DNA of 64,000 nucleotides, taken from positions 11,888 to 75,887 of the forward strand of contig JACPOP010000020.1 of NCBI GenBank assembly GCA_016191465.1, given 5' to 3'. Made by a program: the position numbers and the translations under genes. The notes under the pieces are model-generated. The model saw only the letters and a program-made list of their open reading frames with translations. It had not been told where the DNA came from and did no database searches. Of this stretch, positions 1 to 64,000 are shown piece by piece; positions within the stretch are counted from its first letter, which is position 1, and every line of letters starts with the position of its first letter. The DNA is from Chloroflexota bacterium (GTDB lineage Bacteria > Chloroflexota > UBA6077 > CF-72).

Positions 1-136
1 GAATCGAGCGAGGTTCCCATCGCATTGTCTCCCTGGGCCGTGTGGCGCATTCTGCCGTGGCCCTCAATGGTGGCACTCCGGACTGGGTGTCGGAATGTGC
101 TGAGTGCCCAGGCGCCCTTCCGCTCGGACCCATGCG

Positions 137-166
137 CCAGGATCCTCACGCATGTGAGGATCCTGG
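137..166 (-). terminator. Perfect palindromic hairpin (13-bp stem, 4-nt loop) downstream of the cytochrome c gene; candidate intrinsic terminator
   Basis: Read directly: ccaggatcctcac-gcat-gtgaggatcctgg. It lies about 70 nt past the minus-strand stop at 237-239. There is no U-tract, so function is uncertain. Confidence 0.3.
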
Positions 167-184
167 CGTCAGCAGTCTCTCTAC

Positions 185-203
185 CCCGGCCTGGTAGGCC
201 GGG
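185..203 (-). terminator. Short GC hairpin (7-bp stem cccggcc/ggccggg, 5-nt loop) immediately after the cytochrome c stop
   Basis: Read directly. It is about 35 nt downstream of the stop on the minus strand. Confidence 0.25.
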
Positions 204-236
204 TGCCGCACGAAGTCGAGAGCCTTGCGCAGCAGG

Positions 237-1151
237 TTAGCGGTTCGTGTCGGGCCGGGGGTCCGGAGAGGTGAAGCTCGCCCGGTTGGGCATCTGCACG
301 CGGGGCAAGGTTTGCGCGTCCATGCGGTCGTTCTCGCCGATGAGGCCGTTTGCCGAGAGCAGGAACGCGGTGAGCTGATACACCTCCTGGTCTGACAGCG
401 AGCCCGGGGCGTTGAAGGGCATGGCGCGTCGGATGTAGTCGTACAGCGTGGGGGCGTACGGCCAGTAGTTGCCCACCGTGGCCGTCACGGTGCCGGCGCG
501 GAATGGCGTTGCGTCGACGAGCTTCGGGCCGGCGGCGGTACCTTCCCCGTTGGCGGCGTGGCAGGCCGCGCACTTGGCGGTGTAGACGGCGCGGCCCTCC
601 GTCGCGGTGCCGCCGCCCTGGGGCAGGCCCGCGCCGTCGCTGCCACGAATCTCGATGTCGATGCCCCGAACGCGGTCCTGGGTGGCGGGCCGTCCGAAGC
701 CGAACGTCCCGGCCGCCGCTGGGCTGGGCGCCGGCGCCGGCGAGGCAAACGCCGCCGGGCTGGCCGCGGGTTTGGCAACCGGCGCAGCCGGGGCTGGGGC
801 CGCCGAGGGCACCGGCGGGCGAGCCTCCGGGGTTCCGGGCCCGGTGGCCGTGTTGGCCGCCGTGCCAGGCGATGCCGCGGGAGAGGCCGCAACCGGCGAG
901 GCGGCCGGTGGAGGTGCAGATCGCGTGGCACTGGCGGCTGGCGAGCCTGCCCCTGCCGCACCCGGGGTTGCCGCGCCCCGGCCTGGATCGTTTGGCACAC
1001 ACGCGGCGGACCACAACGCCAGCGCAAGCGCAGCCAACGCCAGGCCTGCCGGCCGCAGCACCGTGCGAGCGCCCGACGCTGGGATCACGTCCACGATGGT
1101 GCGCCCTTCGCGCTTCACGGTTGCGTTGCCATGCCGAGCGGCGCGAAGCAT
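237..1151 (-). CDS. sorB: Lipoprotein-type c-type cytochrome, SorB-like partner of the sulfite dehydrogenase
   Basis: C-terminal haem motif CAACH in a cytochrome c-like domain (GRAVYTAKCAACHAANGEG...NYWPYAPTLYDYIRRAMP). Lipobox-like LALALWSAAC is followed by a roughly 100-aa Ala/Pro linker. The start is trimmed to the ATG at 1151 because the longer ORF overlaps sorA. The gene is co-oriented with and directly downstream of sorA. Confidence 0.75.
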   Translation of the reverse strand: MLRAARHGNATVKREGRTIVDVIPASGARTVLRPAGLALAALALALWSAACVPNDPGRGAATPGAAGAGSPAASATRSAPPPAASPVAASPAASPGTAANTATGPGTPEARPPVPSAAPAPAAPVAKPAASPAAFASPAPAPSPAAAGTFGFGRPATQDRVRGIDIEIRGSDGAGLPQGGGTATEGRAVYTAKCAACHAANGEGTAAGPKLVDATPFRAGTVTATVGNYWPYAPTLYDYIRRAMPFNAPGSLSDQEVYQLTAFLLSANGLIGENDRMDAQTLPRVQMPNRASFTSPDPRPDTNR

Positions 1152-1239
1152 CCGCTGCGCTGGATCGCCGTTGTCCTGCCGTGGCGGACCACTCGGGACG
1201 TGGCGGCTCACACGCCCGGCGCTGGCGCCGCTCACCGGG

Positions 1240-2487
1240 CTACGCGGCATAAAAGTTCGTGATCCTGCCACTGTCCGCGGCCACCTTCCAGCTCTGGATG
1301 CCGTTGTAGTGATAGATGGAGTTCGTCCCGCGCACGGCGACGAGCTCCTCACGCGAGGGCTGGACGAACCCACCCTCGTCGGTGGCGCGGCTCTGCAAGA
1401 TCACGTCCTCTCCATTCCAGGTCCAGGGGAAGCGGAAGCGGGTGTGCGCAATCGGCAGGACGGGGTCGTCGAGCTTCGCCGCGGCCCAGGTCCGGCCGCC
1501 GTCGGTGCTCACTTCCACCTTCGTGATGCGCCCCATGCCCGACCAGGCAATGCCACGGATCTCCCACGGGCCGCGCGCCGGCATGGCGCCGATGGACGGC
1601 GTTGGCCAGGTAATCGTGGATTTCGCCTCCATGGCGTAGGTGAATTGCCGTTCCGTGCCATCCGGCATGGGATCGGTGTACTTGGAGGTCTCCTCGCGGG
1701 TCTGGAACGGCTGGTCGCCCAGCTCCAGGCGGCGCAGCCACTTGACGTTGATGTTCCCCTCCCAGCCCGGCAGAAGCAGCCGGGCAGGATAGCCCTGCTC
1801 TGGCCGCAGGGCCTCGCCGTTCTGCCCGTAGCCAATGAGGGCATCGCCCTGGAGCTTCTCGATGGGGACGCTGCGGGTCATCACCGCGGCATCCATGCCT
1901 TCCGCCAGCGCCCAGCGGGCACCCGGCAGAACGCCCACTTCCTTGAGCAACGTCGAGACCGGCACCCCGGTCCAATCGCTGGTGCTGGTGAGGCCGTGGA
2001 GCGTCTGGGCAGTGGAGTTGTCCGGGCCTTTGCCCCAGGAGGTATTTCCCGAGCACTCCAGGAACATGATCCGGCTCACGCCGGGGAAGCGTTTGAGGTC
2101 GTCCAGGGTGAACACGGTGGGCCGCTCCACCAGGCCGTGGATCAGCAGGCTGTATCGCGCCGGGTCGATGACCGGCACGCCCCCGTGGTGGCGTTCGTAG
2201 TGGACGTCAGACGGGGTGATGATCCCGTTCAATGCATCGAGTGGGGTCCGCGAGGAGCTGCTGCCGTTCGAGATCCGCCGCGGCTGCTCAAACGGGGAGC
2301 GGTCGCCCAGCTCGTTCGGCGGCCGCCCCTGGACCTTGGTGGGGTCATCGGGCACCTGCACCGGCGGCGAAGCCTGCTGCGCCCCCGGCTGGCTCTGGGC
2401 CGATGCCATCTGGGCGAGCGAGAGCGACCCCGCCGCCAGACCGGCACCGGCGATCAACGCGCGCCTGGTGACACTGGTCGTACCCAT
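1240..2487 (-). CDS. sorA: Sulfite dehydrogenase/oxidase molybdopterin subunit (SUOX family), Tat-exported
   Basis: Twin-arginine signal TSVTRRALIAGAGLAAG. SUOX Mo-domain motif FLECSGN and a dimerisation-domain-like C-terminus. AGGAGG sits 8 nt upstream of the ATG at 2487. Confidence 0.85.
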   Translation of the reverse strand: MGTTSVTRRALIAGAGLAAGSLSLAQMASAQSQPGAQQASPPVQVPDDPTKVQGRPPNELGDRSPFEQPRRISNGSSSSRTPLDALNGIITPSDVHYERHHGGVPVIDPARYSLLIHGLVERPTVFTLDDLKRFPGVSRIMFLECSGNTSWGKGPDNSTAQTLHGLTSTSDWTGVPVSTLLKEVGVLPGARWALAEGMDAAVMTRSVPIEKLQGDALIGYGQNGEALRPEQGYPARLLLPGWEGNINVKWLRRLELGDQPFQTREETSKYTDPMPDGTERQFTYAMEAKSTITWPTPSIGAMPARGPWEIRGIAWSGMGRITKVEVSTDGGRTWAAAKLDDPVLPIAHTRFRFPWTWNGEDVILQSRATDEGGFVQPSREELVAVRGTNSIYHYNGIQSWKVAADSGRITNFYAA

Positions 2488-2648
2488 GTAATTGACCTCC
2501 TGAACCATGCGCCGGTGCGCCCATACGCACCGCGACTGCTCCGCTGCACCGTCAGCAGCCCGTCGGATCGAGCGTACCACTCCGTGCGCTCCGGGGCGCT
2601 CCGGACGAGCTCGGCTCAGTCCGGAGGTACTGGGTTACCCTTGAACCT

Positions 2649-3056
2649 ATGGCACACACGGTCCCCGACAAGTTCCTCGATCTTCTCCAGCCCGAGACGA
2701 AGGCGTTCGCCCAGCTCGCCCTGGTGCTGGCTGACGGCACCCCGCAGGTGACGCCGATCTGGTTCGGCTACGACACGAAGACTGGTTTGTTCACCTTCAA
2801 CACCGCCCGCGGACGGCTTAAGGACCGGGTGATGGCACGCCACCCCGTCGTCGCGTTTGCGATCTCCGACCCACAGAACCCTTACCGCTACCTTCAGGTC
2901 CGCGGCCCGGTGGTCGAGGAGACGGAGGAGCGCGGCTACGAGCAGATCTGTGACCTGAACGAGAAGTACCAGGGGAACCGTAACTACACGAAGAACCCGG
3001 GCGAGGTGCGCGTGACCTATCGGGTCCAGCCGGAACGCTTCCAGACGATGGGCTGA
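2649..3056 (+). CDS. Pyridoxamine 5'-phosphate oxidase-family (PPOX-class, possibly F420/FMN-dependent) small oxidoreductase
   Basis: Typical PPOX split-barrel pattern: LALVLADGTPQVTPIWFGYD...FTFNTARGRLKDRVMARHPVVAFAISDP...YLQVRG. Confidence 0.8.
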   Translation: MAHTVPDKFLDLLQPETKAFAQLALVLADGTPQVTPIWFGYDTKTGLFTFNTARGRLKDRVMARHPVVAFAISDPQNPYRYLQVRGPVVEETEERGYEQICDLNEKYQGNRNYTKNPGEVRVTYRVQPERFQTMG

Positions 3057-3238
3057 GCCTGACGACCCCGACGGCCACGTATGCGACATGGCCTGGAACC
3101 CGCTGATGGAGATCGAGGAATAGGGTGCGAGGTCGCCGGGCGTGTGCGCTACGAGTCGGGCATCCGTTCGCTGGCGCCGTGCGTATACACCTGGGGCTCC
3201 CGCGCCACCTTGTAGAGCGTCTGGATGGACTGATTTCC

Positions 3239-3859
3239 GTGCCACGTGCCTCTCTCGTTACCGCCACCGCCGGTGTAATCGCGCTTCTTATCGGAGCCGC
3301 CGCCTGTCAGACAGCCGCTCCCCAACCGCCCGCTGCCACGGCCGCGGCCCCAATCTCCCTCTCCGGCACCGTGGACAGGATCGTGGGTCGCGTGGCAACT
3401 ATCACCACCACCGCTGCTGGAACGCAGGAGGTGACACTTCCGGAGGGCGTGACCCTGGAGCAGGAGGGTAAGGGCACCGTGGCGGACCTGAAGCCTGGGC
3501 TTTCTGTCGGAGTGACCGGCAAGCCGGATGGCACCGCCATCTCAATCCGCATCTTTCAGGCAAGCACTACGGTGCGTCCGGGCCAGTTACCCATGGCCGG
3601 TGCCCAGGCCGGCAACACCATGACGAATGCCGTGATCCAGTCGTTTGACGGCGACACTCTCACGGTGCAACTGGGTGAACAGCGCGTCCCGCTGAAGCTG
3701 CCAGCCGGCACCGAGGTGCTCAAGCCCGTCAGTGCCGCCCTGAGCGACCTCAGCGCCGGCAAGCGAGTGAACGTCACGGCCGTTCCGACGGGCCCAAACG
3801 GCGCTCTGATCGCGACCAGCGTCTACGTACCGGGCGCCCCGCCTCCAATCGCCCGGTAA
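3239..3859 (+). CDS. Secreted lipoprotein with two DUF5666-like beta-barrel repeats
   Basis: GTG at 3239 gives signal/lipobox (M)PRASLVTATAGVIALLIGAAAC. There are two similar segments (GTVDRIVG...VTLPEGV...DLKPGLSVGVTG and DGDTLTVQLGE...KLPAGTEV...DLSAGKRVNVT). The start is inferred. Confidence 0.6.
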   Translation: MPRASLVTATAGVIALLIGAAACQTAAPQPPAATAAAPISLSGTVDRIVGRVATITTTAAGTQEVTLPEGVTLEQEGKGTVADLKPGLSVGVTGKPDGTAISIRIFQASTTVRPGQLPMAGAQAGNTMTNAVIQSFDGDTLTVQLGEQRVPLKLPAGTEVLKPVSAALSDLSAGKRVNVTAVPTGPNGALIATSVYVPGAPPPIAR

Positions 3860-4099
3860 TCCAGGTGCGCTTCGAACACCCTGGCACCGTCACCAGGCGG
3901 TTCGAGGAGGCAGTCGGTCTTTCTTTTCGGCATCGCGTGTCGACGGAGTCCGAGCCTGGCGTGGAAGGCCCCTAACACCGGCTTAACACACTACTATGGG
4001 CTTCCGGTGCAGGCGTGGGTACGCTCTGCGTACGCACACGTTTTCCTCGACACCTTCTATGCACCCCCAGGACCCGGATCGGCCGTGAGCGCTCAGCGC

Positions 4100-4631
4100 A
4101 TGCCCCGCAGCCTGGTGGCGCTCAGCGCGGCCGCCATCAGCGCCGTGTACGCGGCTGGCTACGTGCAGACGCGCACCGCGGATGCGCAATTGGGCGCGAG
4201 TGGCCCCCTGCTGTCCACGACCAGCCGCGCCGCCGCGGCTCCGGCAGCCACCCCGATCCCCACTCCGCTCGTGCTGCAACGCGGCGACGACGGCCGGCCG
4301 GCCAATCCGTTCGACGGACGGGGGTCCGGGCAGGAGCGGCGCGGGCGCGCCGCCCCCCCCCCCCCCCCCCCCCAATGTGGGCCCGGCCCCCCGGCGCCCG
4401 GCGCACCCCCGCCAAAGCCACCTGTGGGTGGCCGTGACCGTGCAGGGCGGACGGATCGCCTCGGTCGAGATCACACGGTCCACGCTCCAGTACCCGGTGC
4501 GCGTGATCGAGGGTCTCCCGGGCCAGGTGACTGCGCGCCAGGGCCCGCAGGTGGATGCCATCAGCGGCGCCACCTACAGCGTGCAGGCGTTCCGTACCGC
4601 CGTCCAGCAGGCGCTGTCGCAGGCGGCCTGA
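4100..4631 (+). pseudogene. FMN_bind-domain membrane/secreted protein, apparently frameshifted at or near a C21 homopolymer
   Basis: The N-terminal anchor MPRSLVALSAAAISAVYAAGYVQTRTAD plus an Ala/Pro/Thr linker is in the frame of ATG 4100. The FMN_bind C-terminus (WVAVTVQGGRIASVEI...QVDAISGATYSVQAFRTAVQQAL) is in the frame ending at 4631. The frames change across the poly-C run at 4353-4373. Confidence 0.55.
4353..4373. repeat. Homopolymeric tract of 21 consecutive C residues
   Basis: Counted directly from the sequence (8+10+3 C). Confidence 0.95.
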
Positions 4632-4699
4632 GCACTTTGTGCTTAATCTTCAGAACGGCTAAGCAAGTGCATGCAGTTCCGTAGAAACATGCCAAACGT

Positions 4700-5590
4700 G
4701 TGCTCACGTGTTTAGCCATGGCTAGCGTGCTGCTCTCGAATGACCCTGCCGGGACAGCTCGCAGGAACGACCCGCCCCCACGGGCCTCGCTTGCGCGGCT
4801 GCTGGAGACGCCTAAAGCCCAACTGCTGGTCGTCTTTGCCCTGCTGGCAGCCGTGGCCCTGCCGAATGAAGGGATCGTGCCGGCGGGAAGCCGCCTCATG
4901 CTCGCGGCACTTGCGGCCGTCGCGGTGGACCTGCCGTTCGTACTGCGGGCGGCACGGGGCTGGCGCTTTCCCACCAGCGCCCTGCTGAGCGGCGTCATCG
5001 TCGGCATGGTGCTGGATACGAACACCCCATTCGTGGTGGTGGCGGGCGCTTCAGCCCTGGCGATCCTCAGCAAGCGCCTGCTCCGCACCCCCCGCGAGCA
5101 CGTCTTCAACCCGGCAGCGCTGGCCCTCCTGCTCGCGGCGCTGGCATTCGGATCGGGCGAAAGCTGGTGGGGAGCACTCGGAAACCTGCCCACGCCCTTC
5201 GCGGTGGTGCTGGTCGTGCTCGGGTCCGTTCTCGTGGACCGTATGAACAAGTTCCCGCTGGTGTTGAGCTTCGGGGCGGTGTATTTCGCGCTGCTGACCG
5301 CCCTCGCGTTCGTCAACCCCGGACTGGTGGCGGAGCAATTTCGCGATCCGTTCGTGCAGGCGGCACTCTTCTTCGCGCTGTTCATGCTCACCGACCCGCC
5401 AACGTCTCCGAACCGCTACCTCGAGCAGGTGGTCTACGGCTCGCTCGCGGCCACCACCGCAGGCGCGGCCCAGGTGTTTGGCGCCGGCCAGGTGTACTTG
5501 CTGATCGGTGTCCTGGCCGCCAATGCGTGGCTCGCGGTCCACCGTTGGGCGAACCGCCGCTGGGTGCAAACAGGCGCGCTCGCTACCTGA
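4700..5590 (+). CDS. RnfD/NqrB-family polytopic membrane protein
   Basis: Multiple TM helices and the family-typical FALFMLTDPPTSP motif. The GTG at 4700 is the longest start; the ATG at 4718 (MASVLL...) is an equally plausible start. Confidence 0.75.
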   Translation: MLTCLAMASVLLSNDPAGTARRNDPPPRASLARLLETPKAQLLVVFALLAAVALPNEGIVPAGSRLMLAALAAVAVDLPFVLRAARGWRFPTSALLSGVIVGMVLDTNTPFVVVAGASALAILSKRLLRTPREHVFNPAALALLLAALAFGSGESWWGALGNLPTPFAVVLVVLGSVLVDRMNKFPLVLSFGAVYFALLTALAFVNPGLVAEQFRDPFVQAALFFALFMLTDPPTSPNRYLEQVVYGSLAATTAGAAQVFGAGQVYLLIGVLAANAWLAVHRWANRRWVQTGALAT

Positions 5591-5726
5591 CCGCAAACCT
5601 GGCTCCGCTGGCGCTGAAGCAGGGCTCCCAGTCGGGAGGTCGCGGTCCTCACCCGCGCCACCTCGGACGATGGTACCGGGGCGGCGCCGCGTGCTCCGGC
5701 GATCCGCGCCCGAGCGCCGCTCTGCC

Positions 5727-6998
5727 TTACCCGACGATGCTGACAGTGCCCGTGGCCCCATCCACCCGCACGATCATGCCGGTTCGTAGCCGCCGCGTGG
5801 CTCCTGGCACGCTCACCACCAGGGGAATGCCCCGTTCACGGGCAATGACCGAGCCGTGGCTGCAGGTGCCTCCCGCCTCCGTCACAATGGCCGCGCCCCT
5901 GAACCTCGGCGCAAGCTGGGGGGCAAAGTACCGCACGGCGATCACGTCGCCCGGCCCAGCCCGCACGAGGTCCGGGACGTCTCGGACCACCACGACCCGC
6001 CCGGTGGCCAGCCCAGGCGAGGCGGGGACACCTTGGAGGTCGCCCTCGCCGTTGCCCTCCACGACGGGTGCGGGTGGAGGTGATGGCCGCCACTGCAAAG
6101 CCCACGCGGTTCCGTCGGCGAGAGCCCACTCCAGCTCCACGGGCGTGCCCTCCGCCTTCGACACCTGAAACGCGAGGCCTGCCACGGCGCAAACGGCCGC
6201 TGGAGCCAGACACGGGGCGGCGGCCACCGCCTCGGAAGCTCCCTGCCAGACGGTGTTCCCTGACACGGCCTCGGCGCGCATCGCCTTGATACCCAGCCGC
6301 GTGGAGATCAGGCTTCCTTCCCGCGTGACGCGGAAAGCGTCGGGGTCGACCATCCCGGAGGTGAGCCCGACACCCAGCCCCCAGACAGCCTCTACGTCCG
6401 CGACCGCGGTATTGGCTCGACACGCGCCAGCCGCCTCGGCGGAGACGAGCCATTGCACGAGCACGGCCATCCGCGGCGCCACGGACAGGTCGCGCTGCAG
6501 CGCCGCCCGATAGCGCAGGACGCCCGGCGCCCACAGCGACGCCCAACCAGCACGCAGCGCCGTGCTGACCTCGTCCAGCGTGGCGACTCCCAGGTAGGTT
6601 TCGAACTGACCGGCGAATGACGCGCCGCGGGTGGCCTCCACGGTGGCGGACGAGCGGACTGCCAGCCGGCCGCTGGCCGGCAGCGTCTCCACCACGACCC
6701 GCAGCGCGTCTTCGAGCGCCTCTGGCAACGCGGCTGCCTGCACGGCGGTCCGCAGGTGGCGCGCCGCGGCCTCCGCCGCGCGCCGGTCGCCGGCACGGAG
6801 GTGCTGCTCCACGGCTTGCGCAATCGGCGCCAGGCCGAGCGCCTGAACGTGCGCGTCAAGCTGCTCCGTGGGTACCACCCAGGCCCGGGGCACCGGGAGC
6901 CCAAGCTCCACCAGCCGCGCCAGCGACGCTGCCTTGCCCCCAACCTGCTCGCGCGTCAGCCCGCCCCGCAGCCCCAGGAGGATCGGCGAGCCGTCCAT
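5727..6998 (-). CDS. PEP-utilising-enzyme family protein (PPDK_N ATP-grasp domain plus swivel phosphohistidine domain, no PEP/pyruvate TIM-barrel domain)
   Basis: GGKAASLARLVELGLPVPRAW, AVRSSATVE...SFAGQFETYLGV, MAVLVQ, then C-terminal GVPASPGLATGRVVVV...AIVTEAGGTCSHGSVIARERGIPLVV. The start is trimmed to the ATG at 6998, 30 nt after the upstream gene. Confidence 0.8.
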   Translation of the reverse strand: MDGSPILLGLRGGLTREQVGGKAASLARLVELGLPVPRAWVVPTEQLDAHVQALGLAPIAQAVEQHLRAGDRRAAEAAARHLRTAVQAAALPEALEDALRVVVETLPASGRLAVRSSATVEATRGASFAGQFETYLGVATLDEVSTALRAGWASLWAPGVLRYRAALQRDLSVAPRMAVLVQWLVSAEAAGACRANTAVADVEAVWGLGVGLTSGMVDPDAFRVTREGSLISTRLGIKAMRAEAVSGNTVWQGASEAVAAAPCLAPAAVCAVAGLAFQVSKAEGTPVELEWALADGTAWALQWRPSPPPAPVVEGNGEGDLQGVPASPGLATGRVVVVRDVPDLVRAGPGDVIAVRYFAPQLAPRFRGAAIVTEAGGTCSHGSVIARERGIPLVVSVPGATRRLRTGMIVRVDGATGTVSIVG

Positions 6999-7027
6999 GC
7001 CGGAACCAGGGACGGCAGCCGGCCGAT

Positions 7028-8263
7028 TCAATCCACCACGGTGATCTCGTCGATCGGGAACAGGGTGGTGACCTCGGTGCCCTTGGGGGTCACGAGCAGC
7101 ATCTGCTCCAGGCGTACGCCCCACTGGAGCATTTTGCCGTGCTGCGTTTCCAGGGCGAAGCTCATGCCTTCCTGGATCTCGATCGGGTGATCCAGCGAGT
7201 AGATGCGGCTTACCACCGGCATGTCGTACTGCGCCAACCCGAGCCCGTGGCCCCACAGGTTCGCGGCCGCCTGATCCTCCTCTTCGTAGCCCCACACTTC
7301 TTTGGCAGACGGCCACTTGCTGGCGATGTCGCGGGTGGTGGCACCAACCTTCACCGCGTCAATGCTGTCGTTGAGCCACTCCAGCGCCTGGGCGTATACG
7401 TCCTTCTGCTCCTGGCTCGGCTTGCCGCCCACGCAGTAGGTGCGGTACATGCACGACTTGTAGCCGTTCCACGTGATCGCCGCCATATCCATGAACAGGA
7501 TGTCGCCAGGACGAATGATGCGGTCCGAGAACGTGCGCCAGTTGGGCCACGTGTTTGGACCGGAAGAGACGATCACATCCTCCACGTCCTCCATCCCCGG
7601 GAAGGCGTACAGGAAGCCCATGATGTGCGCAGTCACCTGGTTCTCGGTCATGCCTGGCCGCACGAAATGGGTCAGCTCCGTGTGGGCAGCATCACAGATC
7701 GCCGCCACCACGCGCATGGCCTCTTGCTCGTCCTTGTTCTTGATGGCGCGCGCCTCCATCAAGGGCGTCATGCCGTCCACCCAGTTGACGTTCTGTTCCT
7801 TGAACTCCGCCAGCATGTTCACGTCGACGAAGTCCGCGCCAAGCGGCATGTCGGCCACGCCGTGCTTGCGCATCTGCTCCTTGACGGCAGCGGTAAATTT
7901 CTTGACCTGCTGCCGCGAAGCGGGGCCCGCCGCGCCCTTGACCCAGGCGTAGGAGTAGTGGATGTTCTCCGGCGGGATCCACGGGCAGTGCCGCTCGATC
8001 TGGTAGCCGATGTCCCCTTGCTCGAACAGGATCGGCGCGCTGTCTCCGGCGAGCATGGCATAGCGCAGGCCTGGCTTCAGCCGGCACCAGCCGGGCGTCA
8101 GCGTGGACGTGATGTAGCGGATGTTCTCGTCGTACATGCACAGCACCGCGCCCAGGCCCGCGGCCTTCATGCGTTCGCGGGCGCGCTCGATGCGGTACTG
8201 CCGCAGCCGCGACCAGTCGATCCGCTCCTGCCAGTCTGTACCCACCGTGCCAAAGCTCACCAT
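7028..8263 (-). CDS. M24-family (creatinase/prolidase fold) hydrolase
   Basis: Creatinase-like N-domain plus pita-bread domain: GDILFMDMAAITWNGYKSCMYRTY, HGLGL, ALETQ, RLEQM. Confidence 0.85.
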   Translation of the reverse strand: MVSFGTVGTDWQERIDWSRLRQYRIERARERMKAAGLGAVLCMYDENIRYITSTLTPGWCRLKPGLRYAMLAGDSAPILFEQGDIGYQIERHCPWIPPENIHYSYAWVKGAAGPASRQQVKKFTAAVKEQMRKHGVADMPLGADFVDVNMLAEFKEQNVNWVDGMTPLMEARAIKNKDEQEAMRVVAAICDAAHTELTHFVRPGMTENQVTAHIMGFLYAFPGMEDVEDVIVSSGPNTWPNWRTFSDRIIRPGDILFMDMAAITWNGYKSCMYRTYCVGGKPSQEQKDVYAQALEWLNDSIDAVKVGATTRDIASKWPSAKEVWGYEEEDQAAANLWGHGLGLAQYDMPVVSRIYSLDHPIEIQEGMSFALETQHGKMLQWGVRLEQMLLVTPKGTEVTTLFPIDEITVVD

Positions 8264-8548
8264 CTGGCCTCCCCGATCCGTTCCGATCTCCCCTCAAGTC
8301 TAGGCACCTTTCGCCCGCACGCTTGCTGTGCTGACGCACGTACTTGAAGCCCTGCTTGTGGGCATCCGCACATGTAACCCCGTCGTGCGCAGCGGGCACA
8401 ATCGGCTCGAGATGCTCAGCCGGTGCGTGCACGTGGCCCCATTCTTTGGAGCAGCGCGCGGTGCTGGGCCTGCCACACTCTGGTGGTGACAGGACGTTAG
8501 ACCGCCGCGGCAGCCATGCCGCGTGGCGTCAGAGACGAGGGGACGAAG

Positions 8549-10306
8549 ATGGCCGGGACAACCGTGGGGACGCCTCAGCACAGTGACGTGCGCGACGGTA
8601 TGCAGGTGGACTGGGACGTGCCCATTGAGACCGCCGATGGGATCGTCTTGCGCGCCGACGTGTTCCGCCCGCCGATCGCGGGGCGCTTCCCGGTGCTGTT
8701 GTCGTACGGACCTTATGCCAAGGGACTGAGCTTCCAGGAAGGCTACCCCGCACAATGGCAAAAAATGGTGAGCGACTACCCGGACGTGGCGGCCGGGTCC
8801 ACCAATCGGTACCAGAACTGGGAGGTCGTGGACCCCGAGAAATGGGTGCCGGACGGCTACGTCTGTGTCCGCGTCGATTCGCGTGGGGCCGGTCGGTCGC
8901 CCGGTTTTTTGGACCTGTTCTCGCCCCGGGAGACGCGTGACCTGTACGAATGCATCGAATGGGCTGCCGCCCAGCCGTGGAGTAGCGGCAAGGTTGGGCT
9001 GATCGGCATCTCCTACTACGGCATAAACCAGTGGCTTGTGGCGGCCCTCCAGCCGCCGCACCTGGCGGCCATGATTCCCTGGGAAAGCAGTGCCGACTTT
9101 TACCGGGAGAGTACGTACCACGGTGGCATCCTGAGCGACTTCATGGCTCGCTGGTACCCCGTGCAGGTCAAGACCGTGCAGCATGGGGTGGGAGAGCGTG
9201 GCGCCAGGAGCCCGATCACCGGCGAGCCGGTGGCAGGGCCCGAGACGCTCACGGACGCCGTCCTGGAGGCGAACCGGGCCAACCTGCCCGCGGACATCCG
9301 CTCCCACCGCTTGGACGACGCCTGGCACCAGGAGCGCTCGGCCGTCTGGCCGAAGGTCCAGGTACCGTTCCTCTCAGCGGCGAACTGGGGCGGCCAGGGG
9401 CTGCACCCGCGCGGCAACTTCGACGCGTTTACGGATGCTGCCGCGGAGCAGAAGTGGCTGGAAGTCCACGGCGGGGCGCACTGGGCACTGTTCTACACCG
9501 ACTACGGCATTGCCTTGCAGAAGCGGTTCCTGAACCACTTCCTGAAAGGGGTAGACAACGGCTGGGACCAGGAGCCACGGGTCTTGCTGAACATCCGCCA
9601 CCCGGGCGAGCGCTTCGTGCCGCGTCCGGAGCACGAATGGCCATTGGCACGCACCCGCTGGACGACGTACTACCTTGACCCGGCGGCGCAGGGCTTCAGC
9701 GCACGGCCACTGCCCAACCTGGAGTCCGTCACCTACGAGGCCCTCGGCGACGGCATCACCCTGAGCACCCCACCCCTCGAAGCCCCCACCGAGATCACGG
9801 GGCCAATCGCGGCCCGGCTGTTCATCTCGTCGTCCACCACGGATGCGGATCTGTTCCTGGTTGTACGGGTCTTCGACCCGGACGGTGCCGAGGTCGTCTT
9901 CCAGGGCGCGCTGGACCCGAACACGCCGATCGCTCAGGGGTGGCTCCGCGCCTCGCATCGGCGGCTCGACCCGGAAAAGACCCTTCCGTACAAGCCCTAT
10001 CATCCCCATGGCCGCCCTGAGCCTCTGACGCCGGGTGAGGTCTACCAGTTAGACGTGGAGGTGTGGCCGACCTGCATCGTCGTGCCAGCGGGCTACCGCC
10101 TGGCGCTGACGGTCCGTGGCCGCGACTACGAGTACGCCGGTGAGCTTGACGAGTTCGCCCGCACGTTCGTGTACGCATCGAGGGGCGTGGGTCCGTTCAC
10201 GCACGCGAGCGCCGAAGATCGGCCGGCCGAGGTGTTCGGCGGGCGCGTGACCCTCCACGCGGGCGGGGGCAGGGATTCGTACCTCCTGCTCCCGGTCATC
10301 CCGTGA
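8549..10306 (+). CDS. CocE/NonD-family (S15 X-Pro dipeptidyl-peptidase-like) alpha/beta hydrolase
   Basis: RADVFRP...FPVLLSYGPY, VRVDSRGAGRSPG, nucleophile elbow GISYYG, C-terminal jelly-roll domain. The ATG at 8549 is preceded by GAGGGGA. Confidence 0.85.
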   Translation: MAGTTVGTPQHSDVRDGMQVDWDVPIETADGIVLRADVFRPPIAGRFPVLLSYGPYAKGLSFQEGYPAQWQKMVSDYPDVAAGSTNRYQNWEVVDPEKWVPDGYVCVRVDSRGAGRSPGFLDLFSPRETRDLYECIEWAAAQPWSSGKVGLIGISYYGINQWLVAALQPPHLAAMIPWESSADFYRESTYHGGILSDFMARWYPVQVKTVQHGVGERGARSPITGEPVAGPETLTDAVLEANRANLPADIRSHRLDDAWHQERSAVWPKVQVPFLSAANWGGQGLHPRGNFDAFTDAAAEQKWLEVHGGAHWALFYTDYGIALQKRFLNHFLKGVDNGWDQEPRVLLNIRHPGERFVPRPEHEWPLARTRWTTYYLDPAAQGFSARPLPNLESVTYEALGDGITLSTPPLEAPTEITGPIAARLFISSSTTDADLFLVVRVFDPDGAEVVFQGALDPNTPIAQGWLRASHRRLDPEKTLPYKPYHPHGRPEPLTPGEVYQLDVEVWPTCIVVPAGYRLALTVRGRDYEYAGELDEFARTFVYASRGVGPFTHASAEDRPAEVFGGRVTLHAGGGRDSYLLLPVIP

Positions 10307-10317
10307 GCGAACGACCG

Positions 10318-11085
10318 TTAGAGCATCACTTTGCCACCGGAGACGTCCACGGTTGCGCCGGTGATGTAGGCGGCCTCGTCCGAAGCGAGGAACAGGACGA
10401 TGCCGGTCTGCTCATCCACCTCGGCAATGCGGCCGAGGGGCGTGAGCGCGACCATGGCGCGCTCCGACTCGTCGGTCATGCGCCCCCGCACACGGTCCGA
10501 GTACGTGGTGCCAGGCGCCGTAGCATTGACGGTCACGCCAGAGGCCGCTACCTCGCGCGCCAGGTGGCGAGTAAAGCCCAGCAAGCCAGCCTTGCTGGCC
10601 GCGTAGTGGGCAGCCGTAAAAGCAACCGGCATGCGCCCCGCTTCCGACGAGATGTTGATGATCCGACCCCAGCGGCGCTCCACCATCCCGGGGAGTACGG
10701 CTTTCGAGCACAGAAACGCGGTCTTCAAGTTGAGCGCGAGGATGTGGTCCCAGTCCTCTTCCGAGGTTTCCACCACCTTCAGGCGGGCACCAAACCCACC
10801 CGCGGAGTTGACCAGGATGTCAATCTGCCCGAACCGCGCTTCAACCGCCTGGCAGACACGCGCGACCTCGGCGCCGCGCGTCAGATCGGCCGAGAGCGCC
10901 ACGGCCTCGGCGCCCGCCTCCCGCAGCTCTTCGGCGACCCGCTCCGCGGCTTCCGCCCGGCGGCCGCCCACCACCGCGACGCGCGCGCCCTGCTCGGCAA
11001 AGCGCCGCGCAACCGCCTCGCCAATCCCGGTGTTCGCGCCGGTCACCAGTGCCGTCTTCCCCTGTAGCTCCGGGTACCGCGCCAC
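10318..11085 (-). CDS. Short-chain dehydrogenase/reductase (FabG-like)
   Basis: TGxxxGIG (ALVTGANTGIGEA), NSAG, and YxxxK (YAASKAGL). Confidence 0.9.
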   Translation of the reverse strand: MARYPELQGKTALVTGANTGIGEAVARRFAEQGARVAVVGGRRAEAAERVAEELREAGAEAVALSADLTRGAEVARVCQAVEARFGQIDILVNSAGGFGARLKVVETSEEDWDHILALNLKTAFLCSKAVLPGMVERRWGRIINISSEAGRMPVAFTAAHYAASKAGLLGFTRHLAREVAASGVTVNATAPGTTYSDRVRGRMTDESERAMVALTPLGRIAEVDEQTGIVLFLASDEAAYITGATVDVSGGKVML

Positions 11086-11207
11086 GCCGTTCCTCCCACT
11101 GCCCCGCCAGATGAGCCGTCAGGTAACGGGAGCGCGATGCGCTGGGCGTGGCATGCCTGAGCACGCCAGTATACCCGGCCCTCCGAGGGGGCCATGAGGA
11201 GGCCGCG

Positions 11208-12197
11208 TTGGTCACCATCGACATTCACGCGCACGTCCTGACCGAGGACATGATGGCGCGCTTGGGCGAGGCGGACGCCGTGCACGCGCCGCGCCTGGAG
11301 GAGCGGCAGGCAGAGCAAGCCACGCTTGTCGTGGGCACGTTCCGCTTCCCGGCGTTCCCGCGCGGCGGCTGGGACGTCGCGCGCCGGTTGGCCGACATGG
11401 ACGCCACCGGGGTAGCTGTACAGGCGCTCTCGGTGGTGCCGTTCACCTACCTGTACGAGCTGGAGCCGGCACTTGGGGCCACGTTCTCCCGCATCCAGAA
11501 CGACGCCATTGCAGCCCTCGTACGGGACCACCCCACCCGCTTCGTCGGTCTGGCCACGCTTCCGCTGCAGGACCCACTGGTGGCGGCCGACGAGCTGCGG
11601 CGAGCGTGCGGGGAGCTGGGCCTGCGGGGCTTTGCCATGGGCACGAATGTCGCCGGACGGAACCTGGACGATCCAGCACTGGCGCCGGTCTGGGCCGCGG
11701 CGGCGGAGGTGGGCGCCTTCGTCTTCGTACACCCGCAATCTGTCGCGGCGGCCGAGCGCCTGGGCCGCTACTACCTGATCAACCTCATTGGCAATCCGCT
11801 GGATACATCGATCGCGGCGGCGTCGCTGGTGTTTGGCGGCGTGCTGGAACGCCACCCGCGCCTCACCGTCTGCCTCGCGCATGGCGGCGGGTTCGTACCC
11901 TACCAGCGCGGTCGCTGGGAACATGGCTGGCGCGTTCGGGCGGAGCCGCGGCAGTCGCTCCGGCGTGATCCCGCCGCGTCGCTGAACCGATTCCTCTACG
12001 ACACGATCCTGCACTCGCCGGCCGCGTTGGAGTACCTTGTGCAGACCGCTGGTGCCGACCGCGTACTCCTGGGGAGCGACTATCCGTTCGACATGGGGCC
12101 CAGCGATCCCGTGGCAGCAGTCCGCGGCGCCGTGCGTGGGGCCGCGCAACAGCAGGCGATCCTCGGCAACACGGCCGCCGGTCTGCTCGGCATGTGA
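11208..12197 (+). CDS. Amidohydrolase_2 family metal-dependent hydrolase/decarboxylase (ACMSD-like)
   Basis: N-terminal IDIHAHV metal motif and the later HGGG and D..F.. elements. A TTG at 11208 sits 5 nt after AGGAGG; the ATG at 11148 is an alternative start. Confidence 0.8.
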   Translation: MVTIDIHAHVLTEDMMARLGEADAVHAPRLEERQAEQATLVVGTFRFPAFPRGGWDVARRLADMDATGVAVQALSVVPFTYLYELEPALGATFSRIQNDAIAALVRDHPTRFVGLATLPLQDPLVAADELRRACGELGLRGFAMGTNVAGRNLDDPALAPVWAAAAEVGAFVFVHPQSVAAAERLGRYYLINLIGNPLDTSIAAASLVFGGVLERHPRLTVCLAHGGGFVPYQRGRWEHGWRVRAEPRQSLRRDPAASLNRFLYDTILHSPAALEYLVQTAGADRVLLGSDYPFDMGPSDPVAAVRGAVRGAAQQQAILGNTAAGLLGM

Positions 12198-12276
12198 GCA
12201 CCAACCTGGTCGAGCCTGCCGCGGCCGGCCCTCTGGGATCCGCTGGGGCAACCTCCGCTCGCTCGGGACGGCCAGG

Positions 12277-13047
12277 TCAGCCAGGTGGACGCCCGGCTGA
12301 CGCGGGGTCTTCCTCCGGGCGATGCTGATGCCCATCCATAGTGGTGCCGAGCTTTTCTGCCACTTCGTCCAGGCTGAGCACCCAGCCGAACGCCCGGGCA
12401 ATGTTCTGCAGCCCGAAGAGGTGCAGGTCGTCGCCATACATGCTGTGGACGCAGTCGGCAACCACCACCACGCCAAAGTCGCGGTTGAAAGCGTCGAAGG
12501 CCGTGCATTGCACGCAGGTGTTGGTGTTGACGCCGATCAGGAGGATGGTCTCCACCTCGAGCGAGCGCAGGGTGATCTCCAGGTCTGTGCCATGGAAGGC
12601 ACTCAACCGCCGCTTGGTGTCGATCACGTAGTCGCCAGGCTCCGGCCCAAGCTCTGGCATCAGCTCCGTGCCCCGTGAGCCCGGCAGGTTGTGCCGCTCC
12701 ACCGTGGACGCCCCGGCCGGGGTCAGCGACACGCCGGCCGCCTCGACCGCCCGCCAGAACGGGTTGTGCAACTGCTCCGCCGCGCCGCCGGGTAACCGGC
12801 GGTTCTGCAAAATCACGTGAATGACCGGGATACTCAGCGACCGGGCCAGACGAACCAGGCACGCGGCGCTCTGGACGACTCGGCGGGCGTGTTCCACCGG
12901 CACCGGCATGGTGGCCACGTCCGGGTCGAGGTGCCCGCGGTGTAGGTCCACGGTTACCAGTGCCGTGCGGCGTGGATCGAGGGTCAACTGCCGCTTCAAT
13001 GCATCGAGCGCAGCGCTTCGGTCGATGATCTGGACGGACTGCTCCAT
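12277..13047 (-). CDS. Isochorismatase-family cysteine hydrolase (amidase-type)
   Basis: ALVTVDLH..., ILLIGVNTNTCVQCTAFDA (catalytic Cys context). It lies 20 nt downstream of livF in the same orientation. Confidence 0.85.
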   Translation of the reverse strand: MEQSVQIIDRSAALDALKRQLTLDPRRTALVTVDLHRGHLDPDVATMPVPVEHARRVVQSAACLVRLARSLSIPVIHVILQNRRLPGGAAEQLHNPFWRAVEAAGVSLTPAGASTVERHNLPGSRGTELMPELGPEPGDYVIDTKRRLSAFHGTDLEITLRSLEVETILLIGVNTNTCVQCTAFDAFNRDFGVVVVADCVHSMYGDDLHLFGLQNIARAFGWVLSLDEVAEKLGTTMDGHQHRPEEDPASAGRPPG

Positions 13048-13067
13048 GCGTTCTCCGGGGCTCGTCG

Positions 13068-13838
13068 TCAGGCCACTACCTGTCCGGTGGGCGGGCGCGG
13101 CGCGGTCATCGTGCCTCCCTGCCCCAGGTACAGCCGCTTCACTTCAGGATCCTGGAGGAGCGTGGGGCCGTGCCCCTGCAGCTTGATCCGCCCAAGCTCC
13201 ATGACACATCCCGTGCGTGAGGCGGCGAGCCCCGTCCGGGCGTTCTGCTCCACCAGGAGGATTGTGACGCCACTGGCGTTCAGCTCCTGCATTTTCTCTA
13301 CCACCGTCCGAGACGCCCGCGGCTCCAGGCCGAGCGTCGGCTCGTCCAGCAAGATCATGCGTGCGCCGGTCATCGTAGCGCGCGCCATCTCTACCTGCTT
13401 CTGCTCGCCCCCGCTGAGGAGTCCTGCCACCTTGTTCCTCTGCCGCTCCACAATCGGGAACATCGCGCACGCCTGCTCCAGGCGCTCCTGACGGATCCGG
13501 CGATCGTGCAACGTATAGGCGCCCATCAGGACGTTTTCCCAGACGGACATGTCTGGGAAGGTACTGCGCCCCTGGGGCACGTGGGCGAGGCCCAGGCGAA
13601 ACACGCGGTCAGGGCGAAGGCCGCCAATCTCCTGCCCGCGGAATTGGATGGAGCCCTGGCGTGGCTTCACGAGCCCGGAAATGGTTCGAAGGAGGGTTGA
13701 CTTCCCGGCTCCGTTCGGACCGATCAGACACATGAAGTCGCCTTCCTCGATCTGCAGATCCACGCCCCGCAGAATGTCGCCGCCGGAGCCGTACCCGGCG
13801 AACAACTGGCGCATTTCCAGCACGTTCCCGGAGCTCAT
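13068..13838 (-). CDS. livF: HAAT-family ABC transporter ATPase (LivF-type)
   Basis: Walker A GPNGAGKST, signature LSGGEQ, Walker B ILLDEP. The ATG at 13838 overlaps the livG stop (TGATG). Confidence 0.9.
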   Translation of the reverse strand: MSSGNVLEMRQLFAGYGSGGDILRGVDLQIEEGDFMCLIGPNGAGKSTLLRTISGLVKPRQGSIQFRGQEIGGLRPDRVFRLGLAHVPQGRSTFPDMSVWENVLMGAYTLHDRRIRQERLEQACAMFPIVERQRNKVAGLLSGGEQKQVEMARATMTGARMILLDEPTLGLEPRASRTVVEKMQELNASGVTILLVEQNARTGLAASRTGCVMELGRIKLQGHGPTLLQDPEVKRLYLGQGGTMTAPRPPTGQVVA

Positions 13839-14605
13839 CAATCCCCCAGGTACGCATCAAGGACGAGCGGGTCTTCCCTGATGATCGATGGCGGCCCCGA
13901 GGCAATCGTCTGCCCGCGGTGCAGCACGAACACCGGGTCGCAGAACTGCATGACGAGGTCCATGTTGTGCTCCACGATACAGAAGGTTGTGCCCTGCTGG
14001 TTGAGCTCGTGGATGTACCCCGCCATACGCTCGATCATGATCGGATTTAGGCCACCAGCCGGCTCGTCCAGCATGACCAGCTTCGGACCGACCATCAACG
14101 CCGAGGCGAGCTCGAGGAGCTTTTGCTGCCCAAAGGAGAGGCTCCCGGCGAGGTGCGTGCGGAGCTGCACGATGCCAAAAAACTCCAGCAGGTGTTCAGC
14201 GCGCTCCTGCTCGTGGCCCCCGATAGCCGGGCGGAACAGCGTCTTCAACGTCTGCTGGCGGAGGGGCACGATCATGTTCTCCAGCACGCTCATGCCGCGG
14301 AAGATCCGCGTGACCTGGAACGTGCGGACCACGCCCATGTGCACGATCTCGTTCGGCCGCCGCCCCTGAATTGGCACGCCCCCAAATGTCACCTGCCCCT
14401 GGTCAACCTGATAGAAGCCGGTAATGCAGTTGAAAAGGGTGGTCTTGCCGGAGCCGTTGGGGCCGATGAGACCCGTGATCGTGCCAGGTTCCACCCGCAG
14501 CGAGCAGCCCGCGAGCGCGGTCACCCCGCCGAACGACCGGTACACATCCCGCGCTTCGAGGGTGCCCGCCGGGAGGGCCGGGGCAGCACCGTCCGCCCGG
14601 GTCAA
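13838..14605 (-). CDS. livG: HAAT-family ABC transporter ATPase (LivG-type)
   Basis: Walker A GPNGSGKTT, LSFGQQ, VMLDEP. The TTG start overlaps the livM stop (TTGA). Confidence 0.9.
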   Translation of the reverse strand: MTRADGAAPALPAGTLEARDVYRSFGGVTALAGCSLRVEPGTITGLIGPNGSGKTTLFNCITGFYQVDQGQVTFGGVPIQGRRPNEIVHMGVVRTFQVTRIFRGMSVLENMIVPLRQQTLKTLFRPAIGGHEQERAEHLLEFFGIVQLRTHLAGSLSFGQQKLLELASALMVGPKLVMLDEPAGGLNPIMIERMAGYIHELNQQGTTFCIVEHNMDLVMQFCDPVFVLHRGQTIASGPPSIIREDPLVLDAYLGD

Positions 14606-15606
14606 GGCGCCGCCTCCGCTGGCGGAGCTGTCTGCCGCCGCCCGCGCCAGCCGCTCCCGCCAGCACGGGCCGAGCGGTACGCGTTGACAATGCCGTCTGG
14701 CATGAACAGGACGACCAGCAGGAGCACCACGCCCAGGGCCACGAGGTGCAATTGCCCCGCGACGCTCGAGGGCAACAGGAACACCAGGTACTGCGAAAGC
14801 GGCTGCACGAGGAACGCGCCGAGCAGGGGTCCAATCAGCGTTCCGCGCCCTCCCACGAGCGCCATCACGATGGGGCTGAGGGTGATGAACAGGTCGAACG
14901 CGATATCAGGGTCGACGTAGTTCAGGTACTGTGCGCGCAACGCCCCGGCCACGCACGCGAAGAACACGCTGATCGCGAAGGCCAGGATTTTGTACAGCGA
15001 TGTGTCCACGCCGAGCCCTTCGGCCTTCTCTTCCTCCTCGCGGATGGCGATCAGCCCGAGGCCAAACTTCGACCCACGGATCGCCCTGGAAACGAAGTAC
15101 GCGAACACCAACAGCGCCAGCATGTAGTAGTAGAACGGCAGGAGGATGAGATTGTTCGGGAGGGTGAGGAGCGGCATGTAGAGGCCGGAGCTCCCGTTGG
15201 TGAGGCCCTTTAGGTTGAGGGCCAGCAGTTGCACAATCGAGGTGAACGTGAGGGTCACGATCACGAAGGCCGCGGCCCGGGTGCGCAGGGCGATCCACCC
15301 CAGCCCGGCGCCCACCAGCGAGCACAGCACCCCGATGAAGGGCGCGCTGACGAAGACGGGAATATTGAACCGCAACAGCAGGAGCGCGCCGGCATACGAC
15401 CCCAGGCCATAGAAGCCCACCGTGCCAAGCGACACGTAGCCGGCGTAGCCACCCATGATGTCCCACCCGAGCGTGATGGCGGCATACATGAAGGTCGTCA
15501 TCAACAGGTCCAGGTAGAAGGTCTCGCGGATTCCCACCGGGAGCAGCACGAGGACGAGCAGGGGCACCCAGGGCCACCAGCGCTGGAGCGCAGCGGCGCC
15601 CGTCAC
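14602..15606 (-). CDS. livM: HAAT-family ABC transporter permease (LivM-type)
   Basis: Polytopic, with the GYAGYVSLG motif. The 545-aa ORF is trimmed to the GTG at 15606, which overlaps the livH stop (GTGA). Confidence 0.85.
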   Translation of the reverse strand: MTGAAALQRWWPWVPLLVLVLLPVGIRETFYLDLLMTTFMYAAITLGWDIMGGYAGYVSLGTVGFYGLGSYAGALLLLRFNIPVFVSAPFIGVLCSLVGAGLGWIALRTRAAAFVIVTLTFTSIVQLLALNLKGLTNGSSGLYMPLLTLPNNLILLPFYYYMLALLVFAYFVSRAIRGSKFGLGLIAIREEEEKAEGLGVDTSLYKILAFAISVFFACVAGALRAQYLNYVDPDIAFDLFITLSPIVMALVGGRGTLIGPLLGAFLVQPLSQYLVFLLPSSVAGQLHLVALGVVLLLVVLFMPDGIVNAYRSARAGGSGWRGRRQTAPPAEAAP

Positions 15607-16484
15607 AGGCTTCCCCGACGCACCGCCCCAAAGAACCCCTGAGGGCGCACGATGAGCGTGCCGAACAACAGCACGTAGAACAGCATCGGCCCCCACTCCA
15701 GGGGGAGGGTGACCCCGGCCACTTGCTCGGCAACGCCCAGCACGAGCGCCGCCGCGAACGTCCCGGTCAGGCTCCCGAGGCCACCGAGCACCACGATGGC
15801 CAGGAGCTTGCCGATCAAGAGCCAGTGCGTGGCTGGGTAGAACGAATACAGCATGCCCAGCAGCGGCCCCGCCGCCCCCGCCATGGCCAGGCCGGCGGCG
15901 AAGGCGACGGTTGTCACGAAGCCCGCGTGGACACCCACGAGCTGCGCGGCGGTACGATTCTGCGTGGTCGCGCGGATCGCCCGCCCCAGATTCGTCCGGT
16001 AGAGGAGGACGAATACGGCGGCGAGCAGCACGAATGACGCGAGCCCGGCCATCACGCGCACGACCGGGATGTACAACCCTGCCACCTGCACGCTTGACAG
16101 GGAGTACGGCGTCCGGATCGACACATAGGTCGACGACCAGATCGCTCCTTGCAGACCCTCGACGATGATTGCCACCCCGAACGTCGCGAGGACCGTCAGC
16201 GTCAGATCCTTGCTGCTGAGCTTGTCCAGGATCCCCCACTGAATGGCACCGCCCAGCAGGAGAAAGAACGGGATCAGCAGCAGGATCGAGAGCAGCGGAT
16301 CGAGCCCGAAGCTCCTGAAGAGCGCCAGTGCGAGGTACGAGCCGAGCACGATCAACGCCGCGTGCGCGATGTTGATGATGCGCATGATCCCGAAGATCAA
16401 TGACAACCCGACGGAGGTCAGCCCATACAGGCCCCCCGTAAGGATGCCAAGGACCAGGCTCTGCGCCAGCAGCTGCCCGTTCAC
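15603..16484 (-). CDS. livH: HAAT-family ABC transporter permease (LivH-type)
   Basis: Polytopic; N-terminus MNGQLLAQSLVLGILTGGLYGL and IINIAHAAL are typical of LivH. Confidence 0.9.
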   Translation of the reverse strand: MNGQLLAQSLVLGILTGGLYGLTSVGLSLIFGIMRIINIAHAALIVLGSYLALALFRSFGLDPLLSILLLIPFFLLLGGAIQWGILDKLSSKDLTLTVLATFGVAIIVEGLQGAIWSSTYVSIRTPYSLSSVQVAGLYIPVVRVMAGLASFVLLAAVFVLLYRTNLGRAIRATTQNRTAAQLVGVHAGFVTTVAFAAGLAMAGAAGPLLGMLYSFYPATHWLLIGKLLAIVVLGGLGSLTGTFAAALVLGVAEQVAGVTLPLEWGPMLFYVLLFGTLIVRPQGFFGAVRRGSL

Positions 16485-16571
16485 CTCAGCACGTCATGCT
16501 TCATCTTCATAGATGCTCCACGCGTCCACGCCGTGCCATGGCAACCAGCACCTCCGTGTGCACGTGCCGCG

Positions 16572-17969
16572 CTACCAATTCGCCTTCGGGTACACCCCTC
16601 GCGTGTCTTTGGCAACGTCGGGCGGGCCAATCACCGCCAGGGCGCCCTTCTGGTACTGCTGCAGCAGGTACTGGCCCGTGGGTCGACCGGCCTCGTCCCA
16701 ACCGAGGGTGCCCTCGATGGTATCCACCTTGTTCGAGTGCAGCCACTGGGCGATCTTCACGTTGTCGAGGGACTTGGTGCCTTCAACCGCCTTCTGCAAC
16801 ACGGAGGCCGCGGCGAAGCCATTCGCGCCCTCGTCAGGAATGCCCTGCTCGTTCGGGTACATCTTTTGCCAGGCCGCTACGAACGCGGGGTTCCCTGGGG
16901 TTGGCGCCGACTGCGCCCAGCCGAGGCTGGTCGTTATGCCGTCAACCTTGTCGCCCAGCGCGCCCTTGAACGGGCCCACCGTGCCCGGGCCGGAGGTGAA
17001 GAACGCCACCTTGGGCTGATAGCCAATGCCGATGTAGGCCTGGACCTGTCCGATGGCATCGTTGACCACCGTGCCCCCGATCAGCGCCTCCGCCCCCGAG
17101 GCCTTGATGGCAGCCGCGATGGACGCGAAGTCCGTCTGGCTGGCCGGGTAGACCTGCCTGTACACGGTCTTGATGCCCGCCGCCTCGAACTGCTGCTGCA
17201 CGGCGCCCACCAACGCCAGGGTGTATGGATCATCCTGCTGCGGGTAGGCAGCGGTCTTGGGACGCTGGTCCGCGGGCAGGCTCATGATCCAGGCCACGAA
17301 CGGGTCAGCGGCCTTGTCAGACGTGGCTGGCTGCACGAAGAAGAGGTACTTGAAGCCGCGCGTGAAGAGGTCCGGCGCGCCACCCGCACCCTCCGGGAAC
17401 GCCATCTGGTACTTCTCCGCCACCGCCGCCGTGGCGCTGGTCAGAGCACTGGAGAAAGGTCCGAGCAGCAGATCCACCTTGTCCACCGTGACCAGGCGCT
17501 CGTACTGTGTCACGGCCGTCTCCGCACGGCTCTGGTTGTCGTAGGACTTGATTTCGACTCGGCGCCCGAGCAGGCCACCCGCATCGTTGACGGTCTTGGC
17601 CCACAACAGGTATCCGTTCTGGACCGCGTTGCCAGGCTCGGACTTGTCGCCGGTAAGCGCCTGCGAAACACCCACCACGATCGGGCGGTCACAGGGCGGG
17701 AGCTGACACCCCGCCGCGCCGGCCGCCTGGCCGGCCGGGGCAGCCGCGCCAGCGGGCGATGCCGCGGCTGCCGGCGCCGTAACCGAGGACGCCGCCGGCG
17801 CGGGCGCGGTCGCGGGTGAGCTGGCGGGTTTCGGTGCCGTCGCGGGCGGGGCCGCGGTCGGCGCGCTGGCCGCGGTGGGTGCAGCGGCCGTTGGTGGCGA
17901 GGTGCCACACCCGGCGGCAATGGTGAGCAGTGCAAAAGCTGCGACTATGACAACGGCGTGTCTCGTCAT
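16572..17969 (-). CDS. Lipoprotein substrate-binding protein of the HAAT/LivK (Peripla_BP_6) type; ligand unknown
   Basis: Lipobox LLTIAAGC, a roughly 70-aa Ala/Pro linker, then IVVGVSQALTGDKSEPGNAVQNGYLLWAKTVNDAGGLLGRRVEIKSYDNQS. The ATG at 17969 is preceded by GAGGGGA. Confidence 0.85.
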   Translation of the reverse strand: MTRHAVVIVAAFALLTIAAGCGTSPPTAAAPTAASAPTAAPPATAPKPASSPATAPAPAASSVTAPAAAASPAGAAAPAGQAAGAAGCQLPPCDRPIVVGVSQALTGDKSEPGNAVQNGYLLWAKTVNDAGGLLGRRVEIKSYDNQSRAETAVTQYERLVTVDKVDLLLGPFSSALTSATAAVAEKYQMAFPEGAGGAPDLFTRGFKYLFFVQPATSDKAADPFVAWIMSLPADQRPKTAAYPQQDDPYTLALVGAVQQQFEAAGIKTVYRQVYPASQTDFASIAAAIKASGAEALIGGTVVNDAIGQVQAYIGIGYQPKVAFFTSGPGTVGPFKGALGDKVDGITTSLGWAQSAPTPGNPAFVAAWQKMYPNEQGIPDEGANGFAAASVLQKAVEGTKSLDNVKIAQWLHSNKVDTIEGTLGWDEAGRPTGQYLLQQYQKGALAVIGPPDVAKDTRGVYPKANW

Positions 17970-18022
17970 GTGTGCATGTCCCCTCTGGTCTGATGATCCG
18001 AACCGTGCGTGCCCAACGGGCG

Positions 18023-19114
18023 TCATCGCGTACCACCCAAATGTTCGGCGAGCCAGTCCGCGGCCCCCGAGCGCGATTGGAACAGGTAATTTGTACACCC
18101 GTGATTCCCGTTTTCAAACCGCATGAGTTGGACGTTCGGCGCCTCGCGGGCGATTCGCTCCGCGTCCGAGAATGGAATGATCGGGTCGGCCGTGCCGTGA
18201 ATGACCAGCAGCGGGCACTGGACCCGCTCGGCAATCCCGGAAAGGTCCAGTTGGCGTGTGCGCTGAAGAGCGTCCTCAGGGTTGCCCGCGCCCGTCCGGT
18301 GCTGCAGGGTGGCGCGCGTCATCGGCGGGAGATTGGCCCAGTACTCGCTCATTGCGTACGGGCCGGCGTTATCCACCACGGCCTTGAGGCGGGGCTCGAA
18401 GGCCGCCGCGCGGATCACGTAGTACCCACCCAGGCTGATCCCATAGCAGCCGACGCGGTCCGCGTCCAGGTCGTTGGCCTGTTCGCCGAGGAAATCCAGG
18501 ATCGCCCCGATGGGTCGTTCCCAGGCCGCTTCGATGGGCAGCTGCGCCTCGGTTTCGCCCTGGCCGGGCCCATCCACCGCCAGCGTTGCCAACCCCCTTT
18601 CGAGGAAGTACTCGGCCACGGGCTGCAGCTCCTCCTTGGTGGAGTCGAGGCCCGGCAATAAGACCACCACGGGTGGCCGCTGGACGCCGGGCGGGCGCCG
18701 CAGCAGAGCGCCCAGGCGTACTCCCTGGTAGGGGATGAACACCTTCTCGCCCGGCGGAGAAAGCGAGGAGAGGCCCCGATCGTAGCAAGCGTTCGCACGC
18801 CCTTGCGCGTGGGCGGCAGCTCTGGCATCTTCGACGGCCACGAACTTGCCGAAGTGCCAGCATAGTGCGGCGCGCCGCCAGGCCTCGGCGGCCGAGCGGT
18901 GCGCTCCGCGCTCCTCCGCTCGCTCGGCGAACGTCTCGTACTCCCGCGCGGTGACACTCCACTCAGCCAGCCACTGGTCCCACCGAAGAATCCGAGACAC
19001 GGTGGCCTGGTAGTCACCGTAGCTCACGCCCGCCGCCATGAACCGCGCTGCCCAATTGCGTTTGGCGGCTGCCACCCACTCGTCTTGCTGCTCGTCCATG
19101 GGTGCCAGAGCCAT
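18023..19114 (-). CDS. Alpha/beta hydrolase with N-terminal helical domain (FrsA / 2,6-dihydroxy-pseudo-oxynicotine-hydrolase-like)
   Basis: Nucleophile elbow GISLGG, C-terminal HG...D elements, and a helical N-domain (EYETFAERAEERGAHRSAAEAWRRAALCWHFGKF). The start is trimmed to the ATG at 19114. Confidence 0.75.
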   Translation of the reverse strand: MALAPMDEQQDEWVAAAKRNWAARFMAAGVSYGDYQATVSRILRWDQWLAEWSVTAREYETFAERAEERGAHRSAAEAWRRAALCWHFGKFVAVEDARAAAHAQGRANACYDRGLSSLSPPGEKVFIPYQGVRLGALLRRPPGVQRPPVVVLLPGLDSTKEELQPVAEYFLERGLATLAVDGPGQGETEAQLPIEAAWERPIGAILDFLGEQANDLDADRVGCYGISLGGYYVIRAAAFEPRLKAVVDNAGPYAMSEYWANLPPMTRATLQHRTGAGNPEDALQRTRQLDLSGIAERVQCPLLVIHGTADPIIPFSDAERIAREAPNVQLMRFENGNHGCTNYLFQSRSGAADWLAEHLGGTR

Positions 19115-19301
19115 CCGTTTACCCCCAACCAGAGCCGGTGGTGGACCACCACCGGCGCGTGCATCCCGTCTGCCACCACCCAGCGGACCGGGTTGGACCA
19201 GGCCAATGTACCAGTGGGCTGGAAACACCAGCTATGTTCTTCGAGACATCGCTTGGGCATTGCAGGTGTGCGCTCGCCCTGCCAGAGCACGGCCCAGACC
19301 G

Positions 19302-21164
19302 TTAGGTGGGCGGGGGCAAACCATCTGTGGTTCCGCGCGGCGCTCGCACGGATGCGCGGAGGGCAGCCGGAGAACCGCGCGACTCGGCGGGATCCGGGGA
19401 CCGGCCGTGGAGAATCCGCTCCAGCTCCAGCGCGAGCACAATCCGGCTCATGTCGTAGAGGTTATGCGGATCAAAAGCGCTGAGCTCACCGCAGCGGCGC
19501 AGGCGCTGGTGCAAGGTATTCACGTGTACGTCCAGGGCCTCCGCCGCTGCCCTGGGCTGCCCGCCGGCCCGCACGTACGCCTCGAGGGTCCTCACCAGGT
19601 CCGTGCCGCGGGCGGCATCGTAGGTCCGCAGCGGGCGCAGCACCGCGTCTACGACCTCGCGCGCCTGGTTCGCGGAGAGCCCCCGGGCCACGCTCCCGAA
19701 GACGCCGAGATCCTCGTACAGCACGAGCGCCCCCGCGGTTTGCGGGCTGGCAAGGGCGGCCAGCGCCTCATCGCGGGCCACTGGGAGCTGCGTGAGGCTC
19801 TCGAACATGGCACTCACCCCCATCCGCTGGATACCGCGCTGCCGCCGGCGAAAGAGCTCTCGCGCGGCGCGTCGGAGTGTCTCGGACGTGGCATGCTCCG
19901 CCTCCAGCAGCACCAGCACGGCGGTCCCCACGTGGACCCCCGTGACCACGGGCCACCCGGCAGCGCGGAGGTCGCCAGGCACCAGCGCCAGGTGCGCGGC
20001 CTCGTCCGTGCTGCCACAGCTCACCGCCGCCAGTCGGAACGGTTGCTCCACCGGTACGCCCAGCACGCCAGCGGCTTCACGCACCTGGTCGGGTGGATAG
20101 AGGCCGTGCGCAAGGGCGAGCAGAACGGCGGGGCGAGCGTAGGTGGTGAGCGCCCGGTCCGCCCGCCCGGCCTGTAGCTCGGCGGCCACGATCGCCGCCG
20201 CGTGGGCCGCTGCCACCTCCGCCACGTGGTTCCCCTCCGGCAGGCACGGCCAGAGCACCAGCGTTCCCAGCGGGGCTGCGCCAGCACCTACCCTGACCAG
20301 CGAGTGTCCGTCGCTCGAGAAAGACGCTTCAGTCCTGAGGCGCCGCACCACGCGGCTGCCCGTGGCAATCCGGTGCATGCGCACTTCGGCGTCCGCCACG
20401 CCGGCGAACGCCACGGCCCTCCCGTCCTCGCCGCACACCAGCACGGACCCGCCGGAGATGTCTGCCAGCGCCTGGGCCACCCGCGTAACGACCGTCACAT
20501 CGGCATGCGCGAGCACGCCCGTCAGGTGCGAAACCGCCGCGAACAACGCGCCCAACTGCTGGTTCTTGCGGTGGAGCTGCTCCGTCTGGGCACGCAGCTC
20601 GTCGGTCGCCCGCCGCTGCTCCGAGGCCATGCGCGCTGTCTCGATGGCCACGCCGGCCAGCCGAGCCACCAGCCTCAGCACCTCCAGCTCTTCGTCCGAG
20701 TGGTGGTGTGGCGCGGACCCATAACAGTTCAGTACGCCGATCATCCGTGAACGGACCACCACCGGCACCGACACCACGGCTCGATAGCCGAGCAGTTGCG
20801 CGGATGTCTTCCACGCGCCGTAGCCCGGCTCCGCCTCGATGTCCGAGATGGCGACCTCGGTCCCGTGCAAGAAGGCGTGGGCGCTGGGCGCCAGCTCCGC
20901 GGTGCCCTCATCCAGGAGGACCCGCTGACTCCGGTTAATGTGCTCGACGTACGCGGAGCTCATGCCCGCCGAGCCCCGAATCGCCAGCGCATTGTGCTCG
21001 TCGTTGAGCATCAGCAGGGCGGTGGCGGCGTATCCCCTTAAGCTCGCTACCTGTTCGCAGATCCGTTCCAGCGTCTCCTGGAGCGGCCGGAAATCATCCA
21101 GTGCCCGGGCAATATCGGCCAGGATGAGCAGGCTTTCAAGGCTGGACTTCGAGAGTTGCGGCAT
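19302..21164 (-). CDS. GAF-domain PucR-family transcriptional regulator
   Basis: N-terminal GAF-like region (LERICEQVASLRGYAATALLML...VPVVVRSRMIGVLNCY) and the C-terminal PucR HTH (AAAEALDVHVNTLHQRLRR). Confidence 0.85.
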   Translation of the reverse strand: MPQLSKSSLESLLILADIARALDDFRPLQETLERICEQVASLRGYAATALLMLNDEHNALAIRGSAGMSSAYVEHINRSQRVLLDEGTAELAPSAHAFLHGTEVAISDIEAEPGYGAWKTSAQLLGYRAVVSVPVVVRSRMIGVLNCYGSAPHHHSDEELEVLRLVARLAGVAIETARMASEQRRATDELRAQTEQLHRKNQQLGALFAAVSHLTGVLAHADVTVVTRVAQALADISGGSVLVCGEDGRAVAFAGVADAEVRMHRIATGSRVVRRLRTEASFSSDGHSLVRVGAGAAPLGTLVLWPCLPEGNHVAEVAAAHAAAIVAAELQAGRADRALTTYARPAVLLALAHGLYPPDQVREAAGVLGVPVEQPFRLAAVSCGSTDEAAHLALVPGDLRAAGWPVVTGVHVGTAVLVLLEAEHATSETLRRAARELFRRRQRGIQRMGVSAMFESLTQLPVARDEALAALASPQTAGALVLYEDLGVFGSVARGLSANQAREVVDAVLRPLRTYDAARGTDLVRTLEAYVRAGGQPRAAAEALDVHVNTLHQRLRRCGELSAFDPHNLYDMSRIVLALELERILHGRSPDPAESRGSPAALRASVRAPRGTTDGLPPPT

Positions 21165-21465
21165 CGCCAGGACTCCGGTCGCGGCATTCTACGCTCGCGT
21201 TTCGCCATGGGGCGCTGGAACACAGGGCGTTGGTCGAAGCTGCACGAGGGCCCGCGGGACATCGCAATCCAGAGCCACGCGGCGCGCGATTCCGGGCTCC
21301 GCACCGATCCCACTGCCTGCCGCGGTGCCGCTGGAGATCTGGACTCGGGCGGCCGCGAACGCGCCTGCCCCTTCACGCGAGCCGGTGTCCAGCCCAAAGC
21401 AGCAGCGAATCGGCCATGGACTCTGCCTTGGTCGGACGATCGGCCGTTCCCTGGTGGTCCAGCCC

Positions 21466-22887
21466 TCAGGCCGCCATCGCTTTGCCAGCGATACGGCCGC
21501 TGAAGACGCTGGGGCCGAACATGGTGCCTTCAAGCGCGGCGCGGCCGTTGACGTGGCCGCCGGCCATCCCGGCCACCTCGCCCGCCGCGTAGAGGCCGGG
21601 GATAGGCCGATCCTCCTGGTCGAGCACGCGCGTGGCCAGGTCGGTACGCACGCCGCCGAGGTTCTTGCGCGTAATCGGAAAGAACTGAATGGCGTAGAAG
21701 GGCGGCTCGGTAAGCGGCTCCAGCCCGCGCAGGTCACGGCCGAAATCCGGGTCCTGCTCGGCGCCCAGAGCCAGGAGCCGGTTGTGCCCGGCAACGGTTT
21801 CGCGGAGCGCGCCGGCATCCAGGCCAGCGGCTCGGGCGAGATCGTCGATCGTATGTCCCCGGGCGACGTACGGCGACCCGTCGAGCAATTGCTGCAGCCG
21901 GTCGCGGTACGGCGCACGCCCCAGGCGATACCGGGGGTGCGCCACGGAGTAGCCGTCGGCGATGCGCGCGTCGACGATCGTCCAGCACGTGGGCGGCGAT
22001 TGCCGCAGGAGCGCGGGAGTGCCGGTGGCTCCCCCGCGCAGGTTCTCGTTGTGGAAGCGCACGCCCTGTTGGTTCACCCAGATTTCGCCCTTCAGACCTC
22101 GGCACACAAGCCCGCGTGCGCTCGCCTCGTCCAGGTAATCAGGCGTGGCGTAGGGGTACATCCACACCACATCCAGGTTGACGAACTGAGCGCCCACGCG
22201 CGCCAGCAGGCTATGCCCCTCGCCGCGAGCGCCGTAGCCACCACCGAGCAGGATCCGCGCGTCGACGGGCAGGCTGCCGCCCGCATTCTGACGGAGCATG
22301 TCCAAGCTATTGCAGAAGCCGCCGGATGCCAGCAGCACGGCCCCTGCGCGGAGCTCCACCAAGCCGTTCGGACCTTCGGCGACGATGCCGGTTACGCGGC
22401 CAGCTTCCATCACCAGGTCCGTCACCCGGGTATCGAGGCTCCAGGCAATCAACGGCTCGGCGCGGGCCGCCTGTTCCAGCGCCGTCGTCACCGCGAGGCC
22501 GCCGCCGCGAGGCTCGTGCCAGCGCGGCACCCGGTTGCCCTCCTGGATGTGAACGTCGTACCAGTCCACGCCCAGCGTCGCCAGCCAGTCGTACAGGTCC
22601 GGCACGCTGCCCTCGACGTAGCGCCGGGCCCACTCGACGTCGACGGAGTCGCCACCCCAGCGCAGCCAGTCCTCCAACGCCAGGTCTGGCGAGTCGTCAA
22701 TGCCCAGGCGCGCCTGCAACGGCGAGCCGGCCACGAACGTGCCGCCGCCGGCTGTCCGAGCGGTCCCGCCTGCCTCGCTGGCGGCATCCACCACCAGAAC
22801 CCGCGCGCCATTCACCGTGGCCTCCAGTGCGGCGGCTAACCCCGCCCCGCCCGCGCCGACAATCAGAACGTCCGTGTCCACGTCCAC
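21466..22887 (-). CDS. FAD_binding_2 flavoprotein oxidoreductase (fumarate reductase / KstD-like)
   Basis: DVLIVGAGGAGLAAALEA dinucleotide fold and the C-terminal PIPGLYAAGEVAG motif. The start is set to the GTG at 22887 just before the GxGxxG. The 623-aa ORF extension overlaps the next gene; the start is uncertain. Confidence 0.75.
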   Translation of the reverse strand: MDVDTDVLIVGAGGAGLAAALEATVNGARVLVVDAASEAGGTARTAGGGTFVAGSPLQARLGIDDSPDLALEDWLRWGGDSVDVEWARRYVEGSVPDLYDWLATLGVDWYDVHIQEGNRVPRWHEPRGGGLAVTTALEQAARAEPLIAWSLDTRVTDLVMEAGRVTGIVAEGPNGLVELRAGAVLLASGGFCNSLDMLRQNAGGSLPVDARILLGGGYGARGEGHSLLARVGAQFVNLDVVWMYPYATPDYLDEASARGLVCRGLKGEIWVNQQGVRFHNENLRGGATGTPALLRQSPPTCWTIVDARIADGYSVAHPRYRLGRAPYRDRLQQLLDGSPYVARGHTIDDLARAAGLDAGALRETVAGHNRLLALGAEQDPDFGRDLRGLEPLTEPPFYAIQFFPITRKNLGGVRTDLATRVLDQEDRPIPGLYAAGEVAGMAGGHVNGRAALEGTMFGPSVFSGRIAGKAMAA

Positions 22888-23069
22888 GGGTGGAGGATAG
22901 ATCGACGCACGCGTGCACGGGGCGGCCCGTCGTATCGGACAGTTTCCCCGTTCGCGGGGCCTGACGCCCGCGTTCGCCTCCGCGGACGGCCGCGCGGGGG
23001 TTCGCCTGGTGGAGGACGGCTCGGCGCGAACGCCCGGGCCGCGCCGGCTGCCGGCGTGAGGAGGCGCCT

Positions 23070-23789
23070 TTACGTGGACGGCGGCGCGCCAGGGCTCGCA
23101 GACTGCGCCCCACGGTCGAAGCCGCGTCTGTCCTCCTGTGGCCCGCTCCACCAACCCTGGAAGTCGGCGAGCGAGGCCAGGTCGCCGAAGTGCCGCTGGA
23201 TGTTCAGCAGGGTTGCGCGGTGCAGGGCGAGGTCTGTAGCGGCGCAGCAGTCGTCCGCCACCACCAGGTAGTAGTCCCGCATGTGGGCCGCGCGGGCCGT
23301 GGACTCCACGCACACGTTGGTGGCGGTGCCGCAGCACACCACGGTGCGAATACCGGCGGCACGCAGCACGAATTCCAGGTTCGTTCCGAGGAAGGCGTCG
23401 TAGCGGAACTTGTTTATCACGGTCTCGCCCGGAGCCGGTTCCACCCCGTACCAGTCCGCACCCCAGGTTCCCGCCAGGCCTGCTCGCGCCTCGCCGGGCA
23501 GCAGCGACCGCCGCGATCGTTCCAGCCAGGGCTCAGAGTCGGTCACGGCGCTGTGCCAGTTCCGCGTGTAGACCACGGGAACGCCCGCCGTGCGGGCGGC
23601 TCCGACCAGGCCCTGCACCCGCGGAACCATCTCCCGCACCGTCGTGAGGTCTGCTCCACGGCGTCCGGCGACCCCTTCCGGGTGGATGTAATCGTTCTGC
23701 ATATCGATCACCAGGAGGGCGGTCCAGCGTGGATCGACCCTCTCCGCACGCGTGTGGAGCACAGAACAGCGTTCCTCCCTGTGCAGCAT
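23070..23789 (-). CDS. Isochorismatase-family hydrolase (second paralogue)
   Basis: ALLVIDMQNDY, KFRYDAF, TVVCCGTATNVCVESTARAA (catalytic Cys context). ATG at 23789; 23834 is an alternative start. Confidence 0.8.
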   Translation of the reverse strand: MLHREERCSVLHTRAERVDPRWTALLVIDMQNDYIHPEGVAGRRGADLTTVREMVPRVQGLVGAARTAGVPVVYTRNWHSAVTDSEPWLERSRRSLLPGEARAGLAGTWGADWYGVEPAPGETVINKFRYDAFLGTNLEFVLRAAGIRTVVCCGTATNVCVESTARAAHMRDYYLVVADDCCAATDLALHRATLLNIQRHFGDLASLADFQGWWSGPQEDRRGFDRGAQSASPGAPPST

Positions 23790-23952
23790 AATGCGGCCGT
23801 GAACGGAGGCTGAGACCGGAGCGCGGGTCGCCACGCTGGCCGCTCTCCAGGCAGCGCCTCACCCGCCTGAGACGCTCGGGGAGTGGAATGTCCGCCATAC
23901 GGGCCAGAGCGCCATGCCCTAGACTCGGCCCCACGTCAGACTGTGGGTATCG

Positions 23953-24495
23953 ATGAGCGCTGATAGCCCGGCCGCGCACGCAAGCGCGCCGTATCGGCAG
24001 AGCGCGGCCGAGTCGTTCCACCGCGCGCTCCGAGCCGGCGGGGTGGATTTTGCCGCCTACATCCCCGACAGCCTCCTGGATCCCATCGAGGCGCTCCTCG
24101 AAGCCGATCCAGGCGTGCGAACCGTGGTCTGCACCCGTGAGGATGAAGGTGTCGCCATCGCCATGGGGGCGTATCTCGGCGGCAAACGGCCCGTGGCGCT
24201 CATGGAGGGCTCCGGACTGGGGATGTCCGGGCTGGTGCTCGCGCGCGGCCTCGTGCAGCGGACGCCACTTTTGTTGATCGCCAGCCATAATCGCGTGCTC
24301 GGAGGGCAATTCGATTACCACGCGGCGACTCGGCTGGTTGGTGAAGGCACGCTTCAGGGGCTGGGTATCCCGTACCTTGTCCTCCACGACGTGGCCATGA
24401 TTGAGACGGTGGTCCGCGAGGCGCTGCTGACGGTCTGGGGGCAGAAGCTGCCGGTTGGGCTGTTTGTACCGCGCCATGTGATTCGCACGGATTAG
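23953..24495 (+). CDS. TPP-enzyme N-terminal (PYR) domain protein, sulfopyruvate/phosphonopyruvate decarboxylase alpha-subunit-like (ComD-like)
   Basis: About 180 aa, with VDFAAYIPDS...VVCTREDEGVAIAMGAYLGGKRPVALMEGSGLG, typical of the split decarboxylase alpha subunit. Confidence 0.75.
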   Translation: MSADSPAAHASAPYRQSAAESFHRALRAGGVDFAAYIPDSLLDPIEALLEADPGVRTVVCTREDEGVAIAMGAYLGGKRPVALMEGSGLGMSGLVLARGLVQRTPLLLIASHNRVLGGQFDYHAATRLVGEGTLQGLGIPYLVLHDVAMIETVVREALLTVWGQKLPVGLFVPRHVIRTD

Positions 24496-24554
24496 GAACC
24501 GCGGTCGCCGCGAGAGCACCGAACAGGGTAGCGAAAGTAGGACAGACAAACGGA

Positions 24555-25802
24555 ATGGCACTGGCATCAAGGATTCGCCCACGACGTTCGCACGCGGTGA
24601 TCGCGGCGCTGGCCACCGGGGCGTTGTGGATCGCGGCCTGTGCGCCGGCCGCGCCCAGCCCAACCGCCGCTCCCGCGGCACCCAAGCCCACCGCACCGGT
24701 AGCAACCTCCGCTCCCGCGGCACCGGCAGCGACCGCGGCTCCAGCCGCACCCGCCGCGGCCACGGCACCCTCCCCGGCGGCAGCAGCCAAGCCCGCCGCG
24801 GCCGCGTCACCGACGACCAGTCGCGGGCTCCAGCTTGCCAAGCCGCTTGCTCCGCTCAACCCGCCCGTCACAGTCAAAGCGCGGGTCGGGAGCTCGCTGA
24901 CGACGGCGCCGTTCTGGTACGCCATCGAGAAGGGCTACTTCAGCGAGCTCGGCATCACCTTTCAGCAGGTCGACATTCAGAACTCGAGCGACGTGATCTC
25001 GCCGATGGCGACTGGACAGATCGACATCGCAGGAACCTCGTTTGGCACCGGGCTCTACAACGCCATCAACCGCAACGTGAACGTGAAGGCCGTGGCTGAT
25101 AACGGCCAGTTGGACAAGGGACTGGCCGGGTCGGCCGCCGTGGTGAAAAAGGGTGCCCGGGCGCAATACGGCAGCGACTGGTGTGCCCTGAAAGGCAAGA
25201 AGGTCGCCGTGTCGGGTCGGACCACCGGCCTGTTCGTCACCCTCTGGAAGGCACTGGAGAGCTGCAAGCTGACGATCGACGACGTGCAGCTCATCGAGCT
25301 CGGCTTCCCCGAGACAAACGTGGCCCTCGCCAGTGGCGCGGTGGACGTGGGCTTCCAGGTAGAGCCGTTCGTGAGCCGCGGCATCGAAGAGAACATTCTT
25401 GAAATCTGGCGGCCTTTGGATGAAGGCCTCGAGGGCCAGCAGATGAACGTGCTGCTGTATTCGGATCAGTTCCAGCAGAACAAGGAAGCCGGCTTGCGCT
25501 TCCTCGTCGCATACATCGCCGGCGCCCGTGACTACCGCCGCGCGATTGAAGGCACCGGCGACCGGGAGGAGATGGGCCGCTTCTTCGCCAAGTACCTCAC
25601 GGTCAAGGATCCTGCCGCCTACGGCAAAATGATCATGATGGGCGTGGACCCCAACGGCGAGATCGACGTGCCCACGGTGCGGGAGTCCATCAGAGTCTTC
25701 CAGCAGAACGGCACCATCGAAGCCGGCGACGTGAACCTGAACTGGATCGACAACACGCTTCGGAACCAGGCGCTGGAGTACCTGGGGCCCTACAAGCCCT
25801 GA
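24555..25802 (+). CDS. Lipoprotein ABC substrate-binding protein, NMT1/TauA/SsuA (NitT/TauT) type, with no cognate permease or ATPase nearby
   Basis: Lipobox ALWIAAC, a roughly 60-aa Ala/Pro linker, then an NMT1-like body (APFWYAIEKGYFSELGITFQQVDIQNSSDVISPMATGQIDIAG). Confidence 0.8.
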   Translation: MALASRIRPRRSHAVIAALATGALWIAACAPAAPSPTAAPAAPKPTAPVATSAPAAPAATAAPAAPAAATAPSPAAAAKPAAAASPTTSRGLQLAKPLAPLNPPVTVKARVGSSLTTAPFWYAIEKGYFSELGITFQQVDIQNSSDVISPMATGQIDIAGTSFGTGLYNAINRNVNVKAVADNGQLDKGLAGSAAVVKKGARAQYGSDWCALKGKKVAVSGRTTGLFVTLWKALESCKLTIDDVQLIELGFPETNVALASGAVDVGFQVEPFVSRGIEENILEIWRPLDEGLEGQQMNVLLYSDQFQQNKEAGLRFLVAYIAGARDYRRAIEGTGDREEMGRFFAKYLTVKDPAAYGKMIMMGVDPNGEIDVPTVRESIRVFQQNGTIEAGDVNLNWIDNTLRNQALEYLGPYKP

Positions 25803-26111
25803 GCGTCGACGACCGGCTGGGAGGGCCTTTCCCTTCTCAGTCGGTCATGAGCGTCGCACCATGCGACAGAACGTCGGCCTCACCCCCCGCCGCGCGGCCA
25901 GCGCCCGGTGCGGTACTCCTCGACCCAGACCCGGCTGCTTCGCCACGTTCCGTCGGTCCGCCAGACGCGTGTGGATTGCCGCGCGGGAGGGTCGGCCGAG
26001 TGCCATCGATGGTCCTGTGGCGAATTGTCGCATCCGGGACGGAAAAAAGCGGACGCGACCATTGTGACCGTACGCGGGAAGGTGCGGGTGTCGCGATCGG
26101 GCGCCGGTCCG

Positions 26112-26717
26112 TTACCGCGATGGCGCGGGAACGAGGCCGCGCTCCCGCAGGGCGCGACCGAAGAGCATGGTCTGCTCGACCAGGTCCGTGGCGAAGGCAC
26201 CGCGGGCCCGCGGGTCTCCGCGATCCGCGGTATCGACGCGAGCCACGACCACCCACGGTCCGCCGCCGCCAATACCCTGGGTCACCGCGTCCTCGAACGC
26301 GGCGACATCCTCCACCGTGGCAGCGTGGGCTACTCCGGCCCCACGGGCCATGGCTGCGAGGTCCGTCCCGTGCGCGGTGGCCGATGCGACGACGCCCCGG
26401 CCGGTCGTGAGGTAGGAGCGGTTGTCGAAGACGACAATCCCAAAGTTCGGCGGTGCGTAGCGAGCCATCGTGGCGAACGTGCCCAGGGACATGAGCATCG
26501 ACCCATCCCCTTCTAGCGCAACCACCGGCTGCGCTGGCCCCACCGCGAGCGCCAGGCCCAGGCACATGGGCGCCGAGATGCCCATGTCCATGTTGTAGAG
26601 CGTCGCGTCGTCATGCTCAACGCTGAATAGCTCGTGGCCGCTGAACCCCGGGCTGACGATGACCAGCGCTCCGCGCCGCTGTCGAACGAATGCCTCGATG
26701 CACTCGATGCGATTCAT
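26112..26717 (-). CDS. TPP-binding (PP) domain protein, sulfopyruvate/phosphonopyruvate decarboxylase beta-subunit-like (ComE-like)
   Basis: TPP motif ALEGDGSMLMSLGTFATMA...VVFDNRSY (GDG...N), about 200 aa. Confidence 0.75.
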   Translation of the reverse strand: MNRIECIEAFVRQRRGALVIVSPGFSGHELFSVEHDDATLYNMDMGISAPMCLGLALAVGPAQPVVALEGDGSMLMSLGTFATMARYAPPNFGIVVFDNRSYLTTGRGVVASATAHGTDLAAMARGAGVAHAATVEDVAAFEDAVTQGIGGGGPWVVVARVDTADRGDPRARGAFATDLVEQTMLFGRALRERGLVPAPSR

Positions 26718-26939
26718 TCGGATGCACCTCCCCCGCGTGTGTCTGCCGAAGTAAGACGAGTGGGTCCGAGTGTAGCCACCGTGGACCAGAGCACGAGCGG
26801 GGCGTATGGGATGAACAACGCCACTCCGCCCTGGCGCAGGGGTCGGAGGGAGCGCGGCGCGCCAAGCGCCCCACGGGATGCCGTGGTGGCAACCGCTCTC
26901 CGTGGTTCAGCTCGAAGCCAGGCTCCATACTGGGAGCTC

Positions 26940-27782
26940 ATGCAGACCCAGCACCGGGAGATCGACGAGGCGGCAACGAGCCACTACGCACGGGCAGGCG
27001 ATATCCGCCTCCACTACAACGAGGTGGGCAGCGGCTACCCGGTGATCATGCTCCACGGCGCCGGCCCGGGCGCCACCAGCTGGAGCAACTTCCGGCGCAA
27101 CGTGCTGCCATTTAGCGCTCGGTACCGCGCGCTGCTGGTCGACATGCCCCAGTTCGGGAAATCAGCCAAGCCGGTGATCGAAGGCGGTCGGCAGTCGTAC
27201 ACCGCCCGAGCCCTGCGCGCATTCATGGACGAGCTGAGTATTCCGAAGGCGCACTTCGTGGGCAACTCCATGGGCGGCCAGGCGGCGATCAAGCTCGCGA
27301 TTGACGCACCCGAGCGCGTGGACCGGCTCGTGGTCATCGGCAGCACACCCGTGAGCCACAGCATCTTCGCGCCGATGCCGTTGGAAGGTATCAAGCTCAT
27401 CGCTGGGTACTACAAGGGCACAGGACCCTCCATGGAGAAGATGCGGGCGCTCCTCCACACGCTTGTCTACGATGCCTCCATCGTGACCGACGAGATGGTC
27501 CGCGAACGGTACGAGTCGAGCATCGACCCCGAGATCGTGGCCGTCAACACCAACCACCCGCCGGCGAAGGAAGACTTCTCGAATCAGCTCACCAAGGTGG
27601 CCTGCCCCACCCTCCTGGTGTGGGGACTCGAGGACCGGTTTGGCGCGCTAGACATCGGGATGTTGATGGCCAAGAAGTTCCAGGACGCGCGGATGCTGCT
27701 CCTGGGCAAGTGCGGCCACTCGGCCCAGATGGAGCATGCCGACGAGTTCAACCGACACGTCCTCGCGTTCCTGCAGGGGTAG
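26940..27782 (+). CDS. Alpha/beta hydrolase of the meta-cleavage-product (BphD/MhpC-like C-C hydrolase) type
   Basis: IRLHYNEVGSGYPVIMLHGAGPGATSWSNF, nucleophile GNSMGG, and a C-terminal CGHSAQMEH His. The start is trimmed to the ATG at 26940. Confidence 0.85.
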   Translation: MQTQHREIDEAATSHYARAGDIRLHYNEVGSGYPVIMLHGAGPGATSWSNFRRNVLPFSARYRALLVDMPQFGKSAKPVIEGGRQSYTARALRAFMDELSIPKAHFVGNSMGGQAAIKLAIDAPERVDRLVVIGSTPVSHSIFAPMPLEGIKLIAGYYKGTGPSMEKMRALLHTLVYDASIVTDEMVRERYESSIDPEIVAVNTNHPPAKEDFSNQLTKVACPTLLVWGLEDRFGALDIGMLMAKKFQDARMLLLGKCGHSAQMEHADEFNRHVLAFLQG

Positions 27783-27846
27783 GCGGTGCCGGGTTATCCG
27801 TTCCTCGTTCCCGCATAGCATCGTCGTCTGGCCACTCGCCACTCGT

Positions 27847-28806
27847 TCATCGCCGGATCGCCGCCGCGCTCGGTTGGGCCTGGAACAGTGGGAGTATCAG
27901 GCCGGCGAACACGAGCAGCGCGCCGGCGATCTTGGTTGGTCCGAAGGACTCGCCGAACACGAGCGCCGAGCCGACACCGCTCAGGATTGGCACCAGCAGG
28001 GTCCAGCGGGACGCGGCTGCCACGCCGCGCCGGGCAATGGCCCAATTCCAGAGGATGTAGGCCAGGTACACCGGCAGCGCCACCATGTACGCGATGGCGG
28101 CCCAGGTGGCGAGAGAAATCGCGCCCCAGTCTTGCGCCACGGCATCCGGGATCGATAGCACAATGAGCGGCAGGGCGCCGATCAGCAGGCTGTAGGCGGT
28201 ATACGTCTCGGGTGGATAGGCCGCGACGAGCGGCCGGTTGACGATGCCGTAGTAGGCGAATGAAAGCCCCGCCCCCAGAGCCAGCGCATCGCCGAGGGCG
28301 GTGCCCGGCGTCCCCACCTTGTCGAGCAAGAACAGCGCTACGCCGGCGATCGCAACGGCGAGCGCCACCCACGCACGGACCGGCGGCCGCTCGCCGCGCA
28401 GGGCCAGGATCAGCAGCGTGAACAGAGGCACCAGGGCAATCATGAGGGACGTCGAGAACGGCGAGGTCCGCTCCAGCCCCAGCAGGAAGCCGAGCTGGTA
28501 CAGGGTGTACGCGCAGCCGCCGGCGAGCGCGAAACGCGGCAGGTCGGCGCGGCGGACGGTCCACGCGGCGCGCGCCGGACCCACCCGCCAGTTGCGGATC
28601 GCCAGCACAAGGAATGCAAGCCCGATCATCGCCACGTAGCGAACAAAGGCAAATGCCAGCGGCCGAAGCTCGGCATAGGCGGCCTTCGTCACGATGTACG
28701 TGGACGCCCACATGGCAATGACGAACAACTGCGCAAGCTCTGGACTGTATCGGGCGAAGAGCGGCTCCGCCGCGGGCGCGTCTCGGGGAGCGACGCGGGC
28801 GGCCAT
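27847..28806 (-). CDS. EamA/DMT-family transporter
   Basis: Ten predicted TM segments in two EamA-like halves. Confidence 0.85.
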   Translation of the reverse strand: MAARVAPRDAPAAEPLFARYSPELAQLFVIAMWASTYIVTKAAYAELRPLAFAFVRYVAMIGLAFLVLAIRNWRVGPARAAWTVRRADLPRFALAGGCAYTLYQLGFLLGLERTSPFSTSLMIALVPLFTLLILALRGERPPVRAWVALAVAIAGVALFLLDKVGTPGTALGDALALGAGLSFAYYGIVNRPLVAAYPPETYTAYSLLIGALPLIVLSIPDAVAQDWGAISLATWAAIAYMVALPVYLAYILWNWAIARRGVAAASRWTLLVPILSGVGSALVFGESFGPTKIAGALLVFAGLILPLFQAQPSAAAIRR

Positions 28807-28882
28807 TGCCTGAGGATACGCCTGCTGTCGCCCGACCTAGATGGCGCTCCGGATTCCCGGGCCGGGCCGAGGCGGCCGTGAA

Positions 28883-29263
28883 TCAGGCGGCGAGGTGGAC
28901 TTCGCCCTCGCCGACCGGGATGCCGTCGGCGGTGGCGATCCAGACGCGCACGGACCTGTGAGCGGCGGGCGCGCCGCCGCCGGGGAGGGCGCGCAGCGCT
29001 CCCGTAATGGAGCCGCCCACCTGTTGTGGGCTCGCGTTGGACGGAACCACCAGCCGGTAGAGCTCGGATCCGGCGGGGCCCAGGTCCGCTGTCAGCAGGT
29101 GCAGGGAGACCGGGTCACCCAGGTCCTGGCGGAGGCGCTGGGCGAATGCAGCGGAGGTTGGACCTCCGGATCGATCGGGCCAGTGCCAACTGCCGTCCAC
29201 GCTCAGCCGAAGCTGCAGCTCACGCGCTGAGTCGTCCGCGAAGCCGTCCATGCACCCGCTCAC
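28883..29263 (-). CDS. Hypothetical protein (no recognisable family)
   Basis: Only codon-style evidence: third positions are predominantly G/C in this frame, and no better overlapping candidate exists. Confidence 0.35.
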   Translation of the reverse strand: MSGCMDGFADDSARELQLRLSVDGSWHWPDRSGGPTSAAFAQRLRQDLGDPVSLHLLTADLGPAGSELYRLVVPSNASPQQVGGSITGALRALPGGGAPAAHRSVRVWIATADGIPVGEGEVHLAA

Positions 29264-29489
29264 GCACGGACCGTGCCGGTCCCGGCGAGCTTTAGCACCG
29301 ATTTAAGGCTTCGCTAGCACGTGCGGGTGGGTTAAAGCGGGACCCTGCTCGTGGTGCCATCCCTCAGCACGCCGACCGTGGCGCGAGCTTGGGCGGGCTC
29401 ACCTCTTCCGGGGTGAGCGCGTCACAATCCTCGCGTTCCTCCGTTTGTTCGCTACGGATGCGCAACAGTTCGCCTGGAGGTTCACGCAC

Positions 29490-30383
29490 ATGACTTCTCG
29501 ATTGACGGGATGGGTACGGACCCTCGTCCCCTTCGCCCTGGCATCACTCCTGCTCGCGGGATTGGTGCCCGCGGCCTCAGCGCAAACGGCGGACGGCTCG
29601 GCCTGGAGCGCCGGCCCGGATGCAATCGGCACGAACACCTACGCGGGCTTCATCGACGGCCCCACCCCGAACCAGACCGTCTCCACCCAGTCGGCCTTCG
29701 TGGTGCGTGGCTGGATCGTCGACACCAGCGCCCAGGGATGGGCCGGCATTGACAAGGTGGACGTCTACGACGGCCGCATCGACCAGGGCGGCAAGCTGCT
29801 CGGGTCGGCCAGCATCGCTCAGGACCGCGAGGACGTCTCGCGCGCCTTCAACAACGGCTACTGGCGGCAATCTGGCTTTTCGCTGACCGTCCCGGGCGGC
29901 AAGATCGCCGCCGGTACGCGCCAGATCACCGTCTACGCGAAGTCCCAGAACAAGGGGTGGTGGTGGCGCCAGGTGCAGGTCAACGCCATTGCCCAGGCGC
30001 AGTACAACTCCGATCCGGTCGTGGCTGTGACCGCACCACGCGTCAGCGAACGCCTCAAGACCGACGCTGATTACACCATCACTGGCTACGCGCTGGACCG
30101 CAACGCGCTGCCGAACCAGGGTGTCGGCGTGGACCGCGTCGAGGTGTACCTGGATGGCTCGCGCACGGACCCCGCCGCCAAGTTCCTGGGCGTGGCGGAT
30201 CTGGGTGTCGCCATGTCGGAACCGGCCAGCAACTACGGCCAGCAGTTTACCCTGGCCGGCTTCACGCTCCGTTTCAGCCCCACCAAGTACACGTCGGACG
30301 CGCACAACATCTGGGTAGCGGCACGGTCGGCCATCACGGGGAAGTGGACGGAGACGCAGGTCTACTTCGTCATCTTCGACTGA
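29490..30383 (+). CDS. Secreted protein with two tandem Ig-like/beta-sandwich repeats
   Basis: GGAGG 9 nt before the ATG at 29490. Signal peptide LVPFALASLLLAGLVPAASAQ. Two homologous roughly 110-aa halves (...VVRGWIVD...GIDKVDVYDG... and ...ITGYALD...GVDRVEVYLDG...). Confidence 0.7.
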   Translation: MTSRLTGWVRTLVPFALASLLLAGLVPAASAQTADGSAWSAGPDAIGTNTYAGFIDGPTPNQTVSTQSAFVVRGWIVDTSAQGWAGIDKVDVYDGRIDQGGKLLGSASIAQDREDVSRAFNNGYWRQSGFSLTVPGGKIAAGTRQITVYAKSQNKGWWWRQVQVNAIAQAQYNSDPVVAVTAPRVSERLKTDADYTITGYALDRNALPNQGVGVDRVEVYLDGSRTDPAAKFLGVADLGVAMSEPASNYGQQFTLAGFTLRFSPTKYTSDAHNIWVAARSAITGKWTETQVYFVIFD

Positions 30384-30414
30384 CCAGCTCGTTCAGCGCA
30401 TCCCCGCGGGATTC

Positions 30415-30450
30415 GAAGACGCCCGGAACGCATGCGTTCCGGGCGTCTTC
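30415..30450 (+). terminator. Perfect 36-nt palindrome (gaagacgcccggaacgca/tgcgttccgggcgtcttc); likely intrinsic terminator
   Basis: It starts 32 nt after the stop at 30381-30383 and is followed by cttcttg (a weak T-rich tail). Confidence 0.5.
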
Positions 30451-30499
30451 TTGCCGTGCGCCGTTTTGTCGTGTGCGGCTCGTGGGCTACGGTGTGGCC

Positions 30500-31096
30500 A
30501 TGTCCCCTTCGGCAGGCGCGACCATAGACTCGGGTGAGAACGCACGCACCGTGTACGCCGGCAGGGTCGTGACGCTGATCCTGAAGGACGTGGCCGGTTC
30601 GGACGGCCGGCGCCACCGGCGTGAGATCGTCGAGCACGTGGACGCGGCCGCGGTGGTCGCCGTGGACGCCCAGGAGCGCGTGCTGCTTGTTCGTCAACAC
30701 CGGCCTGCCGTTGGCGAAGACATGGTCGAGCTGCCGGCCGGACTGGTTGATGCGGGCGAGACGCCCGCCGAGTGCGCACTGCGGGAGCTCCAGGAGGAGA
30801 CGGGCTACACCGCCGACAGCGTCGATCTGCTGGCCTCGTACTACTCGTCGGCCGGGTTCTGCACCGAGCGGGTGTGGGTCTACCTCGCCGTCGGTCTCAA
30901 TGCCGCTGGCGGCACACCGCACCTGGACGCCGGCGAAGAGCTCGAGGTGCTCTGGGAGCCGCTCGATGGGCTGCGCGAGCGCATCAGGCGCGCTGAGATC
31001 GCCGACGCGAAGACACTCGTGGGCCTCCTGGCTTACCTGGACCGCACGAGTGAGGCTCGGCACGCACCCGCGCCTGACGGGCCTCACTCGACGTAG
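30500..31096 (+). CDS. NUDIX hydrolase (ADP-ribose pyrophosphatase-like)
   Basis: Nudix box GLVDAGETPAECALRELQEETGY. The start is trimmed to the ATG at 30500. Confidence 0.85.
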   Translation: MSPSAGATIDSGENARTVYAGRVVTLILKDVAGSDGRRHRREIVEHVDAAAVVAVDAQERVLLVRQHRPAVGEDMVELPAGLVDAGETPAECALRELQEETGYTADSVDLLASYYSSAGFCTERVWVYLAVGLNAAGGTPHLDAGEELEVLWEPLDGLRERIRRAEIADAKTLVGLLAYLDRTSEARHAPAPDGPHST

Positions 31097-31099
31097 CTG

Positions 31100-32329
31100 T
31101 TACTCCCCACCGGCTCCCGCCGGTGGAATCCAGATGGGGTAGCCCTTCAGGACCTGGACGCGGTTGTTGTAGCGATCCGCCAGGAAGACCTCGCCGCGAC
31201 CATTGGCCACGAGGTGATGCGGGAAGGCGAACTGGCCCGGCTCGTCGCCGATGCCGGTCCGCGGGCATGGGCCCACCGCATCCTCGTCGGTACACCGGCC
31301 CGCCCAGGCCAGCGGAATGCCTTCCGGCGCAAAGACCACCATCCGCTGGTTATCGGTATCGCTGACGTATACGTTGCCATCGGTATCGACCGCCACGCCA
31401 CGCGGCGCATCGAGCCGGACGAAGGTCTCGTCCGCGATCGCGAAGCGGCTGAGCAGGGCACCGTCGCGGGTGAACTTGCGCACCGCGTTCAACAGGGCAT
31501 CGGCGATGTAGACGTTGCCGTCCGCGTCGAAGGCAATGCCATCGCCGGCCCGGAAGCCGGTTGGGGCATCCGAGAGCGGCGTGCCCCACGTCCCCAGGTA
31601 GGCGCCGCTGGACTGGAACCGTTTCACGCCGAAGGCGCCGTCCACCACGTACAGCGTGCCGCTGCCGTCTACGCCAACGGACAGGCTGCCGTTGAACCAC
31701 GCCTCCGGGGGAACCACGTTGCACTTCACGGGAGCGGTGATGGCTGGACACGCACTCTCACGGGTCCAGACGGCGTCCACCGTGCCCGAAGGCGTGAAGC
31801 GCTGCACCCGGTTGTTGCCACTATCCGCGGCGTACACGTTGCCGGCGGCGTCCACCGCCAGACCTTCCAGGCGCTCGAACTGGCCGGCGCCTTTACCCGG
31901 CGAGCCCCACGTCGCCAGCACGGCCCCGTCCCTGGACAGTTTCGTTATCCGGCCTCCCAGCGGGTCGTAGCTCGCCACGTACACGTTGCAGGCCCGATCC
32001 ACGGCCACGCCGAAAGGGGTGGTGATCGACGCATCGTTGGAGAACACTTCCCAACGGTATTCCCAGCCGCCGAAGGTGTCGTCCGGGCTGGTGCGCCCGA
32101 CTTCCCTATCGACCAGGCCGGAGCACCGCAGGCCCTCGGGGGCAAGCGGCGTCAGCTCGGCTGCCAGGGACGGACCCGGGCGGAGCGCCAGGAGCAGCGT
32201 GGTCAACGCGCTGAGCAGGCCCATCCACCGGTATGCCGGGCGCGGAACTGCGGCCGCCACGACGGTCGGGCAAGCGCGGGTGTCAACGGGGCGTGGCAGA
32301 TGCATCGGTGCGAATGTCTCCTCCGACAT
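31100..32329 (-). CDS. Secreted NHL-repeat six-bladed beta-propeller protein
   Basis: Repeated blades of the form P.GVAVD..GNVYVAD..NNRVQ.F. An N-terminal hydrophobic signal is present. The start is ambiguous (ATG at 32329, 32305 or 32224). Confidence 0.75.
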   Translation of the reverse strand: MSEETFAPMHLPRPVDTRACPTVVAAAVPRPAYRWMGLLSALTTLLLALRPGPSLAAELTPLAPEGLRCSGLVDREVGRTSPDDTFGGWEYRWEVFSNDASITTPFGVAVDRACNVYVASYDPLGGRITKLSRDGAVLATWGSPGKGAGQFERLEGLAVDAAGNVYAADSGNNRVQRFTPSGTVDAVWTRESACPAITAPVKCNVVPPEAWFNGSLSVGVDGSGTLYVVDGAFGVKRFQSSGAYLGTWGTPLSDAPTGFRAGDGIAFDADGNVYIADALLNAVRKFTRDGALLSRFAIADETFVRLDAPRGVAVDTDGNVYVSDTDNQRMVVFAPEGIPLAWAGRCTDEDAVGPCPRTGIGDEPGQFAFPHHLVANGRGEVFLADRYNNRVQVLKGYPIWIPPAGAGGE

Positions 32330-32450
32330 CAGGTAGAACGGCGATCGGCGCCAGGAAGGGTCGCATGCTGGCCGGCCTGGCTTCACGCTGCACGGGACGG
32401 GCCACGGCGGCTAGCACCGATGGACGGAAGGGCACGGGTGGTTGGCTCCT

Positions 32451-32550
32451 GTCATCCTGAGCGGAGTAAAGGATCCATGCGAGCGCCAAGTTCCAAGTGG
32501 AGACGGATCGTTCGGTTCACTCAGGATGCGATCCGCCGGCGGCGGATCGC
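32451..32550 (+). repeat. Intergenic hairpin-module element, copy A (module, ccaagttccaag, inverted module, then a perfect 10-bp/3-nt-loop hairpin at 32528-32550)
   Basis: gtcatcctgagcggagtaaaggatcc (32451-32476) pairs with ggatcgttcggttcactcaggatgc (32505-32529); gcgatccgcc-ggc-ggcggatcgc follows. It lies between the RCC1 stop and the NHL start. Confidence 0.7.
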
Positions 32551-32563
32551 CCCCACGGAGCCC

Positions 32564-34135
32564 CTAGCGCGTGGGCGTCGGCGGCGTGAACGGCCGCAGC
32601 GCGGGAACCGTGGGCGTGGGAGTGGCCACGCTGGGCGCCGGCGGGGCAGGGCTACTCGTAGGCGTTGGAGTGGAGTTAATTGCGATGGGCGGCAACACGG
32701 GCCGGTTGGGTGCAACCCCGAGTGTCGGCTGAGGCTCGGTGGGGAAGATCGGGGTCATGACCAACCGACCACCCTGGACCACGGTGTGGGCGCCGCCGGC
32801 CGCGACAGCCGTGACCTCGCGGAGCAGCTCGATCCGCAACGGCTTGGGCCGATCCAGCCGGTCGCCGAACCCGAGTTGTCCGCTGCTCCCCTGGCCCCAG
32901 GCGTAGACCACGCCGGGACACAGGCTCCCGAGCGAACCGCACACGTCGATCGGTGCCTGGTTCAAGACGGCCACGCTGTGGAACGCCCCGGCGGCGATGC
33001 CCATAGGCGATGCTCCGCCGAGGCCGCCTCCGTTGGGGACAGCCGGCACCATGACCGGCGCCGCCCGCATGTCGAAGGTGCCATCGCCCACCTGGCCACG
33101 GCTGTTATCACCCCAGCCCCACACCGCGTCGTTGCTGATCGCCAAGCTGTGGGCCTGGCCGGCGGCCATGGCCGCGACGTTGATCAGCGGCACCAGTCCT
33201 GGCGCCACGCGGCAGGCGCAGCCATCACTCACCGCGGCCGAGCTGCCCAACTGGCCAGTTCGATTGGAGCCCCAGGCGTAGAGGCGCCCATCGCGACCGA
33301 GCGCCAGACTGTGCGCGCCGCCGGCCGCCACTGACGCGATGCCGCCCAGGCGGTCGTCGCGCGTGGTGTTCGCTCCCACCGGGACGGGCATGGGCAGGAT
33401 CGGGCCGTTCAGGTAGGCCTCCACGCCGGCGCCAAGCTGGCCGTCTTCGTTGTTGCCCCAGGCCCAGACCGATCCATCGGCCTTGACCGCCAGGCTGTGG
33501 CGTTCGCCGGCGGCGATGGCCACCACGCCGCGCAGGGGCGGCGATCCCACCGGCGATGGCACGAGGAGCTCGCGGGCCTCATCCCCAGCCAGACCCGAGG
33601 TGTCAAACTCGCACCAGATGAGGAAGCAGGTTGGCCCGTCGTCATACACCGCCCCGGGGTAGCCGTTGCCCAATTGTCCCGATTGCCCATCGCCCCAGGC
33701 GAACACCTGGCCGTCCTGGGTGAGCGCCAGGCTGTGGCGCGCGCCGGCCGCGATGGCCGTGACGTTCGATAGTCCCTCCACGATGACAGGGGTCGAGCTA
33801 TCAACCTGGGTGCCGTCGCCCAGTTGGCCAAACTCGTTTCGGCCCCACGCGCGGACCGTGCCGTCGGTTAGCAGCGCCAGGGTGTGGCTCCCGCCAGCGG
33901 CTATAGCGCGCACATCCGTCAGACCACCTTCGACACCCGGTGCGTCCACCGACGGTCCGGCAGCGCCCAACTGGCCGCTGCCGTTCTCGCCCCAGGCGAG
34001 TGTCGTCCCGGGTCCGGCCGCCAGGGTGGGGCTGACCAGCAAGGTCGCAATGACCAGCAGCGTACATGTCGGCAGCAGCCATGGGGACCGGCGTTTCGCA
34101 TGACGTCGCGAGGCTCCGACCCCGTCCTCATCCAG
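32564..34135 (-). CDS. Secreted RCC1-repeat beta-propeller protein with a Pro/Thr-rich C-terminal tail
   Basis: At least seven RCC1-type repeats (AWG.N..GQLG.G...). Signal-peptide-like RRHAKRRSPWLLPTCTLLVIATLLVSPTLAAG. No in-frame ATG/GTG/TTG precedes the signal peptide, so the 5' end is set provisionally at the CTG at 34135. Confidence 0.75.
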   Translation of the reverse strand: MDEDGVGASRRHAKRRSPWLLPTCTLLVIATLLVSPTLAAGPGTTLAWGENGSGQLGAAGPSVDAPGVEGGLTDVRAIAAGGSHTLALLTDGTVRAWGRNEFGQLGDGTQVDSSTPVIVEGLSNVTAIAAGARHSLALTQDGQVFAWGDGQSGQLGNGYPGAVYDDGPTCFLIWCEFDTSGLAGDEARELLVPSPVGSPPLRGVVAIAAGERHSLAVKADGSVWAWGNNEDGQLGAGVEAYLNGPILPMPVPVGANTTRDDRLGGIASVAAGGAHSLALGRDGRLYAWGSNRTGQLGSSAAVSDGCACRVAPGLVPLINVAAMAAGQAHSLAISNDAVWGWGDNSRGQVGDGTFDMRAAPVMVPAVPNGGGLGGASPMGIAAGAFHSVAVLNQAPIDVCGSLGSLCPGVVYAWGQGSSGQLGFGDRLDRPKPLRIELLREVTAVAAGGAHTVVQGGRLVMTPIFPTEPQPTLGVAPNRPVLPPIAINSTPTPTSSPAPPAPSVATPTPTVPALRPFTPPTPTR

Positions 34136-34171
34136 GCCCGTGCTGCGAAAATCCGCTAGCGGCTGGCCCCC

Positions 34172-34332
34172 GTCATCCTGAGCGGAGCGAAGGATCCGTG
34201 GGTCAGGGTTCCAAGTTCCACGTTTGAAGATCCACGTTGTTGGTGGCCCGCCGCGTCTTGTCTCCTGATCACTGACAACTGACGACCGACGACTCGGTGA
34301 GTCGGATCCTTCGGCCGCAGCCGCAGGATGAC
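34172..34332 (+). repeat. Intergenic hairpin-module element, copy B (161 nt)
   Basis: gtcatcctgagcggagcgaaggatcc (34172-34197) pairs with ggatccttcggccgcagccgcaggatgac (34304-34332). The interior contains ttccaagttcca and a 7-nt periodic tract, tgatcac tgacaac tgacgac cgacgac (34266-34293). Confidence 0.7.
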
Positions 34333-34587
34333 CGGTGACAAGCACGGGAGTGCGTCCCCCCCGTACCGCTCGCCGAAAGAAGCTCACGTTCCAAAGCCTC
34401 GGAAATCGCGTCACACGTGCCCCCATCCCTACCTATCAACAGGCCGGGGTCACATTCTGTCAAGAAGTACCTTCTGCCTACCGACAGGCGTGCTGCCGCG
34501 GGAGGGCGACCAGCAGGTGTGGGTTGTGAGGAAGCAGATGGCAGGGACCCCCGGCCACCTGTGAACTTGGAACTCGGCACTTCGCCT

Positions 34588-35547
34588 TCAGTCCCAGCGG
34601 TAGCTGGCCCAGGCCCAATCCAGCAGCGCCGCCGCGTCGGTCGGAAGGTCGTCGCTCTTGAGGACGGTGACGTACAGTCGGCGCCCGCCGCGTTCGGCGG
34701 AAGCGACCATGGTGCGGCCCGCGGCTCGGGTGAAGCCGATCTTGACGCCATCCGCGCCGGGATAGCGGCCCAGCAGCCGGTTCAGGTTGGCGAACCGGAA
34801 GCCTTCGCCCGCGTAGGACTGGGTGCGTGCCAGGGCCGCGAACGTTTCCCAGCGCCGCATCCCGTCCCGGGCGAACAGAGCTAGGTCCCGGGCGCTGGAG
34901 TAGTGCTGGGGATTGTCGAGGCCATGGGGATTGACGTAGTGCGTATTCTGGAGCCCCAGCCAGGCCGCGCGCTCGTTCATCCAACCCACAAAGCGCTCGC
35001 GCGAGCCTTCGCCCACGGCGAGCGCTAACTGCTCGGCCGCGTCGTTCCCGCTTGGCAGCATGAGCCCGTACAGGATCGTCTCCAGCCGGAGCTGCTCGCC
35101 GGGCTGCAGACCCATGACGGTTGAGCCCCGGGCGGCCATGGCCCCGCCGTCGATGGTGACCGGGACCGCCTCGGCCAGCCGCTCTTCGCCCCACCGCTCC
35201 AGCACCACCGACGTCGTGGCGATCTTGGTGGTGCTGGCAATCGCCACCCGGTCATCTTCGCCCTGGCCCTGGAGGAGCAGCCCGCTGCCCTCGTCGAGCA
35301 CCGCCCAGCGCGCGGCGGACAGCTTCGGGAGGGGCACGTCGCGCGTGCGAGCCGGCGGCTCCAGGTACGGCAGGCGGCGGCGAGCGCTGGAAAGCGTGCG
35401 CCAGGCGGGGTCGAGCGGCCAGTCGTCGCGTGCCCCGGCCGCCGCCGCGGACGTGATGCCGCCCGACCCGATGAGCACGGCGGCGCCGCCGACAGCGCCC
35501 GCCACAAACGCCCGCCGGCTGAACGTTCGATCTCGCTGCTCCGCCAT
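34588..35547 (-). CDS. D-alanyl-D-alanine carboxypeptidase (S11 penicillin-binding protein)
   Basis: Tat-like signal FSRRAFVAGAVGGAAV, SxxK (ASTTK), SGN (LPSGND). The ATG at 35547 is 11 nt after the ilvA stop. Confidence 0.85.
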   Translation of the reverse strand: MAEQRDRTFSRRAFVAGAVGGAAVLIGSGGITSAAAAGARDDWPLDPAWRTLSSARRRLPYLEPPARTRDVPLPKLSAARWAVLDEGSGLLLQGQGEDDRVAIASTTKIATTSVVLERWGEERLAEAVPVTIDGGAMAARGSTVMGLQPGEQLRLETILYGLMLPSGNDAAEQLALAVGEGSRERFVGWMNERAAWLGLQNTHYVNPHGLDNPQHYSSARDLALFARDGMRRWETFAALARTQSYAGEGFRFANLNRLLGRYPGADGVKIGFTRAAGRTMVASAERGGRRLYVTVLKSDDLPTDAAALLDWAWASYRWD

Positions 35548-35557
35548 GGGGCGGACG

Positions 35558-36850
35558 TTACCGCGTCCCGCCCTCCGATCCCAGGGATTCCTCGGCCGGG
35601 TAGCCGGCAGCACGGATCCGCCCCAGCACGTACTCCGCGTGAGCGTGGTCGCGCGTCTCCACGATGAGGTCCAGGCCTACCCGTCCGAGCGCGGTGTATG
35701 GCCCAAGGCGGTGGATGCCGACGTGCAGAATGTTGACGCGCTCGGTGGTGAGCAGGCTAGTCAGGTCGTGCAACTGGCCGGGCTTGTCGTCCAGCCAGGT
35801 CTGGATAGCCAGGTAGCGGCCGGCGCTCACCAGGCCGTGCTGGAGCACCTTGCCCAGCAGGATCGGATCGATGTTACCGCCGCTGACGATCACGCCCACC
35901 CGCCGCGGGCCGGCCGGAATCGCCCCTTCCAGGAGTGCCGCGAGTGCCGTGGCGCCAGCGCCCTCGGCTAACTGCTTGTGGCGCTCCAGCAGCAACAGGA
36001 TGGCGCGGGCAATGGCTTCGTCGGAGACGGTGACCACGTCGTCCACCAGCGACTGGATCACCGCGAACGTTCGCGCGCCGGGCGTCTTGACGGCGATGCC
36101 GTCGGCGATGGTGCTGGAAGGGTGGGTCTGGATCTCGCCAGCTTTAAACGAGGCGGCCAGGGCGCCCGAGCCGGCGGCTTGCACGCCGTACACTCTCATC
36201 CCCGGCCGCATCGCCCGCGCCGCCGTCGCCACGCCCGAGATCAGACCGCCGCCGCCCACGGGGACGAGCAGCGCGTCCAGATCCGGCACGTCTTCCAGCA
36301 GCTCCATGGCCAGGGCGCCCTGGCCCGCCATCACATCGGGATCGTCGAAGGCGTGGATGTAGACGAGGTCTCGCTCGGCGGCAAGCGCCACCGCGTGCGC
36401 GTGCGCCTCGTCGTACGAGGCGCCTTCGAGGACTATTTCCGCCCCGTGCCGCTGAATTGCGGCGAGCTTAGCGAGCGGCGCGCCGACCGGCAGGACCACG
36501 GTGGCGTGGGTCTCCAGCAGCCTGGCGGCGAGCGCCACACCCTGGCCGTGGTTGCCGGCGGAAGCCGTGAGCACGCCCCGCGCGCGCTCGGCAGGGTCCA
36601 TGGCGAGCAGCCGGGCGAGCGCGCCGCGCAGCTTGAACGCGCCGGTGTGCTGCTGGTTCTCCAGCTTGAGAAACACCTCGCGCCCAGTGATGACGCCCAG
36701 GTCCGCCGAGTGCTCGACGGGCGTACGCCGCACGTACGGCGCCTGGCGCTCGCGCGCTAACTCGACGCGCGCGAACGTCAGGCGGTCGCCTTCGCAGGGG
36801 TCGGTCGGGGTGGGCGGGTGGACAGTTGCGCTGGTGGTCATGGTGGGCAT
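35558..36850 (-). CDS. ilvA: Threonine ammonia-lyase (PLP-dependent) with a C-terminal ACT-like domain
   Basis: PLP-lysine motif LENQQHTGAFKLRGA, SAGNHGQGVA, GGGGLISG, and a C-terminal regulatory domain. Confidence 0.9.
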   Translation of the reverse strand: MPTMTTSATVHPPTPTDPCEGDRLTFARVELARERQAPYVRRTPVEHSADLGVITGREVFLKLENQQHTGAFKLRGALARLLAMDPAERARGVLTASAGNHGQGVALAARLLETHATVVLPVGAPLAKLAAIQRHGAEIVLEGASYDEAHAHAVALAAERDLVYIHAFDDPDVMAGQGALAMELLEDVPDLDALLVPVGGGGLISGVATAARAMRPGMRVYGVQAAGSGALAASFKAGEIQTHPSSTIADGIAVKTPGARTFAVIQSLVDDVVTVSDEAIARAILLLLERHKQLAEGAGATALAALLEGAIPAGPRRVGVIVSGGNIDPILLGKVLQHGLVSAGRYLAIQTWLDDKPGQLHDLTSLLTTERVNILHVGIHRLGPYTALGRVGLDLIVETRDHAHAEYVLGRIRAAGYPAEESLGSEGGTR

Positions 36851-37126
36851 TCCTGTTCCCGAACGAACGCGCCCATGCGTGACGACCTCGCGGGAACAGG
36901 GCGGCGACGCTTCTTGATATGCGAGCGTGCGTAGGAGCCATCCACCGCACCATGGCGGGCTGCCGATGGTCGGGACCAGCCCCGCCCGCTCCGCGGTAAA
37001 CGAAGCTCCGGACCCCGTCTGATTCGGCGCCGTTGAGTCGAAGTGTAGGCCAGGGAGCGACAGGGAGCCACGTTTCGCCGTTGCCGTAAGAGTTCAGACT
37101 AGCGCAGTCGGCTGCGTGAGGAGCAG

Positions 37127-37755
37127 CTAGCGGCAGGCCTGGAGGGGATCGAGGTTCCGTGCCCGCCAGGTGCCGAAGAGGGTCGCCAGCGTGCAGAGGG
37201 TGCGCGTCCCGGCCGCCGAGCGGGTGCCGCCGCTGATCTTGCGCTGGATCACCCCCGGCTGGGGATGCTGCTCGCACCGCGGGTGAAAGTCGCGCAGCAG
37301 GTGCGCCCAGCACCGCTGATGGGGGCCGTCAGAGTGGTCGTAGGCGGCGTAGCAGTCGCTGCTCAGCACCCCGGTGAACGCGTCTGCCGCCTGGCTCGGC
37401 CCACTGCCCAAGACCTGGTCCACCCTCGCTTTGGCCCGGCCTCCATGCACGTACAGCCGCTCACGGTCGGTGCCGAAGCTCCACCGGTAGCCATGCACCC
37501 CTCCTGCCGCAGCCCGGTCTCGTCGGCCTGCACCCGCGGGCTGGCCCGGATCGCCGTCTGCACCTGGGTCTGGAAGGCGCTCCCGGCGACGGCCACGCGG
37601 TGCAGCGCGCCCACGATGGCGCCCGCGCTCAGCTCCAGCTGATGCACCGCCCCCAGGTACGAGGCGATCAGCGCGGCGGGCAGCCGCAACTCCGCCCGCA
37701 CGAGCGCGATGCGCGCCAGCAGCTCCACCCCCAGCCGCTGCGACTTGGGTCCGTA
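37127..37755 (-). mobile_element. Decayed IS66-family transposase remnant (N-terminally truncated, frameshifted near 37498-37500, internally deleted)
   Basis: Two overlapping ORF pieces. One: ...LPAALIASYLG...LSAGAIVGAL...VQADETGLRQEG. The other: HGYRWSFGT...FTGVLSSDCYAAYD...HQRCWAHLLRDF...RKISGGTRSAAGTRTLCTLATLFGTWRARNLDP. No terminal inverted repeats were identified. Confidence 0.65.
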
Positions 37756-37780
37756 AGCCGCGGTGGCCGGAGCGAGCGAA

Positions 37781-39664
37781 TCAGTCGTGGAGGCTGAGGA
37801 CGGCCATGAACGCTTCCTGGGGAATCTCAACCGAGCCCAGGCGCTTCATGCGCTTCTTCCCTTCAGCCTGCTTTTCGAGCAGCTTCCGCTTCCGGGAGAT
37901 GTCGCCTCCGTAGCACTTCGCGAGCACGTTCTTGCGCATGGCGCGGATCGTCTCACGGGCGATGATCTTGCTGCCGATTGCCGCCTGGATGGGCACCTCG
38001 AACATCTGCCGGGGAATCAGCTCGCGCAGCTTTTCGACCAGCGCGCGGCCCTGGTGGTAGGCCTTGTCGCGGTGGACGATCATGCTCAAAGCGTCCACGG
38101 GCTGGGCGTTCACCATCACGTCGAGCTTCACCAGGTCCGACGCGCGATAGTCGGAGAAGTGGTAATCCAGGCTGGCGTAGCCCTGCGTGCGCGATTTCAA
38201 CTGGTCGTAGAACTCCACGATCAGCTCCGCTAACGGCATATCGTACGCCAGCATCACGCGCTGCTCGTCCAGGTAATCCATCTTGCCGTACACGCCGCGA
38301 CGTGTCTGAACCAGCTCCATGATCGCCCCGATATGGCGGGAGGGCGCGATGATGGACAGCGCCACCCAGGGCTCCTCGATGCGGTCGTACGAGCCCGCGT
38401 TCGGCAAATCGGCGGGGTTCTCGACGGCGTTCATCAAGCCGTCCTGCGTAAACACGTGGTACTCCACGCTCGGCGCGGTGATGAGCAGCTCGAGGTTGTA
38501 CTCACGCTCCAGGCGCTCGCGGATGATCTCCATGTGGAGCATGCCCAGGAAGCCGCAGCGGAATCCGAACCCGAGCGCTGCCGAGCTTTCCATCTGATAG
38601 ATGAGGGAGGCGTCGTTCAGCTTCAGCTTCTCGAGCGCCTCTCGGAGAAGCGGGTAGTCCTCGCCATTGGTGGGGTAAAGGCCCGCGAACACCATCGACT
38701 TGGCAGGACGGTAGCCGCCCAGCGGCTCGGGTGCTGGGCGCGCCGCCAGGGTGATGGTGTCGCCCACGCGCACGTCCCGGACGTCCTTCAGACCCGTGGC
38801 GACGTAGCCGACCTCCCCAGCCTGGAGCGACTCCAGCGGGGTCATCGCCGGGCGGAGCGCACCGATCTCCACGGCTTCGGCTTTGACTCCGTTCGACATC
38901 ATCTGGACGCCAAGCCCGGTGACCACGTCGATTCGCCCGGCCATCACCCGGACATACGCGACCACGCCCTTGTACACGTCGTAGTGCGAATCGAAGATGA
39001 GTGCCCGCAGCGGGGCCTCGCGGTCGCCCTTCGGCGGAGGGATCTTCCGGACGATCGTTTCGAGAATTTCGTTGATACCAATCCCGTTCTTTGCAGAGGC
39101 GAGGATCACATCCTCCCCCGGCAGCCCGACGATCCGCTCAATTTCGTCGCGCACCATCTCTGGCTCGGCGCTGGGAAGGTCGATCTTATTGATCACGGGG
39201 ATAATCTCGAGGTTGTTCTCTATGGCCAGGTAGACGTTTGCCAGCGTCTGCGCCTCGACGCCCTGGGCGGCGTCCACCACCAGAACCGCGCCTTCGCAGG
39301 CGGCAAGAGCGCGCGAGACCTCATACGTGAAGTCAACGTGGCCCGGCGTGTCGATCAGGTTGAGCTGGTATTCCTGGCCGTCCGACGCCACGTACTGCAT
39401 TCGGACCGCCTTGGCCTTGATCGTGATGCCCTTCTCACGCTCGAGGTCCATGGCATCCAGCACTTGCTCCATCATGTCCCGACGGGCAAAGGTGCCGGTC
39501 GTCTCCAGCAGACGGTCCGCGAGCGTGGACTTCCCGTGGTCGATGTGCGCAATGATGACGAAGTTGCGAATGAGCGATTGGTCCACAGGCGGCGCCACAG
39601 GATAGCGAAGCGGGTCGGCGTGAGCGCCGCGTATCGGGGACGCGCCGCGGCAGCGCGCCGCCAT
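37781..39664 (-). CDS. lepA: Translation elongation factor 4 (LepA)
   Basis: [35 protein letters not shown], and the LepA-specific C-terminal domain. The true start may be the GTG at 39598 or 39586 rather than the ATG at 39664. Confidence 0.95.
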
Positions 39665-39720
39665 GTCCGTGGGCGCTCGAAGCAGTGGGGGAGGCTGGTC
39701 ACTCGGCTACGCTCTCCTGT

Positions 39721-40404
39721 ATGCCCGGACACTGGCTTGCCGATTTGCTTGCGCCGCGCTCCTTCCGCCCGGGCGTGAGCCCGCCGAACGCCGCGACGTC
39801 CGTAGCCATCCGGCGCCTCGCGGCATGGCTCGCCCTGGTGATCCTGGCGCTGGCTGCCGGGTGCCAGTCGCCGCCCGCACCCACAGGCACGACGGCGGCG
39901 CCCCCGACGGCCGGCGCCAGCAGCCCCTCAGTCCAGCCACTCCCACCCACCGCCCCCACGCCCGTCCCGGCTGGCTCATCCCGCGCGACGCTGCTGAAGG
40001 CGGCGAACGAAGCATTGCAAGCCGGCGACGCCGCCCGCGCCAGCGACCTCTTTCAACAGCTTCTCGGCACTCCAGCCACGCCCGGTGATCCCGCGCCGCT
40101 GAGCGCGGCAATTCTCGGCCAGGCGACGTTCGGCAATGTGCTGGCGCTGCTGGCGCTCGGGCGCGAGGATGACGCGCGGCGCCTGGTGGACGCCGCACGA
40201 TCACGGGCCGCCAGCGATCCGTTTGCGCGCCTCGCCGCCCAGTTGTACGACCAGTACGGCATGACCGGCGACCTCGCCGCTGCGTGCGCCTCGGTGAATC
40301 AGCAGGCGGGGCCGCTCCTGGCCGAGGCCGCCCGCGCCCTCGATGCCGCCGGGGTCGCGCTCGCGCCGGACCGTCCGTGCGTCGTTCCGACCCGGCGCGG
40401 GTAA
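39721..40404 (+). CDS. Hypothetical lipoprotein with an Ala/Pro linker and a helical (TPR-like) C-terminal region
   Basis: Lipobox LVILALAAGC followed by a Pro/Ala/Thr linker. The start is uncertain (39685, 39721, or the GTG at 39775). Confidence 0.5.
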   Translation: MPGHWLADLLAPRSFRPGVSPPNAATSVAIRRLAAWLALVILALAAGCQSPPAPTGTTAAPPTAGASSPSVQPLPPTAPTPVPAGSSRATLLKAANEALQAGDAARASDLFQQLLGTPATPGDPAPLSAAILGQATFGNVLALLALGREDDARRLVDAARSRAASDPFARLAAQLYDQYGMTGDLAAACASVNQQAGPLLAEAARALDAAGVALAPDRPCVVPTRRG

Positions 40405-40492
40405 GCTCGCTCACTGGAGAACGCAACCTATCGCTCGTGGATCTGCCACCCGTGAGGCAAGCGACCACGCCCCTGGCGCCCGCGTGCTGCGC

Positions 40493-41227
40493 TCAGCGGG
40501 CTCCGTACAGTCCGCGGGCATCGTTGACCCGCACCGAGAGGACGTCGGCGACCATCTTCAACGTGTCGCGGACGGCATGCACGCGACTGTTCTCCTTGTG
40601 CTCCCAGTGCAGCGCGACAGACTGCACGGGGAAGTGCAGGCGGCGGGCGAGAAACAGCACTTCGACGTCGAAGCCGAACCCCCGCACCCGGGTGCGCGAG
40701 AAGATGGCCTCGGCGGCCTCGGCGTCGAACGCCTTGAAGCCGCACTGCGTGTCCTCGATGCCTGGCACCGCGAGCGCCTGCACGAGTCGGTTGAACACCC
40801 GCCCCATCACGTGGCGGTACGCCGGCTCGCCCACGCGCCGTGCGCCGTAGCCCTCGCGCGAGCCGATCACCACCGGCGCTCCCTGGCCGACGAGCGCAGC
40901 GAACCGTTCGAGGTCTGCGAGCGGCCAGGAAAGGTCCGCGTCCCCGAAGAACCGGACCCGCCCTGTGGCAGCCAGCATACCGGTTCTGACCGCGAGGCCT
41001 TTCCCTGCTCTCTCGGTGCGGACGAGGCGCAGAGCTGGGAAGTGCGTCATCGCCTGGTGGACCACTGCCGACGTGGCGTCGTCCGAGCCGTTGTCCACGA
41101 CGAGCACTTCGGCATCCAGGGCGTGTGACTCAATGTGCTGCTGCAGCGCGAGCAACGTGGAGGGAAGCCGGGCCTGCTCGTTGAAGGCCGGGAGCACCAG
41201 CGAGATGCGGGGCGCCGCGTCTGTCAT
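40493..41227 (-). CDS. GT2 glycosyltransferase (polyprenyl-phosphate sugar synthase-like)
   Basis: ISLVLPAFNE, VVDNGSDDAT, GDADL, QCGFKAF. The ATG at 41227 overlaps the upstream stop (ATGA). Confidence 0.85.
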   Translation of the reverse strand: MTDAAPRISLVLPAFNEQARLPSTLLALQQHIESHALDAEVLVVDNGSDDATSAVVHQAMTHFPALRLVRTERAGKGLAVRTGMLAATGRVRFFGDADLSWPLADLERFAALVGQGAPVVIGSREGYGARRVGEPAYRHVMGRVFNRLVQALAVPGIEDTQCGFKAFDAEAAEAIFSRTRVRGFGFDVEVLFLARRLHFPVQSVALHWEHKENSRVHAVRDTLKMVADVLSVRVNDARGLYGAR

Positions 41228-42189
41228 GGGCGCTCCGCGAGCATGCGCAGCACGTGGTCCGGTGGTACCGTTCGTCGCGCCTGGACGGCGCGACGCGCGG
41301 CCAGGTGAAGCGGCAGCGTCCACAATCCGGCTGCCAACCCGCGCAGCGTGGCCCGCGCGGCGGCACCGCGCCAGGCGGCAGCCGCGTCGGCGGCCTTGCG
41401 CGCCTGCGCCCGCAGGATGGCTGGCAAGAGACCGGGGAGCAGGGCTGACGGCACTGTCTTCACCAGCAGCCGGATGCTGTTCCGGGCGTTGTAATACGAG
41501 GCCAGCGGGCCTCCGCCGGTGGCGCTGCCACGGTGGACCACCCGCGCCGCCGGCTCATACAGGGCGCTCCACCCGCGCAGTTGCGCGCGCAGTGCGAGGT
41601 CCACGTCCTCCAGGTAGGCAAAGTACCACTCGTCGAACAGGCCCACGTCTTCGAGCATCGTGCGGCGGTACGCGACCGCGCCACCACTGGCGCCCAGCAC
41701 CAACGCCGGAGTGTCAAAGGCGGGGCCGTCGGGCTCGCCCGCGCCTCGCTGAAACGCTCGGCCAGCCCGGTCCAGCCCGTCGCCCGCGGCGTTGATCCGC
41801 CCGTCCTCGAAGACCATGCGCGCCGCGACCGCACCTCGACGCTCGTCCGACAGGAGCGATCGGACACTGGCCTCCACCCACTCTGGATTCGCCCAAGCGT
41901 CGTTGTTGAGCAACAGCAAGACGTCGCCGCGCGCGGCGCGCAGCCCGGCGTTCACGTTGCCCGCGAAGCCCCGGTTGCGGTCGAGGCGCAGGAAGCGAGC
42001 GCCCGGAAGCACGCTGCGGACCACCTCCAAGCTCGTGTCAGTGGACGCGCCGTCCGCTACCACCACTTCCACGTTCGGGTATGTCTGGTGGGCAAGCGAA
42101 ATGAGGCAGCTCGCCAGCAGCGAAGCGCCATTCCAGGTGGGCACCACGACACTGGCGAGCGGCCGGCGCGGTAGCCCCAACACGTTCAT
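41224..42189 (-). CDS. GT2 glycosyltransferase (rhamnosyl/galactosyl-transferase-like)
   Basis: SVVVPTWNG, ADGASTD, NNDAW, EDVDL. The 528-aa ORF is trimmed to the ATG at 42189. Confidence 0.8.
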   Translation of the reverse strand: MNVLGLPRRPLASVVVPTWNGASLLASCLISLAHQTYPNVEVVVADGASTDTSLEVVRSVLPGARFLRLDRNRGFAGNVNAGLRAARGDVLLLLNNDAWANPEWVEASVRSLLSDERRGAVAARMVFEDGRINAAGDGLDRAGRAFQRGAGEPDGPAFDTPALVLGASGGAVAYRRTMLEDVGLFDEWYFAYLEDVDLALRAQLRGWSALYEPAARVVHRGSATGGGPLASYYNARNSIRLLVKTVPSALLPGLLPAILRAQARKAADAAAAWRGAAARATLRGLAAGLWTLPLHLAARRAVQARRTVPPDHVLRMLAERP

Positions 42190-42295
42190 GCGTGCTCGCG
42201 AGCATACCGGAGGGTCGGAGGACGCGCCGGTGCGGGGCTGGCGCGGAAAAGTCTCCACCGCTCGTGCTGAGCCGGCTGACGCGGAGGCGGCGCGG

Positions 42296-43651
42296 TCAGT
42301 CCGGCGCCCGACCCCGGGCCCAGTCCAGAGCCTCGCCAGCCACGAAGAGCGAACCCGTTGCGACCACGGCATCGCCGATCGCCACGGCCTGGTCCAGCGC
42401 ATCCCCGACGCGGCCACCCTGCTCCACGGGCACTCCCGGAGCCAGGGCCTGGCACGCGCGCAGAATCTCATCCGCAGCCGCCGCGCGGTCATGTTGGGCG
42501 CGGACCACCAGGACCCGAGTAGCTCTGGGTAAGAGCGGGCGCAGAATAGCCACCGGGTCTTTGCCTTCCGTGAGTCCGATGACCAGCGTGTAATCGTCCG
42601 TCTCCTCATCATCAAGAGCCTGGGCAAGCGCCAGGGCTGACGCCCCGTTGTGCGCTCCATCAATCCAGACGGGTGGTGTTTGGATAACTCGTTGCAGACG
42701 GCCCGGCCACTCGACGCGGTCCAGGGCGACAGCCAGGGCGGCGGGGTCGGCATGTGCTTTGCCAAGGGCGGCGAGGGCCGCCGCGCCGAGCCCGACCGCC
42801 GTCGCGGCATTGTCGCGCTGGTGGCGGCCCAGGAGAGGCAGGCGTGCGCTCACACGCCGCTTGCCGTCAGGACCCCTGACCGTAGTGATGCCATCAGCGT
42901 TCATGGACCAGCACCAGTCGCGCCCCACTCGCTCGATCAGCGCGCCCGTTCGAACGGCCTCAAGCGCGATCGTGGCGCTCGCTTCATCGGGCTGTGGGCC
43001 GAGCACGGTGGTCCGGCCGCCCCTGAGCACACCGGCCTTGTGCCAGGCAATCTCGCCCAGGCCCGTGCCGAGAACCCCTTCGTGGTCCAACGAGACGGGG
43101 GTGATCGCCGAGGCAATCGGCTCAACCACGTTCGTCACGTCGAACCGGCCGCCGACGCCAACCTCGAGCACCGCCGCTTCTACGCCGCCCCGCGCAAATG
43201 CCAGCAGCGACAGCGCCGTGCCGATCTCGAAAGTCATCGGCACGCCGAGCGACGGAGGCAGCCGCTCTACGGCTGGACGGAGGACCCCTACCAGTTGCGT
43301 GACTTCGCCGGGCAGGATGAACCGGTCCACCAGCAGCGTCCGCTCGCGCCAGTTGAGCAGGTGTGGCGACGTATACCGGCCAACACGCAGGCCCCCGGCC
43401 TGGAGGCACGCGTGCGCAAACGCGGCAGTGCTGCCCTTGCCCTTCGTCCCCGCGACAAGGACCGACGCAAACTGCAGCTGCGGAGAGCCGAGAAGCGCAA
43501 GGAGCGCCCGGAACCGCTCCATCCGGGACGCTCGCCGCGTCGTGTCAGCCGGCGCTCCCGCCGAGAACGACCAGATCCAGCGTAGCGCGGCCCGGTATTC
43601 CGGGCTCGGCTCCTGGTCGTCGCGAACGAGGTTGGAGCTCCACAGACTCAA
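42296..43651 (-). CDS. folC: Folylpolyglutamate synthase / dihydrofolate synthase (Mur ligase family)
   Basis: P-loop VAGTKGKGST, SPHLLNWRER, and the Mur-ligase C-domain. TTG start at 43651. Confidence 0.85.
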   Translation of the reverse strand: MSLWSSNLVRDDQEPSPEYRAALRWIWSFSAGAPADTTRRASRMERFRALLALLGSPQLQFASVLVAGTKGKGSTAAFAHACLQAGGLRVGRYTSPHLLNWRERTLLVDRFILPGEVTQLVGVLRPAVERLPPSLGVPMTFEIGTALSLLAFARGGVEAAVLEVGVGGRFDVTNVVEPIASAITPVSLDHEGVLGTGLGEIAWHKAGVLRGGRTTVLGPQPDEASATIALEAVRTGALIERVGRDWCWSMNADGITTVRGPDGKRRVSARLPLLGRHQRDNAATAVGLGAAALAALGKAHADPAALAVALDRVEWPGRLQRVIQTPPVWIDGAHNGASALALAQALDDEETDDYTLVIGLTEGKDPVAILRPLLPRATRVLVVRAQHDRAAAADEILRACQALAPGVPVEQGGRVGDALDQAVAIGDAVVATGSLFVAGEALDWARGRAPD

Positions 43652-43804
43652 GGGGTCGCACGCTCGTTCTCAAGCACAAGCGCTAGTGGGGGCTGCCACA
43701 CCTGGATGGTTCGCGGACCTGGCAGAATTGGCGGTCGGCCGAGTCGATGGCCCCGGAAGAATGCCGATCCGCGAGACCCCACGGGTTACAGGCGAATGCG
43801 TGAG

Positions 43805-44230
43805 TCAGATCGCCCGCATACGGTTGTTGCGGGGATTGTGCTCCACCTCGGCAAGTCCGAGTGTCTCCAGGAGCGGCGGTACGTACATGCCAAACCGCCC
43901 TCTCAGGCCCTTCTTCAGGCCGTACCACCCGCCGACGGGATTCTCGGGCGAGCGCCCCCAGGCCTCCACAGTGCCCGCCGCCACCGGTTTTTGCTCGTCG
44001 GCCGAGCCCAGCAGTACCCACTCGTCGTGCGCCTTCAGCATGGCGTGCAGATCCTCCACACAGCGGAGGAGGTAGCGCAGCTCTGTTTTGCCCACCGTAC
44101 ACACCAACTCAGGGGGGTCCGCTGCCTCATCTCGGTACATCTCAAATTCGGAATTCCCCGACGGTGTCTTCAGCCGCCAGGGGCGCGTTTTGGTCCCGTC
44201 ACCGCTATGAGTCATTGCCGTTGTGGTCAC
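43805..44230 (-). CDS. Conserved hypothetical protein (motifs RPWRLKTPSGNSEFEMYRDE and GWYGLKKGLRGRFGMYVPPLLE)
   Basis: Clean ORF with coding-like composition. I recall the motif pattern from uncharacterised actinobacterial proteins; no function is known. Confidence 0.7.
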   Translation of the reverse strand: MTTTAMTHSGDGTKTRPWRLKTPSGNSEFEMYRDEAADPPELVCTVGKTELRYLLRCVEDLHAMLKAHDEWVLLGSADEQKPVAAGTVEAWGRSPENPVGGWYGLKKGLRGRFGMYVPPLLETLGLAEVEHNPRNNRMRAI

Positions 44231-44410
44231 GTCGTCCCGGCTGCTCCTTCTGTCCGTGCGCCCAGTACCGTACCATGCGCGGGCTCGGTGATAGTAACGG
44301 ATTGGTTACCATGTCGTCACGTCGCGGTTGGCGCCTGATGTGCGAGGGACGGTACTCTGGAGGCCCAGCATGATGGCCCTGCATCGACTCGCCGGGCGCG
44401 GCCCAGCACG

Positions 44411-44767
44411 GTGAGCGGGCAACTCGCGCTAGCTTCCGGACACGCCGCCGCGGTGACATCGCGCGGTGATCCATTCGAAGCGCTCGGCGATCCGCATCGG
44501 CGCTTGATCGTTGAGATACTCGCCAACCAGGAGCGATCCGTGCGTGAGATAGCGGACTTGCTGCCGATCAGCCGCCCTGCTGTCTCACGCCATTTGCGAC
44601 TCCTGAAGCGTGCGGGGCTGGTTGTGGAGGAACCCCGAGGCACCCGGCGCATCTATCGTCTCCAGGCGGATGGCGTGGAGGCAGTCCAACGGTACCTCGA
44701 GCGCGTCTGGGGCGAAGCCGCCGCTCGATTCCGCCTGGTGGTTGACAACAGGCCGCCCACTCGGTGA
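44411..44767 (+). CDS. ArsR/SmtB-family transcriptional regulator
   Basis: FEALGDPHRRLIVEIL...SVREIADLLPISRPAVSRHLRLLKRAGLV (winged HTH). Confidence 0.85.
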   Translation: MSGQLALASGHAAAVTSRGDPFEALGDPHRRLIVEILANQERSVREIADLLPISRPAVSRHLRLLKRAGLVVEEPRGTRRIYRLQADGVEAVQRYLERVWGEAAARFRLVVDNRPPTR

Positions 44768-45282
44768 CCCCTGTGCAGTCGCCCCTGGAGCCCATCCGCC
44801 TCGCCTTCGAAGTAGCGTGCGCCGCCGAGCAGGCCTTTCAGACCTGGACGGAGCGGATCGGCGCCTGGTGGCCAAAGGACCACACCGTCACGTGCGACCC
44901 GAACCTGCACGTCGTCATCGAGCCGTGGGTAGGCGGCAGGATCTTCGAGCGCACGCCCTCGGGCGTGGAACATGCCTGGGGTGAAGTGACAACCTGGGAG
45001 CCGCCCCGACGGTTCGGCTATCGGTGGCACCTCCGCCGCGACCGCTCCGATGCTACAGACGTGGACATCCGCTTCGTGGCCCTCGGCGCTTCAGCGACCC
45101 GTGTCGAGATTGAGCACCGCGGATGGGAGCGGCTCGGGTGCGAAGGCGAGGTCTGGCGCGGTCGGAACTTTGGCGGCTGGTCCGCGCTCCTCCCGCACTT
45201 CGTGCATGCGGCGAATCTCGGCGCTTCATCTCGGAATGCGGCGCGGCAGATTGGGGAGTCCGACGGAGTCCCCGGCACGTGA
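44764..45282 (+). CDS. SRPBCC/AHSA1-domain protein
   Basis: AFQTWTERIGAWWP...WGEVTTWEPPRRFGYRW pattern. The GTG start overlaps the arsR stop (GTGA). Confidence 0.8.
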   Translation: MTPVQSPLEPIRLAFEVACAAEQAFQTWTERIGAWWPKDHTVTCDPNLHVVIEPWVGGRIFERTPSGVEHAWGEVTTWEPPRRFGYRWHLRRDRSDATDVDIRFVALGASATRVEIEHRGWERLGCEGEVWRGRNFGGWSALLPHFVHAANLGASSRNAARQIGESDGVPGT

Positions 45283-45521
45283 ATGATTCCACTGGGCAGT
45301 TCGCCTCCGCTCGTGCGCCCGTCGCGGCGCCGCTCACCTCCCGTGGTAAACTGTGCCAGAGTCGCGCCGTGCGCGGCATCGCCTGGCCGCTGGCGCCGAG
45401 CGGCGATCTCTTCGCGAGCACGTCCGCATGGCCACGTCATGCCGCCGGTTGCGCGAACGTAACCCACGGGCGTCGGCGACAGGGCCTGAGCTCTGCGCAC
45501 TGATTACAGGAGGGCTGCTGC

Positions 45522-46745
45522 TTGGCTGCCTCAACTGGCAAGCGATTCGTCATCATTGGGAACGGAGCGTCGGGCACGTACGCGGCTGAGACAATCCGCA
45601 AGAACCTGCCGGACAGCGACGTCACGCTGATTACCAACGAGCCGTATCCGCTCTACAACCGCGTTGCGCTCCCGCCGTACCTGCGCGGCACCGCCAAACG
45701 CGAGAAGGTCTTTCTTCGCACCCCGGAGCAGCACGCCGAGAAGGGCATCAAACTGCTCCTGGAGACACAGATCGAGCGCATCGACGTGCGAGGCAAGGTC
45801 GCGCATTCGGCGGACGGGCGCGAGCTCCCGTACGACCAGATGCTGATCGCCACGGGCGGCCGGCCCAACGCGCTGGCCGTGCCAGGTGCGGCTGGGACGC
45901 TCGGGGTCCTGAACTTCCAGTACTTTGCCGACGCCGAGGCGATCCGAGAGCGGATGGAAACCTCGAAGCATGCGACGGTCGTCGGCGGCTCGTATATCGC
46001 GTACGAGCTTGCGGAAGCGTTTCGTCACCACAACCTCGAGGTGACCTGGCTGATCCGCGGCCCGCGCTTCTTACGGCGGGTCCTGGACGAAGCGGGCGGG
46101 CGCTTGGTCGACCAGATCGCCCGGGATGCGGGGGTGGACATCCGCTACGGACACGAGGTCAAGGAGGTCCACGCCCGCGACGGCCAGGTTGTGGGCGTGA
46201 CCACCACGGCTGATCAGCACATCGACACTGACCTGGTGGGTGTCGGGCTGGGCGTGAAGATGAACACCGAGTTTCTCGCCGACACGGGCATCACCGTGCG
46301 CGGCGGCATCGTCACGAACGAGTTCCTCGAAACCGCGGTTCCCGGTGTCCTGGCGGCAGGCGACGTTGCGGAGTTCTTCGACGTGGCGATCGGCCTGCAC
46401 AACCAGATGGGGACGTGGAATAACAGTGTCGGCCACGGCCGCATCGCCGGCGCGACCATGAGCGGCGACCGGAAGGCCTACAACGACACGCCGATGTATT
46501 CCACGGGGCTCTTCGACTCCCGGATCCGCGTGATGGGTCTGACGCCCGAGAACCTGAGCGACCTGGAGAGCTACCAGGAGATCGACGAGGAGAAGCGCAA
46601 CTATCGGCGCCTGTTCTTCCGCGATGGCCGCCTGGTGGGTGGCTGCTTGATTGGCGATATCAAGCTCCAGACGAAGATCATCCAGGTCATCCAGGCGCGC
46701 CAGGTGATTCCCGACAGCGAGCGCGCGAGCATTCTTCAGAGCTGA
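45522..46745 (+). CDS. FAD/NAD(P)-dependent pyridine-nucleotide-disulfide-family oxidoreductase (ferredoxin/rubredoxin-reductase-like)
   Basis: FVIIGNGASGTYAAE and VVGGSYIAYELAEA dinucleotide folds, plus AAGDVAE. The TTG start lies 9 nt after AGGAGGG. Confidence 0.85.
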   Translation: MAASTGKRFVIIGNGASGTYAAETIRKNLPDSDVTLITNEPYPLYNRVALPPYLRGTAKREKVFLRTPEQHAEKGIKLLLETQIERIDVRGKVAHSADGRELPYDQMLIATGGRPNALAVPGAAGTLGVLNFQYFADAEAIRERMETSKHATVVGGSYIAYELAEAFRHHNLEVTWLIRGPRFLRRVLDEAGGRLVDQIARDAGVDIRYGHEVKEVHARDGQVVGVTTTADQHIDTDLVGVGLGVKMNTEFLADTGITVRGGIVTNEFLETAVPGVLAAGDVAEFFDVAIGLHNQMGTWNNSVGHGRIAGATMSGDRKAYNDTPMYSTGLFDSRIRVMGLTPENLSDLESYQEIDEEKRNYRRLFFRDGRLVGGCLIGDIKLQTKIIQVIQARQVIPDSERASILQS

Positions 46746-46789
46746 GCGCGCCGTGAGGAAGTCCACTATGGCGGCGAAGAGCAGGACTG

Positions 46790-47563
46790 GTGGCTGAGCT
46801 GGCAGCCGAGGCTCTGCTGAGCGCCTCGGTCATCCTGGCGCGCGAGGCCGATGGCGCCCCGCCCGAGTTCTTTATGGTGCGGCGGAGCGAGCGTTCACAC
46901 CTGGGCCCGGCCCTGGTGTTTCCCGGAGGCGTCGTCCGACCCGACGACGCCGAGGGGCCCTGGTCGGAGACGGAGAACGCCTCGGCCCTTGCCGCGGACG
47001 TGGAGCGACGCGCCGAGCAGCCCGCGCCGAGCTTCGCGCGCGTGCTCGCCTGCGCGGTTCGCGAGCTGTTCGAGGAAGCCGGCGTGCTGCTGGCGGAGGG
47101 TGCCGCCCCCGGCGCGGACGCTCTCGTGCCGGCGCGGGCCGCGCTTCAGCGTGAGGAGCTCAGCCTCTCCGCGCTGCTCACCCGCTGGAACCTGCGGGCG
47201 TCCTACGGGGCGCTTACCGCGTTTTCCCACTGGATCACACCCATCGCCCGGCCCTCGCGCTTCGACACCTGGTTCTTCGTGGCCGAGATGCCCGATGCGC
47301 AGGCAGCCGTCCACTGCGACATTGAGACCACGGACAGCGCGTGGATCTCGGCCAGGGACGCGCTGGAGGCAGGAGCGAGTGGCAGAGCCTCGCTCGTGTT
47401 CGCCACCGAGGCGCACTTGCGGCGGCTGGCGCCGTTCGGTTCCCTTGATGACCTGGTGCGGTTCGCGCGAACGAAGGCGATACCGACGGTTTTCCCGACC
47501 ATCCAGCGCCTCCCACAGGGCCCGACTCCCGTACTCGACGCAGACCTCGTCGATCGCTGGTAG
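46790..47563 (+). CDS. NUDIX-family hydrolase
   Basis: LVFPGGVV...AVRELFEEAGVLL Nudix-box-like segment. GTG start. Confidence 0.75.
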   Translation: MAELAAEALLSASVILAREADGAPPEFFMVRRSERSHLGPALVFPGGVVRPDDAEGPWSETENASALAADVERRAEQPAPSFARVLACAVRELFEEAGVLLAEGAAPGADALVPARAALQREELSLSALLTRWNLRASYGALTAFSHWITPIARPSRFDTWFFVAEMPDAQAAVHCDIETTDSAWISARDALEAGASGRASLVFATEAHLRRLAPFGSLDDLVRFARTKAIPTVFPTIQRLPQGPTPVLDADLVDRW

Positions 47564-47574
47564 TGCGCCGCGGC

Positions 47575-47786
47575 GAGTTGCAAGTTCCAAGTTCCAAGTT
47601 GCAAGTTTGGAGTTGTCGGGTGTCCTCCGGAGGCCGCGGCCGAAGGATCCGTGCTCGTGCGTGGGAGACGGATCCTTCGCTGCGCTCAAGGATGACACGG
47701 ACACTTCGTCTCCTTGGAACTTGGAACTTGGAACTTGGAACTTGGAACTTGGAACTTGGAACTCGGAGCTCGGAGCTCGGAGCTCG
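47575..47786. repeat. Composite intergenic element, copy C: left heptamer array, hairpin core, right heptamer array
   Basis: 47575-47616: six degenerate RAGTTNN heptamers. 47620-47696: gtgtcctccggaggccgcggccgaaggatcc, 19 nt, ggatccttcgctgcgctcaaggatgac. 47713-47761: 7 exact CTTGGAA units. 47762-47782: 3 exact CTCGGAG units (plus ctcg). Confidence 0.9.
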
Positions 47787-47835
47787 TCGGCCCGCCGCAC
47801 CGTGTCGCCGTCCGGGCGGGGCGTAGACTGACAGG

Positions 47836-49230
47836 GTGACTGTCGCACCCTCGTACGTCCCTGGACCCCTCGTTGACACCGCCGACGTGCTGCGGGCCGA
47901 CGAGGAACACCTGATTCACCCGCTTCAGCACCCGTCGGACCACGCGCGGCCGCTGCTGTTCGTCCGCGGTGAGGGCGCCGAGCTCATCGACTCGGAGGGG
48001 AACCGTTACATCGACGGGCTCTCCTGCCTGTGGAACGTCAACGTCGGCCACGGACGCGCCGAGCTCGCGGACGCCGCGGCAGCGCAAATGCGCCAGTTGG
48101 CCTACGCCTCGGCCTACGTCGGGTTCGTGAACGCGCCCGCGGCGTTGCTGGCCGAACGGCTGGTGGACGTGGCGTATCCCAACATGAGCGGCGTGTACTT
48201 CACGACCAGTGGAGCCGAGGCGAACGAGTCGGCGTTTAAGATGGCTCGCTACTATTGGAAGCTGCGCGGGCTGCCCGACAAGGTCAAGGTGATCTCGCGC
48301 CGGTGGGGCTACCACGGCGTGACCATGGCGGCTGCCAGCGCCACCGGCCTGCCCGTGTACCACAAGATGTTCGCACCGCTGGTGCCGAACTTCGTGCAGG
48401 CCGTCGGACCCTACCGCTTCCGCTGTGAGATGGAAGGTCCCGATGGTCCGCGACCGTGCACCGCACCGGAGGAGCACGACTATGCCGCCGAGCTGGAGCG
48501 TACGCTCGTGGCGGAAGGGCCGGAGACGGTCGCGGCGATTATCGCCGAGCCCATCCAGGGCGCGGGGGGTGTCATTCCCCCACCTGCCGACTACTGGGCG
48601 AAGCTACGCGCCATCGCCGACCGGCACGAAGTCTTGCTGATTGCCGACGAGGTGATCACCGGGTTTGGCCGCACCGGCCGCTGGTTCGGATTGGAGCACT
48701 GGGGCGTGCAGCCGGACCTGCTCAGCTTCGCAAAGGGCGTCACAAGCGCCTACCTCCCGCTGGGAGGGGTGATCGTCTCGCGCACCCTGCACGAGGCCAT
48801 CCAGGGAGCCCCAGCCGATATGAAGTTCATGCACGCGGCGACGTACTCGGGCCATCCCACCTGCTGCGCGGTAGCGCTGGCAAACCTGGACATCATCGAG
48901 CGCGAGGCGCTGGTCCAGCGAGCGGCCGAGCTTGCGCCGCGCTTCCTGCAACGGCTGGAGACCCTGCGGGCATTGCCACGGGTAGGCGACGTCAGAGGCC
49001 TCGGAATGATGGCCGCAGTTGAGCTGGTGGATCCCGGCGCGTCTGGCGCGGCGTACTACGACAATGCCGCGCCGCTCGCCGGCCGTGTGATGCGCGAGAG
49101 CATGCGCCGGGGCCTGATACCGAGGCTGCGAGGAAACGTGGTGTGCCTGGCCCCGCCCTTGGTCACCACGGACGAGCAGGTGGAGCGCCTGGTGCAGATC
49201 CTCGGCGACGCAATCCAGGCCACGGCGTAG
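47836..49230 (+). CDS. Class-III PLP-dependent aminotransferase (omega-transaminase type)
   Basis: SGAEANESAFKMARYYW, LLIADEVITGFGRTGRWFG, FAKGVTSAYLPLGG (Schiff-base Lys). GTG start. Confidence 0.9.
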   Translation: MTVAPSYVPGPLVDTADVLRADEEHLIHPLQHPSDHARPLLFVRGEGAELIDSEGNRYIDGLSCLWNVNVGHGRAELADAAAAQMRQLAYASAYVGFVNAPAALLAERLVDVAYPNMSGVYFTTSGAEANESAFKMARYYWKLRGLPDKVKVISRRWGYHGVTMAAASATGLPVYHKMFAPLVPNFVQAVGPYRFRCEMEGPDGPRPCTAPEEHDYAAELERTLVAEGPETVAAIIAEPIQGAGGVIPPPADYWAKLRAIADRHEVLLIADEVITGFGRTGRWFGLEHWGVQPDLLSFAKGVTSAYLPLGGVIVSRTLHEAIQGAPADMKFMHAATYSGHPTCCAVALANLDIIEREALVQRAAELAPRFLQRLETLRALPRVGDVRGLGMMAAVELVDPGASGAAYYDNAAPLAGRVMRESMRRGLIPRLRGNVVCLAPPLVTTDEQVERLVQILGDAIQATA

Positions 49231-49244
49231 CGCGATCTGTCGAA

Positions 49245-49553
49245 GTGGCGGAAACCGTCTGGACACGCGCTCACGTCCGCGTCAGCGGGCGCGTGCAGGG
49301 AGTCGGTTTCCGCTACGCCACCCGCACCGAGGCGAATCGCGCGCACGCCGCGGGCTGGGTGCGTAATCTACCTGCTGGCGAAGTTGAAGCCGTCTTCGAG
49401 GGACCACGGGAAGCCGTGGAAGCGCTTGTCCGATGGTGCCACCAGGGTCCGCCTGGAAGCTGGGTACGAAGTGTCAGGGTAGATTGGACCGAGCCGGTGG
49501 AGCACCTGGCGGGGTTCTCGGTGCGCGCGTCGGACTGGACGCTCGGCGACTGA
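49245..49553 (+). CDS. acyP: Acylphosphatase
   Basis: VSGRVQGVGFRY...GWVRNLPAGEVEAVFEG signature. GTG at 49245, just after the aminotransferase stop. Confidence 0.8.
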   Translation: MAETVWTRAHVRVSGRVQGVGFRYATRTEANRAHAAGWVRNLPAGEVEAVFEGPREAVEALVRWCHQGPPGSWVRSVRVDWTEPVEHLAGFSVRASDWTLGD

Positions 49554-49646
49554 CCTGCTGGACCGCTTCCTGCAACAATGGTGCGCCGCGGACTGCCGCC
49601 GCGGCACCCGGGTGGCGTGACCCTCGCGGCGGGAAGGGAGATTCAC

Positions 49647-50198
49647 ATGCGCGTCCTTGAGCTACGGGGCCTGCCCGTCATCGATCCACGAACTGCCCGG
49701 CGCGTTGGCGTGGTGAGCGACATCTATGTGGACCCGGTGCAGCACTGCATCGCGGCGCTGGAGATCGAGGCCGCGGCGGCTACCACCCTGGCCGTCAGCG
49801 AGTCTCTGACGGCAGACCGAGAGCGGGTCCTCAGTGCCGAGGTGCGCCGCGTCGGCAAGAGCGCTGTCATGCTCCGCGGGCCGTACACGCCGACCCGAGC
49901 CGCGGATGCGCCGGCGGAGCCGGGCTGGCTGAACCTGGACGCGCTCGTCGGGTTGGAGGTTATGAGCGATGGAGGAGACGCGATGGGTGCGCTCCAGGAC
50001 GTCTCATTCGACCCCGATTCGCTGCGTGTCGATGGGTTCGAGCTGGAAGTGCCGGTGATGGAACGCTGGTTCGGCGGCGGCGGGCGCATCTCGCCCGAGG
50101 CGGTGGTCTCCTGTAGCCGAGAGCTGATGCTGGTGCGCGCGGGACGTCAGCCCGCCCAGGAACCAGTCCTCACGGGGCAGTCGCAGGGGCACACCTGA
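49647..50198 (+). CDS. PRC-barrel domain protein (two PRC-like halves)
   Basis: LRGLPVIDPRTARRVGVVSDIYVDP and LVGLEVMSDGGDAMGALQDVSFDP. GGGAG sits 6-7 nt before the ATG at 49647. Confidence 0.65.
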   Translation: MRVLELRGLPVIDPRTARRVGVVSDIYVDPVQHCIAALEIEAAAATTLAVSESLTADRERVLSAEVRRVGKSAVMLRGPYTPTRAADAPAEPGWLNLDALVGLEVMSDGGDAMGALQDVSFDPDSLRVDGFELEVPVMERWFGGGGRISPEAVVSCSRELMLVRAGRQPAQEPVLTGQSQGHT

Positions 50199-50270
50199 AC
50201 CAGCGCTCCATCACCCGCCACGACAGCAACTCGGCGGAGCAGTGTCGAGCGCTCGCTAGTATTGCCTTCT

Positions 50271-51614
50271 ATGGCAACGCAGGACACGGTCGGCGCGCGC
50301 GCCGCTGCACCCCCCGGAGCGTCGTTCCGCACGACCGAGCTGGCAAATGGACTTCGGGTCCTCACCCGCGAGGTCCGCGAGCGGCCACTCGTGGGAGTGT
50401 GGATGTGGTACCGCGTCGGCGGCCGGAACGAGCTGCCCGGTATCACTGGCGTCTCACACTGGGTCGAGCACATGCTCTTCAAGGGCGGCAAGCGCTTCGG
50501 CAAAGGCGAGATCACCAAGGAAGTCACGCGTCGCGGCGGCGCATTGAACGCGTTCACCTGGATCGACTGCACCGCCTACTTCGAGACGTTGCCATCCTCG
50601 GAAATCGACCTTTCGCTGGCGATTCAATCCGACCGCGTGTACGACACTCAGATCGACGCTGGCGAGGCCGAGTCCGAGCGGACCGTCGTCATCTCCGAGC
50701 GCGAAGGGAGCGAGAACTACCCCGAGTTCTGGCTGCGCGAAGAGATTCAGGCGGTGGCATTTCGCGAGCACCCGTACCGGCTGGGCGTCATCGGCCCCAA
50801 GAGCGACCTGCGGGCGATGACCCGCGAGGACCTGTTCGCCCATTACAAGCGGCACTACATGACCAACAACGCCACGCTCGTGATCGCCGGGGACTTTGAG
50901 ACGGACCGACTGCTGGAGCGTGTCCACGCCGAGTTTGACCCCCTACCAGCCGGCGAGCTGCCACCGGCGTTGAGAATTGAAGAGCCACAGCAGACGGGTG
51001 AGCGCCGGGTGGTGGTACGCCGCCCCGGCCCGACGCGCTACGTGCAGATCGCGTATCGCGCACCGGCGGCCAGCGACCCGGACGCCGCGCCGATGGTGCT
51101 GCTCACCTCGGTGCTCAGCGGGGCTTCCAGTCCCATCGCGTGGGGCGGAGCGCGCGGGCTTGGACGCTCCTCCCGCCTGTACCGCCGCCTGGTCGACGGC
51201 GAGCTTGCCACCGAGGCCAGCGCGAGCTTCGATTTGACCCAGGACCCGTACCTCTTCACCGTTGACGCCACCCTTCGCGTTGGCGTGGACGGGCAGAAGG
51301 TGGAGCAGGCGCTGCTCGAGGAGGTGGACCGCATCGCGCGTGATGGAGTGTCAGACGAGGAGCTCGAACGAACCCGGCGTCAGCTCAGAGCGCAGGTCGT
51401 CTACTCCCTGGAGGGCGTCACCAACCAGGGCTTCGCGCTGGGCTTCATGGACCTGGTGGCGCGAGACGCCGCTGCCTGGGAGACCTTTCCCCTGCGCCTC
51501 CAGGGCGTGACATCCGAGGAGATTCGGACGGTGGCAAAGAAGTACCTGGTGGAACAGAACCGAACTGTCGGTTGGTTCCACCCGAGCAATGGCGGAAGTG
51601 AGGCGGCAGCGTGA
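50271..51614 (+). CDS. M16-family zinc peptidase, catalytic subunit
   Basis: Inverted zinc motif HWVEH (GVSHWVEHMLFKGG) and a downstream E. ATG at 50271; the TTG at 50262 is an alternative start. Confidence 0.85.
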   Translation: MATQDTVGARAAAPPGASFRTTELANGLRVLTREVRERPLVGVWMWYRVGGRNELPGITGVSHWVEHMLFKGGKRFGKGEITKEVTRRGGALNAFTWIDCTAYFETLPSSEIDLSLAIQSDRVYDTQIDAGEAESERTVVISEREGSENYPEFWLREEIQAVAFREHPYRLGVIGPKSDLRAMTREDLFAHYKRHYMTNNATLVIAGDFETDRLLERVHAEFDPLPAGELPPALRIEEPQQTGERRVVVRRPGPTRYVQIAYRAPAASDPDAAPMVLLTSVLSGASSPIAWGGARGLGRSSRLYRRLVDGELATEASASFDLTQDPYLFTVDATLRVGVDGQKVEQALLEEVDRIARDGVSDEELERTRRQLRAQVVYSLEGVTNQGFALGFMDLVARDAAAWETFPLRLQGVTSEEIRTVAKKYLVEQNRTVGWFHPSNGGSEAAA

Positions 51615-52918
51615 GCACAACGACGGCTGAGGCGGGCATCGCGGCGACGGACACGCGCTTGCCCAACGGGGTGCGGGTGCTGCACAGCTTCGCGCCCTCC
51701 AATCCGTCTGTGGTGGTGCGCCTGCTAGTTCGAGCCGGCGCCTCCCGCGAGACGCCGGAGCAGCAGGGACTCGCCCGGTTGGCGGGCCGGATGCTCCGCC
51801 AGGGCACGGAGCGCATCGACAAGGATGCCCTCGCGGAAGAGCTTGACGGCATGGGCGCAGGGCTATCAGTGGACGTCGGCTACGCGCTCACCACCATCTC
51901 GATCAAGTGCCTGGCGGAGGACTTCCGCCGCTCGTTGGAGCTCCTGGCGGGCGTGGCGCTGAAGCCCACCTTCCCCGAGCGCGAGCTGGAGGCCGTCCGC
52001 GGGCAGGCGCTCACGGAGCTCCGCGAGATGGACGACAACACACGCGTGGTGGCCGAGCGCCTCTGGCGAGAGATGGCGTATCCCGCCGATCACCGCTACC
52101 ACCGGCTGACCGCGGGAACCGACGAGACACTGCGCCGGTTCACCCGAGACGACCTCGCCGCGTTCCATCGCCGCACGTACACCCCGGACCAGGCCACCCT
52201 GATCGTGGTTGGCGACGTGGCGGCGGAGGCCGTGCGCCAGGAGTCCGAGCGAGTGCTTGGCGACTGGCAGGGCAGCCCGCAGGAGGACGTTCGGGCGACC
52301 CTGCCGTGGATGCCAGACCCTCCGGGAGGCAGTCGGGAGCACGTGCTGGAGGGCAAGACACAAGCGGACCTCGTGATTGGCCTGCCCGCTATTGAACGCA
52401 CCGACCCGGATTACTATGCGCTCGCCTTCGCCAACCACATCCTCGGGCGCATCTACTTCATGGGCCGGTTTGGCGAGAAGGTGCGCGATGAGCAGGGCCT
52501 TGCCTACTACGCCTACTCCGAGCTGGGTGCGGGCTACGGCCGCGGCGCCTGGTCGGTGCGGGCCGGCGTTAACCCCCGCAACCTGGACAGCGCCATCGCC
52601 AGCATCCACGCCGAGATCGAGCGCTTCCTGCGCGACGGTCCTACCGAGGCGGAGATGCAGGACGGCGTGACGAGCCTGGTCGGCAGCCTGCCGCGACAGG
52701 TCGAAACCAACGAGGGCGTCGCCGCGGTGCTCGCCGAGGTGGACCTGTTCGAGCTCGGCCTGGACTACCTGGAGCGGTACCCGAGCATCGTGCGGGCGCT
52801 CACGCATGAGCAGGTGCTGGCGGCGGCTCGGCGCCACATCAAGCCGGCCAGCCTCATCACAGCGATTGCCGGCCCCGCGCGGGCCGAGGAAGGCTCGGCC
52901 AGCGCCCCCGACCGCTGA
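51611..52918 (+). CDS. M16-family peptidase-like protein, non-catalytic subunit
   Basis: Same fold, but the HxxEH position reads GLARLAGRMLRQGT. The GTG start overlaps the upstream stop (GTGA). Confidence 0.8.
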   Translation: MSTTTAEAGIAATDTRLPNGVRVLHSFAPSNPSVVVRLLVRAGASRETPEQQGLARLAGRMLRQGTERIDKDALAEELDGMGAGLSVDVGYALTTISIKCLAEDFRRSLELLAGVALKPTFPERELEAVRGQALTELREMDDNTRVVAERLWREMAYPADHRYHRLTAGTDETLRRFTRDDLAAFHRRTYTPDQATLIVVGDVAAEAVRQESERVLGDWQGSPQEDVRATLPWMPDPPGGSREHVLEGKTQADLVIGLPAIERTDPDYYALAFANHILGRIYFMGRFGEKVRDEQGLAYYAYSELGAGYGRGAWSVRAGVNPRNLDSAIASIHAEIERFLRDGPTEAEMQDGVTSLVGSLPRQVETNEGVAAVLAEVDLFELGLDYLERYPSIVRALTHEQVLAAARRHIKPASLITAIAGPARAEEGSASAPDR

Positions 52919-52947
52919 CTCCCCGAAGGCGGTCCCGGCTGTTCCGC

Positions 52948-55065
52948 CTAAAAGTTGTCCCGCGCGGAGCCGGCGATGTTCGCCTGCTCGCGCCGCTTGT
53001 GGGTCAGCTCGTGCGTCGGAACGCTGGTGACCACGAAACCCGGCGTGAACAGCAGAGCCCCTTTCAAGCGCAAGGCGCTCTGGCTGTGGAGGGCCTGTCC
53101 CCACCAGGAATCGGGCACGTACTCCGGCAGGATCACCGTCAGCACGTCGGCGTTCTCCACCTTCTTGAGCTGCGTCAGGAATGCCAGGAGTGGCCGCTGG
53201 AGGCTCCGGTACGGGGATCCGACCTGGATGAGCGGTACCCCCTCGCCCCAGACCTTCCAGGCCTGCTCGATCTCCCGGGCGCGCTCAGCGTCCACCGCCA
53301 CGTGGACCGCGGTGACGTGGTCGCTCATGGACCGTGCGTAACGGAGCGCTCGGATCGTGGCTCGGTTGACCTGGGAGACCGGGACGACCACGACGTGGGT
53401 GAGCGGCCGGTCCTCCAGCGGCTCGGCGGGCAACGCCAGGACGGCCCGGGCGCGCTGGTAATGGGCATACACGCGCAGGAAGCCGACGATGAAGATGGGC
53501 ACGATCACCACCACGAGCCAGGCTCCCCACCAGCCGAACGATGCTCCCGGAACGATGGGGTTGTTGAAGTCGACAAAGTTCGTCACCGCGGCGGTGAGCG
53601 CCACGACTGCGGTGGCAATGCCGCCGACACCATTGACCAGCGACTTGAGACGCCAGTGGGCGGACTTATCGCGGATCCAGTGGCGCACCATGCCACCCTG
53701 CGATAGGGTGAATGCGATGAACACCGCCACCGCGTAGAGCGGCAACAGGGCCTCGGTCCGGCCGCCAAAGATCACCACCAGGACCGCTGACATCACACCC
53801 AGCAGAATGATGCCGTTCGTGAACGCCAAACGGTCGGCCCGGAATGCCAGCTGGTGTGGCGCGTAATCGTCCCGCGCCAGCAGCGAGGCAAGACGCGGAA
53901 AGTCGGCGAAGGCGGTGTTTGCGGCCAGGATCAGGATGAGGACCGTCGCGACCTGGACCACGTAGTACAGCGGGCCCTCGCCAAAGACGGCGCGATTCAG
54001 CTGCGAGATGATGGTGTCGCCGTCGGCCGGGATCACCCGGGTCTGGACGATCAACACCGCCAATCCCAGGAACATGGACGCCAGGATGCTGGCCATCGCG
54101 ACAAGCGTCCGCGCCGCGTTCCGCGATTCGGGAGGCTGGAAGGCCGGTACGCCATTCGAGATGGCTTCGGTGCCTGTCATGACCGCCGAGCCCGTGGCGA
54201 AGGCGCGCAGCACCAGGAATAGGGTGAGCGGCTCCGCCGGGACGCTCTTCGGAATGTCAGGCACGATGGCTGGCAACTGGCCCGTAAACAGCAGGAACAG
54301 CCCTGTGCCGATCAGCGCGTACATCGAGACAAGGAATACGTAGGTCGGCACCGCGAAAATCGAACCGGACTCGCGGATGCCCCGGAGGTTGGCAATGGTG
54401 ACCAGCACAATGCAGCCGACGCCCAGAAGCACCCGGTACGGCCCGAGGAGGGGGAGCGCCGAGATCGCCTGGTCGACGCCGGAAGCAACCGACACCGAGA
54501 CGGTAAGCACGTAGCCAACTGCAAGCGCCGACGCCGCGATCAGCCCGGGGATAGGGCCGAGGTTGGCGTGCGCAACGATGTAGCTGCCGCCGCCAGACGG
54601 GTAGGTGTAAATGGTCTGACGGTAGGAGGTTGCCACGGCGGCGAGGAGCAGGGTGATGGCGATGGCCAGCGGCATGAACCAACCGGTGGCGGCTGACCCC
54701 GCTGCCATCAGGACGATCAGGACCGCCTCGGGTGCGTATGCCACCGATGACAGGGCGTCAGATGAGAAGACCGCCAGCGCCTTGACCTTCGACAGGCGCT
54801 CGTGCGACTCCAGGGCAGTGTGGATTGGGGTGCCGATGAGCGCCCGCCAGAGCGTGCTCAGCGCTCCCTTCGGCTCTTCAAGCTCCAGGCTCGCCTCGAG
54901 CCGGCCGGATCCCTGCCGCGAGAACCCGCCGAACTCCGGGCGCTTTATGCGCACCACGTGGTCGCCCGGCCGGCGGGGCCGAACTCGTTCGTGGGTTACG
55001 CGCTCCGTCGCGGGGACGCGCGGATCGTTTGATTTGGGATCGCCAGGTACCGGCGTGGTGCTCAT
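52948..55065 (-). CDS. APC-superfamily permease with a roughly 200-aa C-terminal cytosolic domain
   Basis: About 12 TM segments (AVFSSDALSSVAYAPE...YPSGGGSYIV) followed by a soluble C-terminal domain. Confidence 0.85.
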   Translation of the reverse strand: MSTTPVPGDPKSNDPRVPATERVTHERVRPRRPGDHVVRIKRPEFGGFSRQGSGRLEASLELEEPKGALSTLWRALIGTPIHTALESHERLSKVKALAVFSSDALSSVAYAPEAVLIVLMAAGSAATGWFMPLAIAITLLLAAVATSYRQTIYTYPSGGGSYIVAHANLGPIPGLIAASALAVGYVLTVSVSVASGVDQAISALPLLGPYRVLLGVGCIVLVTIANLRGIRESGSIFAVPTYVFLVSMYALIGTGLFLLFTGQLPAIVPDIPKSVPAEPLTLFLVLRAFATGSAVMTGTEAISNGVPAFQPPESRNAARTLVAMASILASMFLGLAVLIVQTRVIPADGDTIISQLNRAVFGEGPLYYVVQVATVLILILAANTAFADFPRLASLLARDDYAPHQLAFRADRLAFTNGIILLGVMSAVLVVIFGGRTEALLPLYAVAVFIAFTLSQGGMVRHWIRDKSAHWRLKSLVNGVGGIATAVVALTAAVTNFVDFNNPIVPGASFGWWGAWLVVVIVPIFIVGFLRVYAHYQRARAVLALPAEPLEDRPLTHVVVVPVSQVNRATIRALRYARSMSDHVTAVHVAVDAERAREIEQAWKVWGEGVPLIQVGSPYRSLQRPLLAFLTQLKKVENADVLTVILPEYVPDSWWGQALHSQSALRLKGALLFTPGFVVTSVPTHELTHKRREQANIAGSARDNF

Positions 55066-55350
55066 AGTTGCCGTTGTGGGCGGGCCCTCGTGGCCGCAAC
55101 ACGCACAGCGCGTGCCGCTCCCGGTGCCCGAATCTCAGCATGGTATAGACCCTCCTCGAGGAGCCGCCATCGTTCGGAGGGCCCGCTCCCATGGGACTCG
55201 CTGCATCCTGGCGGCGGGCAAAGCCGCGACGCTATCCAGCCGGCTGACCGCCGCCGCCGTTGCGCGTTATGGTTGACCCTGGCGATTCGCCGCGCGGACG
55301 GAGTTGGGCGCGTGGGTAACCGCCGCAAGGCCAGTCGCGGCGCGCCACCG

Positions 55351-55587
55351 ATGGAGCTGATGAAGTCGAACCGGGAAACGAGAGAGATCGTCGGGGCGGG
55401 CATTCTGGCCGCGCTGGGGATCGTGGCGACCAGCGTGGGCGCGTTCGCCCACGTCCCGCAGCTTGCCGCGCCGGGTTCGACGGCAATCCTGGTCGGTGGA
55501 GCCTGGCTGGGCAGCGCGCTGGCGCGTACAGACCTGTCGCTCCCGCGCCGATCCACTGCAAACCGGGCTCCGAAGACCGGCGACTGA
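55351..55587 (+). CDS. Small (78-aa) two-TM membrane protein, translationally coupled to the EtfD-like gene
   Basis: MELMKSNRETREIVGAGILAALGIVATSVGAF...TAILVGGAWLGSALA. G/C-rich third positions. Its TGA shares one nt with the next ATG (TGATG). No homology was recognised. Confidence 0.45.
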   Translation: MELMKSNRETREIVGAGILAALGIVATSVGAFAHVPQLAAPGSTAILVGGAWLGSALARTDLSLPRRSTANRAPKTGD

Positions 55588-57740
55588 TGCCCACGCGAGA
55601 GATCACCTGGAACGTCGGCGCCTTCGCCATCGCGGCCATGTACGCGCTCGTGGTGGTTCAGGCGCTGATCCTGGGGTACGGCGCCACGAAGCGGTACGCC
55701 ATGTGGCGCAGCGGCAGGCCGCACGGACCCATCGATCGGGTCGGCGAACGGCTGCGGGCAACGCTCGGGGTGATGTTCCTGCACCGCCGGCTCATCCGTA
55801 AGGGCTACGTGTACGCGGGCGTGATGCACCTGTTCATTTTCTGGGGCTTCATCATGCTCTTCGTCGGCACGCTCATCGTGCTGCTCGAAGCGGACATCGT
55901 GCGGCCATTCTTTGGCACGAGCTTCTATTACGGCACCTTTTACGTCGTCTACAAGATCGTCATCAACTTCTTTGGACTGATTTTCATCATCGGCCTGCTC
56001 ATGGCGCTCTTCCGGCGTTATGTGCAGGTGCCGATCAAGTTCCGAAAGAGCCTCAGCGATGACGCTATCGTGCTCGGCCTCCTCCTGTTGCTGGGCGTCA
56101 CCGGGTTTCTGCTGCAGGCGCTTCGCCTGGCGGCGACGGACGATCCGAATGCCGCCATCCACTGGGTTTCCTATCCGCTTGTGCTGGCCCTCTCGGGCGT
56201 TGACCGGGGGGTGCTCCGGGCTGCCCATGGTGGCATGTGGTGGTTCCACATGCTGTCCAACACGGCGCTGATCGCCTACATCCCGGTCTCGAAGCTGTTC
56301 CACATGTTCACGGGCCCCGCCAACGTGTTCACGCGCTCCGGGGAGCCCAAGGGCGCCCTGGCGCCGATCCTGAATATCGAACAGCAGGAGCACTTCGGCG
56401 TTTCCAAAGTCCAGGACTTCAACTGGAAGCAGCTCCTCAACTACGACGCCTGCATGCGCTGCGGGCGCTGTCTGGACTTCTGCCCCACCTTCGCCACGGG
56501 TAAGCCCCTCAAGCCACGGCAGCTCGTGGTCGAGATTGGGGCGCACGTGGCGAAGCAGGAAGGCATGCTCGCCGGGCCGGCAGGCCCCAATCCGGCGGAG
56601 GCTGGCGTACGCGGGTACGACCCACAGACCAGCGCCGCCGGCGCCGAGGACCGCCGGACGGCCGTCATGCTCCCCATAGCGGCGCAGCTCATTGGGGACG
56701 TGGTCTCCGAGGACGAAATCTGGGACTGCACGACCTGCCGAGCCTGTATGGAGCAGTGCCCCGTGCTCATCGAGCACGTGCCGCTGATCGTGGAGCTGCG
56801 CCGCAACCTGGTGCTGGAGGAGAGCCGCTTCCCCCAGGACGTGCAGCTCCTGTTCAACAACCTGGAGCGCAACTCGAACCCGTACTCGTTCCCCGCCAGC
56901 ACGCGGGGAGATTGGGCGCACGGACTGGGCGTGCGGGAGCTCGCGGAAGTTGAGGACCCTTCCACGCTGGAAATCGTCTACTGGGTCGGCTGCATGTCCT
57001 CGTTCGATGGGCGCACGCAGAAAATCAGCACGGCGATGGTGAAAATCCTGCAGGCCGCCGGGGTGGAGTTTGCCATTCTGGGACGCGAGGAAGGGTGCTC
57101 GGGCGATCCCGCGCGCCGAACGGGGAACGAGTACCTGTACCAGATCCTGGCGCAGCAGAACATCGAGCGGCTCCAGGCGTACCAGGCGAAGCGGATCGTG
57201 GCCTCCTGCCCTCACTGCTTCAACACCCTGCTGAACGAGTACCCCCAGTTCGGCGGCACGTTTGAGGTCATTCACCACACCACCTACATCGAGAAGCTCG
57301 TCACGTCTGGCCGATTGAAGGTGCCGGCAGCGAGTGGTCCCGATGCCAACCCGAACCTCGCGTACCACGATCCCTGCTACCTCGGTCGCTACAACGACAT
57401 CTACGATGCGCCCCGCAACCTGTTGAAGATGGCCGAAGGCGGCTTTGTCGAGATGCCGCGCCACCGGGAGCGCGGGTTCTGCTGTGGTGCCGGCGGCGGT
57501 CGCGCCTTCATGGAAGAGAAGCGTGGGACGCGGATCAGCCACAATCGATTGAACGAGGCCCTGGACACCGGCGCCGAGGGCGTGGTGGCCGGCTGCCCGT
57601 TCTGTGTGACCATGTTCGAAGATGGCATCCGCGCGCTGGGCGCCGAGGAGCGCTTCCAGGTCAAGGACATTGCCGAGGTGATCGCCCAGAAGCTAGACGC
57701 CGCGAGCCAGCCGCCCACGACCCCCATTACCACCACCTAA
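55587..57740 (+). CDS. Membrane-anchored Fe-S oxidoreductase (NarI/DsrM-like b-type membrane domain, 2x[4Fe-4S] ferredoxin domain and two CCG domains); HdrD/GlpC/EtfD-like
   Basis: About 6 N-terminal TM helices; CMRCGRCLDFCP and CTTCRACMEQCP; CCG motifs (GCMSSF...ASCPHC and DPCYLGR...FCCGAGGG...GCPFC). Confidence 0.85.
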   Translation: MPTREITWNVGAFAIAAMYALVVVQALILGYGATKRYAMWRSGRPHGPIDRVGERLRATLGVMFLHRRLIRKGYVYAGVMHLFIFWGFIMLFVGTLIVLLEADIVRPFFGTSFYYGTFYVVYKIVINFFGLIFIIGLLMALFRRYVQVPIKFRKSLSDDAIVLGLLLLLGVTGFLLQALRLAATDDPNAAIHWVSYPLVLALSGVDRGVLRAAHGGMWWFHMLSNTALIAYIPVSKLFHMFTGPANVFTRSGEPKGALAPILNIEQQEHFGVSKVQDFNWKQLLNYDACMRCGRCLDFCPTFATGKPLKPRQLVVEIGAHVAKQEGMLAGPAGPNPAEAGVRGYDPQTSAAGAEDRRTAVMLPIAAQLIGDVVSEDEIWDCTTCRACMEQCPVLIEHVPLIVELRRNLVLEESRFPQDVQLLFNNLERNSNPYSFPASTRGDWAHGLGVRELAEVEDPSTLEIVYWVGCMSSFDGRTQKISTAMVKILQAAGVEFAILGREEGCSGDPARRTGNEYLYQILAQQNIERLQAYQAKRIVASCPHCFNTLLNEYPQFGGTFEVIHHTTYIEKLVTSGRLKVPAASGPDANPNLAYHDPCYLGRYNDIYDAPRNLLKMAEGGFVEMPRHRERGFCCGAGGGRAFMEEKRGTRISHNRLNEALDTGAEGVVAGCPFCVTMFEDGIRALGAEERFQVKDIAEVIAQKLDAASQPPTTPITTT

Positions 57741-57813
57741 AAGACTGGCAGCGTAGCCCGAACCCGCCGGCCGCGCCCGTCTTCAAGCGTTACCAAGGAG
57801 GCTTCGTTCACCG

Positions 57814-58602
57814 TTGGACATCGTGGTCACCATCAAGCAGGTTCCCGATCCAGACATTCCGCCGCACCACTTCAAGGTGGACGAGGCGAACAAGCGCATC
57901 GTGGGACCGCCCGGTGTGGCACCCGTCATGAACGGCTACGACGCCAACGCGCTGGAAGAGGCGCTGCGCATCCGCGAGAAGCAGGGCGGCAAAGTGACGG
58001 TCGTAACCCTCGGTCCTGACGGCGCTCGCGACACGCTCAAGCGCGCCATCGCCATGGGTGCCGACGCCGCGGTTCATGTCAACGACGCCGCGCTCCTCGA
58101 CAGGGGCTCCTCACTGACGGCACGGGTTCTCGCCGCCGCCATTCAGAAGATCGGGCCGTTTGACCTCGTGCTGTCCGGCCGGCAAGCATCTGACACCGAT
58201 GCTGGCCTGACCCACATCCTGGTGGCGGAAGCGCTGGGGGTCCCGGCCGTTTCTCCGGTCTCCAAGCTCGAAAGTGTTGACGCCGAAAGCGCCGTGGCGC
58301 GCCGCGCGGTAGACGATGGCTACCAGCGCATCAAAGTGCGGCTTCCAGCGCTGCTGGGCGTCTCCTCTGAGCTGAACGAGCCCCGTTATCCGCCGCTCAA
58401 GGGGATCATGGCCGCAGGCCGGGCCCAGATCCCCGTGTGGAGCGCCATGGACCTGAATATCACGGACCTGGAGCCACGGGTGGAGCTGCGGCGACTTTAC
58501 CAGGAGACCCGCGAGGCCCGTGTGGAGCTCATCGAAGCAGATAGCCCTGCTGAAGCAGGTACGAAATTGGCCGACAAGCTGCGCGAAGCGGGATTGGTGT
58601 AG
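57814..58602 (+). CDS. etfB: Electron transfer flavoprotein beta subunit
   Basis: MDIVVTIKQVPD..., VVTLGP..., LVLSGRQASDTDAG. TTG start downstream of AGGAGG. Confidence 0.9.
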   Translation: MDIVVTIKQVPDPDIPPHHFKVDEANKRIVGPPGVAPVMNGYDANALEEALRIREKQGGKVTVVTLGPDGARDTLKRAIAMGADAAVHVNDAALLDRGSSLTARVLAAAIQKIGPFDLVLSGRQASDTDAGLTHILVAEALGVPAVSPVSKLESVDAESAVARRAVDDGYQRIKVRLPALLGVSSELNEPRYPPLKGIMAAGRAQIPVWSAMDLNITDLEPRVELRRLYQETREARVELIEADSPAEAGTKLADKLREAGLV

Positions 58603-58604
58603 CC

Positions 58605-59582
58605 ATGGCAGGAGTTTTGATCGTCGCGGAGGCCGTATCCGGGGCTCTGGCGCCGTCCACGCTGGAGCTCGCGGGGGAAGGCCGCCGCGTGGCCGAGGCG
58701 CTCGGCGAACCGCTCATCGCGGCCATCGCCGGAACCAACGTCCGGGGAAACGAAGCCGCGCTCGGCGAAGCCGGCGTCGAGCAGGTGTACCTTGCCGACC
58801 ACTCGGGGCCTGGAGTGCCGTCGCCAGAGTGGACCGCCGCGGCCGTCGTGGCAGCGGTCAAACAGGCGCAGCCGAGCGTCGTGCTCATCTCGCACTCTGC
58901 TGCTGGCCGCATGCTTGCACCAACCCTCGCCGCACGGGTCCAATCCGGCGTCGTCACGGACGCCACACGGCTGCGGGTCGAGGGCGACAGGGTGATCGTG
59001 ACAAAGCCGGTCTTTGGCGGCTCGGTGCTCTCCGAGCAGGTCGTGCTCGCGAATCCGCAGGTCGTGACGCTGCGCGCCCGGAGCTTCGCTGCCGCCGAGC
59101 CGCAACCGCGCAACGCGGCTCAGTCCATCGCTCTGCAGGTGCCCGAGGCCGCTGGTGGTCTGGAAGTGCTGGAGGAGATCCGCGAGGAGTCGACCAGCGG
59201 TCCCAAGCTCAAGGATGCCAAGGTCGTGGTCTCGGGCGGGCGCGGCCTGGGTGGTGCCGAGAACTGGCATGCCGTCGAGGAGCTGGCGGCGGTGCTGGGC
59301 GGGGCGGTCGGCGCCTCGCGCGCCGTCACGGATGCCGGCTGGATCTCGCCCTCACACCAGGTGGGGCTCACCGGAGCCACGGTGGCGCCGGACCTCTACA
59401 TTGCCATCGGTATCAGTGGTGCCGTGCAACACGTCGCCGGCATCTCGGGAGCGCGCAACGTGGTAGCCATCAATAAGGACGCGGAAGCCAACATTTTCAA
59501 ATATGCCCGTTTTGGTGTCGTGGGAGATTGGAAACAGGTCGTTCCAGCCCTCACGGAACGACTGAAACAACTGCGAAGTTGA
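58605..59582 (+). CDS. etfA: Electron transfer flavoprotein alpha subunit
   Basis: VVSGGRG..., GASRAVTDAGW...QVGLTG..VAPDLYIAIGISGAVQH signature. It starts 2 nt after the etfB stop. Confidence 0.9.
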   Translation: MAGVLIVAEAVSGALAPSTLELAGEGRRVAEALGEPLIAAIAGTNVRGNEAALGEAGVEQVYLADHSGPGVPSPEWTAAAVVAAVKQAQPSVVLISHSAAGRMLAPTLAARVQSGVVTDATRLRVEGDRVIVTKPVFGGSVLSEQVVLANPQVVTLRARSFAAAEPQPRNAAQSIALQVPEAAGGLEVLEEIREESTSGPKLKDAKVVVSGGRGLGGAENWHAVEELAAVLGGAVGASRAVTDAGWISPSHQVGLTGATVAPDLYIAIGISGAVQHVAGISGARNVVAINKDAEANIFKYARFGVVGDWKQVVPALTERLKQLRS

Positions 59583-59613
59583 ACGGGCCGGGACCGAACG
59601 GCTTGCCCGGATC

Positions 59614-60288
59614 ATGCCCGGCGGATTACAACGCCGCCACGGCTTTCCGGCCGCATCCGTGATGTCTGCTGCCTACAACCCCCGCCGACACTCCGCGCGA
59701 CCCATTGCGCGAGCCTCCTCCGCCAACCAGTCCGAGCGGGTGGTTCCGTTCCGCCGCGGGCGTAGCGACGCACTGCCACCAGAACCTGGTGACCAGGCGC
59801 CCGCGCGGGTACGGCGGACCGCCACACCGGCGGACGAGCCCACGCCAGCGCGCCGACGGCGCGCTCGGCGCCCGCGCGGCCACTGGATCGAGCGCAACGC
59901 CGTCACCCTGACGGTTGCCTTCGCGCTAGTGGCCATGCTCTCTGTCGCTTTCGCCCTGGCGCAGATGGTGACCCGCCAGGACACACCCGAAGCCGTTGCA
60001 CGGCCCGTGGCCACGGAGCAAGGCGCGGCACTCAGCGCACTCCCGGCGAGCACCGCACCCCCCGCCGTTGCGGCTTCTCCTGCCTCACCACCCAGCTCGG
60101 CCGTGCGCGAGATCCGGGCCACCGTGCGTGAGCTCGAAGCGGCGTATACGGTGCAGCCGGGGGATTCCCTGGGAGCCATCGCAGCCCGCTTCAACACCAC
60201 CGTCTCGCGGCTCCAGGCAATCAACAACCTGGCCGATCCGCGGATCCTGAACGTCGGGCAGAAGCTCGTCGTTCCCCCGCCGCTCTGA
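59614..60288 (+). CDS. Membrane-anchored LysM-domain protein
   Basis: Basic N-terminus, one TM (VTLTVAFALVAMLSVAFALAQMV), and a C-terminal LysM (YTVQPGDSLGAIAARFNTTVSRLQAINNL...GQKLVVP). Confidence 0.7.
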   Translation: MPGGLQRRHGFPAASVMSAAYNPRRHSARPIARASSANQSERVVPFRRGRSDALPPEPGDQAPARVRRTATPADEPTPARRRRARRPRGHWIERNAVTLTVAFALVAMLSVAFALAQMVTRQDTPEAVARPVATEQGAALSALPASTAPPAVAASPASPPSSAVREIRATVRELEAAYTVQPGDSLGAIAARFNTTVSRLQAINNLADPRILNVGQKLVVPPPL

Positions 60289-60455
60289 CCCCGCGCCCCC
60301 GAGCGCCCCGCGGCCAACGGCAGCCCCAGGGGCGCCGGGCTCGTACGGCCAGGGCCGCGCCCAGGCCGCTGAACCGCCCTCGCTGGCCGTTCGCCCTGCT
60401 GGCGCTCATCATCGCGGCGGCTGGTCTGGCGCTTGGCGGCGGCCTCGAGGGCCTT

Positions 60456-61274
60456 GTGAGCAGAATTTTGCCGCGGCCCTCGGCCGGCAGTTTCACGCTG
60501 GTCCAGGAGCGCCCAGACGCCCGGCTCGCGGAGGCGGTCCGTTCCGCGCTTGGCGCCGACGCGGCGAACGCTTCCGTTGCCATCGTGGACCTGCGGACCG
60601 GCGCCGCCACCGAGTGGAACGCCAACCTCTCCATGCCGGCGGCGAGCTTGTTCAAGCTACCGCTCCTGGCTGCCGTTCTCGATCGCTTCCGCACCGGGGC
60701 GCTGCGGCCCGAGCAGAAGTTGACCATCCTGCAATCGCAGTGGACCGATGGTGCGGGCGTGTTGCAGGCCCGCGTCGGAGATCAGCTCAGCGTCGAGGAG
60801 TTGCTTCGGTTCATGATCCAGGACAGCGACAACATTGCCGCCCGGGTGCTCCTGGACGAGGTGGGCGCCGACCGAGTGAACGCGCTCGCCGGCTCCATGG
60901 GCCTCACGGCGACACGTCTCGCGGACCGGGAGTCGGGCGAAGGCGGTGACCACCTCACCTCCGCGCGCGATGTGCGGACGCTGCTCGAACGACTCGCGCA
61001 GGGACAGGTCGGTGACGCGGCACAGTCGGAGCGGGGGCTCCGTCTGCTGGAGCTGCCGCAGGCGCAGCAATGGCTCGCCACCGATCTGCCTGGCTGGGCA
61101 CGGGTGGCGCACAAGTGGGGCGCCGTGTCTGGTTACCAGCACGATGCGGGCGTGGTGAGCACTCCACGAAGCACCTTTGCCGTCGTCGTCATGACTCGCG
61201 GCCTGCCCCCGGGGCAGGCCGCCAGCGCCATCGCCCGGGTCGGACGCGCGGCCTTCGATACGCTTGCACGCTGA
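60456..61274 (+). CDS. Class-A beta-lactamase-related serine hydrolase (5' end probably extends upstream)
   Basis: SxxK (ASLFK), SDN (QDSDN), and a KxG-like HKWG. An in-frame TM segment (RWPFALLALIIAAAGLALGGGL) lies upstream of the GTG at 60456, with only a CTG (60369) available as a start. Confidence 0.75.
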   Translation: MSRILPRPSAGSFTLVQERPDARLAEAVRSALGADAANASVAIVDLRTGAATEWNANLSMPAASLFKLPLLAAVLDRFRTGALRPEQKLTILQSQWTDGAGVLQARVGDQLSVEELLRFMIQDSDNIAARVLLDEVGADRVNALAGSMGLTATRLADRESGEGGDHLTSARDVRTLLERLAQGQVGDAAQSERGLRLLELPQAQQWLATDLPGWARVAHKWGAVSGYQHDAGVVSTPRSTFAVVVMTRGLPPGQAASAIARVGRAAFDTLAR

Positions 61275-61324
61275 GCGCCAGGCACTCCGCTGGCCTGGCA
61301 CTTGCCACGGCTCCCGCAACGGAG

Positions 61325-62644
61325 ATGTCCACGGGTGAGAGCGAGCCGCCGTTCCTGGCCTTCCCGCCCGGGTTTTTCTGGGGCGCGGCGGTTTCCGCCC
61401 ATCAGACGGAAGGCGAAAACACGAGCTCCGACTGGTGGGCCGCCGAGCAGGCAGGCACCGTCCCTCACTGCTCCGGCCGCGCCTGTGACTCCTGGAACCG
61501 CTGGCCCGACGACGTGGCGAGTGCCCGCGACCTGAACCTGAGTGCCCTGCGGCTCTCAGTGGAGTGGGCGCGCATCGAGCCCGAGCCGGGGTGCTTCAGC
61601 CAGCCGGCGCTTGACCACTACCGCCGCGTCATCGAGTGCGTGCGCAAGGCAGGTCTAGAGCCCATCGTGACCCTCCATCACACCACCAACCCGCTGTGGC
61701 TGGCCGAGCGCGGGGCGTGGACGTCGTCCGAGGTGGTGCCTCGGTTCGCGGAGTACGCAGACCGCGTCGGCCGCGCGTTGGGGGATCTCGTGGAATGGTG
61801 GGTCACCATCAACGAGCCAACCGTCTCCGGCATATTTGGCTACCTCACCGGCCTGTGGCCGCCACATCGTCACAACGCCTGGGGGCTGTACCTCCGTCAT
61901 GCCTCCCACTGCCTGCGCGGGCATGCCGCCGCGCGCGCGGCGCTTCGAGGTCGCCACGGGCACGCGCGCGCTAGCATGGCGCTGCACATCAACCCGCTCG
62001 ATCCCCTGAACCAGCGCGATCCAACGGACTGGGCCGCCGTCCGCATTTATGACTGGCTGTGGCAGGGGCTGTTCCTGCAACTGGCGGCGCCACACCTCGA
62101 TTGGGTAGGCATCAACTACTACTTCCGACTCCTGGTGCGATGGGACCTGCTGCCCTGGAGCCTCTTTGCTCCGCCGCACATGGGTACCGGGGAGAAGACC
62201 GAGTTCAACTGGGAAATCTACCCCGAAGGCCTGTACAGGGTGCTTCAGCGCGTTGGCCGGCTCCACAAGCCGGTGATCATCACCGAGAACGGCATCGCCG
62301 ATGCCGACGACGATCAGCGCCCACGCTACATCGTCGAACACCTGCGCCAGGCGCACCGGGCCATTCGCGATGGCGTGGACCTGCGCGGCTACGTGCACTG
62401 GAGCCTGCTGGACAACTTCGAGTGGGCCGAGGGCTACACGAAGCGATTCGGGCTGCTCAGCGTGGACTTTGCCACGCAGGTTCGTACCCCGCGGCCCAGC
62501 GCGCGGATCTACGCCTCGATTGCCCGCGCCAACGGACTCGGTGGGCAAATCGTCCGGCGGGCCCACGAACGTTCAACAGGTGACTATCCTCCGGGCGGGC
62601 AGGGGGCGGTTGTCACAACCGTCGGCAGCCCCGGCGAGGGGTGA
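61325..62644 (+). CDS. GH1 beta-glucosidase
   Basis: FFWGAAVSAHQTEG, acid/base TINEP, nucleophile ITENG, WSLLDNFEW. The start is trimmed to the ATG at 61325. Confidence 0.9.
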   Translation: MSTGESEPPFLAFPPGFFWGAAVSAHQTEGENTSSDWWAAEQAGTVPHCSGRACDSWNRWPDDVASARDLNLSALRLSVEWARIEPEPGCFSQPALDHYRRVIECVRKAGLEPIVTLHHTTNPLWLAERGAWTSSEVVPRFAEYADRVGRALGDLVEWWVTINEPTVSGIFGYLTGLWPPHRHNAWGLYLRHASHCLRGHAAARAALRGRHGHARASMALHINPLDPLNQRDPTDWAAVRIYDWLWQGLFLQLAAPHLDWVGINYYFRLLVRWDLLPWSLFAPPHMGTGEKTEFNWEIYPEGLYRVLQRVGRLHKPVIITENGIADADDDQRPRYIVEHLRQAHRAIRDGVDLRGYVHWSLLDNFEWAEGYTKRFGLLSVDFATQVRTPRPSARIYASIARANGLGGQIVRRAHERSTGDYPPGGQGAVVTTVGSPGEG

Positions 62645-62756
62645 CCTCTGACGGGCGGGACTGGCTCAGCGGCATGCCCATGGTGTGCCGGCAGCGGTCA
62701 AAGCCGGTCGACTGACCGCGTGCCGAACGAAAGCCGACGCCCTGCCCGCGGCCCTG

Positions 62757-63467
62757 CTACGTCGATGCGGACACAGCCTCGGGGGGTGCAAGGAGGCGCT
62801 GGAAAGCGTCCTCGACCAGAAGCTCCGTCAGCGAGTCGACGGTCCAGAACGCCGGGAGCTCGTAGCCGTGGGTGTAGCGGGTCCGGACGGCCACCGGGCG
62901 CATGCCGGCACGCAGCGCTGCTTCCACGCCGGCCGGCGCGTCCTCGATGACGAGGCAGGCTGCCGGGTCCACGCCGATCATGGCCGCGGCGGTGAGGAAG
63001 ACCTCCGGGTCGGGCTTGCCCCTGGCGACCTCGTCCGCCGAGACGGTCGCGTCGAAAGCCTCCGCGAGACCGATGCCGCGCAGCGTGGCATCCACCCAGG
63101 CGCGAGTGGACATGGAGGCGAGCGCGATACGGCAGCCCTCGCTCCGGAAGCGAGCGATCAAGTCGACCGCCCCCGGCCGCGGATCGAGCGCCCGTTGCAG
63201 GAGCTCGAGGACGGCGCCAGCGTAGCGGCCCAGAAACTCCTGGCCCTCACACGTCAAAGGGTCGTGGTCCAGCAGCCAGCGCCAGTTGTCATCGGGCGAC
63301 TGGCCGAGCGTGCCGGCGTAAATCTCAGGGGTTAACCGGTGGCCGTAGGCGGCCAGAGTCTCGGAAAGCGCCTGTTCGTGGATGGGCTCGCTGTCGACCA
63401 GGACGCCGTCCATGTCGAAGATGACGCCGCGGATCAGCCGGGCTTGCAGAATCGAATGGGCGATCAT
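62757..63467 (-). CDS. HAD-superfamily hydrolase (beta-phosphoglucomutase/phosphatase subfamily IA)
   Basis: Motif I FDMDGVLVDSE, and later S/T, K and ED motifs (VIEDAPAG). Confidence 0.85.
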   Translation of the reverse strand: MIAHSILQARLIRGVIFDMDGVLVDSEPIHEQALSETLAAYGHRLTPEIYAGTLGQSPDDNWRWLLDHDPLTCEGQEFLGRYAGAVLELLQRALDPRPGAVDLIARFRSEGCRIALASMSTRAWVDATLRGIGLAEAFDATVSADEVARGKPDPEVFLTAAAMIGVDPAACLVIEDAPAGVEAALRAGMRPVAVRTRYTHGYELPAFWTVDSLTELLVEDAFQRLLAPPEAVSAST

Positions 63468-63694
63468 ATTTGCGCAGATTCTAGGATCGTCCCGCAGCCC
63501 GCAAGGCCGAGGGCGACTTTGCGTGAGGGGTTCGGGTAGTCCAGCTCAGCGCCAGGGGCCAGACTGTGGACCAGCGCCCGGCGGTCGCGCCGCAGTGCAG
63601 CGCAGATCAGGCTCCGGCAGGTGCGGCGATGCCTCGCACTCGGCTGGCGTACAGTGGACGGCCCGATGCACGAAGCGGCTGGACAGGCGTGGCA

Positions 63695-64000
63695 ATGCGC
63701 GCGGTGATCATCGAACGGCCCGGATCGTTCCGAGTGGATGAGGTATCCGAGCCCCAGGCCGGGCCGGGCGAGCTGCTCCTGCAGGTCGGTGCCTGCGGGA
63801 TCTGTGGCACGGATCTTCACATCCTGGCAGGCGAGTTCCCTCTGGCGCGCTACCCCTCGATTCCAGGCCATGAGTTCGCCGGCTCGGTCCTCACCGTGGG
63901 TGAGGGTGTGCTGGGGTTCCGAGAGGGCGACCGGGTGGGCGTCAACCCGTCGGTCTTCTGCGGCATCTGTCGCTTCTGTCGGTACGGTCGCGCCAACCTC
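63695..64000 (+). CDS. Zn-dependent medium-chain alcohol/threonine dehydrogenase, 5' partial (runs off the window)
   Basis: Own translation from the ATG at 63695: MRAVIIERPG...GACGICGTDLH...PGHEFAG...CGICRFCRYGRANL. These are the catalytic and structural Zn motifs. Confidence 0.8.
   Translation, partial: MRAVIIERPGSFRVDEVSEPQAGPGELLLQVGACGICGTDLHILAGEFPLARYPSIPGHEFAGSVLTVGEGVLGFREGDRVGVNPSVFCGICRFCRYGRANL

Follow-up and report, generated by a model that had tools for sequence, protein, structure and literature searches.

Hairpin repeats on either side of an RCC1-repeat gene in a Chloroflexota genome as probable gene-less copies of the Ssn-related motif

Introduction

Why would the intergenic regions on both sides of a single gene carry the same structured repeat? 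In a 64-kb stretch of DNA from a Chloroflexota bacterium, analysed here in full (the window), copies of a hairpin-forming module flank a gene for an RCC1-repeat protein. An initial annotation proposed a cassette that had moved or been copied by way of the repeats, REP- or MITE-like elements at gene boundaries, or RNA structures acting as 5'-UTR and terminator modules. The kind of element named in the second proposal survived our analysis; the cassette was contradicted, and a primary role as RNA found no support. With a probability of roughly 0.8, we take the hairpins at 32451-32530, 34172-34332 and 47576-47786 to be gene-less inverted doublets of the Ssn-related motif (SRM), that is, recognition sites of Ssn, a tiny GIY-YIG nuclease whose cleavage of single-stranded DNA (ssDNA) was demonstrated in 2025 (Chenal et al., Nat Commun 2025, PMC11893778).

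Results

Three inverted doublets in the window

All quoted sequences were found at their coordinates, and the repeat itself was borne out. The modules GTCATCCTGAGCGGAGTAAAGGATCC (32451-32476) and GTCATCCTGAGCGGAGCGAAGGATCC (34172-34197) are identical at 24 of 26 positions and both lie on the + strand; these left arms of copies A and B are thus in direct orientation, 1721 nt apart, with a single gene between them. A search of the window allowing up to three mismatches returned only these two modules (0.00 expected, 100 shuffles). Each has its inverted partner, that of copy A (32505-32528) with 75% complementarity over 24 nt and that of copy B (34304-34332) with a centre 3 nt longer, which is paired in the fold. 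Between the end of the 10-bp stem after copy A and the RCC1 stop codon (32564-32566) are 13 nt, and the second 7-nt tract ascribed to copy B is an array within the loop of that doublet (table 1). The string ccaagttcca, said to follow each module, does follow both left arms (at 32486 and 34211) but is only a piece of a heptad microsatellite, (CCAAGTT)n. This microsatellite gave 13 matches in the window, where 0.12 would be expected, each located at one of the three elements.

The covariance model R1, which was trained on other genomes only and then run on the window, detected six modules forming three inverted doublets (table 1). Direct copies do stand on both sides of the RCC1 gene, but they are not unique in the window: the third copy (47576-47786), which is better preserved, lies at a distance of 13 kb, where its neighbours, a NUDIX-like gene and one for an aminotransferase, are unrelated. 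With three elements in some 55 intergenic spacers (our estimate), two would fall in adjacent spacers with a chance of about 10%, so that bracketing of the gene is not significant by itself. Doublet C and both arrays on its flanks make up a palindrome of about 210 nt (DNA fold -70.8 kcal/mol, z=-10.2).

Preservation differs between modules. Four modules, A+, B+, B- and C-, keep the GTC and 3' C positions; A- no longer has the GTC, and C+ has a decayed outer stem. Defining positions have been lost from A-, C+ and, to some extent, A+, three modules out of six. The perfect 10-bp palindrome beside module A- may be a piece of the inserted element; as an intrinsic terminator it was ruled out by the lack of a T-tract. 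A match to CATCCTGAGCG at 9127 falls within coding-like sequence and was set aside as chance.

Table 1. Repeat modules and associated features in the window. R1, covariance model score.
Feature	Position	Strand	R1	Description
Module A+	32451..32475	+	31.5 bits, E=2e-6	GTC-ATCCT-GA-GCGGAGT-AA-AGGAT-C; also found by pattern search; outer stem whole, inner cap weakened (G11-T17; G18 -> A)
Loop of doublet A	32476..32505			two CCAAGTT units at 32486-32499
Module A- (inverted partner)	32506..32530	-	23.7 bits, E=3e-4	degenerate, two non-standard pairs; CGC for GTC, one outer-stem mismatch, inner stem broken
Perfect 10-bp palindrome	32528..32550			GCGATCCGCC-GGC-GGCGGATCGC; abuts module A-
RCC1-repeat (beta-propeller) gene	32564..34135	-		bracketed gene, outside the repeat
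Module B+	34172..34196	+	40.4 bits, E=7e-9	canonical; agrees with the cross-phylum consensus throughout the conserved positions
Long loop of doublet B	34197..34304			heptad remnant 34211-34224; (ACTGACG)x3.4 at 34271-34294
Module B-	34305..34332	-	20.4 bits, E=0.0025	variant; GTC, ATCCT/AGGAT stem and 3' C kept; centre now a 4-bp stem, CGGC-TGCG-GCCG; DNA fold -10.9 kcal/mol, z=-3.0
Isolated two-unit CCAAGTT remnant	34564..34577	-		230 nt past doublet B
Heptad array (AGTTCCA)x4.6	47576..47607	+		left flank of doublet C
Doublet C by R1	47618-47653 (+) and 47667-47700 (-)			
Module C+	47622..47649	+	17.8 bits, E=0.013	degenerate, centre like that of B-
Module C-	47671..47696	-	31.8 bits, E=1.6e-6	canonical save for a 1-nt insertion
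Heptad arrays (CTTGGAA)x7.9 and (GGAGCTC)x4.1	47713..47786	-		inverted relative to the left array of doublet C

The module is a small hairpin shared across phyla

Species-representative genomes contain the pattern GTCATCCTGAGCGNAGNNAAGGATC in more than 120 stretches, and judging by record titles, the module is nearly unchanged across at least a dozen phyla. Its consensus is GTC-ATCCT-GA-GCGNAGC-GA-AGGAT-C (25-26 nt), and each module is a small hairpin of its own, with a 5-bp stem (ATCCT/AGGAT), tandem G·A pairs and a GCGNAGC cap. All seven proposed pairs covary: we counted 94 changes affecting both sides of a pair, where shuffles gave 21.9±3.7 (none of 500 reached 94) and slid pairing registers gave 11-21. 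G5, T6, C7 and C29 are conserved in at least 90% of 117 arms. Positions 11-17 read exactly GCGNAGC, with N varying freely and the two closing pairs covarying. The same heptamer is known from physical chemistry as an extraordinarily stable DNA mini-hairpin (PMC13037366); that it caps a nuclease site here is our inference. Single canonical modules folded no better than shuffles under nearest-neighbour DNA parameters (z -0.7 to -0.9), and the structure therefore rests on the covariation and on the known G·A and GNA motifs. In our assessment, standard DNA parameters probably model tandem G·A pairs and GNA loops poorly.

Arms are arranged as 64 convergent, 18 divergent and 23 tandem pairs; most form short convergent doublets, whose loops span 11-143 nt. 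Only 41% of arms fall within frames that run without a stop for 150 aa or more, compared with 87% of random 25-mers. The modules are thus a dispersed, mostly extragenic repeat family in inverted doublets. The annotation would have been refuted by a lack of further copies and of covariation; the third doublet and the copies in other genomes speak against the one, and the strong covariation against the other, both in its favour. Searching the literature with the raw module sequence gave primer coincidences only.

Link to Ssn nucleases

Among the 120 module loci, four carry a GIY-YIG open reading frame, in each case within 50 nt of the arms, so that short gene-less copies far outnumber those with a gene. 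Conversely, metagenomic homologues of this gene of about 95 aa have an arm within 200 nt in 51 of 80 cases and arms on both sides in 30 of 80. The encoded proteins match Pfam GIY-YIG (5e-15) and are homologous to the 94-aa SsnA of N. gonorrhoeae (46% identity; hhalign 99.5%, E=4e-23), whose gene has canonical NTS repeats on its flanks. Compared with NCBIfam and PDB sequences, the associated nuclease hit no specific family, and only UPF0213 structures were retrieved (3e-8).

The studied enzymes offer a close parallel. Ssn from Neisseria and Wolbachia bind such hairpins only as ssDNA and cut a few nucleotides upstream, SsnA binds neither RNA nor double-stranded DNA, and mutagenesis of the NTS found GTC and the C after the palindrome critical for cutting and binding (PMC11893778). 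Our module resembles the NTS, or SRM, which are semi-palindromes 20-50 nt long that form hairpins: it is likewise an oriented hairpin repeat, in which a short palindrome is preceded by a 5' GTC and followed by a 3' C. It forms SRM-ssn-SRM units around a single-domain GIY-YIG gene of about 94 aa in other genomes, and it has many gene-less intergenic copies that sometimes flank a gene ('NTS-gene-NTS'). It differs in its stem, which has 5 bp, tandem G·A pairs and the GCGNAGC cap where the NTS has a continuous 8-bp stem. The host, a Chloroflexi MAG, the predominance of convergent doublets and the heptad microsatellite added to the window copies also set it apart from published NTS/SRM. The (CCAAGTT)n microsatellite is lineage-specific and goes beyond the work of Chenal et al. 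2025. The modules are real and belong to a known kind of element, as gene-less copies of the SRM.

The published SRM pattern, HGTCWYN(0-2)YYVSBRHN(0-5)WNVSBRGN(0-2)RNCYNB, matched none of our 406 arms (0 of 253 and 0 of 153) and nothing in the window, and it did match canonical NTS used as a control; it is a search pattern drawn from 29 genomes and no test of function. In the published genome survey, roughly 29% of ssn homologues count as unflanked. No ssn gene was present in the 64-kb window, where tblastn for remnants gave noise only (E above 0.08), and neither an open reading frame nor an ssn remnant was found in the loop of doublet B. The window copies may thus be orphan relics. The source MAG carries the locus tag HYX52_08815, and its prefix was absent from the top 120 homologues. 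Cleavage by enzymes of this sub-lineage would be an extrapolation from proteins 46% identical.

Copy A lies between genes that are adjacent in relatives

The product of the bracketed gene belongs to Pfam RCC1/WD40_RLD (E=5e-120), has a predicted signal peptide and matches a 492-aa protein of a Chloroflexi MAG (P0001) at 100%. GTG 34135 is the sole upstream start that retains the signal peptide; the public annotation of P0001 places the start 31 codons deeper in the gene, at a TTG. In two relatives the orthologous NHL gene (57% and 60% identity) comes immediately after the RCC1 gene, with a spacing of 28 nt in one and an overlap of 4 nt in the other, and no module was found at either locus. Since the two genes are neighbours without a module in relatives, the elements are insertions and not the borders of a cassette. 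By this comparison, the RCC1-NHL order is ancestral, the pair having been separated by one element, copy A.

Alternative readings

Could the hairpins act primarily as RNA, as a 5'-UTR of the RCC1 gene (copy B), a 3' stabiliser or terminator (copy A with the 10-bp stem), or small RNAs? REP-type hairpins stabilise upstream mRNA, both copies lie within the probable RCC1 transcript region, and both strands yield long hairpins (-50 and -75 to -79 kcal/mol, z -1.4 to -2.6). In addition, a Hymenobacter variant hairpin partially matches Rfam RF02901, Aggregatibacter sRNA 41 (52 bits, E=4e-9), whose consensus hairpin (…GCUGAGCU.UGCCGAAGCAUC…) looks like a doublet of the module family, indicating that related hairpins can be transcribed. 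That score falls short of the gathering score (97), however; the window copies give no match at all, and the family is described as an RNA and not as a DNA element. Against all 4227 Rfam families, including AaHKsRNA41, nothing reached the gathering threshold, either here or on 16 related loci, and nothing was returned on the elements themselves up to E=10. A 'COG2827' RNA motif might be expected near such genes, and no such Rfam match appeared. A terminator scan made no call at 32451-32552, and no T-run comes after the 10-bp stem on either strand; no U-tract is present. Across phyla, the module is found in either orientation and next to unrelated genes, and the orthologous RCC1-NHL loci work without the elements. 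Furthermore, covariation is confined to each 25-nt module, and stem position is not coupled between the arms of a doublet (the same in 32 of 64; expected fraction 0.56), which argues for selection on the small module and not on a long RNA-style hairpin. The finding that SsnA does not bind RNA (PMC11893778) points the same way. A primary role as 5'-UTR or terminator modules is therefore unlikely.

The SRM reading shares much with REP sequences and their REPIN-RAYT arrangements: imperfect palindromes of about 25 nt, inverted doublets and long hairpins, an extragenic location, recognition of an ssDNA hairpin with a conserved unpaired 5' motif, and a single-copy protein gene flanked by repeats. 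RAYT, however, is a Y1 (IS200/IS605-type) transposase, whereas here a GIY-YIG nuclease gene lies between or beside the arms, and a REP is species-specific, unlike this module with its near-identical copies across phyla. The proposal of REP/MITE-like boundary elements thus holds for the dispersed extragenic doublets and fails where it would call for target-site duplications and a transposase. Classical MITEs, as internally deleted transposons mobilised in trans by a transposase of the DDE or Y1 type, are a very improbable explanation. Their build is similar, with an inverted repeat around an interior of variable length, a great excess of gene-less short copies (all but four of 120 loci) and a location outside coding frames more often than by chance, and MITEs such as Correia are likewise small, gene-less intergenic inverted-repeat elements that can affect neighbouring genes. 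In contrast to these, no transposase parent was seen here: the only gene between or beside the arms encodes the GIY-YIG nuclease of about 95 aa, which has no transposase domain. None of 63 doublets had abutting direct repeats (k = 2-6) indicative of target-site duplication; their flanks had a mean direct identity of 2.8/12, compared with 3.2 for shuffled pairs, and tended to extend the palindrome. Each 'terminal repeat' is moreover a covarying hairpin, unlike the ends of DDE transposons.

Finally, that the direct repeats are recombination sites bordering a mobile or duplicated RCC1 cassette is suggested by the two left arms around one gene, but is largely refuted, and extremely unlikely, given the ancestral, module-free RCC1-NHL order in two relatives, the third element between unrelated genes, and the lack of a second RCC1 copy or a recombinase nearby.

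Discussion

We propose that the repeats around the RCC1 gene are gene-less SRM doublets. The results above establish to which family the modules belong, the covarying hairpin within each module, the link to ssn genes elsewhere, the kinship of these genes with that of SsnA, and the arrival of copy A by insertion. When replication, repair or DNA uptake exposes the DNA as a single strand, each module would fold alone into its 5-bp stem, two stacked G·A mismatches and GCGNAGC cap, leaving GTC unpaired on the 5' side and C on the 3' side. By analogy with the enzymes studied so far, this combination of shape and sequence would be recognised by a single-domain GIY-YIG endonuclease of about 95 residues from the Ssn family. 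The full element would be SRM-ssn-SRM, and the window copies REPIN-like derivatives in intergenic spacers, one of which landed between the formerly adjacent RCC1 and NHL genes. The source genome would hold a cognate Ssn that cuts these copies, and Ssn, or recombination at its nicks, may spread the modules. Any effect on the RCC1 gene, be it on transcript end or stability or as reduced replacement by incoming ssDNA, would be a by-product; in Neisseria, the NTS-gene-NTS arrangement is associated with less such replacement.

A bolder version, which we regard as doubtful, would make the module a distinct pan-bacterial Ssn/SRM lineage, near-identical in at least 12 phyla, missed by the published pattern and multiplying as REPIN-like doublets via nicking by Ssn. 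The microsatellites and partial arm duplications, such as (CCAAGTT)n and the tandem half-arms of Planktothrix, would then be scars of nick and repair, and the flanking of the secreted RCC1/NHL propeller genes would form a functional 'ssDNA fence' like NTS-gene-NTS in Neisseria.

For this locus, an unexplained structured repeat around a gene gains a concrete identity, as hairpins for recently found site-specific ssDNA nucleases. Separation of the RCC1-NHL pair by one element may have changed the co-expression of the two genes. The repeat also inflates open reading frames, as in the ILRSAQDD-type read-through into the RCC1 gene here. Enzyme engineering could draw on the GCGNAGC-capped module as a natural substrate of small size. 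This capped variant is admitted by a pattern such as TGTCRYYYYGARCGNAGYGARRRRYC or by model R1. As the published pattern misses a very widespread sub-lineage, the surveys of ssn-flanking repeats and of phyla are probably underestimates.

Covariation supports a hairpin in each module

The consensus of 117 non-redundant arms (hairpin modules), chosen independently of the seed pattern, was T-GTC-ATCCT-GA-GCGNAGC-GA-AGGAT-C-T, with each base of the GTC in the 5' flank conserved to at least 90%, as is the 3' C. In the proposed structure a 5-bp stem is followed by two G·A/A·G oppositions and then by two more pairs, which close a GNA loop. Compensatory changes occurred at all seven Watson–Crick pairs (the third as C-G, T-A and G-C, the sixth as G-C and A-T). 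Double-sided changes numbered 94, compared with 21.9 ± 3.7 in shuffles (0 of 500 as high) and 11–21 in registers shifted by 1–3 columns. Structural covariation, to which the initial annotation had looked as a check on the repeat, is present and strongly supports a hairpin per module. Single canonical modules had unremarkable folding energies under standard DNA parameters, so the structural claim is based on covariation. Module positions 11–17 spell GCGNAGC exactly, the sequence of a DNA mini-hairpin documented as extraordinarily stable (PMC13037366).

Both arms of a doublet (inverted module pair) carried the same free loop base in 40 of 64 cases (expected 0.32), which is above chance, while a covarying stem position had the same state in 32 of 64 (expected 0.56). 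This sharing of loop base but not stem state shows that the selected unit is the 25-nt module. The long hairpin is a consequence of the inverted arrangement.

Three doublets in the window share a heptad

The two modules in direct orientation described earlier, 24/26 identical and each with an inverted partner, were borne out. A search of the window (G+C about 70%) allowing up to three mismatches returned just these two modules, and none in 100 shuffles. Doublets A and B both fold as long hairpins on either strand. Copies exist beyond this RCC1-flanking pair: a covariance model built from other genomes only, applied without filters, detected six modules, revealing a third doublet, element C.

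Module copies and associated features in the window
Feature	Position	Score (bits)	Remarks
A+ (forward module)	32451–32476	31.5	canonical; inner cap weakened
A- (reverse module)	32505–32529	23.7	degenerate
B+	34172–34197	40.4	canonical
B-	34304–34332	20.4	variant centre
C+		17.8	degenerate
C-		31.8	canonical, 1-nt insertion
Element C	47576–47786		palindrome of ~210 nt; DNA fold -70.8 kcal/mol, z=-10.2
Weak solo candidate module	1124–1156	19.6	E=0.004; overlapping long ORFs
Same, with possible decayed reverse arm just upstream	1103–1156		cccttcgcgcttcacgg
ORF through hairpin B	32564–34426		yields peptide ...ILRSAQDD...
Hydrophobic N-terminal segment of RCC1	34042–34135		lost in public annotation
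Upstream GTG of RCC1	34135		
Homopolymer	4353–4373		21 C, then short GCCCGGC repeat

Element C, the best-preserved of the three copies, has a NUDIX-like ORF on one side and a class-III aminotransferase on the other, and its arms are flanked by inverted heptad arrays, (CCAAGTT)n and (GAGCTCC)n. The 'ccaagttcca' that the initial annotation had seen after each module is this heptad CCAAGTT. All 13 near-matches in the window fall at elements A, B and C (0.12 expected), and the heptad has no occurrence in 204 other loci. It is thus a lineage-specific companion of the module, and it shows the three window copies to be descendants of one ancestor within the lineage. The weak solo candidate, detected by the same covariance model, may be a relic or a chance match.

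The window elements appear to be insertions

The minus-strand order is LepA, PLP/ACT enzyme, S11 DD-carboxypeptidase, hairpin B, RCC1, 10-bp stem, hairpin A and NHL-repeat protein. The gene between doublets A and B encodes an RCC1-repeat protein (Pfam E=5e-120), 100% identical to the hypothetical protein P0001 from a Chloroflexi MAG. The extension of its ORF through hairpin B is spurious. The public 492-aa annotation starts at a TTG; judging from homologues and the GTG upstream, the protein seems to be longer and to have a signal peptide.

RCC1 orthologues in two relatives (56–60% identity) are immediately followed by the NHL orthologue (57% and 60% identity), the genes being 28 nt apart in one relative and overlapping by 4 nt in the second. 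On neither contig did the covariance model find a module; in one of them the RCC1 upstream region covered was 506 nt. In the window, the RCC1–NHL spacer is 177 nt and is occupied by hairpin A and the adjoining 10-bp palindrome. The window elements are thus probably insertions, not the borders of an RCC1 cassette moved through the repeats, as had been proposed, since the relatives have the two genes adjacent without modules. Target-site duplications, another suggested check, are absent at the doublets, whose flanks tend to prolong the palindrome. A terminator role finds no support, as hairpin A has no terminator signature.

No Rfam family matched the window copies. A variant doublet of Hymenobacter glaciei (GTCATGCTGAGCGAAGTCGAAGCATC; L044 3498–3721) partially matched RF02901, Aggregatibacter sRNA 41, at ~52 bits on both strands, not reaching the gathering score of 97; related hairpins have thus been catalogued as RNAs.

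The module is widespread and accompanies ssn genes

Scanning species-representative genomes with GTCATCCTGAGCGNAGNNAAGGATC matched at least 120 stretches. Record titles among the matches listed cover Acidobacteriota, Chloroflexota, Bacteroidota, Planctomycetota, Verrucomicrobiota, Gemmatimonadota, Nitrospirota, Omnitrophota, Patescibacteria, Bacillota, Alpha- and Gammaproteobacteria, Bdellovibrionales, Synergistota and Lentisphaerota. Among these matches the arms mostly formed convergent inverted pairs with loops of 11–143 nt (neighbour pairs: 64 convergent, 18 divergent, 23 same-orientation). Arms avoid long stop-free frames (41% versus 87% for random 25-mers). In Pedobacter sp. AK013 (L092 4575–5618), complete doublets adjoining an ssn homologue are repeated in tandem with a 140-nt period, so the elements can amplify locally. 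In L005, L093, L099, L107 and L064, mostly Chloroflexota, the palindrome of several doublets extends 10–15 nt past the arms (e.g. ccccaccct...agggtgggg), so the mobile or copied unit may exceed two modules.

Locus L064 carries a 96-aa ORF with a GIY-YIG domain between two arms. An iterative protein search over all six-frame ORFs of the 120 matches listed identified four GIY-YIG genes, all within 50 nt of arms; the 64-kb window contained none, nor any detectable ssn remnant in the doublet loops or elsewhere. Among the best 80 metagenomic loci coding for relatives of this protein (56–74% identity), 51 had an arm within 200 nt of the gene and 30 had arms on both sides, typically forward upstream and reverse downstream. 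By tblastn, the L064 protein matched an N. gonorrhoeae chromosome (46% identity) at a 94-aa gene between canonical NTS (Neisseria) repeats, and profile comparison of the associated proteins with SsnA gave 99.5% probability (E=4e-23). The module-associated proteins are accordingly true SsnA homologues.

The 2.17-Mb plasmid-labelled N. gonorrhoeae records of the plasmid collection (L203, NZ_CP119140.1), evidently chromosomes, carry ssnA and its NTS repeats. On the Planktothrix agardhii plasmid NZ_LR882964.1 (L204 280–1200), a homologue of ssn, with 66% identity to the L064 protein, lies between a restriction-modification gene of MmeI type and the DISARM gene drmA, and is flanked by doublets and tandem duplications of the arm's first half (tgtcattctgagt...).

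A variant outside the published pattern

The NTS repeat is CGTCATTCCCGCGMAVGCGGGAATCYRG (Chenal et al. 2025, PMC11893778). More generally, 'Ssn-related motifs' (SRMs) border the genes for SsnA, a GIY-YIG nuclease that consists of a single domain of 94 aa; binding of SsnA to the hairpin requires ssDNA, and the cut falls a few nucleotides upstream (PMC11893778). The three bases that precede the palindrome on its 5' side control cutting, and the most important base for binding is the C immediately 3' of the palindrome (PMC11893778). The NTS-ssnA-NTS arrangement is IS-like, and NTS-gene-NTS clusters, which lower transformation, surround surface-protein genes (PMC11893778). The module's conserved GTC and 3' C are the positions singled out by NTS mutagenesis. 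Our implementation of the published degenerate SRM pattern matched the canonical NTS control, but had no match among 253 + 153 arms or in the window. The module's tandem G·A step breaks the pattern, so the published survey would have missed this sub-lineage.

The window copies are best explained as three gene-less SRM doublets in a Chloroflexi genome. The repeat first noted is real, and elements of the SRM type have been known since 2025; here they occur in a sequence variant and host range outside the published pattern, together with a lineage-specific microsatellite. The module is more than a local curiosity.

Follow-up and report, generated by a model that had tools for sequence, protein, structure and literature searches.

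A spacer of 272 nt separates the stop codon of a NUDIX gene (47561-47563) from the GTG start codon (47836) of a co-directional class-III aminotransferase gene in the window, the 64,000-nt stretch of DNA analysed here as a whole. This spacer contains a 212-base repeat stretch in which two mutually inverted arrays of heptamers enclose an inverted dimer of short stem-loop modules (Table 1). Every feature of the element lies exactly where an earlier sequence-only reading had placed it, correct to the base, and coordinates, inverted repeats and predicted folds agree with the anatomy proposed there, in which inverted arrays form one long stem around an inner hairpin. CTTGGAA is a phase of GGAACTT, and the outer part is a convergent pair of heptamer microsatellites, 5'-(AAGTTCC)n...(GGAACTT)m-3'. 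In an inverted-repeat search, its two arms showed 88% complementarity across 41 nt. Further inside, a perfect 12-bp inverted repeat (CGAAGGATCCGT/ACGGATCCTTCG) flanks the 19-nt spacer between the modules. In the predicted fold, GGACAC of the linker pairs with GTGTCC at 47620-47625 and CTCC of the linker with GGAG at 47610-47613. Nothing in the left arm pairs with the CTCGGAG array, part of which is self-complementary (GAGCTC). Since the heptamer arrays do not contain any GGG run, no quadruplex is possible.

Table 1. Repeat features of the window with their positions and strands.
Feature	Position	Strand	Description
Sister REP dimer A	32451-32535	+	between two minus-strand genes
Sister REP dimer B	34172-34334	+	107-nt spacer
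Isolated short GGAACTT-type tract	34559-34580	+	tgaactt ggaactc ggcactt
5' arm of heptamer palindrome	47575-47616	+	AAGTTCC type; TRF period 7, 4.6 copies; six degenerate units (RAGTTNN): gagttgc aagttcc aagttcc aagttgc aagtttg gagttgt
REP-like module, GC-rich apical hairpin and degenerate tag	47620-47650	-	minus-strand read GGATCCTTCGGCCGCGGCCTCCGGAGGACAC
Dimer spacer	47651-47669		19 nt (gtgctcgtgcgtgggagac)
REP-like module, common type	47670-47696	-	minus-strand read GTCATCCTTGAGCGCAGCGAAGGATCC
Linker	47697-47712		16 nt (acggacacttcgtctc)
3' arm of heptamer palindrome	47713-47761	+	7 exact CTTGGAA; TRF score 103
Second heptamer array	47762-47786	+	3 exact CTCGGAG (47762-47782) followed by CTCG

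The repeat stretch is non-coding, as had been proposed from the sequence, because the C-terminal W in which the NUDIX protein terminates is also kept in relatives and the overlapping ORFs that run through the repeat have no Pfam match. An exact-protein look-up of the aminotransferase and of the ORF at 31100-32386 returned no record of either. Both junctions between unique sequence and array are reproduced by an independent short-read assembly (Logan, SRR12113392, the only run in which proteins of the window were found), at the end of contig L001 and the start of contig L002. This assembly breaks within both arrays, and the interior of the element is therefore represented by the window assembly only. 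These breaks, together with the terminal unit of L001, which reads aagttcc where the fifth unit of the left arm in the window reads aagtttg, could indicate collapsed or chimeric repeats. Nevertheless, an assembly artefact is very improbable given the independently reproduced junctions, the lengths of the arrays (42 and 74 nt), which are below the typical read length, and the presence of the same architecture in independent assemblies of other organisms.

The repeat structure is far above chance expectation. The RNA fold of the spacer reaches -149 kcal/mol (z = -7.4), and its other strand has a z of -7.4 as well, as is to be expected for a DNA palindrome. Folded as DNA, positions 47570-47790 yield -70.8 kcal/mol (z = -10.2), and the inverted dimer forms one hairpin of -49.4 kcal/mol (z = -4.4). 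The pattern of the 27-mer module had no match in 100 shuffles, and CTTGGAACTTGGAA with up to two mismatches was found 14 times compared to 0.06 expected matches.

Such a very stable predicted structure on the sense strand directly upstream of a gene could suggest a dedicated cis-regulatory RNA, such as a leader or riboswitch-like element, for the aminotransferase. This explanation is hardly credible. The antisense strand folds equally well, and the element is built of repeats that are also found beside unrelated genes. At the gathering score, Rfam returned no match for the whole window, and with E-values up to 10, the sole two matches obtained for 47400-47950 were at chance level (E = 2.7 and 7.1). 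The composite element is also missing upstream of the orthologous gene in the two related genomes compared. In relatives with 72-74% protein identity, nifU occupies the position of the repeat; at the corresponding locus, one relative carries three singlet modules and zero heptamers and the other a clean 84-nt spacer. A structured RNA, one of the functions suggested on the basis of the sequence, is thus unlikely, given the lack of both an Rfam family and conservation in relatives.

The inner part of the element, previously described as a GGATCC-cored hairpin, is an inverted dimer of a stem-loop of about 26 nt, (T/C)GTC-ATCCT-GA-GC-GNA-GC-GA-AGGAT-CC. In this unit, the tag (T/C)GTC is unpaired. 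The basal stem, ATCCT/AGGAT, has 5 bp and is followed by a tandem G.A/A.G internal loop and a short apical stem-loop that varies; the tail is CC. The predicted fold of a single module, ...(((((..((...))..))))).., comprises 5 bp, a 2x2 internal loop and 2 bp. In total, the stem spans 9 positions and starts AT...AT, with G.A/A.G at positions 6-7 (ATCCT-GA-GC / GC-GA-AGGAT). The apical loop is a 3-nt GNA in the common type and has 4 nt in the GC-rich variant, represented by the right arm of dimer B, and many further apical variants exist across the family. At the locus, the module at 47620-47650 is the counterpart of this right arm of the 34.2-kb dimer, and the module at 47670-47696 contains one T more than the family consensus GTCATCCTGAGCGNAGCGAAGGATC. 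A hammerhead-like reading of GUC...CUGAGCG was discarded, as it is incompatible with core positions 8 and 9 and Rfam gave no match.

Variants of the module were collected by anchoring on the loop alone, which yielded 129 instances. The 5-bp basal stem is supported by compensatory changes, namely ATTCT/AGAAT (10 times), ATGCT/AGCAT (3), GTCCT/AGGAC (2) and ATCCC/GGGAT (1), and one of the relatives contributes the further variant ATTCC/GGAAT. The tags of these instances are TGTC (84), CGTC (7) and GGTC (3). Within the window, dimer A carries TGTC, dimer B CGTC and GGTC, and the copy at 47620-47696 (copy C) TGTC in its right arm and a degenerate tag in its left arm. The three bases past AGGAT are CTC (45), CCC (15) and CTA (10) family-wide; in the window, dimer A has the tail CCA, and CCG is found in B and C. 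GGATCC does not hold up as a conserved core, since the tail of the module is mostly CTC and not CC.

The module is present in more than 180 unrelated contigs with a GC content of 38-76%, mainly as inverted dimers, and also on plasmids of cyanobacteria and Bacteroidota. The exact 25-mer occurs in 64 IMG/VR stretches of 43-70% GC, frequently as inverted dimers with spacers of 20-90 nt, and GGATCC-cored dimers were found in at least 120 metagenome stretches. Across several phyla and 43-70% GC, this 25-nt REP-like sequence with its conserved tandem G.A internal loop is nearly unchanged. This unit is without an Rfam family, breaks short-read assemblies and generates spurious ORFs. Searches by sequence among 8 million full-text papers, with a 13-mer, 19-mers and six 12-mers, only returned primer coincidences.

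Judged by sequence and predicted fold, the module appears to fit the superfamily of CGTC/TGTC-tagged REPs (Di Nocera, De Gregorio and Rocco 2013, PMC3733652), which includes Neisseria dRS3 and Rickettsia RPE-4/6; the supplementary files of this publication contain no comparable REP sequences. According to the available part of this description, these REPs have a stem of 8-9 bp with A-T residues at the first and second positions, a loop of 4-5 nt and a short unpaired tail with the consensus CCA. Most of them form inverted dimers, with about 20-100 nt separating the two units, and lie between genes that are co-directional or convergent; dimers inserted within longer palindromes are on record (PMC3733652, section 7). 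As far as this description extends, the module shares with them the form of a short stem-loop whose terminal tag is unpaired (CGTC, replaced by TGTC in many repeats), a stem that opens with A-T and T-A and, in the window, a short unpaired tail that begins with CC. Inverted dimers with 20-100-nt spacers dominate in both, some of them embedded in longer palindromes, and both are distributed over several phyla, with copies between genes that are co-directional or convergent and with no dedicated transposase known. All three dimers of the window sit between co-directional genes. In contrast to the 8-9 continuous pairs described for these REPs, the module stem contains the tandem G.A/A.G internal loop. 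Its common-type loop has 3 nt (GNA), its tail is mostly CTC instead of CCA, and near-identical 25-mers span 43-70% GC. Chloroflexota, Cyanobacteria and Bacteroidota are not named as hosts of the exact unit in the available text of PMC3733652.

The dimers also resemble REPINs, which are REP doublets that form hairpins (Bertels and Rainey 2011, PMC3116915). In both cases, two inverted units and a spacer form one long hairpin, the doublet is more common than the singlet, and copies are extragenic and dispersed. However, REPINs are built from GTAG-type REPs instead of units with a TGTC/CGTC tag, and their cognate RAYT gene is flanked by the same REPs, while no link to a RAYT was found for the module. 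A tblastn search with three approximate RAYT/IS608 TnpA queries found no match in the window or beside modules in 2.3 Mb of loci. As RAYTs are present in one copy per genome, this negative result carries little weight. One RAYT-like ORF lies in a module-bearing locus (L307), and its flanks consist of different GC-rich repeats. The distribution of the module suggests that it is mobile, and no transposase could be tied to it by sequence. Among the three options put forward in the sequence-only reading, a non-autonomous mobile element is the most suitable one for the inner dimer, as a REP/REPIN-type element, but it does not apply to the heptamers.

The kinship of copy C with the modules at 32.4 and 34.2 kb and their opposite orientation, both claimed previously, are confirmed, because the arms of the sister dimers align best with copy C on the minus strand (43 invariant columns vs 24). 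In addition, the 3' end of the spacer at 47651-47669 (GTGGGAGAC) resembles the spacer end of the 32.4-kb dimer (GTGGAGAC). While copy C has its heptamers outside the dimer, the sister dimers have them within the spacer. In dimer A, these are about 1.5 AAGTTCC units (ccaagttccaagt); in dimer B, AAGTTCC-type units lie by the left arm and ACTGACA/ACTGACG/ACCGACG by the right arm, with convergent polarity. The isolated tract at 34559-34580 is located directly past the stop codon of the minus-strand gene 34588-35613. AAGTTCC-type tracts are thus found at 4 places in 64 kb, each at most about 250 nt from a dimer, and these heptamers occur in or beside all three dimers of the window. This association is tighter than in the wider samples and could reflect a causal link in this genome.

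In 80 genome loci with AAGTTCC arrays, no module was found at a distance of 300 nt or less from an array. Conversely, 120 of the 128 metagenome dimers are not flanked by period-7 arrays, seven have an array on one side and one on both sides. Since only this single dimer is flanked on both sides, the heptamers are not part of the REP unit. The assumption that the whole stretch of about 210 nt is a single element was therefore abandoned in favour of two separate classes, heptamers and modules, that co-occur only occasionally. Nesting recurs with other heptamers in four loci (L025, L034, L036 and L262). A search for the composite pattern AAGTTCCAAGTTCC-N(3-33)-GTCATYCY in 2.9 million IMG/VR contigs yielded one chance match in a 31%-GC contig, and the locus-specific loop CCGTGCTCGTGCGTGGGAGACGG had zero matches in JGI metagenomes.

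These results also bear on the possibility of a MITE, with the heptamer arrays as terminal inverted repeats and the GGATCC hairpin as its body. Long terminal inverted repeats, a size of about 210 nt, a position between genes and related pieces elsewhere in the window would be in line with such an element, as would the comparable layout in the four loci with nesting. However, those examples are built from unrelated heptamers, and the sister copies differ in layout, as they carry heptamers inside and not outside. There is neither a target-site duplication nor a direct repeat at 47575/47786, the arms are unequal, and one of them contains a second heptamer type. In conjunction with the single chance match of the composite pattern and the absence of the locus-specific loop from JGI metagenomes, this makes a MITE highly unlikely.

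Both component repeats are of known kinds. In Xanthomonas, 70-75 convergent heptamer pairs (GGGAATC) per genome have been reported (Rehm et al. 2015, PMC4692102). In Xanthomonas and for the cyanobacterial STRR, a single heptamer accounts for hundreds of arrays in one genome, and array length differs among related species (PMC4692102). The arrays described here are likewise intergenic tandem heptamers with several arrays of one heptamer per genome and, as in the Xanthomonas pairs, two nearby arrays lie on opposite strands in convergent orientation. In contrast to the Xanthomonas/Nostoc class, which contains G-runs for quadruplexes, AAGTTCC and CTCGGAG are without G-runs, and unlike the Xanthomonas pairs, the element has a soil Chloroflexota host and a REP dimer at its apex. 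Neisseria NIMEs and E. coli BIMEs are also intergenic mosaics of REP-type units interleaved with other short repeats, although the other repeats in these mosaics (PMC3733652, section 7) do not belong to the heptamer microsatellites, nor do they enclose the dimer in a palindrome. The earlier statement that the architecture is undescribed therefore has to be restricted: REP dimers in palindromes (PMC3733652) and convergent heptamer pairs (PMC4692102) are on record, and no description of their combination was found. Only the nesting and the strict orientation of the heptamer arrays are unusual.

We consider it probable that the stretch is nested selfish or neutral repeat DNA, in which two independent, widespread repeat classes form a large hairpin in an intergenic transcript. 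A REP dimer would have come to lie at the apex of a heptamer hairpin, and replication slippage may then have altered the unit numbers of the arms independently, leaving six degenerate units on one side and 7+3 exact units on the other. Slipped-strand expansion of the arms is plausible, the only hint being the conflicting end of contig L001. Regarding the order of events, either a REP could have entered a heptamer hairpin or heptamers could have grown around a REP hairpin.

A scan of 47300-48000 found neither a sigma-70-like promoter nor an intrinsic terminator; the stem is followed by gtcggcccgcc and not by a U-tract or T-run. The proposed tuning of promoter geometry is not supported, as no promoter-like site is present. 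With both genes in the same direction and no such site in their spacer, the hairpin of about 210 nt would form within a spanning NUDIX-aminotransferase transcript, starting 1-12 nt past the NUDIX stop codon. As known for REP and BIME elements, it may serve as an exonuclease barrier and/or partial attenuator and thereby uncouple the expression of the two genes. The element has probably not been under selection for dedicated control of the aminotransferase, and any effect on mRNA stability or read-through at this locus would be modest at best.

A stronger role is assumed if the element is a contingency locus in which slippage of the heptamer number tunes the aminotransferase via the length or structure of the 5' UTR. 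Haemophilus influenzae hmw1A (PMC12721329, PMC8262952) provides a precedent, with a 7-nt SSR upstream of the gene and a 5' UTR RNA structure through which heptamer phase variation is documented (PMC12721329). The perfect arrays of seven and three units, located 50-120 nt ahead of the start codon, would be suited to this, and the aagttcc of L001 in place of aagtttg is a hint of heterogeneity. However, hmw1A has a single direct array placed between a mapped promoter and the gene, and experimentally shown variation, whereas the arrays here are paired and without an evident promoter, with no sigma-70-like site in 47300-48000. Since the arrays are paired into the stem, changes in unit number mostly alter stem length and not spacing. 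Furthermore, similar arrays occur in ordinary spacers in many housekeeping contexts and many phyla. A contingency locus is thus quite unlikely.

The heptamer hairpins, so far described for Xanthomonas and as the STRR of cyanobacteria, are themselves widespread. (AAGTTCC)3 was found in at least 119 genome stretches, among them REP-free heptamer hairpins, from Planctomycetota, Verrucomicrobiota, Acidobacteriota, Bacteroidota, Chloroflexia, CPR and Proteobacteria. An inverted partner lies less than 400 nt away for 42 of the 140 AAGTTCC arrays, always in the order seen in the window; the AAGTTCC-type pairs elsewhere give 37:0 (37/37) for this order. Palindromes of other heptamers have the G-rich arm at the 5' side in a ratio of 35:3. 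The G>C polarity is not shared by hairpins in general, since ordinary inverted repeats show no strand bias (231:216). The 5'-arm heptamers share no phase motif beyond composition (4.22 bits vs a shuffled maximum of 4.14). The genes next to heptamer palindromes, oriented by a crude stop-to-stop ORF method, are co-directional in 27, convergent in 15 and divergent in 7 cases, which is not significantly different from 2:1:1. Single MAGs, such as Pyrinomonadaceae BC1.208 and Acidobacteriota VAR_17, contain one heptamer on several contigs.

One explanation for the nesting is that the hairpin of the REP dimer stalls polymerases on either side, which slip in steps of about 7 nt and thereby extend the palindrome outward. 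In this case, one mutational mechanism, and not chance nesting, would have produced the composite. Heptamers accompany all three dimers of the window, period-7 arrays are about 2-fold denser near modules (0.32 vs 0.15 per kb), and nine arrays were observed near dimers where about four were expected. One-sided arrays beside dimers keep the same convergent polarity, and this polarity is specific to heptamer palindromes and missing in ordinary inverted repeats. A 7-nt polymerase footprint has also been put forward to explain why heptamers are overrepresented in bacteria (Mrazek 2007, cited in PMC4679880 and PMC4692102). Nevertheless, this explanation is doubtful. The 2-fold enrichment is a raw value, and both repeat classes share an intergenic location; 120 of 128 dimers are heptamer-free and most heptamer hairpins REP-free. 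The same heptamer also occurs at many loci per genome, as at the four sites of the window and on the BC1.208 and VAR_17 contigs, and such a genome-wide recurrence of one heptamer is not predicted by local slippage.

A broader and still tentative interpretation, to which we assign a low probability, is that heptamer palindromes are pan-bacterial self-extending hairpins whose fixed polarity reflects an undescribed strand-specific process, with stable hairpins such as REP dimers as nuclei or apex. On the 5' side, there would be AAGTTCC or, with other heptamers, a G/purine-rich arm, the opposite order being essentially absent. The element in the window would be a snapshot of this process and not a case of chance nesting. 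Candidate processes for the polarity are nascent-strand slippage at the base of the hairpin and an unknown enzyme that recognises a single-stranded hairpin. Heptamer microsatellite hairpins are frequent in Planctomycetota, Verrucomicrobiota, Acidobacteriota, Chloroflexota, CPR and further groups, and their near-absolute strand polarity provides a handle on the origin of heptamer arrays, a question that dates from 1990.

The composite element at 47575-47786 is real and was accurately described in the sequence-only reading, whose coordinates were all borne out on reading window 47400-47960. A 19-nt spacer separates the two modules of its inner hairpin (copy C), which share a 12-bp inverted repeat without mismatches, with two GGATCC sites as its centre. 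Over 41 nt the heptamer arms show 88 % complementarity, and TRF scores for the arrays were 50, 103 and 51. Folding confirmed that the 272-nt spacer between the NUDIX and aminotransferase genes is strongly structured, with -149 kcal/mol for the RNA (z = -7.4, with an equal z-score for the opposite strand) and -70.8 kcal/mol for the DNA of 47570-47790 (z = -10.2). Since the module and heptamer patterns also had no occurrence in shuffled sequence, the composite structure is far beyond chance.

Parts of the composite element in window coordinates
Feature	Position	Basis
Six degenerate heptamers, left arm	47575-47616	sequence read and TRF
31-nt module	47620-47650	sequence read
27-nt module	47670-47696	sequence read
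16-nt linker	between 27-nt module and CTTGGAA array	sequence read
Seven exact CTTGGAA units	47713-47761	sequence read and TRF
Three exact CTCGGAG units, then CTCG	47762-47786	sequence read and TRF

Exact matches to the NUDIX protein and to an aminotransferase call with a shortened N-terminus came from a single Logan short-read assembly, that of run SRR12113392, the only run with matches to proteins of the window. There, one contig stops inside the left array and another starts inside the right array. Both unique-to-array junctions are thus confirmed independently, with the arrays acting as repeats at which assembly breaks; for the interior, the window assembly is the sole source. The final bases of contig L001 (9090-9101) read ...aagttgcaagttccaag against ...aagttgcaagtttggag at window 47603-47612, i.e. 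aagttcc versus aagtttg, which may mean that units of the left arm vary or that the assembly graph produced an artefact.

Both components are of kinds already known, namely an inverted dimer of REP type and a heptamer SSR pair in convergent orientation. What is new is the nesting of the dimer in the heptamer pair, as a variation on these kinds and not as another kind of element. The REP-like unit consists of a (T/C)GTC tag, a basal ATCCT/AGGAT stem, an interior with a GA/GA internal loop and an apical GC-GNA-GC, and a CC tail. The ViennaRNA fold of the isolated unit matches this layout exactly; for the GC-rich variant, present as the second arm in dimers B and C, the predicted stem is longer. 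Two further dimers, A (32451-32535) and B (34172-34334), are present in the window, and their arms align best with copy C reversed, in agreement with the opposite orientation proposed earlier.

Searching for further copies showed the unit to be widespread in IMG/VR, metagenomes and plasmids. The exact 25-mer GTCATCCTGAGCGNAGCGAAGGATC was found in 64 IMG/VR stretches with 43-70 % GC, often as an inverted dimer with a 20-90-nt spacer. GGATCC-cored dimers occur in at least 120 metagenome stretches (38-76 % GC), with 128 dimers among the matches listed, which keep the outer GTCATCCTGAG and CGAAGGATC and vary in the apical part. Plasmid BLAST detected the unit in Planktothrix, Gloeothece and Phocaeicola. 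Stem variation was surveyed with the loop as the only anchor, so that the stem was not preselected. Compensatory variants in this set were ATTCT/AGAAT (10 times), ATGCT/AGCAT (3), GTCCT/AGGAC (2) and ATCCC/GGGAT (1), with ATTCC/GGAAT as an additional one in a related genome, and the tag read TGTC 84 times and CGTC 7 times. GGATCC, previously regarded as the core, is not a family feature, and a CTC tail is commoner than CC in the loop-anchored set. Two IMG/VR contigs of about 90 % identity (L033 4120-4300, L062 3371-3610) differ in a segment of about 50 nt with the partner module (GAGATTCTCGCCGCAGCGGCTCAGAATGAC), a dimer-versus-singlet polymorphism of the unit; dimers and singlets interconvert.

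Two module or module-like occurrences lie within reading frames. The module-like GCCATGCCGAGCGGCGCGAAGCATCC at window 1128-1153, with the stem ATGCC/AGCAT (one mismatch) and loop GAGCGGCGCGA, is inside a long ORF (607-2751) and may be an intragenic REP-like unit. On Planktothrix agardhii NIES-204 plasmid3 (L317, AP017994.1 5833-7109), a module dimer at locus positions 555-800 is flanked by tandem half-modules (tgtcattctgagc... three times) and 21-nt tandem repeats with GGGGAATGACA at the end, all within an annotated 4.6-kb hypothetical CDS, which may be spurious or repeat-decorated.

According to Di Nocera et al. (PMC3733652), CGTC-tagged REPs are mostly inverted dimers with 20-100-nt spacers, sited between co-directional and convergent genes and without a dedicated transposase. 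The window unit agrees with this description in tag, A-T stem start, dimer organisation and location, whereas stem, loop and tail fit only loosely. It resembles REPINs (PMC3116915) in working but lacks the GTAG tag. With approximate RAYT and IS608 TnpA queries, tblastn detected no match in the window or beside modules in 2.3 Mb of loci. The sole RAYT-like ORF in a module-bearing locus (L307 5300-6300; ...PDHVHLLL...YIRQNPVRRGFV...) is 1.4 kb away from a TGTC module and has GC-rich inverted repeats on both sides (gtgtggggcgggcgcccc... / ggccagacgcgcgcgggggcgcgcgcgccaca) that are different from it; together, ORF and repeats resemble a REPtron/TIRtron and have no relation to that module. The layout of Neisseria dRS3 (CGTC-ATTCCCGC-loop-GCGGGAAT-CCA) is presumably equal to that of the window unit. 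Di Nocera et al. (PMC3733652) file dRS3 under CGTC-1.

Further heptamer arrays were also found, with (AAGTTCC)3 in at least 119 genome stretches when one genome per species was scanned. Among the matches listed, hosts include Planctomycetota, Verrucomicrobiota, Acidobacteriota, Bacteroidota, Chloroflexia, CPR and Proteobacteria, several MAGs carry (AAGTTCC)3 on multiple contigs, and 42 of the 140 AAGTTCC arrays are paired with an inverted array no more than 400 nt away. These listed pairs mostly have spacers of 12-60 nt, and the hairpin often spans the entire gap from a stop codon to the next start codon. No REP module was found near the AAGTTCC array at the 80 genome loci checked. The arrangement is identical to that of the GGGAATC arrays of Xanthomonas described by Rehm et al. 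(PMC4692102), which number about 185 per genome, form 70-75 pairs 'with convergent orientation', differ in length between species and are in their majority transcribed. That heptamers are over-represented in bacterial SSRs is traced to Mrazek 2007, as cited in PMC4692102 and PMC4679880.

The heptamer pairs are polar. All TRF-defined inverted period-7 pairs in the fetched DNA were considered (n = 76, non-redundant; e.g. L183 7025-7101, L136 2927-3000 and L154 4814-4873, with loci ranging from L005 to L316). The order AAGTTCC...GGAACTT, which is also that of window 47575-47786, was found in 37 of 37 AAGTTCC-type pairs. For the other heptamers (39 pairs), 35 pairs had a 5' arm with G>C and 3 one with C>G (p = 7e-8). 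Where a REP dimer has an array on one side, that array obeys the same rule, and the 'convergent' G-rich arrays of Xanthomonas (PMC4692102) are consistent with it. In this DNA, perfect inverted repeats of the ordinary sort are unbiased (231:216), and no shared phase motif accounting for the polarity was found. AAGTTCC hairpins in one genome have identical arms and unrelated loops, which makes it less likely that whole hairpins were simply copied and pasted; purely local slippage is made less likely by a single heptamer recurring at many loci.

Different heptamer types may adjoin in one tract (L083 620-680; L086, minus strand, about 2030-2090), with GAGTGCC x3 followed by AAGTTCC x3 or AGCTNTC x6 before AAGTTCC x3, and the switch from CTTGGAA to CTCGGAG in the composite element is of this sort. 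In IMG/VR, AAGTTCC arrays were seen directly in front of ORFs, or at their 5' end, with products that are phage packaging/portal-like as judged by eye only (L071 1787-1860; L076 9097-9125).

The earlier view of the whole 210 nt as one element does not hold in general. Among the 128 metagenome dimers listed, period-7 arrays were present on both sides of one and on one side of seven, and the 9 arrays observed beside dimers in the matches listed compare with about 4 expected from overall density, uncorrected for intergenic location. In IMG/VR loci, array density is about twofold higher near modules. The composite pattern with the AAGTTCC heptamer was not found in IMG/VR, nor was its locus-specific loop in JGI metagenomes. 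Nesting recurs with unrelated heptamers, namely AAGATAC (L025), AAATCCT (L034), AATTAAG (L036) and GTAGGGA (L262). AAGTTCC-type units accompany all three window dimers and are inside the dimer spacer in A and B. The simplest reading is that a REP dimer came to occupy the tip of a heptamer hairpin, after which slippage would have acted in each arm separately. Alternatively, the hairpin itself may nucleate heptamer arrays. REP dimers 'inserted within long palindromic sequences' were already reported by Di Nocera et al. (PMC3733652) for Thermomicrobium roseum, a member of the Chloroflexota, and for Anabaena variabilis and Halothiobacillus.

The neighbouring genes encode a NUDIX-family protein and a class-III aminotransferase; the best relatives of the latter are soil Chloroflexota MAG proteins (68-74 % identity). 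The stretch is non-coding, as had been proposed, since the C-terminal tryptophan of the NUDIX protein is also conserved in two relatives and the ORFs reading through the repeat have no Pfam match. Window 46790-49553 was compared with two related genomes (L003 4631-9019 and L004 8687-12569; 72-74 % protein identity), in which the gene order is Pyr_redox, NUDIX, NifU, aminotransferase, FolD, acylphosphatase. The window lacks both nifU (NifU_N), located between the NUDIX and aminotransferase genes in the relatives, and folD, located between the aminotransferase and acylphosphatase genes. As listed, the acylphosphatase ORF of the window has 88 nt in common with the 3' end of the aminotransferase gene. 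Upstream of the aminotransferase gene, one relative has a clean 84-nt spacer; in the other the spacer is 560 nt long and holds three singlet modules and zero heptamers. On this comparison, the composite element is not a conserved regulator of the aminotransferase gene, since it is missing there in both relatives.

Neither a sigma-70-like promoter nor a hairpin-plus-T-run was found in 47300-48000, and Rfam gave no match for the composite element. The suggested tuning of promoter geometry is therefore disfavoured by the missing promoter, and the suggested structured RNA by the missing Rfam match and the missing conservation in the two relatives. As the two genes are co-directional, the hairpin would most likely be part of a read-through transcript. 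If it behaves there as REP/BIME elements do, it would block 3' exonucleases or serve as a partial attenuator. Such roles were reportedly studied for malE-malF by Higgins and colleagues and, for REPs near stop codons, by Liang et al. in 2015.

The locus itself is ordinary, and it is the larger patterns that merit genome-scale attention: the pan-phylum TGTC module, apparently undescribed by sequence, and, as the second, the polar heptamer hairpins. Other repeats in the window are a run of 21 C (4353-4373) just before GCCCGGC heptamer-like repeats (4381-4404) and a 27-nt tandem repeat (CCGCACCGGCAGCAACCGCCGCTCCAG) with 2.3-2.8 copies at 24691-24766, which is probably coding.
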